Assembly (NCBI GenBank): GCA_043784805.1
Contig: JAYVXX010000094.1
Coordinates: forward strand, 1-43,072
Reading direction: 5' to 3'
DNA length: 43,072 nucleotides
Source of the DNA: Minisyncoccota bacterium
Lineage (GTDB): Bacteria; Patescibacteriota; Minisyncoccia; Phycocordibacterales; UBA5272
In this document: one piece after another, positions 1-43,072 of the stretch
How positions within the stretch are numbered: the first letter of the stretch is position 1
Layout: the number at the start of each line of letters is the position of its first letter
The notes under the pieces: model-generated
The model's database searches: none
The model's input: only the letters and a program-made list of their open reading frames with translations
Told to the model about the DNA's origin: nothing
Made by a program: the position numbers and the translations under genes

Positions 1-98
1 ATGAGCGTATGCCGCAGGGATAACAACATCTTCAGTACTACCTTCCTGTGATGATTGTACGCATTTACTGAATAGATATTCCATCCAGCCAGACCATT
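1..98. repeat. Terminal overlap identical to 42975..43072; the contig closes into a 42,974-bp circle
   Basis: Bases 1-98 match bases 42975-43072 with no mismatch. The repeat lies inside a minus-strand ORF, not in non-coding DNA. Confidence 0.95.
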
Positions 99-201
99 GC
101 TCATGTTGTAGATTAGCGAGTCGTTCCCGCATTGTAGGGGTGGTCATCCCTGTCGGACGTTTTTTCTCAGAATCACGCTCTACTAGGTCTGCTATGTTCA
201 T
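1..201 (-). CDS. N-terminal part of a junction-spanning hypothetical early protein (same gene as 42648..43072; 175 aa once the circle is closed)
   Basis: The frame of ORF 42648..43058 stays open upstream across the junction to the ATG at 201..199 (MNIADLVERDSEKKRPTGMTTPTMRERLANLQHEQWSGW then MEYLFSK...). That ATG lies 2 nt after the TAA (206..204) of the upstream gene. Confidence 0.6.
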   Translation of the reverse strand, partial: MNIADLVERDSEKKRPTGMTTPTMRERLANLQHEQWSGWMEYLFSKCVQSSQEGSTEDVVIPAAYAH

Positions 202-203
202 AC

Positions 204-1022
204 TTAGTTGTTAGGGTCTAGAGACTCCAAGAGCCCGATAAGAACATCTGCGTACTTTTGATATGCTGCTGACCGTGCTGACCGTGCTGCTGACCATGCT
301 GCTGACTCTGCTGACCATGCTGCTGACCGTGCTGACTCTGCTGACCGTGCTGCTGACCGTGCTGACCGTGCTGCTGACCGTGCTGCTGACTCTGCTGACC
401 GTGCTGCTGACCGTGCTGCTGACCGTGCTGACTCTGCTGACCATGCTGCTGACCGTGCTGACTCTGCTGACCATGCTGCTGACTCTGCTGACCATGCTGC
501 TGACCGTGCTGCTGACCGTGCTGCTGACCGCTTCGCTTCCGAAGAAGTTGGCTTGAGTGCCTTAACCAGTTTAATAGCATCAATCACCTGCTTTTTCAGG
601 TCATCACTAATCTCGAGTTTTTCTACCCGTTCAATGTTCTCCTGCATGAGAATGGCAGTGAACTTGTACTTCACAACCTCTAGCTGTTTTTCTGTCACTC
701 CAACGGGGATAGCCTTAATAAATCGTTCAGGCCATTTCTGAGCATCCTTGGTTGGCAAGCCTTCAAAAATAGTATCTTCAATACGAGCTAGCCACTCAGG
801 GATACCTAGAGCGGTTTCGTACCTGTAGTGGTCGCCGTAGTGAGTCTTTAGCTCTTTCCCCTCAATGATGTCTATCGAGCGAACAGCGCAAGCCACTGCG
901 CAGCCTTTCCACTTACCATTTTCTTCACCGTAAGTACCCTGTACCAGTTGGTCGGCTTTCTGGTGCTTAACGATTTCTTTTAAGAACCGTTCTTTTGTAA
1001 TTGTTCCGCTAAATGTGTTCAT
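204..1022 (-). CDS. Hypothetical protein: N-terminal domain of about 165 aa plus a C-terminal Ser/Ala tandem-repeat tail
   Basis: 272-aa ORF. Its stop lies 2 nt before the next gene's ATG. The C-terminus is (SAAR/SAAW/SAE/SAR) repeated about 25 times. Confidence 0.7.
   Translation of the reverse strand: MNTFSGTITKERFLKEIVKHQKADQLVQGTYGEENGKWKGCAVACAVRSIDIIEGKELKTHYGDHYRYETALGIPEWLARIEDTIFEGLPTKDAQKWPERFIKAIPVGVTEKQLEVVKYKFTAILMQENIERVEKLEISDDLKKQVIDAIKLVKALKPTSSEAKRSAARSAARSAAWSAESAAWSAESARSAAWSAESARSAARSAARSAESAARSAARSARSAARSAESARSAAWSAESAAWSAARSARSAAYQKYADVLIGLLESLDPNN
263..530. repeat. Frame-preserving tandem repeat made of 9- and 12-nt units (minus strand TCAGCA[GCA] followed by CGG, TGG or GAG)
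   Basis: About 25 consecutive units, all multiples of 3 nt. Four of the six frames are stop-free across it, which accounts for ORFs 211..495, 218..583 and 263..556. Confidence 0.9.
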
Positions 1023-1334
1023 ATATTCCTCTTGTTATAAATCACCGTGGTTTTTGTACATCATAGTCCCAGAATCCTTGAAGTATTCATACACAGGGTT
1101 CAGCAAGTAAGCATTCGCAACTTACAGAGGCTTTACCACCGAGAGACCAGTATTAGCTATAGCCACTGCTCCGAGTATCCTTTTGCTGGACTCTATGTAT
1201 GAGTTGTTAATCTGGGATAGAAGGGAGGTTCACAAGCAGGCTTTCACCTTCCGCTCCCTCCGTCCCAGTTCCAGCCCTCGACCAGAGACACTCTGATCCT
1301 TACCTGGCATATCCCTTTCAGGAAGGGGTGATTT

Positions 1335-1634
1335 TCAAGACCACTCACTTATTAATCTTTCAGCCTCGTTATGATTTTTGATCGCCTTTGATCTATTACA
1401 GTTCTGACAAGAAAGCACTAGATTATTAGGGGTATGTAATCCTCCAGATCTCTCGGGGATAATATGATCTAGTTCATATGGCTTACCATTTTCATCAAGA
1501 AACTTTGGAATCTTGAAACGGTCTAGGCGAATAGAAGTCGCTCTCTTGTTACAATGTTGGCAAACGCCTTTATCCCTGACTGAAACTTCTCTACGAACTG
1601 GGTTAGGTATCCAAGACTTTTTCATGGTATGCAT
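1335..1634 (-). CDS. HNH endonuclease
   Basis: CQHC...ELDHIIPERSGGLHTPNNLVLSCQNCNRSK gives Cys pairs plus an H-N-N/H core. About 99 aa, flanked by 312-nt and 220-nt non-coding gaps. Confidence 0.85.
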   Translation of the reverse strand: MHTMKKSWIPNPVRREVSVRDKGVCQHCNKRATSIRLDRFKIPKFLDENGKPYELDHIIPERSGGLHTPNNLVLSCQNCNRSKAIKNHNEAERLISEWS

Positions 1635-1649
1635 TACTTATATACATAT

Positions 1650-1678
1650 ATCATACCATTAGTCTTACCTATTGTCAA
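1650..1678 (-). promoter_or_regulatory. Sigma70-like promoter (TTGACA, 17 nt, TATGAT) directly upstream of the HNH gene
   Basis: On the minus strand, TTGACA is at 1678..1673 and TATGAT at 1655..1650, with exactly 17 nt between them. The -10 box ends about 15 nt before the ATG at 1634, so the leader would be very short. Confidence 0.5.
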
Positions 1679-1854
1679 TACTAGTTATAGTTAGTTTAGT
1701 ACTGTTTAGTATAGTTTTGTGATGGCGACCAGCACTCCCTTAGATATGAATGGATGTTTATGCTCGGGTACATTTCGGTATCCCTACCTGCCTTATTAGT
1801 CGGCAGCATCCTTCAGTCGTGGGACTTAGCGTTATATCTGGTTACCATCTCACC

Positions 1855-1986
1855 TTAGCTCTGTAGTGGCAAGAAACTTGCTGCAAGTGAGGCAAGCCCC
1901 CAAGCGATAAGGTTAGGAGTAATGGCTACTCCAAGTCCTGCAAGAATGAACAGAACGATTGCGATGATTAGAAATGCAAGTTTCAT
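1855..1986 (-). CDS. Small membrane peptide (43 aa)
   Basis: MKLAFLIIAIVLFILAGLGVAITPNLIAWGLASLAASFLPLQS. AGGAG lies 4 nt upstream of the ATG. Below the length cut-off of the ORF track. Confidence 0.5.
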   Translation of the reverse strand: MKLAFLIIAIVLFILAGLGVAITPNLIAWGLASLAASFLPLQS

Positions 1987-2190
1987 AGTTCTCCTGGTTA
2001 GTTATGTGGTTACTTAAAAAAATATTCTGACAGGCTCTAACACCCCGAGCAACCAGGAGTATTAGAGCGTGTCAAAGTACTTTTAGCCAAGCCGCCGAGT
2101 GTTGCTCTGTAGTTGCCCGGGACACGTACACCCCAGATAGTCAGTCATGTTCTCGAACGGCTCAGCAGTCAACAGTTTAGTGATACCCCT

Positions 2191-2388
2191 CTATTTCTGC
2201 TCAGAAGCCATCAAATAGAACTCTAGTCCATATTCACTCCCATACTCCTGCCCTATCTCTATCGCCTGACGTAGGGGTACTAGGGAGTCAGACAGAGAGT
2301 CTCCATCCCCATGGTCGACATCGACTGAAACCACCCGAAATAATTCAGGTTCGATTTCTTCAATGAAAATGAAATTGTTGGCACTCAT
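2191..2388 (-). CDS. Hypothetical acidic protein (65 aa)
   Basis: ORF in the operon. The upstream micro-ORF's stop (2392..2390) lies 1 nt before its ATG. Confidence 0.55.
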   Translation of the reverse strand: MSANNFIFIEEIEPELFRVVSVDVDHGDGDSLSDSLVPLRQAIEIGQEYGSEYGLEFYLMASEQK

Positions 2389-2389
2389 A

Positions 2390-2548
2390 CTACACCTGAG
2401 CTAGCCAGGCACTAATAAAGCCGATAATAATCCCCCCAGAAAATGCAATCATTAGGAGGTAGGTCAGCGCTAGATTGTGGCGCTTAGCCAGGTACATACA
2501 GTATAGACTCCAACAAAAGAGGACGAGCAGATAGGAAAGTAGGATCAT
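2390..2548 (-). CDS. Small membrane protein (52 aa, two hydrophobic segments)
   Basis: MILLSYLLVLFCWSLYCMYLAKRHNLALTYLLMIAFSGGIIIGFISAWLAQV. Tightly spaced between its neighbouring ORFs. Confidence 0.45.
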   Translation of the reverse strand: MILLSYLLVLFCWSLYCMYLAKRHNLALTYLLMIAFSGGIIIGFISAWLAQV

Positions 2549-2549
2549 T

Positions 2550-2723
2550 TCACGGTGCAATTACTTCTAAAAATGTAATACCAAGTACCTCGCCATGGTG
2601 CATGTCTTTGGAGGTTATTGTCAACTTATTAGTGAGCTCGCGGAAGGAATCCGCCCCCTCACAGTCCACCAAATAGCGTAGATCATTGCCATATATCTGC
2701 TTACGGTAGAATTGTAGGGTCAT
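2550..2723 (-). CDS. Hypothetical protein (57 aa)
   Basis: MTLQFYRKQIYGNDLRYLVDCEG... The ATG lies 2 nt after the TGA of the upstream gene. Confidence 0.4.
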   Translation of the reverse strand: MTLQFYRKQIYGNDLRYLVDCEGADSFRELTNKLTITSKDMHHGEVLGITFLEVIAP

Positions 2724-2725
2724 AG

Positions 2726-3178
2726 TCATTTATTAAATGTAATACTATCCGAGCTCATCAAATGATCGAAAAGATCAGCCTTTATCTTAAAAATAGGCTC
2801 AGCCTCCCGCTCAATAATTACAGGCTCAGCGTCCACGGCTATGGTATTCTCAAAGTCATGTACAGTATGTGGCTTTGTAAGATCAATTTTCCGGTCCATG
2901 AAAAGCTCAACAATTCTAAACCAATTATCCAAGTTAATACCAAAGTAGTCCAGCTCCGGATAGTTAATAGAAATAAGCCCATTCAGGTTCACGCTAATGC
3001 CCGCATATTCAATACTGGCGTATGGATACACGGAGTCAATCCCCTCCGATGACAGGTAAAAAGTAACGCCATTGATCTTATAGTAACAAAGGATTCCATC
3101 GCCCCCATTTTCTATCTCTATCTGCTGCGCTTTTTCAATAAGCGCACGCACCCGCGCCTCGTTTTTTGTTTGGATCAT
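2726..3178 (-). CDS. Hypothetical protein (150 aa)
   Basis: ORF with a 4-nt overlap with the upstream gene. No motif recognised. Confidence 0.65.
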   Translation of the reverse strand: MIQTKNEARVRALIEKAQQIEIENGGDGILCYYKINGVTFYLSSEGIDSVYPYASIEYAGISVNLNGLISINYPELDYFGINLDNWFRIVELFMDRKIDLTKPHTVHDFENTIAVDAEPVIIEREAEPIFKIKADLFDHLMSSDSITFNK

Positions 3179-3429
3179 AGTACCTCTGCTAAATAATTAG
3201 TTACAAGTGCAAAACCCCCGCCCGAATATACCGGGCGGGAAAGTTCAGCTAGTAATTTACTCTGGTTTACATAGTCGAACATGTTCACCATGACGTAATA
3301 ATCGACAGGGCTGAGCCTATCAATGACCGCTCTTTTCTCGTCTACGTACCCATATTGATTATCGTATCTTCCCCAGATAACAAGAGAAGCAGATTTAAGC
3401 TCATCAAATGATCGTGATATCTCTGTCAT
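3175..3429 (-). CDS. Hypothetical protein (84 aa from the ATG at 3429)
   Basis: The ORF-track start at 3438 is a GTG. The ATG at 3429 forms an ATGA overlap with the stop of the upstream micro-ORF. Confidence 0.6.
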   Translation of the reverse strand: MTEISRSFDELKSASLVIWGRYDNQYGYVDEKRAVIDRLSPVDYYVMVNMFDYVNQSKLLAELSRPVYSGGGFALVTNYLAEVL

Positions 3430-3566
3430 AGGTCGCACTCAATCCATTTATGACCCTGAGCATCTGCCATTTTCTGACAGTCGTACCGTACATAGGCATG
3501 TGCAAATCCCATCAAGTAACCCACTATGAGTGCAATTAAGACAATGACAGTTTGTTTCTTATTCAT
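3426..3566 (-). CDS. Small membrane peptide (46 aa)
   Basis: MNKKQTVIVLIALIVGYLMGFAHAYVRYDCQKMADAQGHKWIECDL. GAGGA lies upstream, and there is an ATGA overlap with the downstream gene. Confidence 0.5.
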   Translation of the reverse strand: MNKKQTVIVLIALIVGYLMGFAHAYVRYDCQKMADAQGHKWIECDL

Positions 3567-3570
3567 ATAA

Positions 3571-3843
3571 TTATATATCCTCAGTTATCGATGGAGTGTC
3601 ATTTTGTTCGTTTCTGTATTCTATCTTTTCGGCTTCCTGTTCGTTTTCTGTTTCGTCATCAAGCACATTGTTTGCCCAGTAGTCCAGCGTGTCCCATTCA
3701 CCACTTGCGTCATACTCCGAAAACATGAGGTCTAGCGTCTTTCCTACCTGATATGGTTTCATTTCTGGGAAGTGAGACAAAACATCATCTGCTGTCCATA
3801 CTATTTCAATCCGTGTAGTTGGTGTGTTCATATAATTAGTCAT
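3571..3843 (-). CDS. Highly acidic hypothetical protein (90 aa)
   Basis: ORF with a D/E-rich C-terminal half (DDETENEQEAEKIEYRNEQND). Confidence 0.6.
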   Translation of the reverse strand: MTNYMNTPTTRIEIVWTADDVLSHFPEMKPYQVGKTLDLMFSEYDASGEWDTLDYWANNVLDDETENEQEAEKIEYRNEQNDTPSITEDI

Positions 3844-3979
3844 TGATTACAATTCTAGTCCAAACATCGCTAGTGTAGGCATTATTTTTGCACCATATAG
3901 CCACGTTGTAGCTGTTTGTAGTGTGGAAGGTATGCCATTCCCCGTATCCCGAGTATTTCTGTATGTAGTAGGTTTTCAT
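3836..3979 (-). CDS. Hypothetical small protein (47 aa)
   Basis: MKTYYIQKYSGYGEWHTFHTTNSYNVAIWCKNNAYTSDVWTRIVIND. Its stop overlaps the start of the downstream gene. No clear SD. Confidence 0.3.
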   Translation of the reverse strand: MKTYYIQKYSGYGEWHTFHTTNSYNVAIWCKNNAYTSDVWTRIVIND

Positions 3980-4049
3980 GTTAGTTATACCAGCGCTTGC
4001 CAGCGTGTACCCTGTTAATCATCTCTTTGATTATTGCCATGTGGGTATG

Positions 4050-4466
4050 TTATGCGTACAGACTAGCGCCACCAGCGGTCATCTTACGGTAGGTTGATAA
4101 AATCTTTGCCTTAGTAGCTCCCAAATGTTTAGTTACCTGTAGTGCGTCTTCTATATTCCCCTCATGGTTCATAATCTCGTATCTTATAGCCTCATCAAGT
4201 GCGCTCCTAGCGTCCTTAACCGCCTGTTTTTCGGTCTTGATAATTGCATCATACCCACTGTCAAAGGCTTCCCAGTTCTTGGTAGGCAAGTACCCACCTG
4301 CACCAATTGACGCCACTTTTTCGCCTTCAATCAAGAGACCACTAGCTAGAATCTTAGCTCTCCCCTCGGTGAACTGGTCATTACTAAATGCCCAGAATAA
4401 GCCTACTTTTTTAGCTAATTCTTCCATATCTTTTTCAGTCTGTCGCTTGATTTCTTGGTATGTCAT
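4050..4466 (-). CDS. Hypothetical protein (138 aa from the ATG at 4466)
   Basis: GAGGAGG lies 8 nt upstream of the ATG at 4466 (MTYQEIK...). The ORF-track start at 4484 has no SD. Confidence 0.65.
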   Translation of the reverse strand: MTYQEIKRQTEKDMEELAKKVGLFWAFSNDQFTEGRAKILASGLLIEGEKVASIGAGGYLPTKNWEAFDSGYDAIIKTEKQAVKDARSALDEAIRYEIMNHEGNIEDALQVTKHLGATKAKILSTYRKMTAGGASLYA

Positions 4467-4963
4467 GGTCTTAATCCTCCTCAATAATTAGTGCCATTAT
4501 TACTATCTCACCCACTGTATACGCCTGGCGTAGTTCAGGCATTGTTGCCCCTAAGTCCCCGCTACAGAGTAGCGAAATGTCCCGTTGTATTGGTCTCATG
4601 CTAGTTGCTTAGCTTATAAATTGCTCACTGACCAAGCCACTCAACAATGTAAGTGACTCAGGTCATTGGACAGTACAGACTCTAGGTAAATCAGGTATGG
4701 TTTTTACAGTTTCCTGCACCTCCACTATTGCGCCTGATATTTGTCTGCTGAGTTGTCAATGTGGGTGTACCGCTACCGTTTGAGTCTTGAGACTTTCGAC
4801 AGTGTTGGGCTGGTATACTTCGCGTTGAGCGGTTGGCGGGTAATGGTGCGCCGGTTGCTTCGTTTGGTATGCACAAACTATACCAGTGTACACCAGTGGA
4901 GTCAATGATTTTACTACTCATTAATGTATTATCTTACCGGTCATGATCTGGTTTCACCGGTAT

Positions 4964-5018
4964 TTTCGGTTGCTGTTCGGGCTTAGTATCGTAGGGTGAC
5001 TTTCGGTTGCTGTTCGGG
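4964..5018. promoter_or_regulatory. Two 18-nt direct repeats (TTTCGGTTGCTGTTCGGG) spaced 37 nt apart in the divergent control region
   Basis: Exact copies at 4964..4981 and 5001..5018, between the leftward early arm and the rightward gene at 5090. Confidence 0.6.
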
Positions 5019-5089
5019 GCACTATCTACTAGTGGTGTCATAAATATGTTACATTAGCACTGTACTATATTGGTAATCAAATACCGGCT

Positions 5090-5419
5090 ATGAGCTCAAA
5101 AATAGGACGCCCAGCGAATAAAGGTAGTTTTAAAAAAGGGAATCAAGTTACATTGGGAAGAGAAAAAAGCATGTCACTTTCTGCTATGGTCGAAAGTGCT
5201 TTAGATACTATTGTACCGACTACAGTGAAAGAGTGGGATGAGGTGAGGACATACCGTATGGCTATCGCGGAACGGTTACTAGTAACCGCCGTAGCTACTG
5301 AGAAGGCAGATACCGCACTCTCTTATATCAAGGAGATAATGGACCGAACCGAGGGAAAAGCTATGCAACGCAATCAAAATACCAATCTTAACGTAAACAT
5401 TGACGTTATTGCTGACTAG
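5090..5419 (+). CDS. Small basic DNA-binding protein; small terminase (TerS) candidate
   Basis: N-terminal GRPANKGSFKKGNQVTLGR (a GRPxxKG basic motif) and C-terminal ...ALSYIKEIMDRTEGKA, both common in small terminase / DUF5681-like proteins as far as I recall. First rightward gene, upstream of TerL. Confidence 0.4.
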   Translation: MSSKIGRPANKGSFKKGNQVTLGREKSMSLSAMVESALDTIVPTTVKEWDEVRTYRMAIAERLLVTAVATEKADTALSYIKEIMDRTEGKAMQRNQNTNLNVNIDVIAD

Positions 5420-5457
5420 TTCTTATTTGCCACTGTAGCGGGTCAAGATGGCGCTAT

Positions 5458-5498
5458 AGACTCTCAAAGCATGGTTTGTACCTTTGAGAGTCTTTTTT
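5458..5498 (+). terminator. Rho-independent terminator after the TerS-like gene
   Basis: AGACTCTCAAAG (5458..5469) pairs with CTTTGAGAGTCT (5482..5493), a 12-nt loop sits between them, and a T-run follows. Confidence 0.75.
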
Positions 5499-5534
5499 AT
5501 GCACTCTTTGTACGGTATCTGTTCGGTGATTATA

Positions 5535-5567
5535 GTTATCCACATGTTATCCACATGTTATCCATGG
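5535..5567 (+). promoter_or_regulatory. Three head-to-tail 11-bp repeats carrying DnaA-box consensus sequences
   Basis: TTATCCACA at 5536..5544 and 5547..5555 (both perfect) and TTATCCATG at 5558..5566. The period is 11 bp. Confidence 0.6.
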
Positions 5568-5935
5568 GCATCATATCAAACACTACTAGGGTAGCGGTCT
5601 ATGCGGTTCTACAGGTATAGTATCTAGTACTCACACCCCCCCCTAACCTGTTGACCCTTTTATAATGTCTTATATTACATATTCTAGGACATTATAGATC
5701 GCCTATATACCAGTGCTCACCAGTGTAGCGGGTGCATAGTACCCCTGTATGGTTACGTCTACCCTGCTACCTCTTACAGTTACCCTTACATACACCATAT
5801 ATATACCCATACTATAGGGTGCTTATGGGGTTATATATCGGGTTAGTATGAGACACCGACCCCCACCACTAGGAGGGGGTGAGCACACCATATACCGCTT
5901 GTGCCTGGTGCCGATCGAACGTAGTGAAAACATCC

Positions 5936-6113
5936 CTATCTTCACACTCTCTACCAAAAAATATCAAATATATTCTTACAACTATTATTACAACTATCTT
6001 CACACTCTCTCAATATATTCACAAAAAAATACCCAATATATTTTATGGGTTGGTATGGTCTAAAAAATATCTACCAAAAAAATGGACACAAAAATACACA
6101 GTTCCCTGTGTAT
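5936..6113. repeat. AT-rich block with several short direct repeats and a hairpin
   Basis: CTATCTTCACACTCTCT at 5936..5952 and 5994..6010. CTACCAAAAAA at 5951 and 6071. TTACAACTAT repeated in tandem near 5976-5996. Palindrome TACACAG-ttcc-CTGTGTA at 6095..6112. Confidence 0.7.
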
Positions 6114-6130
6114 TAAATGTTCGGTCTTTG

Positions 6131-6214
6131 TTTGGTAATTAAATTACCAATAGTTTTGTTTGGTAATTAAATTACCAATAGTTTTGTTTGGTAATTAAAT
6201 TACCAATAGTTTTG
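6131..6214. repeat. 3 x 28-bp perfect tandem repeat, each copy containing the 19-bp palindrome TTGGTAATTAAATTACCAA
   Basis: Copies start at 6131, 6159 and 6187. Each has a 9-bp inverted repeat around a central A. There is no spacer structure, so this is not a CRISPR array. Confidence 0.9.
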
Positions 6215-6479
6215 TTCGCCTACCGACTTAGCGAACCTTGAATTAAACTATACATTCCTTCTGCTAGTGAAGCGAGATTGATTCTATGGGTCGATGAGCA
6301 TTTCCATGGACTAATAATACACTCATTACACTCCGAGCGACCAACCATTTTTTCGTAGCGAGAGCGGGAGAAAAAATGGATTGGTTTGGTCGCAAGGAGT
6401 GTTCGTTGTGTTAAAAGTCGCTCAGAAAAAAAGTCCATAGGTATGCCAAAAGATTCTTAGTTGAATCTTTTGTTGAGTA

Positions 6480-7037
6480 TTTTTTAGTTTTTGTGAGTTT
6501 TTGGCGTCTTTCTTCGATGGTTCCTCCTCGACTTTCTCCTGCGGGGCGGCCTAGCGGGCCGCTCCTCGGAGTCAGTCGGAACCATTGTCGAGGTTTCCGT
6601 GTGACGCCTGAGCGGAATACGTTGTTGGAACAGGTGTTTAAGCGATGGTTCACCCCCTCCCCTCGTTAAAATTAAGGGGATTTTGGTGAGCAATTTTGGT
6701 CGGTTTTTGAGTCCGAATCGCTGTATCCTTCGCCAAACCGTAGCTCTTTTTCATGCCCGGATAAACAACACCTGTAGGAATCGGCGCTGGGTTGATTACC
6801 AGCCTGTAAGTTGTTTTTTGTGCGTCCTTCGCGGAATGTGTCCGCTCTCGACCTTCTGCAATAACGCATCAGAAGATACTTTCAGGTTCACCATGCGGTC
6901 TATTACTAGACTGAGTTAGTATATCATATCTTGATGGGAGGGTGTCAATAGTGCTATATTTGATGAGTAGATGTGGTGGTTCGCACCTATGCTAGAATAG
7001 AGTCGGGGAGTAGCTGCGCTTATCAGCTGCTCCCTTT
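6480..7037 (+). ncRNA. Candidate structured non-coding RNA locus (GC-rich, helix-dense, unclassified)
   Basis: Only short, overlapping, motif-free ORFs here. GC-only hairpin 6543..6551 / 6557..6565. Complementary segment pairs 6516..6524 with 6578..6586 and 6526..6532 with 6587..6593. Terminator-like hairpins on the plus strand at 6658..6684 and 7005..7037. Confidence 0.3.
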
Positions 7038-7040
7038 GTG
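7005..7040 (+). terminator. Terminator-like hairpin upstream of TerL
   Basis: GGGAGTAGCTG, a 7-nt loop, then CAGCTGCTCCC (11 bp with one G-U pair), followed by TTTGTGG. Confidence 0.45.
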
Positions 7041-7118
7041 GTATGATGAGGTAAATAACAGAGCTATGTGGACAATCTAAAGATTGCACTAGCAAAGGGC
7101 GGTAAAATACTGTAGACC

Positions 7119-8990
7119 ATGCGACAACTAAGCAAGCAAACTCAAGATAAGCTGAGGGACGCTCTGCGGGATGTACCCAAAGACCAATTAGACACGGAAA
7201 CGATAAAAATGATCGCCGGGGATTTTTACTTGTACCTTGAGAGAAATCTAATGATAAAGGACAAGGTGACAGGAGCTATTGTGCCATTCGAGCTGAACTG
7301 GGCGCAGAAGATCTTTGTTGGGATGGTGCTCGCCGATCTGGAAGCTGGGCGTCCAGTGCGGTACATTATTCTGAAAGCACGCCAGCTCGGCATTAGTACA
7401 GTGATTGAGGCTCTCTGTTTTTGGTGGACATCGACCCATCGCAATATCAACTCCATTATTATGGCGCACGAGCGAGAGGCTAGTAAGAACTTGTACGAAA
7501 TGTTCCGCAGGTTCTACCAAAATGCTCACCCGTACTTCCAGCCAACACTAAAATACAACACTAAGTCTGACCTGACTTTTGATGCTGATGATGAAGCGAA
7601 GATGGCTGCGGTGAGGAATAGGAACCCAGTTCCGGGACTCGGGAGTAAGATCTCGACATTAGTCGCGAAAGACGACACGGGTCGGTCGGGGACTAATCAC
7701 TTTTTCCATGGCTCAGAGGTTGCTGCCTTTGAAGACTCGGCTGATGTTATTTCGGGAGTCATTCAGACAATTCCACTCGCCTCAAAGACCTTCGCCTTTT
7801 TGGAGTCGACAGCAAAAGGTGTCGGTGGGTATTTCTTCAATGAGTGGAATGCGGCTCAGAAGGGCCTGTCTGCCTATAAGCCGTTCTTCTTGGCATGGTG
7901 GCAGCATGAGGAGTATGAACTACCCCCTAGCGGTGGAAAAGCTCCCTGGAACGATTATGAGCAGGAACTGAGGGGTATATTTGCCGATCAGGGAATGGAC
8001 ATGGAGACCCAGGAGCGAAAGATCGCTTGGACTCGTCGTAAGCAACTCGAGTTCACCTCGGACCCAAAGAAGTTCTTTCAGGAATACCCACATACCCCAA
8101 TGTCAGCATTCTTGGCGAGTGGGAACTACGCCTTTCCGATTGAGATATTGATGAAAATGCTCGATGTCGCACAGAAGCGAGAGCCTCAGTATGGGGAGAT
8201 TTATTACGACGATGAGCGTAAGGCACATCTAAAGATAGTGGAAAATTCACCAATGAAGGTATGGTATCCGGCGGTGAAGGGTCTGAAGTACGTAATCGGC
8301 GTGGATACGGCGGAGGGAATTACCGTGAGTAGCTCTACAGGGAAAGAGGGAGACTTCTCAGTGATTACAGTGATGGAGCCACAAAGCCTTACCGTGGTTG
8401 CTCGTTGGCGTGGGCACATTGATCCTGATGAACTTGGTAATGTCACCTTTGATATTGGGACGTACTACAACACGGCGCTCGTAGGTGTTGAGGTCAATAA
8501 CCACGGACTTGTTACGGTACAGAAATTGAGGGACCGATTTTACCGGAACCTGTATCAAAGAGAGACTAATGAGGAGAATCAGTTCCAGGAGAGAACTTCG
8601 GTACTAGGTTGGAGAACTGATCGTAAGACGAAACCACTCATTATTAAAAATCTGGCAGCGGCACTACGGGATGGGGACATTAAGGAGTTCGACCCAGTGT
8701 GCATAGGTGAAATGATGACCTATATGCAGGGAGACAGAGGGGAGTATGATGGTAAGGCAAATGGCCATGACGACTGCGCTATGTCTCTCGCAATTACGCT
8801 ACATATGGCGGAGTGGAGTTCGTATGATGTACAATTGGCGAAAGAGAACATAAACAAAAGCAACCCTAAAATAAAAAAACATGGCAATGCCGCCAATGAA
8901 TCAAGGGATACCGACAGGAATTCCGAACTCAGATCCAAGCGCAGGGACGCAAGGGCCTCCGCAAAAGCCTCCCGTCGTTCCAACGGGTGA
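7119..8990 (+). CDS. terL: Terminase large subunit
   Basis: 623 aa. ILKARQLGISTVIEA is a Walker-A-like motif typical of the ATPase domain of large terminases. Acidic nuclease-like C-terminal half. Sits immediately upstream of the portal gene. Confidence 0.85.
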   Translation: MRQLSKQTQDKLRDALRDVPKDQLDTETIKMIAGDFYLYLERNLMIKDKVTGAIVPFELNWAQKIFVGMVLADLEAGRPVRYIILKARQLGISTVIEALCFWWTSTHRNINSIIMAHEREASKNLYEMFRRFYQNAHPYFQPTLKYNTKSDLTFDADDEAKMAAVRNRNPVPGLGSKISTLVAKDDTGRSGTNHFFHGSEVAAFEDSADVISGVIQTIPLASKTFAFLESTAKGVGGYFFNEWNAAQKGLSAYKPFFLAWWQHEEYELPPSGGKAPWNDYEQELRGIFADQGMDMETQERKIAWTRRKQLEFTSDPKKFFQEYPHTPMSAFLASGNYAFPIEILMKMLDVAQKREPQYGEIYYDDERKAHLKIVENSPMKVWYPAVKGLKYVIGVDTAEGITVSSSTGKEGDFSVITVMEPQSLTVVARWRGHIDPDELGNVTFDIGTYYNTALVGVEVNNHGLVTVQKLRDRFYRNLYQRETNEENQFQERTSVLGWRTDRKTKPLIIKNLAAALRDGDIKEFDPVCIGEMMTYMQGDRGEYDGKANGHDDCAMSLAITLHMAEWSSYDVQLAKENINKSNPKIKKHGNAANESRDTDRNSELRSKRRDARASAKASRRSNG

Positions 8991-10986
8991 TACTTCTGAA
9001 AAGGAAGTACATGAAGAGATTGAAGACACTTCTTCTGAATTAACATTGAAGGATGCCCTTAAAAAATATGTGAACGCCAAGAAGTACGTTGATAATTCTC
9101 TTCGTAAGCGCTGGGATTGGTATTTCCGTATTTACAAGGGTGAGCGTGTCAATCCAAGCTATATTGGGTCTATCTCTGTAGTTAATCGTGAACCCCACAC
9201 TGTTATCGAGACACTTGTTTCGAGTATCGCTGGAGGGCTTCCAAAGTTTCATTTCATTCCAACAAACCAAGAACAGTCAAAAGACACAGAGGTACTGAAC
9301 GGTATTCTTGACTATTACATGGGCTACAATGACATGAATATCAAGAACCAGATCTGGGTTCGGGATATGCTACTTTATGGGACGGGTATTCTTCACGTTG
9401 CCTGGAAAGACGGAAAGGTACTAATTGAGAACATTGCGCTCCGTGATTTCTTTGTTGACCCAACATCCACCGACTTCACCAAGACCCAGAGTCCTGCTCG
9501 CTATGCTGGGTTTGAGTATTTAGTCACAAAGACTCAGCTTGAGAATACGATGATCTATTCTGCTGAGCAGGACAAAATGATTCCTAAGTATAAGAATCTC
9601 GACAAGATCGGCAATACTCCACAGTACAATGGCGACGTCTCGACGATGGACAAGAAGTTCAAAGACCTTTTCTTTGGATCAACCTTGGACAATGCAGCCT
9701 ACGACCAGGTGCATGTAGTACTGCTTTATGATCTTGACTCAGGGAAAATTGTAGAAATCGGCAACCAGAAGGAGTTTATTTACTACGCCGATTCACACTT
9801 GCAGCGAGATGAGGAGACTCGTCCAAGCCAATCTCTTGTTGAGGGCGCACCTGAGAAAGAAACTCTTCAAGAGATTGAAAAATTCCTCCCATTTGCAGCT
9901 CTTCGTGACTATATCGACTCTTCACTATTCTATGCTGAAGGTGAGATGGCTGTGATGATGGGTGATGCTGAACTTCTTTCTGATTACGAGAGTATGGACG
10001 CTGATAACAATGCTTACCAGAATACTCCAATGTACCAGATCGACCCTCAGTTTGCTGATATGGCGAGTGAGATCGAGACAATCCCAGGCGCCGTATACCC
10101 TATTCCAAAGGGTGCTCTTTCACCTATTGAGCGTCCACAGCTAGGCCAAGACCTTGAGTTGAAGAAGAACGCTATCGCTGATCGTATGCGTCGTGCGACA
10201 GCTGCTGACGAGGCCGTACAAGGTGTTTCACAGCAACAGGGGCGTATCACAGCCACCGAGGTTTCAACACAGCTACAACAGTCTGAGGGACGTTTCTCAA
10301 CCAAGATTACTAACCTCGGCTATGGCGGGTATGCTCAACTCGGATCAATCATCTTCAAGATGGTTCAGATCTTTGCGACTCAAAACACTGTTATCCGCAT
10401 AGTTGGAAAAGATGGGGTTGAATTTAAGAACTTTGACCCATGGGAATTTAATGGAGAATACGAAGCTGAAGTGAGCCTCGATAGCGACATTAAGCGAAAG
10501 CAGATGGAAGTTGGTCAGAAGAACGCTCAGATCTTCCAAATCCTTGAGCAGGCGCCTATCTTTGACCCAATTGAGAAGTACCGATTTATCATTAAGCAGA
10601 TCGACCCTACCTTCACAGACGATGAGTTCAACGAGATGCTTAATAAGCAACCAGCACAACCAGGGGCTGATACTAAGGACTACGCACAGCTCGATAAGCT
10701 CTATGCGCTTGTTCCTCCAGCCACTAAGCAGGCGATCTTGAAGCTTCTTGGGCTCCCGGAAGATCCTGAGCTTGATGCTGAGATTCAAACAAACATGATG
10801 ACTCACGCAGGGACACAGGCTGATATTATGCACCCACATACAGACACTCAGGGCAATCCAATTGTAGGACCATCAGAGACGCCAATGCCAGATCCGGTAC
10901 AGCCTACACCACCACCAGCTCAGGGAAATTTAACCGTTCACCTACACCCTCAACCAGAGCCTAAGCCTAAACCAGTTAACAAATAA
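8881..10986 (+). CDS. Portal protein
   Basis: 701-aa ORF directly after TerL and before the scaffold and capsid genes, of typical size. The start (8881, 8887 or 8896) overlaps the TerL tail by about 95-110 nt. Confidence 0.75.
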   Translation: MAMPPMNQGIPTGIPNSDPSAGTQGPPQKPPVVPTGDTSEKEVHEEIEDTSSELTLKDALKKYVNAKKYVDNSLRKRWDWYFRIYKGERVNPSYIGSISVVNREPHTVIETLVSSIAGGLPKFHFIPTNQEQSKDTEVLNGILDYYMGYNDMNIKNQIWVRDMLLYGTGILHVAWKDGKVLIENIALRDFFVDPTSTDFTKTQSPARYAGFEYLVTKTQLENTMIYSAEQDKMIPKYKNLDKIGNTPQYNGDVSTMDKKFKDLFFGSTLDNAAYDQVHVVLLYDLDSGKIVEIGNQKEFIYYADSHLQRDEETRPSQSLVEGAPEKETLQEIEKFLPFAALRDYIDSSLFYAEGEMAVMMGDAELLSDYESMDADNNAYQNTPMYQIDPQFADMASEIETIPGAVYPIPKGALSPIERPQLGQDLELKKNAIADRMRRATAADEAVQGVSQQQGRITATEVSTQLQQSEGRFSTKITNLGYGGYAQLGSIIFKMVQIFATQNTVIRIVGKDGVEFKNFDPWEFNGEYEAEVSLDSDIKRKQMEVGQKNAQIFQILEQAPIFDPIEKYRFIIKQIDPTFTDDEFNEMLNKQPAQPGADTKDYAQLDKLYALVPPATKQAILKLLGLPEDPELDAEIQTNMMTHAGTQADIMHPHTDTQGNPIVGPSETPMPDPVQPTPPPAQGNLTVHLHPQPEPKPKPVNK

Positions 10987-10988
10987 GC

Positions 10989-11369
10989 ATGGAAGATAGT
11001 CCAATACTTTCAGTAGAGGAGCAGATAAAGCTAAGTGAAGGGAGGCGAGAGGCCGCTGAGGCATCCTCAGTAGCCCGACTAGAGCGTCAAAAAGAGAATT
11101 CCGCACATCGGAATGCGGTGGATATCTCTTGGAGAGAAATTCAAAATACCCTTGCGATTAAGGAGCTTCTCACCTTCGTTGAGACACTTAAAGATGGGCA
11201 TTTGAGAGTGGCAACCGACGGGATGGCTCAAAAGATCACAGGTAGGGATGATGAGGGGAATGAAATTATGGAACTTGTCAATTTAAACTCTGAACAGCGC
11301 CTAGGCCATCTTGATAGAGCTACTGGCAATGATGAGATTTTGAATTATTTAATCAGACACCGTTCATAG
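10989..11369 (+). CDS. Hypothetical protein (126 aa) in the head module
   Basis: ORF starting 2 nt after the portal stop. Confidence 0.6.
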   Translation: MEDSPILSVEEQIKLSEGRREAAEASSVARLERQKENSAHRNAVDISWREIQNTLAIKELLTFVETLKDGHLRVATDGMAQKITGRDDEGNEIMELVNLNSEQRLGHLDRATGNDEILNYLIRHRS

Positions 11370-11453
11370 GAACTTGTACTGTTTATGTTCGGTATAGTAC
11401 ACTGTTCGTAACAAGCAAGTGCTTGATGTACCAATAAGCCCTAATAGGAAAAG

Positions 11454-12278
11454 ATGAGTGAAACTCCCAATGCAGAAGGACTGAACGACCAGGAAATCCC
11501 AGATGAAATTCTGAATCCTGGCTCAGAAGCTCCAAAGGAAGAAACGCCCGCCGCTAAAAGCGACGACAAGCATACAGAAACATCAGATGATATTTTTGGT
11601 GATAATCCCTTCGAGGAGATATCCATAGAAGAGGACGCCCCAGAAATAGAAGCACCTAAAGCCGATGAGTTCGATAAGGACTTGGACACCTGGGCTGAGA
11701 AAGCTGGCCATGAGGTCCCTGAGACTGATCGTGAACGCAAACTATTACAGACAATCCGTAATGGTCAACGTGAATTCACGAAAGGTAAACAGGCTAAGAA
11801 TAGTGTCTCTGAATTAGACAAAGTCATAGAGGAAGCAAAAAAAGAAATTCCTGAAGTCGATGATTACATTGACCCATTGGAAAGGAAAGTTGCAGAACTA
11901 GAAACGAGTCGAAACGAAGAACGCACTAGCCGCCTACAGTCAGAATTTTTCACAGAGAAAGCCGTCACCGAAACTACTGGTAAATTGATGGGCGACATTA
12001 TCAAGGAAGCCTTCGATAAGGCTCCTACCGATAAGAAGCAACAAGTACTTGATTACTGGTCACATCCTGACCAACTACCACAGCTACTTGAAATCGCCGA
12101 AGCTCGCGAGCTTAAAACTCGGGGGGATACTAGTACTGATGAGGCTGTACAGGCGGAGCGTCGTCGTATAGAGAAAGAGTCGAAAGGTTCTTCCCCAGTA
12201 CGAAATGCTAAAACAACAGCCACCAAACAAGCCGTTGATCCGCGCGACCCAGACCCACTTTGGGACAATCTGGACTAG
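11454..12278 (+). CDS. Scaffolding protein candidate
   Basis: 274 aa, strongly acidic with a helical-looking composition. Lies between the portal and the major capsid protein. Confidence 0.55.
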   Translation: MSETPNAEGLNDQEIPDEILNPGSEAPKEETPAAKSDDKHTETSDDIFGDNPFEEISIEEDAPEIEAPKADEFDKDLDTWAEKAGHEVPETDRERKLLQTIRNGQREFTKGKQAKNSVSELDKVIEEAKKEIPEVDDYIDPLERKVAELETSRNEERTSRLQSEFFTEKAVTETTGKLMGDIIKEAFDKAPTDKKQQVLDYWSHPDQLPQLLEIAEARELKTRGDTSTDEAVQAERRRIEKESKGSSPVRNAKTTATKQAVDPRDPDPLWDNLD

Positions 12279-12302
12279 TTAATATATTAGAAAAAAAATA
12301 TC

Positions 12303-13136
12303 ATGGCTCAAAATTATGCGTCCGCCACGCTAAAGAAAATCGACGAGCGTTTCTCCCTAGAGGCTAAGACTGAGATGATCGTTAATAACGGCATCACTCT
12401 TGATTTCTCTGGTATTAACACCGTCACTATCTACAACATCAATACTGTTGCTGAAACCGACTATGTTCGTTCTGGCACACAGCGCTTTGGTTCACTTGTA
12501 GAACTCGGAACTGGGACTCAGACTTTCGTTCTTTCACAGGACAAAGCCTTCACCTTCTCAGTAGACCGTGGAAATCTTGAAGATTCTATGATGATTCAAG
12601 AAGTAAACAAGTCAGTACAGCGTCAGGTCCGTGAGGTTTCAATCCCTACTACCGACATCTACCGACTTGGTGTTCTTGATGCTTACGCTCGTGCCAACAG
12701 CCAGGGCGCTACTGGTCCTCTTACCAAGGCTACTGTTTTCGAGGCTATCCTCGCTGAGCGTGCTGCTCTTATTCAGGCGCTTGTCCCAGTTGATGACCTT
12801 GTTGTCTACATGAGTCCTACAATTGAGTCTGTTCTCTGGGTTGACCCTGAGTTCAAACTTCAGTGTAATCTTGCGTACGCTGACAACAAGCAGGGAATTA
12901 TCGGTAATGTACTTGGAATGACCATGGTTGTTCTTCCTACAACTTACTTCCCTGCAAACTTCAACTTCATGGTTGTTGCTAAGAATGTTCTCGTTGCCCC
13001 TTACAAGTTCAACTCTATCCGCGTCCTTACCGACGTCCAGGGTATTGATGGCGCTGTTGCTGAAGGTCGTCGTTACTACGATGCTTTCATCCCAACAAAC
13101 AAGGGTGTAGCTATTCGTGCTCAACACTCTGCTTAA
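12303..13136 (+). CDS. Major capsid protein
   Basis: 277 aa. Position after the scaffold candidate. The N-terminal pattern (...ERFSLEAKTEMIVNNG..LDF.G..TV.IYN..TV...DY.RSG..RFG...ELG...Q.F.LSQD.AFTFS.DRGN.EDSMM) resembles capsid proteins of Gram-positive phages, from memory. Confidence 0.75.
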   Translation: MAQNYASATLKKIDERFSLEAKTEMIVNNGITLDFSGINTVTIYNINTVAETDYVRSGTQRFGSLVELGTGTQTFVLSQDKAFTFSVDRGNLEDSMMIQEVNKSVQRQVREVSIPTTDIYRLGVLDAYARANSQGATGPLTKATVFEAILAERAALIQALVPVDDLVVYMSPTIESVLWVDPEFKLQCNLAYADNKQGIIGNVLGMTMVVLPTTYFPANFNFMVVAKNVLVAPYKFNSIRVLTDVQGIDGAVAEGRRYYDAFIPTNKGVAIRAQHSA

Positions 13137-13161
13137 TCTAAATTAGTCATAATAAGCTCCT

Positions 13162-13590
13162 ATGTCTCGAAAATCTATTGAAGAAATTGCGGCGGCCTCA
13201 GGTGGTCAAACATCAGAAGAATCCTCTCATAAGAATCCAGGTGGTCTGTACGAGTACACTCGTCCAGATGGCACTGTAGTACAATTGATCGCCCGTGAAA
13301 GCGAGCGCTTCGGTACTCCACAGGCGGATGCAGCAGTTCGTGTAGGGTACACCTATGTTCGACCAGCTACTGTAGAGGAGCTATCTGTGCCAGACTTTAT
13401 CCCAGGCCTTACTAAGCAACAGTTGGCCGCGATGCCTCAAGGGTATTCAGAGGCAATGGTTCCTAAGGCACAATTAGATGCACTTGAAGCTCGCCTAGCT
13501 GCCCTCGAGGTAGTACCGGTAGCTCCTGTAAAAGTAGAAAAGTTTACAGATGAAGTCCCATTGACCGATCCTGAAACTACAAAGAAATAA
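13162..13590 (+). CDS. Hypothetical head-associated protein (142 aa)
   Basis: ORF immediately downstream of the capsid gene. Confidence 0.55.
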   Translation: MSRKSIEEIAAASGGQTSEESSHKNPGGLYEYTRPDGTVVQLIARESERFGTPQADAAVRVGYTYVRPATVEELSVPDFIPGLTKQQLAAMPQGYSEAMVPKAQLDALEARLAALEVVPVAPVKVEKFTDEVPLTDPETTKK

Positions 13591-13604
13591 ATTAAGAAAG
13601 AATC

Positions 13605-14021
13605 ATGCCTAATACTTTTTCCCAACTTGGTAACGGCCATAAGTCGGTTGATGTAAACGTTAATAAAACGCTTACCGCTGCTGACTGTGGTATCGTCCAG
13701 AATGTAATTATTGATGGTATCACCATCACTCTACCTTCCACAGCTCTTGGCCTTCACTACACCATTCGTAATAGCGGGGCTACTAAGCTCCTTGCTACAG
13801 CTGGAACTGGTGATGACGGAAGCGTACTCGTTACTGTCGCCCCTGCTGCTGCTGATGGGATCACTGGAAATGGTTTCACTGCTGCTACCAACAAGTCAGC
13901 TCTTAACACTAAGGCTACCGCCAAAGTGGGCGACTATATTTCCATCATGGGAACTGGTGCTGCTGGTGTTACTGGATGGGTGATGACAGCTGTTCGTGGA
14001 ACATGGGTTCGCCAGCCATAG
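13605..14021 (+). CDS. Hypothetical structural protein (138 aa, Gly/Ala/Thr-rich)
   Basis: ORF in the capsid cluster, followed by a strong terminator. Confidence 0.55.
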   Translation: MPNTFSQLGNGHKSVDVNVNKTLTAADCGIVQNVIIDGITITLPSTALGLHYTIRNSGATKLLATAGTGDDGSVLVTVAPAAADGITGNGFTAATNKSALNTKATAKVGDYISIMGTGAAGVTGWVMTAVRGTWVRQP

Positions 14022-14035
14022 TTTGAACGAAAAAG

Positions 14036-14064
14036 AAAAGACTCCTTCGGGGGTCTTTTTTTTA
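14036..14064 (+). terminator. Rho-independent terminator after the capsid cluster
   Basis: AAAAGACTCC, loop ttcg, GGGGGTC, then a T8 run. Confidence 0.8.
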
Positions 14065-14107
14065 TTCTTTTGTTGTATACTACTTGTAAATACTAATAAA
14101 AAAACAA

Positions 14108-14425
14108 ATGGCAGCATTCGATATTACCCCAACAGTAGCTTGTCCGAATGTAGCTAATGCTACCTCGGTTGTAATTCTTGCAGCAAACCAGTCCCGTCGT
14201 GGTTTTCGTATTCAAAACAATACAGCGGGGACAATTGCCTGGTCAGAGGCAGGCTTTGCGCTTACTGGGACTACGCCAACACTAGCAAATCCATGTGAGT
14301 TAATCACTGCTGGAGCTTACTTTGAGAGCTCCTCGACTCCAGATTATAGGTGCTCAACTACAGATATCACCGTCTATCAGTCTTCTGGATCTAGTACGAA
14401 TCTTATTACCGTTATAGCGAGGTAA
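14108..14425 (+). CDS. Hypothetical protein (105 aa)
   Basis: ORF whose stop lies 2 nt before the next start. Confidence 0.55.
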   Translation: MAAFDITPTVACPNVANATSVVILAANQSRRGFRIQNNTAGTIAWSEAGFALTGTTPTLANPCELITAGAYFESSSTPDYRCSTTDITVYQSSGSSTNLITVIAR

Positions 14426-14427
14426 TT

Positions 14428-15696
14428 ATGCCCTACGGAGGACCATCATCATCTTCGATACCTGACGTCGTTCGTCCGACGCCTTTTGCTGTAGTAAAGA
14501 CTGATAGCTTCCCAGGCAGTACCCTAGACCCATACTGGACTGCTACAATTCCAAACCGTGTAAGCATTGCGAGCAATAAACTGACCATGCTGGCTTCTGT
14601 AGACGGTACTGGTTACTGGACTAACCACGTTTATCACAATCTTCCAGGTTACGATGCACGTGTAACAATGACTATTCCAGCAAACGGTACCGCTGTTAGC
14701 TCGTCCGGCCCAGTCCTGCGTCGCCAGGCTTCAGGAGCTTGTTATATTCTGAATATCGCCAACGCTGGGGCAGCTACGCTTTATTCGATTGGTGCTGCTG
14801 GTGCGCCTTCAACAATTGGTACTGTCGCTATCGCAGGAACACCACTACAAACTGGCTGTATTGTTTCGATGTCTGTTTCAGGTGTCTCTCCTACTGAAAT
14901 CGTAGTTGTAATTACTGCCCTTGATGGTGTTACACTACTCGCCCAGTTAAATGTAATTGATAGTTTCGCAGCTTGCCAAAACATTGGTGGGGCAGGATTT
15001 GGTACATGGGACACCGGCCCTGGTATTTTCTCAAATGTTATTGTTGAAACTCGTACTGGCGTTGAGACTCGAGCGGGCCTGATAGTAGGATTCCTCGGTG
15101 ACTCGATTACTAATGGGACTGGTACTTCTGGGGGGGCGAATACTGCACCCGCCCAAGCTACTACAGCTCTTACTGCTCAATCTGGCGTACCTGCCACAAG
15201 CTCAATCAATGGTATATCTGGTAAGACAACTACTGACTTTGCAGCCGGAAGTGGTTTACTTGCCACGGCTCAGACTCAATTTATTCTTGCCGGTGTTAAT
15301 GTTGTATCAATAATGCTCGGGACGAACGATTCAAAATCAAGCGTTCAGATACCAGTAGCGACATATCTTGCTAATCTAACAGGTATTGCGAACCAACTTC
15401 TTACTAACATTCCAGGGTTACTTGCTGTAGTGATTCACTCACCTATCTCAGCTGGAAATAACCTCCCTGACTTTGGTGGAATGTCTGAGAAGATGATATA
15501 CGGATATTCAGCTGCTCTTCCAAGTATCTGTACTGGGTCTAACGGAAAGGGAATACTACTTGGAGATGCAATAGGTATTGGCTACTTCGGGGTGACAAAC
15601 TCTAGTCTGGCTGATAATATCCACCCAAATGATGTTGGGGCTTCCGCGCTGGGTAAGATGTGGGCTCGGGCGATTCGTCTCAAGATGGGGCTATAA
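14428..15696 (+). CDS. Virion-associated SGNH/GDSL hydrolase (esterase)
   Basis: C-terminal half carries FLGDSITNG (block I), IMLGTNDS (block III) and DNIHPND (block V, DxxH). Confidence 0.75.
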   Translation: MPYGGPSSSSIPDVVRPTPFAVVKTDSFPGSTLDPYWTATIPNRVSIASNKLTMLASVDGTGYWTNHVYHNLPGYDARVTMTIPANGTAVSSSGPVLRRQASGACYILNIANAGAATLYSIGAAGAPSTIGTVAIAGTPLQTGCIVSMSVSGVSPTEIVVVITALDGVTLLAQLNVIDSFAACQNIGGAGFGTWDTGPGIFSNVIVETRTGVETRAGLIVGFLGDSITNGTGTSGGANTAPAQATTALTAQSGVPATSSINGISGKTTTDFAAGSGLLATAQTQFILAGVNVVSIMLGTNDSKSSVQIPVATYLANLTGIANQLLTNIPGLLAVVIHSPISAGNNLPDFGGMSEKMIYGYSAALPSICTGSNGKGILLGDAIGIGYFGVTNSSLADNIHPNDVGASALGKMWARAIRLKMGL

Positions 15697-15697
15697 T

Positions 15698-17347
15698 ATG
15701 CCATACAAATATCCACAAGGCACTGCGGCGAGAACATTCCCTACAGGTACGAGGACGACATCTTCTGCTTCTAGCGCAGGCACTTCTCCACGAGCAATTT
15801 GGGCGTCAAATGATGAGCAGTTGATTGCCGGTACAGGGCAGGACGCAACTAATCAGTTCTTCAGTACTCGTGTGAAGACATCTATCGCTGGTGGAAACTG
15901 GTCAGCTATTGCGCCGGTTTATTGTGGGTCTTATTTGACAGGTTTTAAGTCTCCAATTGGGACCAATAATACTGATCGAGCAACTCTTTCTTTTACCCTA
16001 GAGCTTGGTAATGGGTCTCTTCAAAATACCTACACTTCAACAAATGCGGGCAGTACCGCCCCTTTTCAGGGGACATTCAATGGCAATGTTGATGCGGTAC
16101 TTTTACCTGGAGACATCCTAGTCGGAGACTGGATTTATCCCACAGATCTTGGGCTGACCACATTTAATTTCAGTGACCGGACTAAGCTCCCTTGGGTCAG
16201 AACGGCTTGGTCTAAGAACAGTGCGACTGATATTCTTGGAGTGTATAACTCGGCTCGTACCGAATACAACTACCCTTGTAATAGCCACATCGCTGTTTGT
16301 GATAGCTATGCTCTCGCTAAGACACTAAACCTGATTACCGGCGTTACCAACTACAACACGACGAACAACTTCTATGGTGCTGGTGGATCACAAAGCTTAC
16401 CCGCTCCTATTGGTTGGATCGGTATTCCAGCAAGTGGCCAAAAAGCAATGATCGCCATGGGGACTTCTATCCGAGATGGTGATGGCTCTGGTCTATTCCG
16501 CCAAGGTGGTGTGAATCCTTCCAACAACACGATGAGCAACTATGACCTACCAGGTTGGCCTAATCGTTTTGGTGGCAAACTCACTAGGTCAGTACCAGTT
16601 CTAAACTTCGGAGTTGGAGCCTCTACTCTATATGGTCGCTGGAGTCCTGATACCGCTGCGAACTCATGGATGGTTGGAGGATACCCTGCCTTTAATAATC
16701 AACGCCTTCTTCTTGCAAAATTTTGTTCATGGTTTGATTTGCTCATTGCTGATGATGTAAACAACGATTCGGTGGGGACATTCCCAGATAGCCTATATCA
16801 CTTCACTAGAATTATTCAGGAACAAAATCCTACAATAAAAATATATGGGGTTCGTGAACCCAATGGAGGAGTCGATATTAACGGTTCAACAGTCGCTTAT
16901 AGCGGTGGGCTTGATACGAAATGGTCAAACGAGGATTCTATGGTTACTAACGGATATTGGGACGGTATGATGACCAACAGAGAAGATATTAACACCAAAT
17001 TATTTGTCGATGCGGGTGTGCAGTTATCAAGTACTACAACCTCTAATGGGACAACTACGAGTCTTATTGATTCTGGGCAGAGCTGGTTAAATGCTCAGTG
17101 GACAAACTCCTGGATAAAGATTGGTGGAGTAAAGCAAGTCATTACTGGATGTGTTGGTACGACGATGACCTTTAATGCCTTCGCTAGTGCTGTCAATTCA
17201 GGAACAGCGTATACTATTGAGGGGAACACAACGAGCGACCAGCTGCACCCGAATACCTATGGCCAGTGGAGGATCGCAGATAACTTCGAGGCACAGCTTA
17301 CTTCAAAGGGTATTGCTCCACCATACTTTACTCGAACCCAAAGTTAA
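15698..17347 (+). CDS. Second SGNH-like hydrolase (divergent)
   Basis: The ATG at 15698 (MPYKYPQG) lies 1 nt after the upstream stop. Motifs: AMGTSIRDGDG (block I-like), ADDVNNDS (block III-like), SDQLHPNTYG (DxxH). Confidence 0.55.
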   Translation: MPYKYPQGTAARTFPTGTRTTSSASSAGTSPRAIWASNDEQLIAGTGQDATNQFFSTRVKTSIAGGNWSAIAPVYCGSYLTGFKSPIGTNNTDRATLSFTLELGNGSLQNTYTSTNAGSTAPFQGTFNGNVDAVLLPGDILVGDWIYPTDLGLTTFNFSDRTKLPWVRTAWSKNSATDILGVYNSARTEYNYPCNSHIAVCDSYALAKTLNLITGVTNYNTTNNFYGAGGSQSLPAPIGWIGIPASGQKAMIAMGTSIRDGDGSGLFRQGGVNPSNNTMSNYDLPGWPNRFGGKLTRSVPVLNFGVGASTLYGRWSPDTAANSWMVGGYPAFNNQRLLLAKFCSWFDLLIADDVNNDSVGTFPDSLYHFTRIIQEQNPTIKIYGVREPNGGVDINGSTVAYSGGLDTKWSNEDSMVTNGYWDGMMTNREDINTKLFVDAGVQLSSTTTSNGTTTSLIDSGQSWLNAQWTNSWIKIGGVKQVITGCVGTTMTFNAFASAVNSGTAYTIEGNTTSDQLHPNTYGQWRIADNFEAQLTSKGIAPPYFTRTQS

Positions 17348-17356
17348 AATAATAGA

Positions 17357-17746
17357 ATGTCAAAAGTAATAATGGAATTCAAACGTGGGGACACTGTCAC
17401 GCATTACTTTAAGTTACCGATCGCAAACTACGTTGCTGGATCGTTTCTCTTCTTTGCAGCGAAACCTCTTGTAGATAATGACTCGGTTGACACTGCGGCT
17501 GTCATTAACAAGAAGTTCACTGACTCTTCGGTGAGCCTGGTCAGTAACCCAGGGTATGCCACCTATACGCTCACCTTTGTGCCAGCAGATATTGTAGGAG
17601 TCACTTTCTTAAATGGTGAAAGTGAGAAAGACTATCTTGGAGAGTTTCAGTTTATTGCCCCTTCAGCAAACCCAATAAGTTTCCCAGCAAACAATAAGTA
17701 TATTACGGTTAAAATTTATGCTGACATCCGCCTAGCTATTACCTAG
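17357..17746 (+). CDS. Hypothetical structural protein (129 aa)
   Basis: ORF between the esterases and the fibre gene. Confidence 0.55.
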
Positions 17747-17747
17747 T

Positions 17748-20399
17748 ATGGCTGATTATCAAGTCGTCTCAGAAACTGGGCTAACAGCAATTATCTCTAC
17801 AGCGGTCCCTGTAGCTGTTCAAATACAACCGGCAGTTCCGGTTAATTTTGTTGTAGATGGTGCTCTACAAGGACTCCCAGGAGGCGCTGGGGCAACAGGC
17901 CCAGCCGGAGCAACAGGACCAGCTGGGCCAACTGGAGCCACTGGCTCTACGGGTCCTACGGGTCTTACTGGGTCCACAGGTCCCGCCGGTTCGACTGGTC
18001 CCGCTGGACCTACAGGAGCTACCGGACCAACTGGCCCACAAGGAACCCCTGGTTCATTAAGCATTATTAAAGATGAAGGTACTATTCTGTCTTCGGCTGT
18101 CACAGATGTAAACTTCGTGGGAGCTGGAGTTACCGCAACAGGGACAACTTCAGTCACGGTCACGATCCCTGGTGGTGGGGGTTCTACTCCTACAGGTACA
18201 GGATTTACTCACATCACAGCTGGTGTCCAAGACGCTGCAGCTAAACTTGTAGATACGGCAGACATTAATGCCTCACAGGTTACCTACCCTAAGATTCAGA
18301 ACGTCTCAGCATCTAATCGACTTCTTGGAAGGTCTACTGCCGCCGCAGGTGTTGTTGAAGAAATAACTGTAGGTGGAGATCTTACTCAATCAGGTTCTTC
18401 ATTCACTATCGCAAACTCGGCAGTCACCCTTCCCAAGATGGCAGATATTGTGACAACTGGTCTGATCTACCGTAAAACGGCAGGTACAGGCGTTCCGGAA
18501 GTTAATACCTTAGCCATCCTAAAAACAGACCTGGGGCTTACCGGAACAAACTCAGGGGATCAGACGATCACCCTTACAGGGGATGTTACTGGTTCAGGAA
18601 CAGGCTCATTCGCTACTGCGATGGCGAGTTCGGTTAATCTCCCGGGAAACCCTACCACAACTACTCAAACTCCTGTTGATAACTCAACAAAGATTGCAAC
18701 AACAGCATATGTAGACAATGCAGTGCTTGGACAGAACTATAAGGAAGCCGCTAAGTACGCAACAACTGCAGCCCTTGCTGCAATCGTCTATTCAAACGGA
18801 GCTTCTGGAGTCGGTGCCACTCTAACAGAGGTAAGTTTTGGAGCACTTTCAGTTGACGGCGTAACTCCTTCTGTTGGTGATCGTATCTTGGTCAAGAATC
18901 AAGCCTCTACTTTCCAGAATGGTATTTACACCGTAACGACCGTTGGATCTGTTGCTATCCTATTTGTCCTCACCCGTGCCACAGACGTTGACCAGACAAA
19001 TGAATACAAGACAGGCGATTCAGTCTTTGTAACTGCTGGAAACACCTTAACTTCGACAACCTGGGCTTATACAGGGATTGATAACCCAACAATGGGAACA
19101 ACCTCCCTGACTTTTGTCCAAGCTGCTGGTCCAGGTTCATACACTCAGGGAAATGGTATTACGATTACTGGAACCTCAATTGCAATTGACACGTCAGTCA
19201 CTGTCGATAAGACAACTGCTCAGGCTCTCACCAATAAGGATCTGACTGCAGGTACTAATACCTTCCCGACCTTCAACCAGAACACTACCGGAAGTGCTGC
19301 TAAGTGGACTACTGGTCGCACCCTTTCACTTACTGGGGACGTAACCTACACCTCACCTTCATTTGACGGATCGGCTAACGTCACTGCGGCTGCTACGATT
19401 GCCGCTGCTGCTATCACTTTAGCCAAGATGGAGAACCGTGCCACCCAGACGTTTATAGGACGTAATACAGCAGGATCTGGAGTACCTGAGGAGCTCTCGG
19501 TTGCTATTGCTAAGACAATGCTTGCCCTTACAGGGACAAATAGCGGCGATCAAACGATTACTTTGACCGGTGATGTTACCGGATCGGGTACGGGTAGTTT
19601 TGCAGCGACTGTTGCAGCTAATGCGATTACACTACCTAAGATGGCTACTGTCAGCTCTCAGGTCATCCTGGGTCGTACGACAGCCGCTACAGGAAACGTA
19701 GAGGCGCTCACGAATACTCAGGCACGATCAGTCCTCGTTCTTGGTACTACCGACATTGTACAGTTTGGAAAGATGGGACTTGGTCAGGCAAACGTAGGTG
19801 CTGCTTACCTCGAAGCAAAAACTCTTACAGCTAGTGGTATACAAGGATTCAGGGCAGAAGCCGACAATGTGGGGAATATTCAATTCTCCTCATTCCTGAC
19901 TGGTGATGCACAATTGAGGTTCTCATTCCTTGCAGATGGTACCCAGAAATGGGGATCTGGTGCAGCTGTTGCCGATACCAACCTCTATAGGAGTGCAGTA
20001 AATACTCTCAAAACCGATAACACATTGATTGTAGGAACTCCAGGAACTGTTGCGGGGTCTGCTGTCACCATTGATGGGGCACAAACAGAGACAAATAAAA
20101 CTCTTACCTCAACGACGAACAATGTTACGGCAAAAGGACTATTCTCAGCAACAACAACGGTAGATGTATCAGCGGCTACTGCTCCAATTATTGGTCAGGC
20201 ACTGATCGCTACCTCAGGAACTGCTGCCACCTGGCAAACAGTCACAGCTACCGCCCCCGATATTGCCCTCTCTATTCTAGCCCCATCTGTTAATGAAACA
20301 ATTACTGCTGGATATTCAGCGGTACTTGTAAGATCATATAAAATAGCATCAGGTAAAAAACTTACTATCGGGCTTGGTTCTCGATTTAGAATATTATAA
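17748..20399 (+). CDS. Tail fibre with a collagen-like domain and repeated modules
   Basis: 883 aa. 20 uninterrupted G-X-Y triplets (nt 17871..18053). [26 protein letters not shown] occurs twice. The motif (I/L)xGRxTAxxG..E occurs four times. Confidence 0.8.
17871..18053 (+). repeat. Collagen-like G-X-Y coding repeat (20 triplets)
   Basis: [61 protein letters not shown]. Confidence 0.9.
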
Positions 20400-20412
20400 C
20401 GAAAGGAACATT

Positions 20413-21669
20413 ATGGCTGAGCTAGACCTCACTAACATTGCAAATGCCTCCATATCAACACCCCCAGCTGGTGTAACGGCGGCTTTTGTAGACACGGATA
20501 AAAAGCTGAAAGTAAAAGACGACACTGGGACTGTTTCAACAATGTACAACATGACAGCCCAGACGATAGCGACTGCTGCGGGAACGACGACACTGTTAAA
20601 CACGAGTCCCGTATTCACGGTATTCACTGGAGCCACCACCCAGACCGTCAAACTTCCTGATGCGACCACTATTCAAGCGGGTCAGGTATACCGAATCAGT
20701 AACACATCTTCAGGGCTCGTTACTGTGCAAGATGGAAATGCCGGGGCTTTGATAGTACTTAGCCAAAACGGGTCAATACTGTGTACGCTTGTAACCGCTG
20801 GTACGATTGCTGGTGTGTGGAGTGTTCGTCCTATTGGATTCTTCACTGATGGAACAGATGCTACTAAAAAGCTTGTCTTCACAGAATCAGGAGCTTCCAC
20901 TGGGACAATCCTTACTCTTGCCGATACGCAGACAACGAGTCAGACCCTGAACATTCCAAACATCACAGCGACCGATACACTGGATACCCTTGGTCTTGCT
21001 CAGAACATTACAGGTGTGAAGACGATGACGAACATGACCACGCTTGCAGGGACTACAAGTGTACCGTCAATGACCTTAACTGGAGGCACAAACCTAACCT
21101 CAGTCACCGCTGGAGCCGTAGAAAACGACTCAATTGGAGTCTACATGTCTACGAACACCACAGACGGGAGGGCTCATGTTCCTGCAAGACAGCATTTTAG
21201 GCTTACGGCTAATGGCTCAAACGTGACAACGATTGGTAACTTCTTCGGTACAACGTCAAACATTTCGCTAGTAGCTTCGGCTTACTACATGATTGAGATT
21301 GTGATGTACTTCACCAAAACAACCGCTGAAGCAGTGACTTGGACACTTACGAATAGCTCGGCTCCTACTTCTCAAAATATCTACTACGAACAGTCACCTA
21401 TTACGGGTATTGTAGCTCCTCCTGGAACAGCCACGAATCTTTTTGGACAGATCGTAAATGATGCTACAGCGGCAAAGACGATTGCAACGGGAGTACTTGT
21501 GACTGGTGTAAACCACTACGTGTATATGCGTATTGAGCTAAAGAACGGTACCGGTACATCTCTAAAGATCCAGGCAACTAACCCGACTGGATCAATTACT
21601 CCCCTCCTTGGTTCATACTGGACAGCTACCCGTATCCCTACCGGCAATACCGGAACATTTGCAGCCTAA
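20413..21669 (+). CDS. Second tail fibre / receptor-binding protein candidate
   Basis: 418 aa from the ATG at 20413 (MAELDLTNIAN). Thr/Gly/Ala-rich composition that looks beta-rich. Directly follows the fibre gene. Confidence 0.5.
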   Translation: MAELDLTNIANASISTPPAGVTAAFVDTDKKLKVKDDTGTVSTMYNMTAQTIATAAGTTTLLNTSPVFTVFTGATTQTVKLPDATTIQAGQVYRISNTSSGLVTVQDGNAGALIVLSQNGSILCTLVTAGTIAGVWSVRPIGFFTDGTDATKKLVFTESGASTGTILTLADTQTTSQTLNIPNITATDTLDTLGLAQNITGVKTMTNMTTLAGTTSVPSMTLTGGTNLTSVTAGAVENDSIGVYMSTNTTDGRAHVPARQHFRLTANGSNVTTIGNFFGTTSNISLVASAYYMIEIVMYFTKTTAEAVTWTLTNSSAPTSQNIYYEQSPITGIVAPPGTATNLFGQIVNDATAAKTIATGVLVTGVNHYVYMRIELKNGTGTSLKIQATNPTGSITPLLGSYWTATRIPTGNTGTFAA

Positions 21670-21695
21670 TAATTAGTTGGTAACTAGGAGAAATT

Positions 21696-21884
21696 ATGAC
21701 AATTGTCGAAATGCAATCTGCTCAGTGGGAAGATCTAAGTGTTATAAACAAACTTCAAGATGGGCTGAGGATTTATCAAGATAACTCAACCAGTCAAATG
21801 CAGGAGATTCAAGACCGAATGAATGAGCGACAACAACTCATCGCGGCCGAACAGAACAAGCAACTATCGAGTAAAAAGAAATAG
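21696..21884 (+). CDS. Small hypothetical protein (62 aa)
   Basis: ORF with GGAG upstream (aactaGGAGaaattATG). Confidence 0.5.
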   Translation: MTIVEMQSAQWEDLSVINKLQDGLRIYQDNSTSQMQEIQDRMNERQQLIAAEQNKQLSSKKK

Positions 21885-21914
21885 TTGTTGATACTCTGTC
21901 AATGAAGTGCGATA

Positions 21915-21944
21915 ATACCAGGGAACATACACCCTGGTATTTCT
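21915..21944 (+). terminator. Stem-loop (weak terminator or attenuator)
   Basis: ATACCAGGG, an 8-nt loop, then CCCTGGTAT, followed by TTCT. Confidence 0.35.
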
Positions 21945-21962
21945 AAATAAAAACAAAAAACC

Positions 21963-22631
21963 ATGAAGCTATCAGAGATCGTAACCTCCGTCCGTGGGCG
22001 CCTTGACGACCAGGCTTTTAGCTCTGTAACTATTACTGAGGCTGCTAACTGGCTGCAGAACGATATTTTTAGCGATACTCGCACCCGTATTATGGAAGCC
22101 TCTACCACGATTAACGCTAGTGCTGGGGCTGTCGTTGCAGACTTTCCTGATGACTTTAATACGATCATTAGTGTTTATCAGACCAGTCCAAAGACGTTTG
22201 ATCTAATGCCTATGTTCATAAATCATGCAGACTTTGTTCAGATGTTCCCCAATTATGCTACAAGAGCTTCTTCAGTCATTCAGTACTGGACGGACTTCAA
22301 TAACCAGCTTAGATTCTCAGCTCCCCTCAGTACTAATGTAGTACTGACTATGGACTATATCCGCCAGCCGGTACCTATGGTGCGTGATAGCGACGTTTGT
22401 GAGATTCCCGACCAATATAAGGAGATTATCACTAGAGGAACTCTCCTGCGCGTTATGGAGCAGAATGAGGACTATGGTGAGGCTGCCTCAGAGCGACAGA
22501 TCGTCAATGCACTTATCACGAGCTTCAAAACGAGTGAAGGAAGAGGTCAGGTAAAAACTGGTCCAGTTATCATGAAGAGTAATCGCCGACGCTACAGCCT
22601 TACTGGGCGCGGAGTTGGTGAGACATGGTAA
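21963..22631 (+). CDS. Head-to-tail adaptor / tail tubular protein A-like candidate
   Basis: 222 aa, immediately upstream of and overlapping a 684-aa protein. This size pairing is typical of podovirus adaptor and nozzle genes. No motif-level support. Confidence 0.35.
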   Translation: MKLSEIVTSVRGRLDDQAFSSVTITEAANWLQNDIFSDTRTRIMEASTTINASAGAVVADFPDDFNTIISVYQTSPKTFDLMPMFINHADFVQMFPNYATRASSVIQYWTDFNNQLRFSAPLSTNVVLTMDYIRQPVPMVRDSDVCEIPDQYKEIITRGTLLRVMEQNEDYGEAASERQIVNALITSFKTSEGRGQVKTGPVIMKSNRRRYSLTGRGVGETW

Positions 22632-24679
22632 CTCCATTCTCCCCCAAACCTATTCAGGTCCATGGTGGAGCTGAGGCTTTTAAAGACGAGGTATACAACA
22701 TATCTGGTCTCAACATGGTTACACCGGATGAACTGATTGACACTGCTACTCGTCGCTTCAACCGTCAGTACCTTGGACAAAGTCCTTACACTATCAACTC
22801 CCGGATGCTTGCTCGTGATGCTGACCAACAGCGATTTGCGATTGCGACTCGGAAAGGAAATGTCAACTTCTTTGGACTAGAGAATACTACGGATACACCA
22901 CTTGTTGTGCGTAATGTAGCGGCTCAAACTGGCGAAGTAATGTTTTCAGCTAATACTAAGATTGCGAGTCCTATCTCAGTCGGGGTATCTGCGCTCCCTT
23001 ATGGCTTCTACTGTCTTACACTTCTTGATCTGAATATCCGAAAAACTACCGGGTACATCGAAGCTATCAATGTACAGATTTGTCGAGACAGCGCAGGGGT
23101 TCCAGGTACGGTTATTGCAACTTCCTCTTTCGATGTCGGTACTGTTACCGGAAGTATAACGACTGTTAGGGCTAAATTTATGGACGCTCCAAGTCTCAAC
23201 CCAGCGGGAGAGAATCTTTGGATGGTTCTTTCACTTACAAATGCGCCTGTTGCACAGTGTTTCGTTCAGACATCAGCCGCCTCTACGGGATTAAAGATGG
23301 ATATTTCAATTCCTAGTCAATCATGGGTCTCTGGAGGAGTTAATAGTTTTATCCTTTATAATGCGCCATCTTACCGTTCTGGAATGGTCCTTGGGGCACA
23401 CCGAAGAGTTGTGACGGGAGAAACACCAACAACAATCGTGGCGACTGGTTATGGGAATCTTATAAAGTTTGATAATACCTTGGTGAATGGTCTCGTATAT
23501 AGTTATGCCCCAGGTTACAATCTAACTAACCATAAGTTTAGATTTAACCAACAAGACAACTGGACGATCTTTGTGAATGGAGTGATCCAACCCTCTTACT
23601 GGGATAATACGAGTGTGACAACCCTATCTAATGCACCAGCGGCCGCTACACACGTCCTCTCTTGGAAGAATAGACTGTTTATGGTTGTTGGGAACAAGGT
23701 TTCATTCACTGACCTACTAACCACTCTAGCTAATACTAATAGTTGGCCTGCCGTAAATTTCTTCTACCCAAACACCCCAAATGATCCTGATTACATTACG
23801 GCGATCATTATCTTCCAGGACAATATGGCCGTGTTCACCAAGGAGACGAAATATATTGTTCGCATGACCGGCGCTGGCATTTCTAGTATTACAATTACGC
23901 AGGTAAAGGGTAGTAAGGGTGCGATCTCTCAAGAGTGTGTAGCGACTGACGGGAACTATCTTTACTTCATCGCCTCTGACTACCGTATGTATAGGTTTAA
24001 TGGAGTATCTGACGCACTGATCTCCGACTTTGTTGAGCCAGAAATTCGTGCAGCACAGACTCCTGAGTTACTCAGTTCCCTACAAGTTCATAATAATATC
24101 GTTCGATACCGTTATGCCCGAACACCGAGTGCCCAAGTAGACCGGACACTGATCTTTGATGTTACCCATGGTCAGTGGTTTCTCGATACGGGAAGACCTA
24201 TCGCCTTCTCTATACAGCACAATTTGGAAGATCACCGCATCGTTGAGTTTTCCTCAAATACTACACTCGCCATGCTTGGAGATACTAATTACTCAGATAT
24301 GGGTAAGCCAATCGACTTCAAATACTGGACCAACTATAAGGCATATGGGTCAGGAATGTCTAAGAAGCGTGTCCGTCGTTTTCGACCAATTATCAAGGCT
24401 GCTGGAAATCCTTTTTATGCGAGTATCGGTAAGGATATTGACTTCAAAAATGCACCAGATATGCGCCCATACTTAGTTAGCTCTAGCGGCAATACCTTTG
24501 GGGACGGACATATCTTCGGAGATGGTTCGACTTTTGGCGGTACGAGCATGGTGAATAATTCAGCTGGAATGAGTGGACGAGGGAAACACCTTCAGTACCG
24601 ATTTGAAAAGAATGGTGTAAATACCCAGCTTATGATCTATGGGTATGGGTCACTATATAAGAGAGGAAGGAATAAATAG
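22625..24679 (+). CDS. Tail nozzle / tail tubular protein B-like candidate
   Basis: 684 aa with a composition that looks beta-rich. Called on gene order only. Confidence 0.35.
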   Translation: MVTPFSPKPIQVHGGAEAFKDEVYNISGLNMVTPDELIDTATRRFNRQYLGQSPYTINSRMLARDADQQRFAIATRKGNVNFFGLENTTDTPLVVRNVAAQTGEVMFSANTKIASPISVGVSALPYGFYCLTLLDLNIRKTTGYIEAINVQICRDSAGVPGTVIATSSFDVGTVTGSITTVRAKFMDAPSLNPAGENLWMVLSLTNAPVAQCFVQTSAASTGLKMDISIPSQSWVSGGVNSFILYNAPSYRSGMVLGAHRRVVTGETPTTIVATGYGNLIKFDNTLVNGLVYSYAPGYNLTNHKFRFNQQDNWTIFVNGVIQPSYWDNTSVTTLSNAPAAATHVLSWKNRLFMVVGNKVSFTDLLTTLANTNSWPAVNFFYPNTPNDPDYITAIIIFQDNMAVFTKETKYIVRMTGAGISSITITQVKGSKGAISQECVATDGNYLYFIASDYRMYRFNGVSDALISDFVEPEIRAAQTPELLSSLQVHNNIVRYRYARTPSAQVDRTLIFDVTHGQWFLDTGRPIAFSIQHNLEDHRIVEFSSNTTLAMLGDTNYSDMGKPIDFKYWTNYKAYGSGMSKKRVRRFRPIIKAAGNPFYASIGKDIDFKNAPDMRPYLVSSSGNTFGDGHIFGDGSTFGGTSMVNNSAGMSGRGKHLQYRFEKNGVNTQLMIYGYGSLYKRGRNK

Positions 24680-24681
24680 CC

Positions 24682-24969
24682 ATGGCACAGTACGGCTTTC
24701 AAAAAAGTATTGAAATACTTCCAGAGATTCCAGCGGGGGCAACACCTGAGCAAATGCGCCAAGTGCTTCAGGATGTTATCAATAGATTAAATACGATTCC
24801 TCAAACCACCCTATATACTGATGATACTGGGCTTCCTCGTATTTTGATCGGTTACAAGAAAGATGCCTGGGGTGCAGGTAAGCACTTCGGTATACTTGTC
24901 TCAAATACAGCTGTAGACGTGACCACAATAACATCAGCTACCGCTGCATATAGTTTGAACTTCTTGTGA
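24682..24969 (+). CDS. Hypothetical virion protein (95 aa)
   Basis: ORF starting 2 nt after the upstream stop. Confidence 0.5.
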   Translation: MAQYGFQKSIEILPEIPAGATPEQMRQVLQDVINRLNTIPQTTLYTDDTGLPRILIGYKKDAWGAGKHFGILVSNTAVDVTTITSATAAYSLNFL

Positions 24970-24996
24970 TAGAATAAAACAAAATAATACAAAACA

Positions 24997-25863
24997 ATGC
25001 CCGCACCAACTGTGCTAAACCTGCAAGACACCATCGCTCAGCTTCGTGCTGCTCAGCAGGGTAATTACGATACACTCAACCAGCAGGATAACAATCTCAC
25101 CACAAATGCAACCAATCAAACGGCTGGACTTGCGGCAAAGAAGGATCAGGCTTTTGGAGATATTACGAATAATGCGAACACTCGTGGAGCACTATTTAGC
25201 GGGTTCACTCCCGATGCACAGGCAAAGTACACTTCGGCAACCTACCTCCCAGCTCTAGCTAATCTTCAAAAAGCAATCACCGACTCTCGCACAGCTATTC
25301 AAGGTCAGCGTAATTCTCTTGATTCAAACATCAGCTCTGAAGCAATCAAGCAGGTAGAAGGAAGTAAAACAGCCTTCCAGCAGTGGCAGGATGCACAGGA
25401 TGCTGCCGCCACAGCTGCTCGTACCCACGCATCAGACCAGGCGTTCACAGCTGGTCAAAATACTCTTGATCGTGCTAATGCTCGATCGGTCGCTGGTATT
25501 AATCATGCGAATAGCGGGGGAATTACTCCCGCAGATCTTCTTGCTATGCAAAAGAACGCTCAGGCGGTTGAGAATAGCTATCATATTTCCAGGGCAACTG
25601 ACGGTGGTATTCAGGTTGGAAAATATAAGCCAGGCGATACGACTGGCTCTCTTTCTGGCTCTAATTTGTACAATTACTTGAGCGATACAGGCAATGCTAA
25701 GAATTTTCAACAGATACTTCAACAATCTAGTAATCCTGCTGATAAATCTTTTTATGCAGCGCAAGCTCCTCTCTATGCTCAATTGCAGGCAGGAAAGATT
25801 GACTTCAATACGTATCTTAGTGAAATAAGTAAGAGTGCCCCTGGCGGATTCCAGGCTTTCTAG
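24997..25863 (+). CDS. Internal virion / ejection protein candidate (Q/N/A-rich, 288 aa)
   Basis: Called on composition and its position upstream of the 1369-aa protein. Confidence 0.4.
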   Translation: MPAPTVLNLQDTIAQLRAAQQGNYDTLNQQDNNLTTNATNQTAGLAAKKDQAFGDITNNANTRGALFSGFTPDAQAKYTSATYLPALANLQKAITDSRTAIQGQRNSLDSNISSEAIKQVEGSKTAFQQWQDAQDAAATAARTHASDQAFTAGQNTLDRANARSVAGINHANSGGITPADLLAMQKNAQAVENSYHISRATDGGIQVGKYKPGDTTGSLSGSNLYNYLSDTGNAKNFQQILQQSSNPADKSFYAAQAPLYAQLQAGKIDFNTYLSEISKSAPGGFQAF

Positions 25864-25882
25864 TAATAGTATCTAAATACAA

Positions 25883-28800
25883 ATGGCAGCTACCTCCTAC
25901 GATCCATATCAGATTAGGCAACTTACCGGTCTCGATAACGGGGGGAGAATTGGTGGTGCAAAATCTCCAGCACCTACTTCAGCAAAGGCGTATACCCCTG
26001 ATGTCCAGTCAGCCATTGATAACTATCATGCTGGTATGGCTGCATACAATAATAGGGATCAACAGAAACAGCAGGGTCTAGCTAAGATTGACGCACTCTC
26101 TGCTCAGGGAGATCAGTATAAGAAAGACTCAAGTGTCTTGGGTAACTTCACCTCTGGGATTGCTGATCTAGGTAAGGGCATTGCTGGTGGACTAAAAGAT
26201 CACGCAGTAGCCGCTATTCACCAGTCCCCAATTCAGAGTGGAAAGGATATTGTAAACGCCCTATCCTCCAGTGAACAGTTGGCTAATAAGGGGATTCAGG
26301 GAATTGTTAAGGGTATTCCTCAAACCGCTTACCTGGATACCAATAATCAGATATTCAACAATGAGCAAGATCTCAACAATAAGATCAGGTCTCAGATAGC
26401 CACAACAAAAGATCCTGTTCACAAGGCGAACCTAGAGAAATTGGTGAACACCCCAGCCCATAGGCTCGACACTGGTGAGCTCGCCAACTTGATTACTCCT
26501 GCTCAAATGCTCGCAGCGACAGGGGGTGTGATGTTCGATGTTGCTACTCTTGGTATCGGAAGTACTGCTGCAAAAGTCGCCATCAAAGCAGGTGCAGCGG
26601 AAGTGTTAAGAGTTGCCACTGAGCAGGGGGTTGAAATGACGGCAAAACAAGCAACTCGACAGGCAGCAAAAGATCTAGCCTTGAAAGTAGCCACTGAGAC
26701 GAGTGGTCAGAAAACAGCGAAAATCGCTGGGGCTGGAGCTGTTTATGGCGCAGACCAATCAGTACAAGCTGGGCAAACAAATCCTGGCGACATTGCAACC
26801 GGAGCTCTCGTGGGCGCTGGTACTGGTCTTGCACTCCACGGAGCGGGAGTAGTTGCTGGTAAATTAATTAGCGGGGTAGGAGACAAAGCCGCGGGAAAGG
26901 TTGAAGCACCTCCAGTAGATTCAGTTCCTACTGAGCATTCTCCGGCCGCTAATACACCAGTAGAGGGCTCTGTTTATGCTCAGAATGACCATGTAGCGCC
27001 TGTAGTTGCCAAGGAGGGTGTTCCATCCTCTAAACCTGCAATTTTTGAACCAGAATTGCCTAGAAACCTTGATTTCGCCAAGCCGAGGTACAATTATGGG
27101 GACAAAATTTTCACTCCGCAGTTTGAGAGTCCTATTGATAAGGCTGCATACATTTCCGCTCAGAAAAACTTATCCAAGAATGATGCTGCTTATGTTGCGT
27201 TTGTATCCGACCATACTGGAATGAGTGAGGCAGAGGTTCGTGCACACGGCCAGGTTGTTAAAGACTACATAAAGAGTCAAGCAAAGTCGGCGGAGCCTGG
27301 AGATATTAAAGTTCCATCAATGCGGGCGCTTGGACATGATGTTACTATTCCTGGTGAGAATAATTCTGGCATAAAAGCACTTCCAGAAGAAAAGACTCCT
27401 CCCGCCCAGGCTCCGACTTCAGGGTCAAAAACTGTCCCAAATAAGTTTGATATACACGCCGCCAATTCCCCAGCACTCTCTGATGAAGCGAGAGGATCTA
27501 TTAAATTAGGCACACATGAGAAAGGTAGCCAAGCTGATCTTCGCACTGAGGCAGAGGGTCTTTTGAAGAGTAATATAGATGAGCTACATAATAGAGTAAT
27601 CACAGGAAGGGGTGGAAGAGCTGAAGCCGCTACAGCTGTTTTACTTGAGCATTACAGTAAATTAGGAGAAGAGGCTAGGGCTAAGGGTGATGGTGTGGCC
27701 GCAGAAAATGCACACAAGATGGTTGCTAATATTGCTGAACTTCATTCAAAGAATAGTTCTCTCGAATCAGGTCGCGCTGTTAGCGCCAACAAACTCTTGT
27801 CATCTACACCAGAAGGACAAGTTGTTCGTGCTACAAGAGAGATGAATAAGAGAGCTGCTGAAGTTGCTCCGAATACCAAGATTGAGAGAGTGTCGAAGGA
27901 TATTAAGGGGAAAGTAGAGAAGGCGAAGTCTTCTGTCGAGAAAGTCGCTGAACTTGAAAAGATCAAGTCTAAGGTAAAAAACAATCCTGAGGCAGTTAAG
28001 GTTGTTGATGAGAAAATATCTAAGGTCAAGGGCTCTAAAACTTTAACTGAGTCTGATTATCGAGATCTCGCAAAAAAAGCGCTTAAAGTACCAGAGCTAA
28101 CAGCGAAGCAATCAGAAGATGTGCACACTATGGCTAAGGCAATTGAAGATGCTCCTGAAGGAATTCCAAAGCAGAAGGCTCAACAAAAAATTGATAAATT
28201 CATAGGAGGGCTAGCCAAATCATCTATTAGTGACCGCGCTTTTGCCCTATTCAGGACAGGGCTTCTTACAGGGTTAAGAACTCCGGGGAAAGTTCTTACT
28301 TCCCTAGGGGCTCAAAATGCTGCAGAATTCGCTGGAAAAGTCCCAGGGGCAATCGCCGATATTGGTACTTCCATCGTAACGGGGAAAAGGGCTTCTGGGG
28401 CAAATGTCAGGGGTATTGTCTCAGGGTTCACTCGTGGGGTGAGGGATGCTGTGGACAACTTTATTCATGACTTCAACCGCCCGGGTAGTGGTGGGGCAAG
28501 TTTTGGCAAGTCAGTAAACTTTGGCGATGGAGTACTCGGAAAAGTAGCACAGACTTATGTAGATACTATAGGTAGGCTACATGGGTCACTTTATAAGCCA
28601 TTCTTCGGGAGCTCCCATCTGAACGCCCTTTTCGACATGGCTACAAATGAAGCGAAGAATCAGGGACTAAAAGGAGCTGAACGGGAATCATTCATCCAGA
28701 ACTTCGTTAAGGAAGCTACTGATTTTTCTATAAAAAATCCAAAGCAAGTACGATATGGCGACACTTCTATCCCAGAAGGAGCCGCAGGAAGGGCTAACTA

Positions 28801-29992
28801 TGAGGCAGCCTATAATACCAATCAGAACAAGACTATGCTTGGTAATATGCTGTCTGGGGCTATGAGGGGAGGTGGAAATGCTGCTAGAACACAATTCCCT
28901 TTCACTCAGATTCCATCCTCAATCGCTACGAAGCTCATTGATTACATCCCCGTGCTTGGGCAGATGAAGGAAATCGGCTCTCAGTGGAAAGCAAATGGTG
29001 GCATCCCCCATAGCTTTGACCAAAGGGCGTTTTCTCAATCTATTGGAAGGGGTGCTGTGGGGACTGCTCTTGGAGGAGTTGGGGTATGGCTAATGAAAAA
29101 TCATATGATGACTGGGGGTTTCCCAAAGGACAAGGAGACTCAAGACCAATGGGCCGCTGAAGGTAAGCAAGAGTATTCGTTTCTTGGGACAGACAATAAA
29201 TGGCATCAACTTGCAAGTCTTGGCCCTGTTGGTAATGCGATCGCTGTGGGAGGGGGGCTTCAAGCAGGACTGGAAGGAACGGGGAAAAAACCTGGAGATT
29301 ATCTACTAGCTCTTGAAGGAGCTCTAGCGACAGGAGGTTCTGTTATAGCCAATTCTCCATATTTACAAGGGACTAATAATATCAATCAGGCACTCAGTGA
29401 TCCTAAAGTATATGCGAGTAAGTTCATAAATGGAGTTGTCAAGTCGATTGTCCCAGTTGGAATACAAAACATCGCCAAAGCGACTGATGGAACTCAGAGG
29501 AAGGAAACAACTATAATAGACTCTCTCAAGGGAGCTATCCCTTGGCTTAGAGAACATACCCCTGCAAAAGTCGATGCTTTCGGATCTCCAATACCTCGAG
29601 ATAATGGTCTCTTTAGTGCGCTGTTCGATCCGACATATTCAAGTAAGGAGACGAGTGATCCATTTACTAAAAAGATTGGAGATTTGAATAATAGTGGCTA
29701 CAATGTTACTCCTACCGCAGTAACTACGATAACTCTTAATAAAAAGGCTATCACACTAGATAAGGTTCAAAAATCAGACTTAGTGTCTATTGAAGGCCCC
29801 TTGATTAAGAAAGCATACCAAGAAGTTATGAAGACTGATGGTTTTAATAAGGCTGGTCCAGATGTTCAAAAGAATCTTCTAGAAGCCGCTGCTAAAAGCG
29901 TTAGAGCCAAGACTAATAGGGTAATCAAGAATTCTGGGGATATTAACACTGGCATTAGTAATTTAAAGAAATGGATATCATCCTTGAAATAA
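25883..29992 (+). CDS. Large internal virion / DNA-ejection protein candidate (a tape-measure-like role is not excluded)
   Basis: 1369 aa, the largest gene. Ala/Gly/Lys-rich helical-looking stretches. No enzymatic motif recognised. Confidence 0.45.
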   Translation: MAATSYDPYQIRQLTGLDNGGRIGGAKSPAPTSAKAYTPDVQSAIDNYHAGMAAYNNRDQQKQQGLAKIDALSAQGDQYKKDSSVLGNFTSGIADLGKGIAGGLKDHAVAAIHQSPIQSGKDIVNALSSSEQLANKGIQGIVKGIPQTAYLDTNNQIFNNEQDLNNKIRSQIATTKDPVHKANLEKLVNTPAHRLDTGELANLITPAQMLAATGGVMFDVATLGIGSTAAKVAIKAGAAEVLRVATEQGVEMTAKQATRQAAKDLALKVATETSGQKTAKIAGAGAVYGADQSVQAGQTNPGDIATGALVGAGTGLALHGAGVVAGKLISGVGDKAAGKVEAPPVDSVPTEHSPAANTPVEGSVYAQNDHVAPVVAKEGVPSSKPAIFEPELPRNLDFAKPRYNYGDKIFTPQFESPIDKAAYISAQKNLSKNDAAYVAFVSDHTGMSEAEVRAHGQVVKDYIKSQAKSAEPGDIKVPSMRALGHDVTIPGENNSGIKALPEEKTPPAQAPTSGSKTVPNKFDIHAANSPALSDEARGSIKLGTHEKGSQADLRTEAEGLLKSNIDELHNRVITGRGGRAEAATAVLLEHYSKLGEEARAKGDGVAAENAHKMVANIAELHSKNSSLESGRAVSANKLLSSTPEGQVVRATREMNKRAAEVAPNTKIERVSKDIKGKVEKAKSSVEKVAELEKIKSKVKNNPEAVKVVDEKISKVKGSKTLTESDYRDLAKKALKVPELTAKQSEDVHTMAKAIEDAPEGIPKQKAQQKIDKFIGGLAKSSISDRAFALFRTGLLTGLRTPGKVLTSLGAQNAAEFAGKVPGAIADIGTSIVTGKRASGANVRGIVSGFTRGVRDAVDNFIHDFNRPGSGGASFGKSVNFGDGVLGKVAQTYVDTIGRLHGSLYKPFFGSSHLNALFDMATNEAKNQGLKGAERESFIQNFVKEATDFSIKNPKQVRYGDTSIPEGAAGRANYEAAYNTNQNKTMLGNMLSGAMRGGGNAARTQFPFTQIPSSIATKLIDYIPVLGQMKEIGSQWKANGGIPHSFDQRAFSQSIGRGAVGTALGGVGVWLMKNHMMTGGFPKDKETQDQWAAEGKQEYSFLGTDNKWHQLASLGPVGNAIAVGGGLQAGLEGTGKKPGDYLLALEGALATGGSVIANSPYLQGTNNINQALSDPKVYASKFINGVVKSIVPVGIQNIAKATDGTQRKETTIIDSLKGAIPWLREHTPAKVDAFGSPIPRDNGLFSALFDPTYSSKETSDPFTKKIGDLNNSGYNVTPTAVTTITLNKKAITLDKVQKSDLVSIEGPLIKKAYQEVMKTDGFNKAGPDVQKNLLEAAAKSVRAKTNRVIKNSGDINTGISNLKKWISSLK

Positions 29993-30108
29993 TTTTATAC
30001 CCAGTTCTACTCCTAATTGGTTTCTTGGGCCCTTTATTGGTCCCATTATTACTATTCTTTATATTTTCATTATTCAGAAAGAATGTAGTTGATGATTCTG
30101 AGGAATAG
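29971..30108 (+). CDS. Small membrane peptide (45 aa) overlapping the end of the 1369-aa gene
   Basis: MDIILEIILYPVLLLIGFLGPLLVPLLLFFIFSLFRKNVVDDSEE. No clear SD. Confidence 0.3.
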   Translation: MDIILEIILYPVLLLIGFLGPLLVPLLLFFIFSLFRKNVVDDSEE

Positions 30109-30141
30109 ACTGTATACTACTTAAGAAATAACAAAACAAAT

Positions 30142-30768
30142 ATGCCAATAATTAGCCCACACGTTCCTGTCGATGGTGATTCCGTAAGCGGAGCTATTGT
30201 TGGAGTGCCTTTTAACGCTATTCTAGCACTCCTCAACGGGACTCTTGATTATCAAAATATTGCCGTTGGTGGTATTACTGCTACCAACCTAGCTGTTGGT
30301 GTTGGCCGAATCACTGGAGAGATTGTAAACTGGCCATCAAATACTCCTCCAGCTGGATGGCTTATTTGTGACGGATCATCACTTCTCCGATCTGGGACAT
30401 ATGCAAATCTCTTTGCCATCACTGGTACAACCTACGGTTCTGTTGATGGGACTCACTTCACCCTTCCTGATCTTAGGGGGAGGCTGGCACTTGGTGTTAG
30501 TGGAAGTCATGCAATTGGAACCACTGGTGGGGTAGAGACTATCAACCTTCAGCACCAGCATACTTGGGGAACTACCAATGGATCTGGTGATCTTACCTCA
30601 GGTGATGGGCAACTTGTTCATACGAACAATCAAGCAACGGTCGCCGCTGGTCAGGTATTTGCTCAGGGAGATGCTCTTAGTAAGACATTCAAGACCGACA
30701 ACCAGCTTTCAACTACTCAGACGGTGCTCAACCCGTTCGTTGTGGTCAATTACATTATTAAGTATTAA
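30142..30768 (+). CDS. Tail fibre protein with a phage tail-collar domain
   Basis: WPSNTPPAGWLICDGSSLLRSGTYANLFAITGTTYGSVDGTHFTLPDLRGR matches the tail-collar (MdpB-like) signature. Confidence 0.8.
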   Translation: MPIISPHVPVDGDSVSGAIVGVPFNAILALLNGTLDYQNIAVGGITATNLAVGVGRITGEIVNWPSNTPPAGWLICDGSSLLRSGTYANLFAITGTTYGSVDGTHFTLPDLRGRLALGVSGSHAIGTTGGVETINLQHQHTWGTTNGSGDLTSGDGQLVHTNNQATVAAGQVFAQGDALSKTFKTDNQLSTTQTVLNPFVVVNYIIKY

Positions 30769-30770
30769 CA

Positions 30771-31031
30771 ATGGCACTTTCTAACGGACAATACTCAATC
30801 ACATCAGCCACCGGAGGCACTCAGACGGTGGTTTTCGATTACAAAGATAGCACTGGAGCAACAACAACTATTACCCTTAGTCCTGCTCGACTTAATTCCC
30901 TTGCCGCTCTTCAGCTTCAGATTTCAGGTGTCTGCAATAGTATTGAACAGAAGTTAGTAGCAGCTAATGGTCTTTCTGTATCTGCTGGAATTACCGCAGC
31001 AATTGGAGCCCCAACAGCACCTGCTTCATAA
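30771..31031 (+). CDS. Hypothetical protein (86 aa)
   Basis: ORF starting 2 nt after the upstream stop. Confidence 0.5.
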   Translation: MALSNGQYSITSATGGTQTVVFDYKDSTGATTTITLSPARLNSLAALQLQISGVCNSIEQKLVAANGLSVSAGITAAIGAPTAPAS

Positions 31032-31032
31032 T

Positions 31033-31422
31033 ATGGCGTATCCTCTTTCTTTCATCGCCGACCATGGAATAGACATAGTTATTATCATGGTAGGGTTTAT
31101 CTATGGTCTTGGTATACTAAAAAACCGCAAAGATGTAGACACCATCAATGACGATAAAAAGTGGGAGTCAGCACTCAAGATTCGAGATACCACCATAGCT
31201 GACCTGACAGCTGAGATTGCAAGACAAAAAGATCGCCATTTCGGCGAACTCTCTGCTATGCAAACTCAGATTGATACTCTCAAGCAACAGGTTGATGTTC
31301 TCTCAAATACGGTAAGTGGTAGAGATATTCTTATTGACGTTGCAAAGGATCAAAAACTTATTATCACCAGTGTTGAGGATATTAAGAACCATCTCACCAC
31401 ACTCACTATTAAGACAGCTTGA
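31033..31422 (+). CDS. Membrane-anchored coiled-coil protein (129 aa)
   Basis: The ATG at 31033 lies 1 nt after the upstream stop. N-terminal TM segment (IDIVIIMVGFIYGLGIL), then heptad-like helical sequence. Confidence 0.5.
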   Translation: MAYPLSFIADHGIDIVIIMVGFIYGLGILKNRKDVDTINDDKKWESALKIRDTTIADLTAEIARQKDRHFGELSAMQTQIDTLKQQVDVLSNTVSGRDILIDVAKDQKLIITSVEDIKNHLTTLTIKTA

Positions 31423-31666
31423 TGTCTACCTGCACCATCGGGAGAGCCTTTCCGTGTGGTATATCCTCATAGCTCTCTGAAGATACCACGATCAGTATCC
31501 CATGGACGCTCGGTTCATATGTCACTCCAAGTACTTGAGCATCATCTGGAATACCTGCCACTATCTCGAATCCCTCCCTGAATTTCATTCCCTCCTTGAA
31601 GATGGACATAAATTGACTTGGGTCAACGTAGAGGAGTTTCATTTTCCGTGTTGTTTCGGCAATCAT
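31409..31666 (-). CDS. Hypothetical protein (85 aa)
   Basis: Last gene of the leftward replication arm, with a 4-nt overlap with the upstream gene. Confidence 0.55.
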   Translation of the reverse strand: MIAETTRKMKLLYVDPSQFMSIFKEGMKFREGFEIVAGIPDDAQVLGVTYEPSVHGILIVVSSESYEDIPHGKALPMVQVDIKLS

Positions 31667-32040
31667 TTGAAGTACTTATTGATAATAGACACAGCACTGT
31701 CATAGCCCATAGCGAATAGGGCGCAGTACCCACGATCACGGAATCCCTGGAGCATAGCTGCCTGAGCTTCCACATGCCTATTCTTGCGTGGTGTGCCATC
31801 CTTACGGTATATTTCCACTCCATCAGCCTTAAGTTCAAGGAAGAGCCCATGAAAGCCCTTACAGGCAGCAAAGATATATAAGTCTGGCATACCGGCTGAG
31901 AATTGAATGCGCTTATTCATATTAGCGACCCCTGGACTGGCTGCCATTCCAGATGATGCGTCAGAGTGAAAGAGCACTCCAGGGTAATTATCTCGGAGAT
32001 ACTCGCACACTTTAATCTGGAGAGCTGCTTCGGCCCTCAT
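31663..32040 (-). CDS. VRR-NUC family nuclease
   Basis: GMPDLYIF...GLFLELK...EAQAAMLQGFRDRGY gives a PD-(D/E)xK core with the trailing Q...G pattern of VRR-NUC. Confidence 0.65.
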   Translation of the reverse strand: MRAEAALQIKVCEYLRDNYPGVLFHSDASSGMAASPGVANMNKRIQFSAGMPDLYIFAACKGFHGLFLELKADGVEIYRKDGTPRKNRHVEAQAAMLQGFRDRGYCALFAMGYDSAVSIINKYFK

Positions 32041-32303
32041 TTCCCGATCTCAGCAAGAATATTCGGATCAATGGTCTTTCTTGAGTCGATATCAGCCTCA
32101 ATCTTTGCAGTCTGCTGATCGAACTGACTCTTCAGTATGTCCATGGATAGCAGATTAGCTGGCTGTACCTCTAGCTTATGTCGGTCGCCGTTGCTATCAG
32201 TATAGTCGGCTGTGGCATATGCGGCTGGGGATTCTTTGTCGAACGGGTGTTGCTCGATTACTTCTGTTATGACGTAGGTCATAGTTCCTTCTTTTAGTCC
32301 CAT
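32037..32303 (-). CDS. Hypothetical protein (88 aa)
   Basis: ORF with a 4-nt overlap with the downstream gene. Confidence 0.5.
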   Translation of the reverse strand: MGLKEGTMTYVITEVIEQHPFDKESPAAYATADYTDSNGDRHKLEVQPANLLSMDILKSQFDQQTAKIEADIDSRKTIDPNILAEIGK

Positions 32304-32310
32304 TGTGCTC

Positions 32311-32676
32311 CTAGAATAAAGGCTCTGGTAGCCTATCTTTTAAATTGTTAGAAATAACTTCCATTACCCTTCTGTAGTAGTCATCAAACGGGGTTGAGTC
32401 CTTTTGAGGCCAGTGCTGGTATAGGGCATAGATAATGTTCCGCTGTCGTTGAGAAGGAGTTTTATCACCCTCCTCGATTGGCTTGTAGTCAGGGACATGG
32501 TTCGGATCAATTGGGCTAGCGCTGAAGAATAGATTTCCTGGCTTATCAAGAATCTTATCAATCTCAAGAAACTCTTCGGAGTTCACCGCCCCGACCGTAA
32601 TAATGGTCAGGGCGATGTTCCCATCTACTCTTCTAGCAGCCTTGGAAACCTTGGCTTTTAGAAGAATGTCGCTCAT
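32311..32676 (-). CDS. Hypothetical protein (121 aa)
   Basis: ORF whose ATG directly abuts the upstream stop. Confidence 0.55.
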   Translation of the reverse strand: MSDILLKAKVSKAARRVDGNIALTIITVGAVNSEEFLEIDKILDKPGNLFFSASPIDPNHVPDYKPIEEGDKTPSQRQRNIIYALYQHWPQKDSTPFDDYYRRVMEVISNNLKDRLPEPLF

Positions 32677-33363
32677 TTAGAGTCCTGCCTGGTCCATAGC
32701 CTCGTCAACCGAAGCAGGAGCCTTTTTAGGAGCAACCTTCACAGGGACTACCGGAGTCTGTGCTTTCTCTTTGGCGATCAGCGGCTTACCAGCAAGTTCC
32801 TCAGACTCATTGATCTTGTCCTGTGTGTACTTTGAGAAGCTGTTGAACATGTCCATATCTGGTGAATCAACTGAGAAAGCACCAAGCTCGTTTACACCTT
32901 CTGATACTTTCTTAGTACTCATCAAAGCATCGAGGTTAACGTAGGTCTTTTCACCGTCGGCGCTGGCAACGTGGGTCACTTGAATAAGTGCCATTTTACC
33001 GAGCACCTTGGTGATGTCAAAGGCTTCAGCCTCTTCCTTGGTGAACTTAACGCCACGCCACTTTTCAAGGTCTTTACGGAGGGTAGCCTTCTCGTTGAGC
33101 GAAAGTGTGTACTTTTTGCTAATCGAGAACGGGCGACCGTCTTCCATTCGGATATCTTCATCAGTGTCGTAGTCAGAAAGAACCTCGAGGTAAACCATAA
33201 CCTTGCGGGTAGGCTTTGCTGCGAACTTCTGGTTAGGGTACGTTTCAGTATGGGTTCCGAGGTCAACGACACGGTAGCAGCGGGCTAGGTATGAACCAGC
33301 TGGCAAAAGTTCAAAATCTCTCTGTTCTCCACCGCTCTTAGCGATAATAGGGGTAATAGACAT
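32677..33363 (-). CDS. DUF669-like protein (putative ssDNA-binding / recombination accessory)
   Basis: N-terminal ...DFELLPAGSYLARCYRVVDLG... resembles the DUF669 family, from memory. Sits beside the exonuclease. Confidence 0.4.
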   Translation of the reverse strand: MSITPIIAKSGGEQRDFELLPAGSYLARCYRVVDLGTHTETYPNQKFAAKPTRKVMVYLEVLSDYDTDEDIRMEDGRPFSISKKYTLSLNEKATLRKDLEKWRGVKFTKEEAEAFDITKVLGKMALIQVTHVASADGEKTYVNLDALMSTKKVSEGVNELGAFSVDSPDMDMFNSFSKYTQDKINESEELAGKPLIAKEKAQTPVVPVKVAPKKAPASVDEAMDQAGL

Positions 33364-33380
33364 AAATAGGTTCCTTTCAA

Positions 33381-33584
33381 TTACTTGTTTTTAATCATTA
33401 GCATGTAACTCCTGGTGCTCTCTATGACTTGTTTGTTGTCTGGGAGAGCTGATGAGGTTTCTGGTCGTAAGTCTCTTGAAAAGTACCATACAACCGACTT
33501 TGCTCCATTACGGAGATCTACAGTCTTTTTGTTGAGAAAATACTCAACTCCCCGACTATTTTTCTGTGAAAACTGTTCGATCAT
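33381..33584 (-). CDS. Hypothetical protein (67 aa)
   Basis: ORF in the operon. Confidence 0.45.
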   Translation of the reverse strand: MIEQFSQKNSRGVEYFLNKKTVDLRNGAKSVVWYFSRDLRPETSSALPDNKQVIESTRSYMLMIKNK

Positions 33585-33608
33585 AAAAATATGATTAGTT
33601 ATTAGTAA

Positions 33609-34604
33609 TTATTCATCATCTGATTCTGTTGTCCCTACTGATCCTGCAAGACTTTTGAGAGCCTTTTTGGTGATCTTCATCATGTTGTAGCAAGTGACGA
33701 CTGCCTCTCCCCAATCCATGCAGTCCTGTACAGTCAGGCCAACGTCTGAGGCGTATACGGCATCGAACCCACCCTCCTTGCGAGCCGAGAATATGGCGAG
33801 GTCGTCTGGCACTGGGTGGCCCATCTCTACCTTAATCGCTGCGTAAATACCGAGCTGTACGAAGAAGTCGTAATATACACCCATTGGAGCACCAGCAGCC
33901 ACACTTGCCTTGGTGGTCTTCAGGTCGGCAAGTACATTGCCACGACCAGGAATATCCAGGTCATAGTCATAAGTACCGGCCAGGTTCATCCGCTTGGAGT
34001 AGACGATCTGCTCGGCAGAGATAACCTTAGCGTTTAGCTGCGCCCAGTAAGTCTTGAACGACTCAAAGGCAACGTTCGCCATGGCAACCTCTTCAGGAGC
34101 CTTCTCTTCCCACTCAGCCTGTTGAGCCTCATTGTCAAACACAAGCCCACGACTGTAGCGATCAACGGTAATCTCGAAAGGTGTTCCGTTGATATATTGC
34201 TCTACAGCATCGTGAACCAGGGAACCAATATCAGCTCCCTGCTTCTGCTTCTTCTGCCAGGCAGATTGAGCGTCGTATAGGTGGGGTAGAGCAGTCTCTT
34301 TAGTGAGCTCAGTCTCCCAGAATACACCTACTCCATTACTAAATCCCTGCACTCGCTCCCCACGATCATTCTTGAAGTTGTAGTAACCGAACAAATGCCG
34401 TAGTGCGAGCCCCATAGGCCAGGTCATGAGACCCTTTTTCTCCAAGGTATCGTCCTTAGCCCCAGTTACGGAAGCGGGGCGCTTTGGCTTAGTCCATGAA
34501 CCGTCTTCCTGAAGGAACGAAACGCCGTAACGGTGCGAGCTGTCGGTATACGTCAGCTTAACCGTGTCGTTGTAGAGAAGAATCTCTATGTCTTGGAAAG
34601 CCAT
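33609..34604 (-). CDS. PD-(D/E)XK (RecB/Cas4-like) exonuclease
   Basis: GSLVHDAVE..., LAGTYDYDLD...VLADLKTTK (D...D/ExK) and FFVQLGIYA (QxxxY). Confidence 0.65.
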   Translation of the reverse strand: MAFQDIEILLYNDTVKLTYTDSSHRYGVSFLQEDGSWTKPKRPASVTGAKDDTLEKKGLMTWPMGLALRHLFGYYNFKNDRGERVQGFSNGVGVFWETELTKETALPHLYDAQSAWQKKQKQGADIGSLVHDAVEQYINGTPFEITVDRYSRGLVFDNEAQQAEWEEKAPEEVAMANVAFESFKTYWAQLNAKVISAEQIVYSKRMNLAGTYDYDLDIPGRGNVLADLKTTKASVAAGAPMGVYYDFFVQLGIYAAIKVEMGHPVPDDLAIFSARKEGGFDAVYASDVGLTVQDCMDWGEAVVTCYNMMKITKKALKSLAGSVGTTESDDE

Positions 34605-34777
34605 TAAAGTCCTCTTACTAGGAGGTAGATAGTAACAGCGGCGACAACTGACTTGGTAATATATTCACCAAGACTCTTGTTCTCCCGCTTTCTGCCGATA
34701 TCCTCACTGCCTGCGAGGATGTAGAGCATTGAAATCGAGACAACAACCCAGCGCAATACTTCAATAAAAGTGTTCAT
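34604..34777 (-). CDS. Small membrane protein (57 aa)
   Basis: MNTFIEVLRWVVVSISMLYILAGSEDIGRKRENKSLGEYITKSVVAAVTIYLLVRGL. ATGA overlap upstream and TAATG overlap downstream. Confidence 0.5.
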   Translation of the reverse strand: MNTFIEVLRWVVVSISMLYILAGSEDIGRKRENKSLGEYITKSVVAAVTIYLLVRGL

Positions 34778-35046
34778 CGCTTCTTGTTAATTTTCTTAGA
34801 TGCAGCATCCACGATTGAATCGTGAATCTCAGCGTGCTGGTCTTCTGTAAAGTCTTTAGCGTCAACGAGGTCTGGGATGATAATTCCTCGGTAGCCCTTC
34901 TTTGGGTCGCAAGTGACAACTTTAATGCTCGTCTTAACCCCTCCAGGAGTTTGGAAAATGAGCACTTCGTTCTTGTTAATCTTGAAGAGTCCTTCGTCAC
35001 TCAGAATCTCCCACAAGTCAACTGGTTCGTACTTCGGTTTAGGCAC
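34774..35046 (-). CDS. Hypothetical protein (90 aa)
   Basis: ORF in the operon. Confidence 0.55.
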   Translation of the reverse strand: MPKPKYEPVDLWEILSDEGLFKINKNEVLIFQTPGGVKTSIKVVTCDPKKGYRGIIIPDLVDAKDFTEDQHAEIHDSIVDAASKKINKKR

Positions 35047-35116
35047 TATAACTCCTTGCTTATGCTTATATTTAACTGCATATTACCACTGATATACACT
35101 GATGTAAATAGGTGAC

Positions 35117-36088
35117 TCAAAACAGTGATTTTTGAGGCACTCCATTGAACACATCCCTTGCTAAAGCCTCCATTGGTGGAGTCTCTGGCTCTCTTAGCTC
35201 CTCCCAGCAATGAGCGGAAACTTTCTCAATACCGGCTCCCATAAAGAACTCTCCCCAGTCCTTATATTTCCCAGGCGGCTGGAGAACTCTATGCGGCACT
35301 ACAAGGTCGACCGCCTTGCGAAGTTTATCTCCTGCCTCGTCGTTGTCCCCAGCGTATACTAGTTGAATCCCTGTCTTCAGGGCGTACTTCGCTAGATTGG
35401 TAATCATAGCAATTCCAGAGGCGGACGGGATGGCTACCCAGGGTATACAGGCGTGCTCGAGCACCGCCGCATCTGAACAACCCTCAACAATGAAGAGCTT
35501 CTCTCCTGGGTGTAGGTTCCACTTCCCATATAGGGTCATCTCCGCTCCAGGAAGCATTGTGAAGCGTCGATCTCCTGAGATATGACGGACCTGAGCAAAG
35601 GGGATTGAATCTCGAGCATGATTAAAGTAGGGAATGAGGATCCCAGGTCCCATGCCGTGTACACCTTCAGACCACCTCCAGCCAAGGCTATCGAGCACTT
35701 CGAGGGGTAGCCCTTTGAGATCAAATTCTCTAGGGATTTGTGGGAGAGTCTCCCATAGTGGAAATAATTCATACTTAGTGTAGTCAGTTTTAGGGATTGA
35801 TTGTTCTGGTACAGGCAATGGTCTTGGCATGACTCTTAATCTGTTAGGTGGATTTGTTTCTGGTTTCCAGTTTGGGTCACGAAGGGCTGGGTAGAAATTA
35901 GAGATATGGTAGCGCTTGGCGCAGGAGAAGCACTCAATCCATCCATCGGGGTATACCTCAGCTGAGGGGTCACTATCAGGATGAATGAGACAATTCGTCA
36001 GGAATCCCTTCCCTCCTCTCTTAATCTTCCTTCCATCCATTTCAAGGGCGTGTCGGAAGTCTGATAGGGTAAATGGGTAGTCGTTCAT
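35117..36088 (-). CDS. DNA primase (CHC2 zinc finger plus TOPRIM)
   Basis: CLIHPDSDPSAEVYPDGWIECFSCAKRYH (CxxH...CxxC), LFIVEGCSDAAVL and AGDNDEAGDK (TOPRIM E and DxD). Confidence 0.8.
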   Translation of the reverse strand: MNDYPFTLSDFRHALEMDGRKIKRGGKGFLTNCLIHPDSDPSAEVYPDGWIECFSCAKRYHISNFYPALRDPNWKPETNPPNRLRVMPRPLPVPEQSIPKTDYTKYELFPLWETLPQIPREFDLKGLPLEVLDSLGWRWSEGVHGMGPGILIPYFNHARDSIPFAQVRHISGDRRFTMLPGAEMTLYGKWNLHPGEKLFIVEGCSDAAVLEHACIPWVAIPSASGIAMITNLAKYALKTGIQLVYAGDNDEAGDKLRKAVDLVVPHRVLQPPGKYKDWGEFFMGAGIEKVSAHCWEELREPETPPMEALARDVFNGVPQKSLF

Positions 36089-36930
36089 TTCTTTCCTTTC
36101 TTTGGGGGAATTCCAATTATCGGCTGGACTCCGTACTCCTCAAGCTTGAGTCCTACTCGTTTCATTTGCCAGATGGACTCCTGGCGCCGGGTGAAACGGC
36201 TCTTGTACATGTTGATGATAAGATCGCCAGCCTCGCTGATCTCAATCCCGAGAACTTTGGTACTGACCTGCTTAATAGCAGTAGTCCCGTAGATCTTGTT
36301 CATCCCGCCAGCCTCAGCCTTTGCTGTATGAGAAACTATAATGACGGTAATTTTCAACTTCTTTACCAGAGAGTTGAGCACCATCATAAACTTACGTTGG
36401 TGGGCTAGGCGGTCTTCTCCCTTGCCGTGCTCCTCGTTGTCGAACACGAAGTTGATGTGGTCTAGGACGAATAGCTCGATACCTCGATCGTCGTGCTTAT
36501 CCTTTATCCACTGGAGGATTGTGTTAGCGCTCCACTCTCCATCAAGTACTGATGAGGGAAAAATCTCTAGGTTCTTGCTAGATTTTATCATTCTCATTCC
36601 CCCATCCCCGACAATGAGCCTGACTCGGTTGTAGACGTCTGGAATATCATCCTCAAGGATTAAAAGCCCAGTCTTCGTGCCAATTTGTAACTCATGGGAG
36701 ATCATGTTGAGCACGAAGCTCGACTTACCAATACCAGATTCACCAAAGACGGTAATGATCTCGTAGCCCATCTTATTGCCAAATCCTTGCCCCATGTACT
36801 CATCGAGCCCCGGGAATCCTGTGCTGTGCTTGTCAGTGCGCCCAAATGTAGCACGGCGGAGATCCGCCTCTTTCTCATAATCGCTTAGATATACGATCTG
36901 CTTAGACACTGGCTCCTTTCCATAAGCCAA
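36085..36930 (-). CDS. DnaB-like replicative helicase (RecA-fold domain)
   Basis: TGFPGLDEY..., VFGESGIGKSSFVLN (Walker A) and ELFVLDHINF (Walker B). 4-nt overlap with the primase gene. Confidence 0.75.
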   Translation of the reverse strand: MAYGKEPVSKQIVYLSDYEKEADLRRATFGRTDKHSTGFPGLDEYMGQGFGNKMGYEIITVFGESGIGKSSFVLNMISHELQIGTKTGLLILEDDIPDVYNRVRLIVGDGGMRMIKSSKNLEIFPSSVLDGEWSANTILQWIKDKHDDRGIELFVLDHINFVFDNEEHGKGEDRLAHQRKFMMVLNSLVKKLKITVIIVSHTAKAEAGGMNKIYGTTAIKQVSTKVLGIEISEAGDLIINMYKSRFTRRQESIWQMKRVGLKLEEYGVQPIIGIPPKKGKK

Positions 36931-37081
36931 ATCGCGGCGTGAAACTAGCTCCCTTTCCCGAAGGAGTTTTAGACATTGTGGTTCGCTTATGCTTATTGGT
37001 TATTGCCATTTTATATCGGTAATGGAAATCTTTGCAAGGTCGGTGTATAGTAATTTAAGAAATATAAGTAATAAAAAGTAT

Positions 37082-38071
37082 ATGCCTCGAGGATTGGATT
37101 ACTCGTTCGCAAGACCCTCTCCGGAGTCTATAAAGTCCGGTGGATATGACTTCATTTGCCGGTATTTGTCTCCTCAGCCAAATAAAAATATCAGCGCCCA
37201 GGAGACTGCCGCTGCGCTCGCCGCCGGTCTCTCAATTGTACTTGTATGGGAATCGACTGCGACTCGTGCACTAGATGGCTTCGCAGCCGGTGCTCAAGAT
37301 GCTCACGATGCCCTACAAGTGGCACAGGATGCTAATTGCGGGAATATACCCGCCATCTACTTTGCGGTCGATTTTGACGCCACTGAAGCAGACCAGCTGA
37401 AGATTGATGATTACCTCCACGGGGCTGCCTCAATTCTTGGTCTACCAAGAACGGGGGTATATGGTGGGTATCACATCATTAAACGGTGCTTCGACAATAG
37501 TTCCGCCTCCTGGGGCTGGCAGACATATGCTTGGTCTGGTGGTAACTGGGACAGTAGAGCCCACCTTCGTCAGGTACAAAACGGCGTATCATTTAATGGC
37601 ATGGACGTTGACATTGATGAAGCAATTGATGCAACTTTCGGCCAACTATCACCTAATGACCATGACATGGAAAACATCCAAATCATCAAAGATAATAAGC
37701 AGAATGAATTTCGTCGTGACGGTGAAGACACCGTACGTCAAATCTTCAATATTCCTAGTGAGCGATTCTTCACCGATGTACTTGGTGATAGCTTCGACAA
37801 TGTTCGCCTTGTCCCCTCTGATTGGCCGCTAGACCCTGCGTTGTGGGCTTCCGAGCGTGAGAAGCTCCGTCCACAGCTCGATGCTGCGAATGCGCGGATT
37901 CTCACCCTTCAGGCTGAGCTTGTGTCCATAACAGCGCCAAAGCCAACTCCCGATCCTACTCCAGTCCCTGAACCTATCCAACCAACCCCAACTCCTTCTC
38001 CAGTAGTTCTCCCAGGGATTAACCTTGAAGAACTACTCAAAAGTATTTGGAAACTAATCACTAAAAAATAA
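37082..38071 (+). CDS. Endolysin: DUF1906 / GH25-like glycoside-hydrolase domain, Pro/Thr linker and C-terminal amphipathic helix
   Basis: GLDYSFARP...FICRYL...AGLSIVLVWES...IPAIYFAVDFD...TGVYGGY resembles the Rv2525c-like (DUF1906) lysin domain, from memory. The ATG at 37082 is preferred over the ORF-track start at 36989. A holin-like gene follows. Confidence 0.7.
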   Translation: MPRGLDYSFARPSPESIKSGGYDFICRYLSPQPNKNISAQETAAALAAGLSIVLVWESTATRALDGFAAGAQDAHDALQVAQDANCGNIPAIYFAVDFDATEADQLKIDDYLHGAASILGLPRTGVYGGYHIIKRCFDNSSASWGWQTYAWSGGNWDSRAHLRQVQNGVSFNGMDVDIDEAIDATFGQLSPNDHDMENIQIIKDNKQNEFRRDGEDTVRQIFNIPSERFFTDVLGDSFDNVRLVPSDWPLDPALWASEREKLRPQLDAANARILTLQAELVSITAPKPTPDPTPVPEPIQPTPTPSPVVLPGINLEELLKSIWKLITKK

Positions 38072-38073
38072 TC

Positions 38074-38322
38074 ATGCCTGATACAACATACCTCTGGCTC
38101 ATCCCGGCGATCATTGGTTACACCGCAGCTATTGAAGACCAACTCCCAAGCCTTGCTAGACTTAAACCATTCATCGCCCTTACAGTGGCTATCACTATGT
38201 ATTTTGGGGCTATCCACCTCAATCAGTCCCTATTTGGCCTACTGTATGCTGTGGGAAGTTCTATGGGTCTTTATTCTTCAATAAAGGCAATTGGGACTAT
38301 TAACGTCAAAAGTAATTCATAA
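38074..38322 (+). CDS. Holin candidate (82 aa, about 3 TM segments)
   Basis: Hydrophobic segments LWLIPAIIGYTAAI, FIALTVAITMYFGAI and LFGLLYAVGSSMGLY. Starts 2 nt after the lysin stop. Confidence 0.6.
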   Translation: MPDTTYLWLIPAIIGYTAAIEDQLPSLARLKPFIALTVAITMYFGAIHLNQSLFGLLYAVGSSMGLYSSIKAIGTINVKSNS

Positions 38323-38433
38323 ATTATCCCCACCATGGAAGAAACCCCAGCTACTGTGATCGAGGTTCAGATGGTCCATCCAACTGAAGAGTATTCTATC
38401 GAAGCGGCTCCAGAAGTAGAGTAATCTACCAAC

Positions 38434-38463
38434 AAAAAGACTCCCTTATCAGGAGTCTTTTTT
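38434..38463. terminator. Bidirectional rho-independent terminator between the lysis cassette and the helicase arm
   Basis: A5, GACTCC, a 7-nt loop, GGAGTC, then T6, so it can act on either strand. Confidence 0.75.
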
Positions 38464-38515
38464 AGTTGTTCCGGCTGTCAGCCACAAAGCCCGAACAAGC
38501 TATATTTGTATTCTT

Positions 38516-38565
38516 GGCGCCTGGTTGCCGAATCGAACGGCTAGACCACCTTAGCAGGCAGGAGG
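38516..38565 (-). other. tRNA 3'-half-like element (T-arm, acceptor 3' strand, discriminator, encoded CCA)
   Basis: Minus strand reads GCCTGCT-AAGGTGGTCT-AGCCG-TTCGATT-CGGCA-ACCAGGC-G-CCA. It has a canonical G-TTCGATT-C T-loop. I could not fold a D-arm or an anticodon arm. Confidence 0.4.
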
Positions 38566-38697
38566 TTGAATCCTTATTTTTCATCACCTAGTCTCAGGTA
38601 CTTAGTAGGGGTTATTCCGATCTGTTCCCTATTGAGAGAGGCAGGACCCCGAGGATTATTCCGAGAAAGGAGGGTGGGTGTATGAAACCCACCTGCA

Positions 38698-40839
38698 TTA
38701 TGGCGCAGATGGAGAGGCATTTGCAAGTTTACCCTTCCCTGGAACCTGGAATGAGAACAGCGGCTTGTCGCTCATTAGCCCTGCATCACTCACTACTTGG
38801 TCTTGATATCCGGTCTCATTTTTAACGAGCCTAATACTTTCGACCTTACCAAGTCTTTCCGTACAGCCAGCAAGGTCATATACCTTGAGGCGCTTATCTG
38901 GCCTGTTCGGGTCTAACCGAACACCTCGACCTACCATTTGATAATACAGCGCCAAGCTCATCGTAGGACGGGCGAGCACTATTGAGTCAAGCTCTGGTAC
39001 ATCAAAACCAGTCGTGAAACAGCTCACATTGATGAGGTGCTTGAACTTACCGGCTCTGAAATCAGCAACGATCTGCTCACGCTCTTTGGCGGGTGTCTCG
39101 CCCGTGACCATCTTAGCATCGAGCCAATACTGATTGAGCATCTCACATGCTCTTTCACCTTGGCGAATCGACCCGCAAAAGATCAGGTTACGCTGGCACT
39201 TTCCGTCTATCTCCTGAATCGTGTCAGCAAGCGCTCTAAGGCGCCTATCGTCCCAAAAGCACTCCAACGAGTGTTCCGTATAGTCAGCTCCCGTACTGTT
39301 CACTTTGAGGTCTGTGAGGTCAACGTGCGGAGCAATGTAGTCGATTGGAGAAAGAAATCCCTCAGCAATAAGCTCAGGAGTTTCAACTTTGTAAACGATT
39401 CCACCGCTCCAAAAGCACGGGTGACCAATTCTCATCAACGTCTTCAGCACTGAGGTAGAGTAAAGAAATCCTTTTTTGTCCTTCTCGTACTTCTGAGTTA
39501 TGCGGTACGGCGTTGCAGTGAGTCCACAGATTTTTTTACAGTCGATGGCTTTGAGGAACTGGGTGTACATGCCGGACATGTTTTTCGGGTTAACCCCGTG
39601 GCAATTATGCACCAACACACCCCCAGCAAAATAATTGTTATTATCTTTTACCTGGAGATTGTAGACGTAACAACTGAGATTACTCTCTCCAAATCTTCCG
39701 TCACCTCCTTGTTCCAAAATCGTAATACTTTCCACCCGAGCTGGTTCAGCTTCTCGTCTTTCTTTCTGTCTTTTACTCGTCTTTTCCCAAAATGGGAGCT
39801 TCCATCTACCTCCACTGCAATCATCAGGAATGGATTTCCTAGATCTACTTTGTAGGCGGTAGGGTAATGACCAGGATTTAACTTCAGCTCCATAGTTCTT
39901 ATGGGTAATTCCGGTATCCAACCACGTCCAAGACTCTCCCAAAGCATTTGTTGTGGAACACTTAACCCAGTTCCGTTCCCACCAAGAACAAGTGGTCTGT
40001 GTCCTATTCTCTTCAAGGTATCTGACATCTTTTTCCGAGTAGCCATCTTTGCCATTGGATTCTTCTCCCTCATTCTCACTGAAGACGCTCGATCTATTCC
40101 CAATCGGCTGCATTCCTTGTGGAATATCTTGCCCATTTTGGTGAACCTCCAGTACTGATGATAATCCTTCACCATCACTATTGCTCCGCACTCTGTGCAA
40201 GGGATTTGTTCTACGGGACTCTTTTTTGATGGCATATACTATATCTCCTAACTTAATTTTCTGTGCTTGCACATACCCTTTTCCTATAACAAAAAAGGGA
40301 TGATCAGGTGTGCTTATTATAGACTCACCAGATACATCAATACAATACATTTTACTAGGGATAAGCTTTTTACTAACCGCCTCAACCATTTTTACTTCAA
40401 TGGTATTAGTCTTATGATTGTAAGAACGAATAAGATCACCGGGAGCAATGGTGTCGATACGTACACCATCTATTTGAGTTGACCCAACAAAACACTCGTC
40501 AATGAGGACGTACTTAAAATCTCTGAATAAATCCGGGGAGCGATAGATGCTGCCAATTGTGGCGTAAGTGTATTTAGAAATCTCTTTGCTACGAACACTC
40601 GCTGAATAACGCCCAATATCGGCAATTCGGTATGATTTAAGCTTGTCATAATTTTGCTCTAGGAGCTCTTTAGATGGTTGTAGGATTAGTACCGGCTCAT
40701 TCAGCCGGTGACAGATTTCAGCGATCATTAGGGACTTTCCAGCGCCCGTAGCCGCTTGGACTATGAACGGTTTGTTCTTGTCGAAGGCTCTCAGCGCCGC
40801 TTCCACAGCCTCTTCCTGATAGTGACGTAGCTTATACAT
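38698..40839 (-). CDS. SF2 DExH helicase (ResIII-like N-domain plus Helicase_C) interrupted by an intein; the extein is 416 aa
   Basis: RHYQEEAV, AATGAGKS (motif I), LIDE|CH (motif II, split), and the C-terminal domain motifs FTTGFDVPELD and QMVGRGVR. Confidence 0.85.
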   Translation of the reverse strand: MYKLRHYQEEAVEAALRAFDKNKPFIVQAATGAGKSLMIAEICHRLNEPVLILQPSKELLEQNYDKLKSYRIADIGRYSASVRSKEISKYTYATIGSIYRSPDLFRDFKYVLIDECFVGSTQIDGVRIDTIAPGDLIRSYNHKTNTIEVKMVEAVSKKLIPSKMYCIDVSGESIISTPDHPFFVIGKGYVQAQKIKLGDIVYAIKKESRRTNPLHRVRSNSDGEGLSSVLEVHQNGQDIPQGMQPIGNRSSVFSENEGEESNGKDGYSEKDVRYLEENRTQTTCSWWERNWVKCSTTNALGESWTWLDTGITHKNYGAEVKSWSLPYRLQSRSRKSIPDDCSGGRWKLPFWEKTSKRQKERREAEPARVESITILEQGGDGRFGESNLSCYVYNLQVKDNNNYFAGGVLVHNCHGVNPKNMSGMYTQFLKAIDCKKICGLTATPYRITQKYEKDKKGFLYSTSVLKTLMRIGHPCFWSGGIVYKVETPELIAEGFLSPIDYIAPHVDLTDLKVNSTGADYTEHSLECFWDDRRLRALADTIQEIDGKCQRNLIFCGSIRQGERACEMLNQYWLDAKMVTGETPAKEREQIVADFRAGKFKHLINVSCFTTGFDVPELDSIVLARPTMSLALYYQMVGRGVRLDPNRPDKRLKVYDLAGCTERLGKVESIRLVKNETGYQDQVVSDAGLMSDKPLFSFQVPGKGKLANASPSAP
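39604..40494 (-). mobile_element. Class-1 intein (297 aa) inserted in helicase motif II
   Basis: Starts with CFVGST (block A). TPDHPF supplies the block B TxxH. VYNLQVKDNNNYFAGGVLVHN followed by C gives blocks F/G with the terminal HN and a +1 Cys. Confidence 0.85.
39648..40235 (-). CDS. Free-standing Vsr/DUF559-type endonuclease ORF nested out of frame inside the intein
   Basis: 195 aa, in a different reading frame from the helicase/intein ORF ((40839-40235) mod 3 = 1). AGGAG lies 9 nt upstream of its ATG. CTEC...HKEC is a zinc-finger-like pattern. ATRKKMSDTLKRIG is NUMOD3-like. QQMLWESLGRGW...YKVDLGNPFLMIAVEVDGSSH...DRKKDEKLNQLGWKVLRFWNKEV is the DUF559/Vsr-like core. Confidence 0.7.
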   Translation of the reverse strand: MPSKKSPVEQIPCTECGAIVMVKDYHQYWRFTKMGKIFHKECSRLGIDRASSVRMREKNPMAKMATRKKMSDTLKRIGHRPLVLGGNGTGLSVPQQMLWESLGRGWIPELPIRTMELKLNPGHYPTAYKVDLGNPFLMIAVEVDGSSHFGKRRVKDRKKDEKLNQLGWKVLRFWNKEVTEDLERVISVVTSTISR

Positions 40840-40843
40840 AGGT

Positions 40844-40873
40844 TTGACTTATACTTAATTTGTGAGATATAAC
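40844..40873 (+). promoter_or_regulatory. Candidate rightward promoter (TTGACT, 17-18 nt, ATATAA/TATAAC)
   Basis: TTGACT at 40844..40849, with a -10-like hexamer at 40867..40873. Confidence 0.3.
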
Positions 40874-41045
40874 GCTGACCTGGTATTGATCGCACATAGC
40901 CTTTCAATAACCGTAGACAACCTCGACACACCTGCCCTTGCGCAGATCATGGACATTGACCTCTCTCACGCAGCATCACTTATGTCTGAAGCGGACGAGA
41001 GGTTCAATAAAGACGATCACCCAAGTTTATTTGAGGTGATAACTA

Positions 41046-41333
41046 GTGGAGTATGAATGGGCCGACATCACTTTTCTCCAGTGGGAGAATCAGAAAGGCA
41101 TCTGCACGATATGTGGAAGATACATTTGGCTAAATGCCAAGGCAATCCCCGATAAACTAATTGGCCACCATATCCACAACAAAAGCCGGGGAGGGCTCGA
41201 TACCCTCTCTAATTGCGAAGCCCGCCATGCATCTCCTTGTGAAGTGTGGGCCCATCAGGTAACTCCCGGTGGAAATCCCACCAAACATCAAATCAGTGAA
41301 TTTCGGTTCACCCTTGACCCTGCCAATCGGTAG
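41046..41333 (+). CDS. HNH endonuclease (second copy, opposite strand to its neighbours)
   Basis: GTG start with GAGGTGA 6 nt upstream. QKGICTICGRY...GHHIHNKSRGGLDTLSNCEARHASPCEVWAH. Confidence 0.65.
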   Translation: MEYEWADITFLQWENQKGICTICGRYIWLNAKAIPDKLIGHHIHNKSRGGLDTLSNCEARHASPCEVWAHQVTPGGNPTKHQISEFRFTLDPANR

Positions 41334-41343
41334 GGTCTTTTTC

Positions 41344-41586
41344 TTACCACTCACTAGCGAGAGGGGTTCTAAGTTCCTTCCCTTCCTTCCCTTCCTTCTT
41401 AGGAGCCTTAAGCATAGGGTCTACCCAATCAGGATCGAGCTTTCTTTTGCGCTTGAAGCGTTCCCTTGGCTTAAAGAAGTCCTTTGGGAAATCTTTTGCC
41501 TCATACACGATGGGAGGGTGTGACTGCGCACTGTTTGATCCTGTTGGCCCGTAGTCTATCGCCTTGTCACCAATGAATTTGACCAT
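41344..41586 (-). CDS. Hypothetical basic protein (80 aa)
   Basis: ORF containing a KKEGKEGKE stretch encoded by a TTCC/TTCCC polypyrimidine microrepeat (41376..41400). Confidence 0.45.
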   Translation of the reverse strand: MVKFIGDKAIDYGPTGSNSAQSHPPIVYEAKDFPKDFFKPRERFKRKRKLDPDWVDPMLKAPKKEGKEGKELRTPLASEW

Positions 41587-41616
41587 TGCATTATGTTACT
41601 TATTTTTACCATTGAT

Positions 41617-42192
41617 CTACCACCAATGTTGTTTTTGCCAGGCATCGTACGCATTCTTCCAAGATCCATACCGAGCCTTAGCGTATTTTGTACACCAACG
41701 AAGTTGTGTGGATATGCTTGTTTGCCAATCAGATCCCTCAGAAGCCATCTTATAGCCCGGTAAGGCTTGGCAGATACCGTAAGATCTATTATTACCATTA
41801 TGAGCCTTCCAGACGTCATCCTTAAGCACATAGTAATCACAGTCGATTGCTCCGCCGTTTACTTTGCAAGGAGACCACGATCCTTCGTGATTAATAATGT
41901 ACTCAACAAAATGATAATCCGATTCTGCAATCCCCGCCTCAATCATTAGATCGGTATGATCGTATGATGGGATGGGTGCAGTTCTGACGATTATCTTATG
42001 CGGCGCAGGTGTAGAAACCGCCTTAGGCGGGATAGTTTTTTCAGGTTCGGGGCTCGCTGTCGGCATCGCCGGAGCGGGCATTGTACTTGGAGGCTCTACT
42101 TTCTCTTTTTCTCCAGCGAGAGTAGGAGTAAGTGACGGGAGCGAGGCAACAAGTGCGGTCGCTCCTATCGCGAGCACTTTTTTGTAGTGCAT
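41617..42192 (-). CDS. Secreted protein with a transglycosylase-like / Apf-C-terminal-like domain
   Basis: Signal-peptide-like N-terminus (MHYKKVLAIGATALVASLPSLTPTLAG), a Pro-rich linker, then YIINHEGSW...SYGICQALPGYKMASEGSDW...RYGSWKNAYDAWQKQHWW. Confidence 0.45.
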   Translation of the reverse strand: MHYKKVLAIGATALVASLPSLTPTLAGEKEKVEPPSTMPAPAMPTASPEPEKTIPPKAVSTPAPHKIIVRTAPIPSYDHTDLMIEAGIAESDYHFVEYIINHEGSWSPCKVNGGAIDCDYYVLKDDVWKAHNGNNRSYGICQALPGYKMASEGSDWQTSISTQLRWCTKYAKARYGSWKNAYDAWQKQHWW

Positions 42193-42228
42193 GAAAATAG
42201 TTTACCATGATTTACAAAGTCCACTCAA

Positions 42229-42420
42229 TTATTCTCCTTTAATCTCGTTATAACCCATCTCTAAATCACTCCAAGCTTGCTCATCATCCCAACTAAGAGA
42301 ACCCCGGTTTAGGGAGTCTATGATTGAGGAGATGAGTAGTCGTACTTTCCAGCGAGGGAAATCACTCATTCTCCCTAGATTCTCAGCCATTTCACGAATA
42401 TCACGGCGAGATGGTTTCAT
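42229..42420 (-). CDS. Hypothetical protein (63 aa)
   Basis: ORF with an ATGA overlap with the upstream micro-ORF. Confidence 0.5.
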   Translation of the reverse strand: MKPSRRDIREMAENLGRMSDFPRWKVRLLISSIIDSLNRGSLSWDDEQAWSDLEMGYNEIKGE

Positions 42421-42566
42421 TGCTGGTCAAACTGGATAAATGATTCTAGGTTAGTATCTTGTTTTTCTTTCTCAATAAACTCCACTAGCTCATCTAGATT
42501 GAAGCTGGGATGTCCATTGATGTCGTGGGCTTCCATGATAGTGATTAGTCGTTCTTCAAGGGTCAT
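42417..42566 (-). CDS. Hypothetical acidic protein (49 aa)
   Basis: MTLEERLITIMEAHDINGHPSFNLDELVEFIEKEKQDTNLESFIQFDQQ. Stop-start overlaps at both ends. Confidence 0.4.
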   Translation of the reverse strand: MTLEERLITIMEAHDINGHPSFNLDELVEFIEKEKQDTNLESFIQFDQQ

Positions 42567-42655
42567 GATATGGCTTTAGCAATAATAAACGCTGTCATCA
42601 TTCCTAGAAAGAAACTGGTTGTAAGTGCTATTGCTAGCTGTATTGCTTCAGTCAT
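42563..42655 (-). CDS. Micro membrane peptide (30 aa)
   Basis: MTEAIQLAIALTTSFFLGMMTAFIIAKAIS. Overlaps the stop of the upstream gene by 8 nt and forms an ATGA overlap downstream. Confidence 0.35.
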   Translation of the reverse strand: MTEAIQLAIALTTSFFLGMMTAFIIAKAIS

Positions 42656-43072
42656 TGTTATTCTCCTTCTGTGGGGCTACTTCTTCCCCCTTTTGTAGTG
42701 TGGCTAACTCAGTTTCAGCTACACGATTTACTTCTGTTTGTGCCTCATCTAATGCAGCGTGCCAGCCAGCATCTCGAGTTCCTGACTGAAAGGTTCTAGA
42801 GGCTTTTACATGCAAACCGCCTATATCGTTGTACAGATTGTTTCGATAGCGGGTAACCGCCTCCCGTTCTTTTCGGGTAATAATCGGCAAGTACTTGTCA
42901 GCTTCAATGCGGTCTGACTCTTTTTCTTCCTCTGTCAAATCTGAGTAGGGTGTCTGAATGAGTCTGGTGAGGTTATGAGCGTATGCCGCAGGGATAACAA
43001 CATCTTCAGTACTACCTTCCTGTGATGATTGTACGCATTTACTGAATAGATATTCCATCCAGCCAGACCATT
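42648..43072 (-). CDS. C-terminal part of the junction-spanning hypothetical early protein
   Basis: ORF track 42648..43058. The Met at 43058 is internal once the circle is closed. No motif recognised. Confidence 0.6.
   Translation of the reverse strand, partial: WSGWMEYLFSKCVQSSQEGSTEDVVIPAAYAHNLTRLIQTPYSDLTEEEKESDRIEADKYLPIITRKEREAVTRYRNNLYNDIGGLHVKASRTFQSGTRDAGWHAALDEAQTEVNRVAETELATLQKGEEVAPQKENNND
42975..43072. repeat. Second copy of the 98-nt terminal overlap
   Basis: Identical to 1..98. Confidence 0.95.

What the first reader, a model, noticed from the sequence alone, without database searches (positions are those of the whole stretch)
5420..7118. A 1.7-kb ORF-free gap between the TerS-like gene and TerL in an otherwise tightly packed genome
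- Elsewhere, genes are separated by 0-30 nt or overlap.
- Here about 1700 nt contain only short, mutually overlapping ORFs. They have no SD and no recognisable motif, and they lie in several frames on both strands.
- The gap is compositionally mosaic. In order it contains a strong terminator, DnaA-box repeats, an AT-rich repeat block, a palindromic tandem array and a GC-rich helix-dense segment.
- This suggests a concentrated cis-acting or RNA-encoding hub (origin, packaging site, regulatory RNA) rather than decayed coding DNA.
Basis: seen in the sequence. Interest (0 to 1): 0.6.

Follow-up and report, generated by a model that had tools for sequence, protein, structure and literature searches.

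The report
Phage non-coding control region before terminase
The 1.7-kb gene-free stretch before the large terminase gene of this uncultivated phage is real and is not decayed coding DNA: it is a mosaic of a DnaA-box/AT-rich origin-like module, a strain-specific palindrome array, and a conserved set of RNA hairpins with two promoters that sits in front of the late genes.

Summary
Window 5420-7118 has no credible ORF, no Pfam hit in any frame, no tRNA and no Rfam match.

Relatives from metagenomes split the gap into four parts.
- Left module (5458-6126): terminator, two perfect phased DnaA boxes, an imperfect palindrome (b1), a G-rich block (b2) and an AT-rich repeat block. This order recurs in relatives down to 50% TerL identity. 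Best reading: a DnaA-dependent origin or control region.
- 28-bp x 3 palindrome array (6127-6216): absent from the sister strain, so it is strain-specific.
- Block 6276-7060: non-coding, yet 93-99% identical over most of its length to a sister strain whose structural genes average 81%. Its last 200 nt hold three plus-strand hairpins with invariant loops and covarying stems. Two sigma-70 extended -10 promoters bracket H1 and H2. I read this as a small structured RNA unit (P1-H1-H2/terminator) abutting the late promoter P2.
- 7068-7115: a 15-codon in-frame scar of a 200-aa gene that is intact in the sister strain.

No transcription, replication or packaging data could be obtained, so the functions are inferred.

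The parts
5090..5419 (+). Left flank: 109-aa TerS-like gene
   Evidence: The window copy hits no Pfam, PHROG or PDB entry. Two of 6 aligned homologues weakly match phrog_2538, terminase small subunit (E 0.002). The C-terminal motif IDR..GKAxQ is conserved. The AlphaFold model has pLDDT 50 and is unusable.
5458..5498 (+). Intrinsic terminator of the TerS-like gene
   Evidence: 12-bp perfect inverted repeat AGACTCTCAAAG/CTTTGAGAGTCT followed by TTTTTT. It is not present in the sister strain L006.
5535..5566 (+). Three head-to-tail DnaA-box units with an 11-bp period: two perfect TTATCCACA and one TTATCCATG
   Evidence: The sister strain has TTATCCCCA and TTATCAACA at the same place and phase. 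L008 has one perfect box plus TTATGCACA. L002 has a perfect box between b1 and b2. L014 and L009 have none.
5643..5700 (.). b1: conserved imperfect palindrome TTATAATGTC-N17-GACATTATAG
   Evidence: Found by nhmmer in window, L006/7, L008, L013, L014 (E 1e-9 to 1e-13, on both strands) and in L098 (E 0.001). The arms do not covary, read by eye from alignment A1. That fits a protein-binding DNA site or promoter element better than an RNA hairpin.
5869..5938 (+). b2: conserved block GGGTG(G/A)(A/G)CAC - variable hairpin - GCCGATCG - AACGTAGTGAAAACATCCC
   Evidence: nhmmer E 1e-12 to 1e-15 in L006/7, L008, L013, L014. Exact motif pair in L002, which has 50% TerL identity. Partial in L009. Weak in L100. 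RNAalifold gives no convincing consensus structure.
5939..6126 (.). AT-rich repeat block, a candidate DNA-unwinding element
   Evidence: 27-31% GC. Direct repeats D2-D4 and D8. An AT-rich stretch follows b2 in L002, L006 and L098 as well. The sister strain lacks 78 nt of it.
6127..6216 (.). Perfect 28-bp x 3.2 tandem array of a 19-bp palindrome; it begins at 6127 and runs into the strain-specific stretch 6137-6275
   Evidence: The assembler's contig depth for the repeat words is about 3-4x the genome depth. The array is absent from L006/L007.
6276..6852 (+). Highly conserved non-coding block with several hairpin + U-run units on the plus strand (e.g. 6440-6490, 6657-6690, 6788-6820)
   Evidence: 86-99% identity to L006 in 150-nt bins, against an 81% mean for structural genes. 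No frame is conserved as coding. Window 6640-6950 is weakly homologous to L008 3948-4254. A third contig in runs X3/X4 keeps only the core 6515-6584. Substitutions are not depleted from stems of the single-sequence fold.
6853..6891 (+). H0: hairpin CTTCTG|CAATAACGCAT|CAGAAG plus conserved 3' flank ACTTTCAGGTTCAC
   Evidence: The same loop TAACGC and the same flank occur with different complementary stems in L009 (TTCCTT/AAGGAA), L008 (CGCCGG/CCGGTG) and L098 (CCTCCT/AGGAGG). Own-partner pairing is 24/24 canonical, against 57% when arms from different phages are combined (I picked the arms by eye).
6952..6960 (+). P1: extended -10 promoter-like element TGCTATATT, preceded by conserved GTCAA
   Evidence: Found by the consensus scan. 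Relatives carry TGCTATGAT, TGGTATGAT, GGCTATAAT and TGCTAGTAT. All keep T-A-x-x-x-T.
6968..6989 (+). H1: hairpin TAGATG|TGGTGGTTCG|CACCTA with invariant loop GGTGGTTCG
   Evidence: the count of structure pairs on the gap-free alignment A14: 82.9% paired vs 56.3% in shuffles (0/500); 6 of 7 pairs changed on both sides; slid partners 29-55%. G.U pairs work only on the plus strand.
7006..7037 (+). H2: terminator-like hairpin GGGAGTAGCTG|CGCTTAT|CAGCTGCTCCC plus TTT(GTGG), with conserved loop YGCTTAK
   Evidence: Compensatory G:C to C:G change, and U.G to U-A, relative to L006. In five relatives (A12): 97.5% paired vs 58.7% in shuffles (0/500); 8 of 8 pairs changed on both sides.
7039..7047 (+). 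P2: extended -10 promoter TGGTATGAT for the late operon
   Evidence: It sits in the same position directly after H2 in L006, L008 (TGGTATGAT), L010 (TGGTACAAT), L014 and L009 (TGGTATCAT), L098 (TGATAGAAT) and L013 (TGCTATATT). Only T-A-x-x-x-T is invariant.
7068..7115 (+). 15-codon mini-ORF (VDNLKIALAKGGKIL*): an in-frame deletion scar of a 200-aa gene, in frame with TerL and ending 3 nt before its ATG
   Evidence: L006/L007 carry the intact gene (MDNPKIA...IAVAQGGKIL*) between P2 and TerL. The frame is confirmed.
7119..8990 (+). Right flank: large terminase gene
   Evidence: phrog_2 and phrog_24361. There are 887 homologues at E<=1e-30.

Best explanation
The gap is a composite non-coding control region of a ~43-kb podovirus-like phage. 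The phage has a primase, a DnaB-like helicase and recombination nucleases. I found no DNA polymerase, initiator or RNA polymerase.

1. Left third (5458-6126). After the terminator of the TerS-like gene come phased DnaA boxes, a palindromic protein-binding site (b1), a conserved G-rich block (b2) and an AT-rich repeat block. I infer that this is the replication origin or early control region. Host DnaA would bind the boxes, the AT-rich block would melt, and the phage helicase/primase plus the host replisome would be loaded there.

2. The 28-bp x 3 palindrome array is a strain-specific operator-like array for a dimeric DNA-binding protein. It is dispensable at clade level.

3. Right half (6276-7060). 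This is constrained non-coding sequence. Its best-defined part is a small plus-strand transcription unit: extended -10 promoter P1, hairpin H1 (invariant loop GGUGGUUCG), then hairpin H2 (loop YGCUUAK), which is an intrinsic terminator. Another conserved-loop hairpin, H0, precedes it. A second extended -10 promoter, P2, follows immediately and drives TerL and the 24-kb late operon. H2 insulates P2 from upstream transcription. The ~80-nt RNA, or its DNA, probably modulates late-gene expression. In three relatives the H2 loop is complementary to 8 nt (7 in one of them) at the start region of the first gene after P2.

4. Accessory genes are repeatedly inserted between this module and TerL. In this phage one such gene was removed by an in-frame deletion that left a 15-codon ORF abutting the TerL start.

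Shown: anatomy, conservation, covariation, absence of coding signal. Inferred: DnaA binding, origin firing, promoter activity, transcription of the RNA.
For: - Absence of coding signal.
- DnaA boxes are unique in the genome and recur at the same place in relatives.
- The order TerS-like gene, (DnaA boxes), b1, b2, AT-rich block is conserved in L006/7, L008, L013, L014, L098 and L002.
- Replication gene set without polymerase or initiator among ORFs of at least 90 aa.
- Block 6276-6985 is 86-99% identical (93-99% in four of five bins) to a strain whose structural genes average 81% and whose TerS-like gene is at 69%.
- The right module is homologous in L009 (Smith-Waterman score 112 vs shuffled maximum 61), L008, L011, L014 and L098.
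- Covariation: H2 97.5% vs 58.7% paired (0/500 shuffles); H1 82.9% vs 56.3% (0/500). H0 24/24 vs 57%.
- P1 and P2 keep only the T-A-x-x-x-T positions of the -10 hexamer across relatives, plus TG.
- Cargo genes between P2 and TerL in L006, L098 and L013.
- Deletion scar.
Against: - No expression, replication or read-end data: no RNA run holds the stretch, and the DNA runs are kept as contigs only.
- The DnaA boxes are about 370 nt from the AT-rich block and are missing in L014 and L009.
- GC skew gives only a broad local minimum, confounded by gene orientation.
- The whole-segment structure test on the 790-nt block is negative: 15 pairs kept vs 22 broken.
- The covariance model built from window + L006 finds the L008 site only at E=0.55.
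- I chose the hairpin arms for the covariation counts around conserved loops, and any terminator hairpin would show stem 'covariation'.
- The H2-loop/start-region complementarity is seen in L006, L014 and L098 (read by eye). It is only 5 nt in the window and I did not see it in L008.
- Relatives at ~50% TerL identity lack the right module altogether.
Confidence: 0.6

Rival explanations
1. The gap holds the physical genome ends (short direct terminal repeats) and the packaging-initiation site. It would be recognised by the TerS-like protein encoded just upstream and cut by TerL encoded just downstream. The repeats, b1/b2 and the very high conservation would reflect terminase recognition and end-replication functions, as at the ends of T7-type genomes.
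For: - The position lies between the TerS-like and TerL genes, at the junction of the leftward and rightward gene arms.
- b1 is a palindromic site whose arms do not covary, which fits protein binding.
- Short repeat arrays are present.
- The assembly is circular with a 98-nt overlap, as expected for collapsed terminal redundancy.
- The region is among the most conserved in the genome.
Against: - A circular assembly is equally expected for a circularly permuted (headful) genome.
- No read-start data exist to show ends.
- The covarying plus-strand hairpins with G.U pairs, and the promoter-like elements, are not explained by duplex recognition sites.
- The two roles are not mutually exclusive.
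Confidence: 0.2
2. The whole 6276-7060 block (about 790 nt) is one large structured non-coding RNA of a new class, comparable in size to GOLLD or ROOL RNAs carried by phages. H0, H1 and H2 would be only its most conserved 3' domains, and 'P1' would be an internal conserved single-stranded stretch.
For: - 93-99% identity over ~700 nt to the sister strain, above the structural-gene mean of 81% and matching or exceeding the best capsid-gene bins.
- Fold z-scores of -4.2 and -6.4.
- A 70-nt core is kept in a third, more diverged contig.
- Homology to L008 extends back to about 6640.
- Three hairpins have conserved loops.
- RNAalifold on window/L006/L009 gives 54 pairs, 10 of them with compensatory change.
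Against: - No Rfam family matches in the window or in five relatives.
- Substitutions are not depleted from stems, and more pairs are broken than kept in the single-sequence fold.
- nhmmer finds no homologue of 6276-7065 in more distant relatives.
- The P1 variants follow the -10 hexamer rule.
- The high identity to a single strain could reflect recent recombination rather than constraint.
Confidence: 0.15
3. The gap is mostly decaying or recently exchanged DNA. It would be a variable 'cargo' slot between the TerS-like gene and TerL, where accessory genes come and go. The present sequence would be remnants plus ordinary promoters and terminators, with no special function beyond them.
For: - The same interval holds different genes in relatives: RecA-like and an 'ELW' ORF, an Endonuclease VII gene, HNH endonuclease genes, a 200-aa gene and small ORFs.
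- A clear deletion scar lies at 7068-7115.
- The palindrome array and part of the AT-rich block differ between the two closest strains.
- The right module is absent at ~50% TerL identity.
Against: - No protein-family signal in any frame.
- Conservation exceeds that of neighbouring genes.
- b1/b2 are conserved to 50% TerL identity.
- Invariant loops with covarying stems occur in phages whose TerL proteins are only 55-63% identical.
Confidence: 0.05

Closest known systems
Injection-stop (iss) untranslated region in the left terminal repeat of T5-like phages (Davison, bioRxiv 10.1101/866236)
   Same: A large untranslated phage region packed with repeats, inverted repeats and palindromes. It carries closely spaced consensus DnaA boxes (TTATCCACA) and the same one-mismatch variants (TTATCAACA, TTATCCCCA) that the sister strain L006 has here.
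   Different: In T5 there are eight boxes, in pairs 3 bp apart, embedded in inverted repeats with a fixed 52-bp spacer, inside a 10-kb terminal repeat. Here there are two to three direct head-to-tail boxes with 2 bp between them, not inside inverted repeats, and no evidence of a terminal repeat. The T5 role (injection stop through membrane-bound DnaA) is itself only a hypothesis.
DnaA-dependent origins (bacterial oriC; plasmid and phage origins with DnaA boxes, such as P1 oriR), from my own knowledge
   Same: A cluster of consensus DnaA boxes near an AT-rich repeat-containing block, in a replicon that encodes no initiator or polymerase of its own but has a helicase and a primase.
   Different: The boxes lie about 370 nt from the AT-rich block. 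No 13-mer or DnaA-trio pattern was tested. The boxes are absent in two relatives. No functional evidence.
Phage 'moron'-type cassettes and the lambdoid late-promoter/terminated-leader arrangement (PR'-6S RNA-tR'), from my own knowledge
   Same: A constitutive-looking sigma-70 promoter is followed by a short structured transcript ending at an intrinsic terminator, directly in front of the late (terminase-first) operon. Accessory genes are inserted as promoter-gene-terminator units (L013, L006, L098).
   Different: A second promoter (P2) follows the terminator, so read-through is not required. No Q-like antiterminator gene was recognised. The invariant loops of H1 and H2 have no counterpart that I know of.
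Large phage-borne non-coding RNAs (GOLLD, ROOL) and phi29 packaging RNA (Rfam families)
   Same: A conserved, helix-rich non-coding segment in a phage genome. It lies next to the packaging genes, in a genome where I could not confirm a small terminase subunit.
   Different: No covariance-model match at E<=1 in the window or in relatives. Support is for discrete short hairpins, not for a large fold.

Membership tests
Any Rfam 15 RNA family (including GOLLD, ROOL, pRNA, group I/II introns, riboswitches) | Covariance-model match at or near the gathering score | tested here: not met
   No match at E<=1 in window 4900-7400. Only sub-threshold hairpin noise at E<=10. No match in L098, L011, L008, L009 or L014.
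Protein-coding gene or pseudogene across the gap | Homology of a reading frame to a protein family, or conservation of a frame with mostly synonymous change | tested here: not met
   Six frames give no Pfam hit at E<=1. ORFs give no PHROG hit. All substitutions against L006 in open frames change the residue, and there are 1-nt indels. Exception: 7068-7115 is a 15-codon remnant of the L006 200-aa gene.
DnaA-dependent replication origin | Cluster of consensus DnaA boxes | tested here: met
   Two perfect boxes and one variant with an 11-bp period. They are the only perfect boxes in 43 kb. Boxes recur at the homologous place in L006, L008, L002 and L013, but not in L014 or L009.
DnaA-dependent replication origin | Adjacent AT-rich unwinding element | tested here: inconclusive
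   A block of 27-31% GC with repeats exists at about 5940-6200, but it starts about 370 nt from the boxes. Cumulative GC skew is not decisive.
DnaA-dependent replication origin | Replication initiates there | not testable with these tools
   Needs marker-frequency data, 2-D gels or a plasmid origin assay.
T5-type iss region | Paired DnaA boxes embedded in inverted repeats with a fixed spacer, inside a long terminal repeat | tested here: not met
   The boxes here are direct tandem copies outside any inverted repeat. Compare the description in 10.1101/866236, section 3.3.3. Whether the region lies in a terminal repeat could not be tested.
Intrinsic terminator followed by a sigma-70 extended -10 promoter (H2/P2) | GC-rich hairpin plus U-run, then TGnTAxxxT at a fixed distance, conserved in relatives | tested here: met
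   The U-run is weak in L014 and L098.
Small structured regulatory RNA gene (P1-H1-H2) | Conserved secondary structure with compensatory changes | tested here: met
   H1: 82.9% vs 56.3% paired, 6 of 7 pairs with both-side changes. H2: 97.5% vs 58.7%, 8 of 8. Only five sequences each, and the segments were chosen around the conserved loops.
Small structured regulatory RNA gene (P1-H1-H2) | The RNA is transcribed | not testable with these tools
   No RNA run holds the stretch.
Packaging site / genome terminus (pac, cos or direct terminal repeat) | Fixed molecule ends or doubled coverage at the site | not testable with these tools
   Runs X1-X4 are held as assembled contigs only. The contigs break only at the tandem arrays. 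The window has a 98-nt terminal overlap.

The most novel reading that the evidence does not exclude
The conserved hairpin set H0-H1-H2, possibly with the whole 6276-7060 block, could be a new family of phage-encoded structured RNA. It would be specific to a clade of uncultivated SU10-portal-type podoviruses. It would govern the switch to late or terminase expression, or take part in packaging. Its invariant loops (UAACGC, GGUGGUUCG, UUCGCUUAG) would act as recognition or kissing-loop sites, one of which pairs with the start region of the first late gene.
Probability: 0.3. Interest if true: 0.7.

Novelty: new variant of a known kind. Interest (0 to 1): 0.55.

Why it matters
Non-coding control regions of uncultivated phages are almost never annotated. 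This one shows, from comparative sequence alone, where such a phage probably recruits host DnaA. It also shows where its late promoter sits and where accessory genes are swapped in and out.

It contains a candidate new small structured RNA with invariant loops directly in front of the terminase gene. If that RNA is real, it offers a handle on late-gene timing in a widespread freshwater/sediment phage clade (887 TerL homologues at E<=1e-30) and a motif for finding more members. The DnaA-box cluster adds an independent case to the little-studied use of host DnaA by lytic-type phages, as proposed for the T5 iss region.

Tried and rejected
- DNA similarity of the gap to 50,697 phage records: no match.
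- Exact-word scans of IMG/VR with the palindrome array, two core words and two b2 patterns found nothing, the relative already in hand, or chance hits inside long ORFs (L004/L005; L016 in a 640-kb contig was not inspected).
- The genome-contig scan gave one 23-nt identity inside a coding region of a deltaproteobacterial MAG. I judge it a chance hit.
- The JGI metagenome scan with a TerL alignment gave 80 loci. None carries b1/b2 or the right module by nhmmer.
- tblastn of relatives' upstream proteins (RecA-like, 'ELW' ORF) against the window: absent.
- Alternative genetic codes (TGA=W, TAG=Q) give no coherent gene. The 'TGA=W' flag on the L098 TerL is a gene-caller artefact, because the TGA codons lie only past the real C-terminus.
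- The structure prediction of the TerS-like protein was too poor to search with (pLDDT 50).
- The L006 200-aa protein has no Pfam or PDB sequence hit. My by-eye reading of an HxK...GSxN, phospholipase-D-like motif is unverified.
- The covariance model R1 (window + L006) was overfit. It placed the L008, L009, L010 and L011 sites among its top hits only at E 0.5-4.
- MAFFT alignments of whole modules mis-register the stems. The covariation counts therefore use gap-free segments anchored on the invariant loops.
- GC skew is not informative.
Full report
**1. The observation**

Window 5420-7118 lies between a 109-aa ORF (5090-5419) and the large terminase gene (7119-8990; phrog_2). The portal gene follows (SU10_portal).
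- The longest ORF inside the gap is 87 aa, and the ORFs overlap on both strands.
- None hits PHROGs.
- All six frames, with stops masked, give no Pfam family at E<=1.
- No tRNA was found and no Rfam family at E<=1. At E<=10 there are only hairpin-like microRNA noise hits far below gathering scores.
- Reading TGA as Trp or TAG as Gln does not create a coherent gene.

- a 12-bp perfect hairpin plus T-run at 5458-5498;
- GTTATCCACAT x2.7 at 5535-5564, holding the only two perfect TTATCCACA sites in the genome (shuffle mean 0.35; 5 of 100 shuffles reached 2);
- a block of 27-31% GC with interleaved direct repeats;
- a perfect 28-nt x 3.2 array of a 19-nt palindrome at 6127-6216;
- a GC-rich part that folds much better than shuffles, with z = -4.2 on the plus strand and -6.4 on the minus strand.

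The window has a 98-nt terminal overlap, so it is a complete circular assembly of 42,974 bp. The genome is not uniformly tight, but this is its longest ORF-free stretch.

**2. What kind of phage**

Genes on the minus strand run leftward from about 5040 and, across the circle, down to about 31,660. The plus-strand late genes run from TerL to about 31,420.
- Replication and recombination genes found: a primase, a DnaB-like helicase, a PD-(D/E)XK exonuclease and an SNF2-type helicase with an intein.
- Among ORFs of at least 90 aa I found no DNA polymerase, initiator or RNA polymerase. Not every ORF was scanned.
- The sample is a sediment metagenome.

**3. Relatives**

No phage record matches the gap DNA. 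TerL has 887 homologues at E<=1e-30. I fetched the following contigs:
- L006/L007 (TerL 90% identical), L010 and L011/L012 (62-63%), L008 (60%), L009, L013 and L098 (58%), L014 (55%);
- several at about 50-54%: L001-L003, L099 and L100.

In the group at 55% identity or more, the interval between the small plus-strand gene and TerL is again 1.2-1.8 kb and gene-poor. In the ~50% group it is filled with small genes, a RecA-like gene and a ~100-aa ORF that overlaps TerL. None of these has a trace in the window.

**4. Left module**

A five-way alignment and nhmmer searches define two conserved blocks.
- b1 (5643-5700) is an imperfect palindrome, TTATAATGTC-N17-GACATTATAG. Its arms do not covary, which fits a protein site or promoter element.
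- b2 (5869-5938) reads GGGTGGACAC, a variable hairpin, GCCGATCG, then AACGTAGTGAAAACATCCC.

Both occur in L006/7, L008, L013 and L014. b1 also occurs in L098. The b2 motif pair is exact in L002, which has only 50% TerL identity.

DnaA boxes recur beside them:
- L008 has a perfect box plus TTATGCACA.
- L002 has a perfect box between b1 and b2.
- L006 has two one-mismatch boxes at the same 11-bp phase.
- L014 and L009 have none.

An AT-rich stretch follows b2 in the window, L006, L002 and L098.

The phage has a helicase and a primase but no recognised initiator or polymerase. I therefore read this module as a DnaA-dependent origin or early control region. That is an inference. The boxes are about 370 nt from the AT-rich block, and GC skew is uninformative. 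The closest published analogue is the untranslated iss region of T5-like phages. It has the same box variants but a different arrangement (10.1101/866236).

**5. Palindrome array**

Window 6137-6275, which includes most of the array, is simply absent from L006/L007. The diverged strain in runs X3/X4 replaces it with other letters. The array is therefore strain-specific. An operator-like array for a dimeric binding protein is the most natural reading, but nothing here tests that.

**6. Right half**

Identity against L006 was measured in 150-nt bins.

| Region | Identity to L006 |
|---|---|
| Window 6276-6985 | 95, 86, 93, 99, 86% |
| TerL, 5' part | 86% |
| Structural genes, mean | 81% |
| Major capsid region | 90-96% |
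| TerS-like gene | 69% |

- Every substitution in every open frame changes the residue, and there are 1-nt indels. The block is therefore constrained but non-coding.
- A third contig in X3/X4 keeps only the core 6515-6584.
- A global test is negative. In the single-sequence minimum-energy fold, substitutions are not depleted from stems, and more pairs are broken than kept: 15 vs 22 on the plus strand and 10 vs 11 on the minus strand.
- nhmmer finds no distant homologue of the whole block.

**7. The last ~200 nt are different**

Reading the sequences upstream of TerL in the relatives, together with Smith-Waterman scores, shows a conserved module. The scores are 112 for window vs L009 (shuffled maximum 61) and 76 for window vs L008 (shuffled maximum 66). 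The module has these parts:
- H0: a hairpin with loop UAACGC and 3' flank ACUUUnAnGUUGCC. The stems differ: CUUCUG/CAGAAG (window), UUCCUU/AAGGAA (L009), CGCCGG/CCGGUG (L008), CCUCCU/AGGAGG (L098).
- A GTCAA...TG(C/G)TAT(R)AT element, called P1 here.
- H1: a hairpin with invariant loop GGUGGUUCG.
- H2: a terminator-like hairpin with loop (U)UYGCUUAK and a U-run.
- A second extended -10 element, P2.

P2 reads TGGTATGAT, TGGTATCAT, TGGTACAAT, TGATAGAAT or TGCTATATT in the different phages. Only the T-A-x-x-x-T positions are invariant, which is the signature of a sigma-70 -10 hexamer.

Covariation, counted on gap-free alignments anchored on the loops:

| Hairpin | Own pairing | Shuffled | Shuffles reaching observed | Pairs changed on both sides | Slid partners |
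|---|---|---|---|---|---|
| H2 | 97.5% | 58.7% | 0/500 | 8 of 8 | 35-51% |
| H1 | 82.9% | 56.3% | 0/500 | 6 of 7 | 29-55% |
| H0 | 24/24 | 57% (cross-phage arms) | not run | not counted | not run |

- Between the window and L006, H2 itself shows a G:C to C:G swap.
- The G.U pairs would be A.C mismatches on the minus strand, so the structures belong to the plus strand.
- Caveats: five sequences per hairpin, arms chosen by me around the loops, and the fact that any terminator has a stem.
- The module is absent from the ~50% relatives and matches no Rfam family in five relatives.

**8. Cargo slot and scar**

Between P2 and TerL, L006/L007 carry a 200-aa gene. It has no Pfam or PDB hit. L098 carries a 66-aa ORF and L013 an 89-aa ORF with its own terminator and promoter.

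The window keeps only the first 7 and last 8 codons of the L006 gene, as an intact 15-codon ORF (GTG 7068 to TAG 7115). It is in frame with TerL and ends 3 nt before the TerL ATG. I see no Shine-Dalgarno sequence close to the TerL ATG. Preservation of the mini-ORF may therefore reflect translational coupling. This is an inference.

**9. A lead, not a result**

The H2 loop is complementary to a short stretch at the start region of the first gene after P2:
- L006: ATAAGCGG (8 nt), just 5' of the ATG;
- L014: CTAAGCG (7 nt), beside the Shine-Dalgarno sequence;
- L098: TTAAGCGA (8 nt), in TerL codons 4-6.

In the window the match is only 5 nt, and I did not see one in L008. All of this was read by eye.

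**10. Verdict**

The gap is real and functional-looking. It is a mosaic with four origins: a clade-wide origin-like/control module, a strain-specific palindrome array, a constrained non-coding block ending in a small structured RNA and double-promoter unit before the late operon, and a gene-deletion scar.

'One large structured RNA' and 'packaging site' remain untested rivals. No transcript, replication or end data could be obtained.

Noticed in passing
window 1-98 and 42975-43072: The first and last 98 nt are identical, so the window is a complete circular assembly of 42,974 bp. The public contigs of the source runs break only at the two tandem arrays, 264-530 and 6127-6216.
   Followed up: partly
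window 7068-7115; L006 2542-3144: A 15-codon mini-ORF is an in-frame deletion remnant of a 200-aa gene that is intact in the 90% sister strain. It is in frame with TerL and stops 3 nt before the TerL ATG, and I see no nearby Shine-Dalgarno sequence for TerL, so translational coupling is possible. The 200-aa protein has an HTKGGILV...GSTNWS stretch that looks phospholipase-D/Nuc-like to me, but it has no Pfam or PDB hit.
   Followed up: partly
window 38698-40839 (minus strand): The 713-aa SNF2/DEAD-type helicase carries an intein (Pfam Intein_splicing and PT-HINT, residues ~126-412). One TerL homologue in the database (P0112, 976 aa) also has an intein domain.
   Followed up: no
window 7119-7208: The public gene call for this contig's TerL is 593 aa (P0001), starting 30 codons later than the 623-aa ORF. 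The 90% homologue P0002 supports the 623-aa start.
   Followed up: no
L098 1799-3766: The TerL of this relative is on record only 'with TGA=W'. Its four TGA codons all lie beyond residue 632, past the end of the alignment with the window's TerL. This is a gene-caller artefact, not a recoded phage.
   Followed up: yes
window 6516-6538; L097: A 23-nt exact identity to a coding region (GWFLLDFL) of a deltaproteobacterial MAG. There is no similarity beyond it, so I judge it chance.
   Followed up: yes
L008 4245-4300; L098 1388-1440: Two relatives carry an extra conserved hairpin module between H0 and P1: GTCAATA...CCAAAAAACCACC|CGTAACG.CGAGTG.CT|AGGTGGT. Its 3' arm, GGUGGU, repeats the H1 loop sequence, which hints at alternative pairing. 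The window lacks this module.
   Followed up: no
window 1335-1634 (minus strand); L009 476-904 and 8849-9364: HNH endonuclease genes occur in the window and in relatives, and an Endonuclease VII gene sits in the L009 gap. Free-standing nuclease genes recur around this interval.
   Followed up: no
window 6093-6114 (minus strand): A terminator-like hairpin plus T-run on the minus strand, at the right edge of the AT-rich block. It could end a leftward transcript crossing the palindrome array.
   Followed up: no

Follow-up and report, generated by a model that had tools for sequence, protein, structure and literature searches.

In the fractured genes described by Dassa et al. 2009 (PMC2677866), split inteins flank a free-standing Vsr-like or GIY-YIG endonuclease gene. 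The model proposed there includes the steps 'fracture' (II) and 'in-frame insertion' (IIa), and an overprinted state is absent from it. Gosselin, Arsenault & Gogarten (bioRxiv 10.1101/2025.01.02.630785) report non-canonical inteins whose homing endonuclease is encoded by an overlapping ORF of its own, and Phillips, DeSimone & Gogarten (bioRxiv 10.64898/2026.09.14.751524) report a dnaX intein of cyanobacteria in which a LAGLIDADG endonuclease is encoded out of frame. According to both preprints, the idea of an out-of-frame endonuclease goes back to Gorbalenya 1998. In ShiLan-type insertions, a phage methylase ORF harbours an HNH endonuclease that is encoded out of frame (Arsenault et al. 2025, PMC11855218). 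I-Bth0305I (PDB 3R3P) represents the EDxHD homing endonuclease family (Taylor et al. 2011, PMC3239194).

Here we analyse a locus in a stretch of 43,072 nucleotides (the window, meaning the whole stretch). We read it, with a probability of about 0.8, as a two-gene selfish element that is written in two frames and occupies the Walker-B/motif-II codons (DE/CH, the slash marking the insertion point) of a phage SF2 helicase.

Host helicase, intein and nested gene

Table 1. Features of the helicase locus, numbered from the first letter of the window.
Feature	Coordinates	Strand	Basis or remark
SF2 (ResIII/DEAD, RadD-like) helicase gene	38698..40839	minus	ORF list, Pfam, phrog_16; 713-aa precursor, intein read through
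N-extein, aa 1-115	40495..40839	minus	ends ...VLIDE, the first half of motif II/Walker B
Class-1 intein (splicing predicted), 297 aa, helicase aa 116-412	39604..40494	minus	Cys1 ... His-Asn, Cys at +1
Intein N-terminal splicing region (blocks A and B, strands up to KLGDIVY)	40236..40494	minus	alignment with seven homologous inteins
Frame-0 intein linker, about aa 207-367	39739..40221	minus	hydrophilic, poorly conserved, stop-free read-through of the endonuclease gene
Intein C-terminal splicing region (RVESITIL..., block F, block G ...GVLVHN)	39604..39738	minus	alignment with homologues
C-extein, aa 413-713 and stop	38698..39603	minus	begins CH..., would complete the DECH motif II once spliced
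Nested gene, 195 aa, +1 frame over the intein middle	39648..40235	minus	ORF, profile, fold, selection
Shine-Dalgarno AGGAG of the nested ORF	40245..40249	minus	9 nt upstream of the ATG; built from intein Leu-Gly-Asp codons
Terminator-like hairpin and T-run directly 3' of the helicase stop	38673..38693	minus	consensus scan; such sites are no commoner than in shuffles

The host protein matches the Pfam profiles ResIII, DEAD and Helicase_C, and phrog_16 (DNA helicase) with an E-value of 2.9e-82. Its predicted spliced form has 416 aa, which equals the length of intein-free homologues. The intein interrupts helicase motif II, with the junctions VLIDE/CFVGST... and ...GVLVHN/CHGV, and has a GC content of 41.4%, against 48.3% in the exteins. 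The Intein_splicing profile (PF14890) matches helicase residues 126-412 (E 3.2e-13, 50.2 bits, cutoff 35.8), and the PT-HINT profile scores 28.8 bits on the intein against a cutoff of 27.7.

Block A, CFVGST, places the N-terminal nucleophile Cys116 directly after ...LIDE, and C[FV].. is kept at intein position 1 in all compared loci. Block B (STPDHPF, residues 176-182, 40294-40314) aligns with the T..HP of homologues, and block F is YVYNLQV (residues 391-397). The intein ends in ...GVLVHN, followed by C413 as the +1 Cys; HN/C or HN/S is found at nearly all surveyed loci. An earlier note had placed an intein at these positions in the 713-aa helicase, and its exact coordinates, junctions and splicing blocks are borne out. 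By these features the insert is a class-1 intein that is predicted to splice.

The linker between blocks B and F has no significant Pfam domain in frame 0, indicating that an in-frame endonuclease domain is absent there, as the earlier note had proposed; only the +1 frame can be read as a nuclease. Its composition is rich in R/G/S/E/K. An AF2 model of the frame-0 intein reaches a pLDDT of 35.7 overall and 21-29 in the linker, and is uninformative because the alignment is shallow (three sequences). The conserved catalytic residues, together with an essentiality argument, suggest that the two splicing halves fold around the linker.

The nested ORF starts 604 nt from the helicase start and is therefore in the +1 frame. 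Its ATG occupies 40233-40235, and its stop codon TAA (39648-39650) lies within the codons for QVK just past block F, 44 nt before the end of the intein. The first 91 nt of the C-terminal splicing region (39648..39738) are dual-coding with the endonuclease C-terminus: the same nucleotides are read as VVTSTISR-stop in the +1 frame and as CYVYNLQVK in frame 0, and the STIS/VYN[IL] overlap is kept in homologues. The position at which the +1 frame opens varies widely between loci, and in the window and in phage CP-T1 a +1-frame stop lies just one codon upstream of the nested ATG. An SD-like GGAG/GAGG/AGGAG is found 8-14 nt before the ATG preceding the zinc finger in seven of the eight compared loci, the remaining one, phi673, having no obvious SD at this place. 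Searches turned up no promoter and no RNA structure that would belong specifically to the nested ORF. The start signals suggest internal initiation of translation at the nested ATG. The 195-aa ORF in another frame, the AGGAG 9 nt before its ATG and its end near block F all agree with the earlier description.

The nested product is predicted to be a zinc-finger protein with a DUF559/Vsr-like nuclease. It consists of an N-terminal Zn finger, a helical NPM...GH...GGNG linker, and a C-terminal PD-(D/E)xK domain of DUF559/Vsr-like type. The finger residues are C13, C16, H39 and C42; the CxxC...HxxC pattern noted earlier is present in the window, whereas the homologues have CxxC...CxxxC (FCS/MYM/L24e-like) instead. 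PF04480 (DUF559) matches nested residues 125-191 (E 4.7e-13, 49.4 bits, Pfam gathering cutoff 20.6), and the DUF559 protein of PDB entry 3hrl matches the family profile (E 2.9e-12). The AF2 model of the nested protein has a pLDDT of 87.6, with 86-98 in the core. The best Foldseek match is 3HRL (E 4.4e-4, TM 0.66) and the second is I-Bth0305I (3r3p; E 5.5e-3, prob 1.0, TM 0.62), both TM-scores being normalised to the target; PvuRts1I and TnsA are further matches. By sequence profile, the match to I-Bth0305I, the one relative with a biochemical characterisation, is not significant (E 0.14).

The DUF559/Vsr-like core claimed earlier is thus confirmed by a profile score above gathering and by fold matches. 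The profile matches anticipated for the intein ends (PF14890) and for the nested ORF (DUF559) were obtained, but the NUMOD3-like motif did not hold: NUMOD3/NUMOD has no Pfam match in the nested protein even at E ≤ 1. Across a 46-member family alignment, residues D131, E142, D144, H148 and D156 vary little or not at all, and the window copy holds all five, along with every invariant residue of that alignment. By analogy only, these five may be the catalytic residues. To our knowledge, the DUF559 family has no established function.

Selection on the two overlapping frames

The simultaneous openness of the two frames is not due to chance. In none of 5000 synonymous-codon permutations of the window's nested ORF, with protein and codon usage kept, does the helicase frame stay open, and shuffling the codon order gives the same outcome. 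At other loci, the fraction of permutations left open is at most 0.0012. The third frame across the intein contains 38 stops. Over 77 loci, the host frame has no stop in 12,668 overlapped codons, whereas the third frame has 1,058. Members of the nuclease family that are not embedded in an intein have 8-30 stops in the equivalent frame. The permutations uphold the earlier judgement that a second open frame of this length is improbable by chance.

The openness of the host frame costs synonymous sites only, because stops arise solely from a T-ending codon before an AA-, AG- or GA- codon. Wobble T before such codons is found at 0 of 3640 positions in embedded genes, compared with 62 of 230 (27%) in non-embedded ones.

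Both frames are under selection, the nested frame being subject to purifying selection and the host frame being kept stop-free. Over the same nucleotides, pairs of proteins are on average 41% identical when read in the nested frame and 25% identical when read in the host frame. In the N-terminal splicing region, nucleotide identity at host codon positions 1/2/3 is 0.54/0.61/0.30; the position conserved least is host position 3 here and nested position 3 within the overlap. Of the 27 and 12 substitutions counted in two closely related pairs, 20 and 8, respectively, are at nested position 3; the changes are non-synonymous in 8 and 5 cases when read in the nested frame, and in 25 and 10 cases when read in the host frame. 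The comparison of homologues proposed in the earlier note therefore finds the nested frame open and under purifying selection, with the intein frame open as well.

Mobility, recurrence and alternative explanations

The intein is absent from 119 of the 120 best extein homologues, including ones that are 92% and 89% identical. This sporadic presence among 89-92%-identical exteins implies recent mobility. L104 (VIDEAHGVNPKN) and L105 (IIDECHGVNPKN), two alleles with an empty site, run through it uninterrupted and both encode 416 aa, and the gap in their alignment to the window coincides exactly with the intein boundaries. The intein and endonuclease also occur as a unit in ResIII/DEAD helicases, SNF2 ATPases, large terminases and a DnaX clamp loader; in one relative (L070) the host is a phage DnaX-like clamp loader, again at DE/CH. 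A candidate co-conversion tract 5' of the insertion site was rejected, as the same divergence peak separates the two intein-free alleles. The sporadic distribution, the exact match of the empty site and the spread to several host families are circumstantial evidence that the nested protein may be a homing endonuclease that cleaves the empty site.

The layout recurs widely. An independent Logan assembly (L106) is 100% identical to the window over 3,942 nt. The +1 offset is the same in 11 named loci, in five MAG loci from five lineages, and in 77 of the 80 best IMG/VR relatives, while +2 is found in none; this answers the call in the earlier note to check for compensating indels. Carriers include Pseudomonas MR14, Vibrio CP-T1, Corynebacterium phi673, other Vibrio phages and L005/L006. 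In all, about 100 loci from isolates, viromes and MAGs have the +1 layout, with an endonuclease identity of only 32-59%. None of the 150 best family representatives has the nuclease mid-way in a long protein. The architecture read in the earlier note, a contiguous host ORF with an independently initiated Vsr/DUF559 ORF over the intein, is supported on these sequence grounds.

Individual cases depart from the common layout. Database protein P0068 has the N-extein, the intein N-part and the endonuclease in one frame. L097 has an intact host ORF of 1,817 aa, within which the nuclease frame stays open over no more than 101 codons. L064 is truly fractured: stops interrupt the host frame past the intein N-part, and the frame is open again ahead of block F.

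A frame-shifted domain raises by default the suspicion that two compensating indels disguise an ordinary bifunctional intein with its endonuclease in frame, as the single frame of P0068 might suggest. Such an artefact is extremely improbable given the identical L106 assembly, the recurrence of one offset in diverged loci, the absence of the nuclease from the middle of long proteins among the 150 best family representatives, and the wobble-T signature, which indels cannot yield. Only slightly less remote is a programmed +1 ribosomal frameshift, which would make a fusion of N-extein, intein N-part and nuclease in place of internal initiation. P0068 is such a fusion in one frame and the nested ORF lies within an actively translated gene, but the SD is at canonical spacing in most compared loci, the +1 frame opens at variable positions, and free-standing and fractured-gene relatives have the same protein on its own. 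Moreover, a shift site would find no room in the window or in CP-T1, where the +1 frame has its stop only one codon ahead of the ATG. It is also very unlikely that the locus works as a fractured gene, whose helicase halves are made separately and trans-spliced with the read-through irrelevant. The same nuclease family is truly fractured in L064, matching Dassa et al. 2009 (PMC2677866); at the present locus, however, frame 0 has no stop across the whole intein and is held open by selection, as the stop counts, permutations and wobble-T avoidance indicate. Selected openness would be pointless if the read-through were untranslated, which counts against trans-splicing of separate halves.

Two further explanations are unlikely to a similar degree, though less so than the preceding ones. 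One is that the nested ORF descends from a free-standing endonuclease gene that entered the intein and has since become a pseudogene without translation, open by youth or by hitch-hiking on the host frame. Homing endonuclease genes decay after fixation, and the short nuclease frame of L097 fits such decay. Against this stand the nested-frame periodicity, with most substitutions synonymous in the nested and non-synonymous in the host frame; the intact invariant and, by analogy, catalytic residues; the conserved SD and ATG; the full-length open nested frame in 77 of 80 diverged loci; and the recent mobility implied by the sporadic intein. The other is that the DUF559 nuclease has a non-homing job, such as exclusion of competing phages, anti-defence or repair, and is merely lodged in the intein. 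DUF559 is functionally uncharacterised, and phage homing-type nucleases can serve as weapons between competing phages, which would fit such a job. However, the nuclease gene and the intein move together into the same site of different ATPases, the gene sits at the canonical endonuclease-insertion point of inteins, and its relatives in fractured genes and beside helicase genes are in typical homing contexts. A non-homing job would also overlap with homing and not exclude it.

Proposed mechanism and comparison with described systems

The two-gene selfish element that we favour would work as follows. The helicase mRNA would be translated straight through the frame-0 intein. The N- and C-terminal splicing regions would then fold around a hydrophilic linker of about 160 aa, unconstrained in sequence, and excise themselves, restoring the 416-aa DECH helicase; splicing of the precursor probably occurs. 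The +1 gene, with its own SD and ATG, occupies precisely the place at which ordinary inteins hold an in-frame endonuclease domain, and its 195-aa product would act as the homing endonuclease of the element. In co-infected cells, helicase alleles that lack the intein may be cleaved by the nuclease in or close to the sequence coding for DE(A/C)H, and their recombinational repair would bring in the intein together with the endonuclease gene. By avoiding T-ending codons before AA-, AG- and GA- codons, the endonuclease gene keeps the host frame open.

Taken jointly, the loci lean somewhat towards a large 'overprinted' clade of apparently single origin, in which overprinting is a stable evolutionary end-state and not a fleeting intermediate. 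If so, a ZnF-DUF559/Vsr-like gene would always lie in the +1 frame of a class-1 intein within the clade, and its members would have moved among Walker-B codons in no fewer than four families of P-loop ATPases (ResIII/DEAD helicases, SNF2, large terminase and DnaX). This endonuclease family would live mainly in the overprinted state, and its fractured-gene and free-standing forms would be rare offshoots. The overprinted state would be upheld by one simple synonymous-codon rule and would not be a passing stage between free-standing and in-frame endonucleases. Overprinted genes would then stand unannotated in published phage genomes, for example those of CP-T1, MR14 and phi673.

The earlier suggestion that this architecture lacks precedent is not supported, as out-of-frame or antisense homing-endonuclease ORFs in contiguous inteins appear in both preprints (10.1101/2025.01.02.630785 and 10.64898/2026.09.14.751524), and ShiLan-type insertions (PMC11855218) are a non-intein analogue. 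The window shares with the inteins of Gosselin et al. a contiguous extein/intein ORF, a structureless frame-0 middle, an endonuclease ORF between the splicing blocks, and a sporadic, mobile distribution; the origin proposed there is a mini-intein invaded by a free-standing endonuclease gene. In that set, VSR-like genes are antisense only, the sole same-strand case is endonuclease-VII-like and in frame 3, and the hosts are DNA polymerase, minor capsid, terminase and thymidylate synthase of actinophages. In contrast, the window has a same-strand VSR/DUF559-like gene in frame 2 (+1) and an SF2 helicase host, and its relatives are mostly in non-actinobacterial phages. A tblastn search with the window protein finds no PhagesDB-type actinophage except Corynebacterium phi673.

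The cyanobacterial dnaX intein likewise has a same-strand overlapping endonuclease ORF, and over the overlap the endonuclease frame shows a low dN/dS and the intein frame a high one, the same pattern as in the window family; however, its endonuclease is of LAGLIDADG type and its host is cellular, not phage. Like the window, ShiLan-type insertions have the endonuclease gene in an alternative frame of an insertion that is stop-free in the host frame, but they have no splicing domain, remain in the mature protein and encode an HNH nuclease.

The fractured genes of Dassa et al. resemble the window in having, on the same strand between the intein halves, a Vsr-like PD-(D/E)xK nuclease with an N-terminal DNA-binding module, in an overlap of the endonuclease 3' end with the intein C-part, and in phage replication/repair hosts. 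In the fractured genes, the host frame ends after the intein N-part and is followed by a 27-51-nt spacer and a C-half with its own start, whereas the host frame of the window runs through without a break and is kept open by selection.

With I-Bth0305I, the nested protein shares a Vsr-like catalytic fold and the order of an N-terminal DNA-binding module and a C-terminal nuclease, and E142, D144, H148 and D156 are ordered as in the composite E-D-x-H-D motif of that family. However, its N-terminal module is an FCS/L24e-like zinc ribbon and not NUMOD repeats, I-Bth0305I is encoded in a group I intron, and the best match in both sequence and fold is the DUF559 protein 3HRL. The general idea of out-of-frame or antisense endonuclease genes in inteins has already been reported, but in the literature searched we found no description of Vsr-like genes that lie on the same strand, in the +1 frame, over inteins of the Walker-B site and are as abundant as here.

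Helicase precursor, intein and nested nuclease

Both ends of the 713-aa precursor encoded in the window match helicase domains in Pfam: ResIII/DEAD at residues 2-116 and Helicase_C at residues 545-642. Between them, the intein splicing-domain profile PF14890 covers residues 126-412 (E 3.2e-13, over the curated cutoff). The junctions read VLIDE↓CFVGST... and ...GVLVHN↓CHGV; therefore, the intein comprises precursor residues 116-412, in exact agreement with the interval 39604-40494 proposed in the earlier note. The class-1 hallmarks are complete (Cys1, block B T-P-D-H, terminal His-Asn, and Cys at +1), and excision would restore the DECH motif II of the helicase. The intein has a GC content of 41.4%, versus 48.3% for the exteins, and its third frame contains 38 stops. 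A protein search with the intein only gave two matches and no mini-intein or in-frame relatives. An AlphaFold2 model of the frame-0 intein (pLDDT 35.7, three-sequence alignment) was set aside, its low linker confidence being uninformative.

The nested ORF starts directly after the N-terminal splicing region, and its TAA stop lies within the codons after block F, 44 nt short of the intein end. Its offset from the helicase ORF is 604 nt, placing it in the +1 frame. Residues 125-191 of the product match DUF559 (PF04480; E 4.7e-13, 49.4 bits versus a cutoff of 20.6). A family profile built from the product and 45 database homologues matches the DUF559 crystal structure 3HRL (E 2.9e-12) and, weakly, the homing endonuclease I-Bth0305I (3R3P, E 0.14). 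Its N-terminal CxxC...C/HxxC module resembles L24e/MYM (FCS-type) zinc ribbons, and one homologue matches zf-FCS directly. The AlphaFold2 model of the product, computed from the family alignment, is confident (mean pLDDT 87.6); its top structural neighbours, 3HRL, the I-Bth0305I catalytic domain, PvuRts1I, and TnsA, together point to a Vsr-like PD-(D/E)xK fold. The profile match and these neighbours bear out the DUF559/Vsr-like core read earlier from the sequence. However, the label 'NUMOD3-like' given to the motif ATRKKMSDTLKRIG is not adopted, as Pfam gives no NUMOD3 match even at E<=1. The window nuclease has every invariant residue of the family (G86, D144, G145, H148, D156, G167, W168, and N175) and the near-invariant K129, D131, and E142.

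The end of the nuclease gene overlaps the C-terminal splicing region of the intein. Read in +1, intein block F VYN(I/L) gives the conserved nuclease tail ...STIS(K/R), and it is probably the intein that makes the nuclease C-terminus look conserved.

The window looks like a near-complete tailed-phage genome of roughly 43 kb, which also encodes tail fibres, an exonuclease, and a primase. Searches of the GenBank phages with blastn and megablast give no relative at the nucleotide level, and the phage is new. The nearest extein relatives lie on metagenomic contigs of 41-48 kb, where many homologues are 57-70% identical.

Features of the window and of related database loci (L-numbers)
Feature	Sequence	Positions	Strand	Remark
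Terminase	window	7119-8990		
Portal	window	8881-10986		
Two adjacent ORFs of one primase/helicase family	window	35117-36930	minus	phrog_239, swapped order
Downstream ORF, primase part	window	35117-36088	minus	phrog_239 profile positions 31-297
Upstream ORF, helicase part	window	36085-36930	minus	phrog_239 profile positions 325-579
Endolysin	window	36989-38071		
Helicase precursor ORF, 713 aa	window	38698..40839	minus	ORF translation and Pfam
Intein	window	40494..39604	minus	junction sequences
Nested nuclease ORF, 195 aa	window	39648..40235	minus	second ORF, same strand as helicase
Last 30 nuclease codons, dual-coding	window	39648-39738	minus	overlap with intein C-terminal splicing region
AGGAG	window	40245-40249	minus	9 nt 5' of nested ATG
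Nuclease P0001, free-standing	L004	4001-4615		closest full-length relative of window nuclease, 50% identity
Fractured-gene relative, split intein	L064	about 2686-3474		host-frame stops
Nuclease frame, Planctomycetota MAG	L097	about 2896-3198		101 codons open
Large terminase, two inteins	L023	3-2528		upstream LAGLIDADG-type motif read by eye
DnaX-like clamp loader, two inteins	L070	633-4238		upstream intein matches Pfam LAGLIDADG_3

Recurrence of the layout and selection on both frames

The overprinted layout is neither an artefact nor unique to the window. A pair of compensating indels, which the earlier note had wished to exclude, is countered by an independently assembled contig (L106) that carries the exact 713-aa protein and is identical to the window across 3,942 nt, and by the same +1 layout in phages, IMG/VR, and MAGs. 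In GenBank phages, tblastn with the nested protein matches 40 records, each time under an annotated 'helicase' or 'hypothetical' CDS. The nuclease is in the +1 frame of the host ORF in Pseudomonas phage MR14, Vibrio phage CP-T1, Corynebacterium phage phi673, and four further Vibrio phages, whose host ORFs read through an intein at DE↓C...HN↓CH. A Planctomycetota MAG and a metagenomic contig have the same layout, as do five MAGs of Kapaibacterium, Chloroflexota, Bryobacterales, Polyangiaceae, and Ruminococcus. A pattern scan of IMG/VR gives at least 311 relatives; among the best 80, which were classified, 77 lie wholly inside an ORF of 430-1,773 codons with the nuclease at +1, and none is at +2. 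The cellular distribution is under-sampled, because the single-sequence scan of GTDB genomes gave 12 loci. An exhaustive profile search returns 1,081 representative clusters at E<=1e-30; the best 150 representatives are 158-496 aa long, and in none of these 150 does the nuclease occupy a mid-position in a long protein.

The host frame is under selection to stay open. In the window, none of 5000 synonymous-codon permutations of the nested ORF leaves the helicase frame open, and elsewhere at most 0.12% do. The 77 embedded IMG/VR copies contain 12,668 host-frame codons without a single stop, against 1,058 stops in their third frame; the frame equivalent to the host has 8-30 stops in the four non-embedded relatives (L004, L050, L059, and L064). 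A host-frame stop requires a T-ending nuclease codon before a codon starting with AA, AG, or GA, and there is no other route. This combination occurs at 0 of 3640 sites in embedded copies versus 62 of 230 (27%) in non-embedded ones, and wobble-T elsewhere stands at about 25% in both. Translated in the host frame, the overlap yields a hydrophilic stretch in which R, G, S, E, and K are the five commonest residues (44% together) and Pfam detects no domain.

The nested frame is under selection as well. Across eight diverged loci, mean protein identity is 41% in the nuclease frame versus 25% in the host-frame translation of the same nucleotides. Nucleotide identity at nested codon positions 1, 2, and 3 of the overlap is 0.55, 0.60, and 0.37, and that at host codon positions 1, 2, and 3 of the N-terminal splicing region is 0.54, 0.61, and 0.30; therefore, the periodicity changes frame at the overlap. 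In two close Vibrio phage pairs, nested position 3 takes 20 of 27 and 8 of 12 substitutions, and the non-synonymous changes number 8 and 5 in the nested frame versus 25 and 10 in the host frame. The comparison of homologues called for earlier thus comes out in favour of both frames: a stop-free host frame in the 77 embedded copies, and periodicity with a purifying pattern in the nested one.

Start signals, insertion sites and related states

The nuclease could be made by internal initiation or by frameshifting from the host frame. In seven of the eight loci compared, AGGAG, GGAG, or GAGG lies 8-14 nt before an ATG that is placed a few codons before the zinc finger. Conserved codons of the intein supply these SD-like motifs: Leu-Gly-Asp in both the window and L005, Asp-Glu-Val in MR14, CP-T1, and the Vibrio phages. 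In addition, the +1 frame opens just one codon 5' of the ATG in the window and CP-T1, the window having a +1-frame stop one codon upstream of its ATG. The SD spacing, the conserved motifs, and the late opening of the +1 frame therefore argue for internal initiation rather than frameshifting. Neither a promoter-like minus-strand site inside the gene nor a regulatory hairpin at the nested start (folding z = -1.3) is detected.

A search with the spliced extein gives 3,007 homologues at E<=1e-20, and among the best 120 only the window's own protein contains the intein. The next two homologues (92% and 89% identical) are exactly 416 aa long and intein-free. The DNA of these two intein-free alleles, L104 (DEAH) and L105 (DECH), is contiguous precisely at the window's intein site. 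The window exteins diverge most from these alleles over the 180 nt lying 5' of the insertion site; a co-conversion tract was considered and rejected, since the same peak is present between the two intein-free alleles themselves and thus reflects ordinary local variability. The majority of insertions among the surveyed loci lie at DE↓CH of ResIII/DEAD helicases. The intein and nuclease unit also occurs at DE↓S(S/Q/H) of SNF2-type ATPases, ..W↓CEEA of Terminase_3 large terminases, and DE↓CH of a DnaX-like clamp loader, all of which are Walker-B positions. In the two-intein terminase (L023) and clamp loader (L070), the overprinted Vsr-like intein is the second, and it occupies the Walker-B site.

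Three nuclease relatives are free-standing and adjoin helicase or SMC genes. The P0001 gene of L004 sits just upstream of an SMC/AAA_23 gene, and its first 12 residues (MNYTLRTYQEEA) resemble the window helicase N-terminus (MYKLRHYQEEA), which suggests that a deletion fused a helicase start to the nuclease gene. In the fractured relative L064, the host frame ends right after the intein N-part (...STDELQVL and two stops), has 26 stops over the nuclease gene, and is open again before ...YVYDLEIEDNHNY...HN↓CG; the insertion, at DEAHS↓C, is at a slightly different site. In L097, the host ORF is intact (1,817 aa, intein AH↓CFPSGT...VLVHN↓CYK), and the locus looks like a decaying endonuclease gene within a still-open intein. 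Protein P0068 (496 aa) joins N-extein (ResIII), intein N-part, and ZnF-DUF559 nuclease in a single frame and ends at the nuclease stop. It is the sole such case among the best 150 representatives, and is either a real frameshift/fusion variant or an assembly indel.

Proposed mechanism and known systems

From the anatomy, homology, selection, start signals, and distribution observed here, we infer the following scheme of translation, splicing, and cleavage. Frame 0 would yield the precursor, in which the two splicing halves would assemble round an arbitrary soluble linker and then self-excise. Frame +1 of the same mRNA, with an SD and an ATG of its own, would yield the zinc-finger/Vsr-like endonuclease as a free protein. 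The endonuclease would target the neighbourhood of the DE(A/C)H codons in alleles that lack the intein, and repair would copy the intein and nuclease composite into the cut allele. With a constant +1 phase, a single rule at synonymous sites would be all that the overlap costs the nuclease gene; at +2, codons with a fixed second-position T, Met included, would be involved in stops.

Hundreds of phage and prophage genes called 'helicase', 'terminase', or 'hypothetical' conceal a second selected gene missed by current pipelines; for CP-T1, MR14, phi673, and more than 30 Vibrio phages, the annotation holds the host ORF only. One protein family spans all the neighbouring states, free-standing (L004, L050, L059), fractured (L064), and overprinted (about 100 loci), as well as decaying (L097) and possibly fused in frame (P0068). 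Therefore, 'splicing domain first, endonuclease later' is directly testable by phylogenetics. The family is also a clean natural case of how a long overlap is kept, by a single rule (no wobble-T before AA, AG, or GA) observed at 3640 of 3640 sites. Inteins that accommodate an arbitrary linker of ~160 residues are of practical interest for protein engineering, and small, monomer-sized endonucleases apparently aimed at conserved Walker-B DNA for gene targeting. The locus is of use in annotation and in modelling how inteins and endonucleases evolve, and it offers a case study of long gene overlaps.

Dassa et al. 2009 (PMC2677866) described the same nuclease class between split-intein halves, with the host frame interrupted. 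Their gene-breaking model lacks an overprinted state, and the window family, with a contiguous intein and an unfused endonuclease gene, fills this gap. I-Bth0305I, characterised by Taylor et al. 2011 (PMC3239194), is a structural relative of the window nuclease. The Gogarten laboratory has reported endonuclease genes in overlapping frames of contiguous inteins (bioRxiv 10.1101/2025.01.02.630785; bioRxiv 10.64898/2026.09.14.751524). In actinophage inteins, these are antisense LAGLIDADG, antisense VSR-like, and same-strand frame-3 endonuclease VII-like genes, hosted by DNA polymerase, minor capsid, terminase, and thymidylate synthase (bioRxiv 10.1101/2025.01.02.630785). A cyanobacterial dnaX intein carries a same-strand out-of-frame LAGLIDADG gene and has the same dN/dS contrast between frames as the window family (bioRxiv 10.64898/2026.09.14.751524). 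Both preprints credit the first hint of overlapping-frame intein endonucleases to Gorbalenya 1998. The observation in the earlier note and its reading stand, but the architecture, which the note had not seen described, is preceded in general by these preprints. Its novelty holds only for the specific variant: in the full-text literature searched, with subscription journals mostly outside it, neither the overprinting of an intein by a VSR/DUF559-like gene on the same strand nor the helicase/Walker-B overprinted family and its abundance is described. The phenomenon has been recognised only recently, and the window locus offers a strikingly clean case of it, widespread and unannotated.
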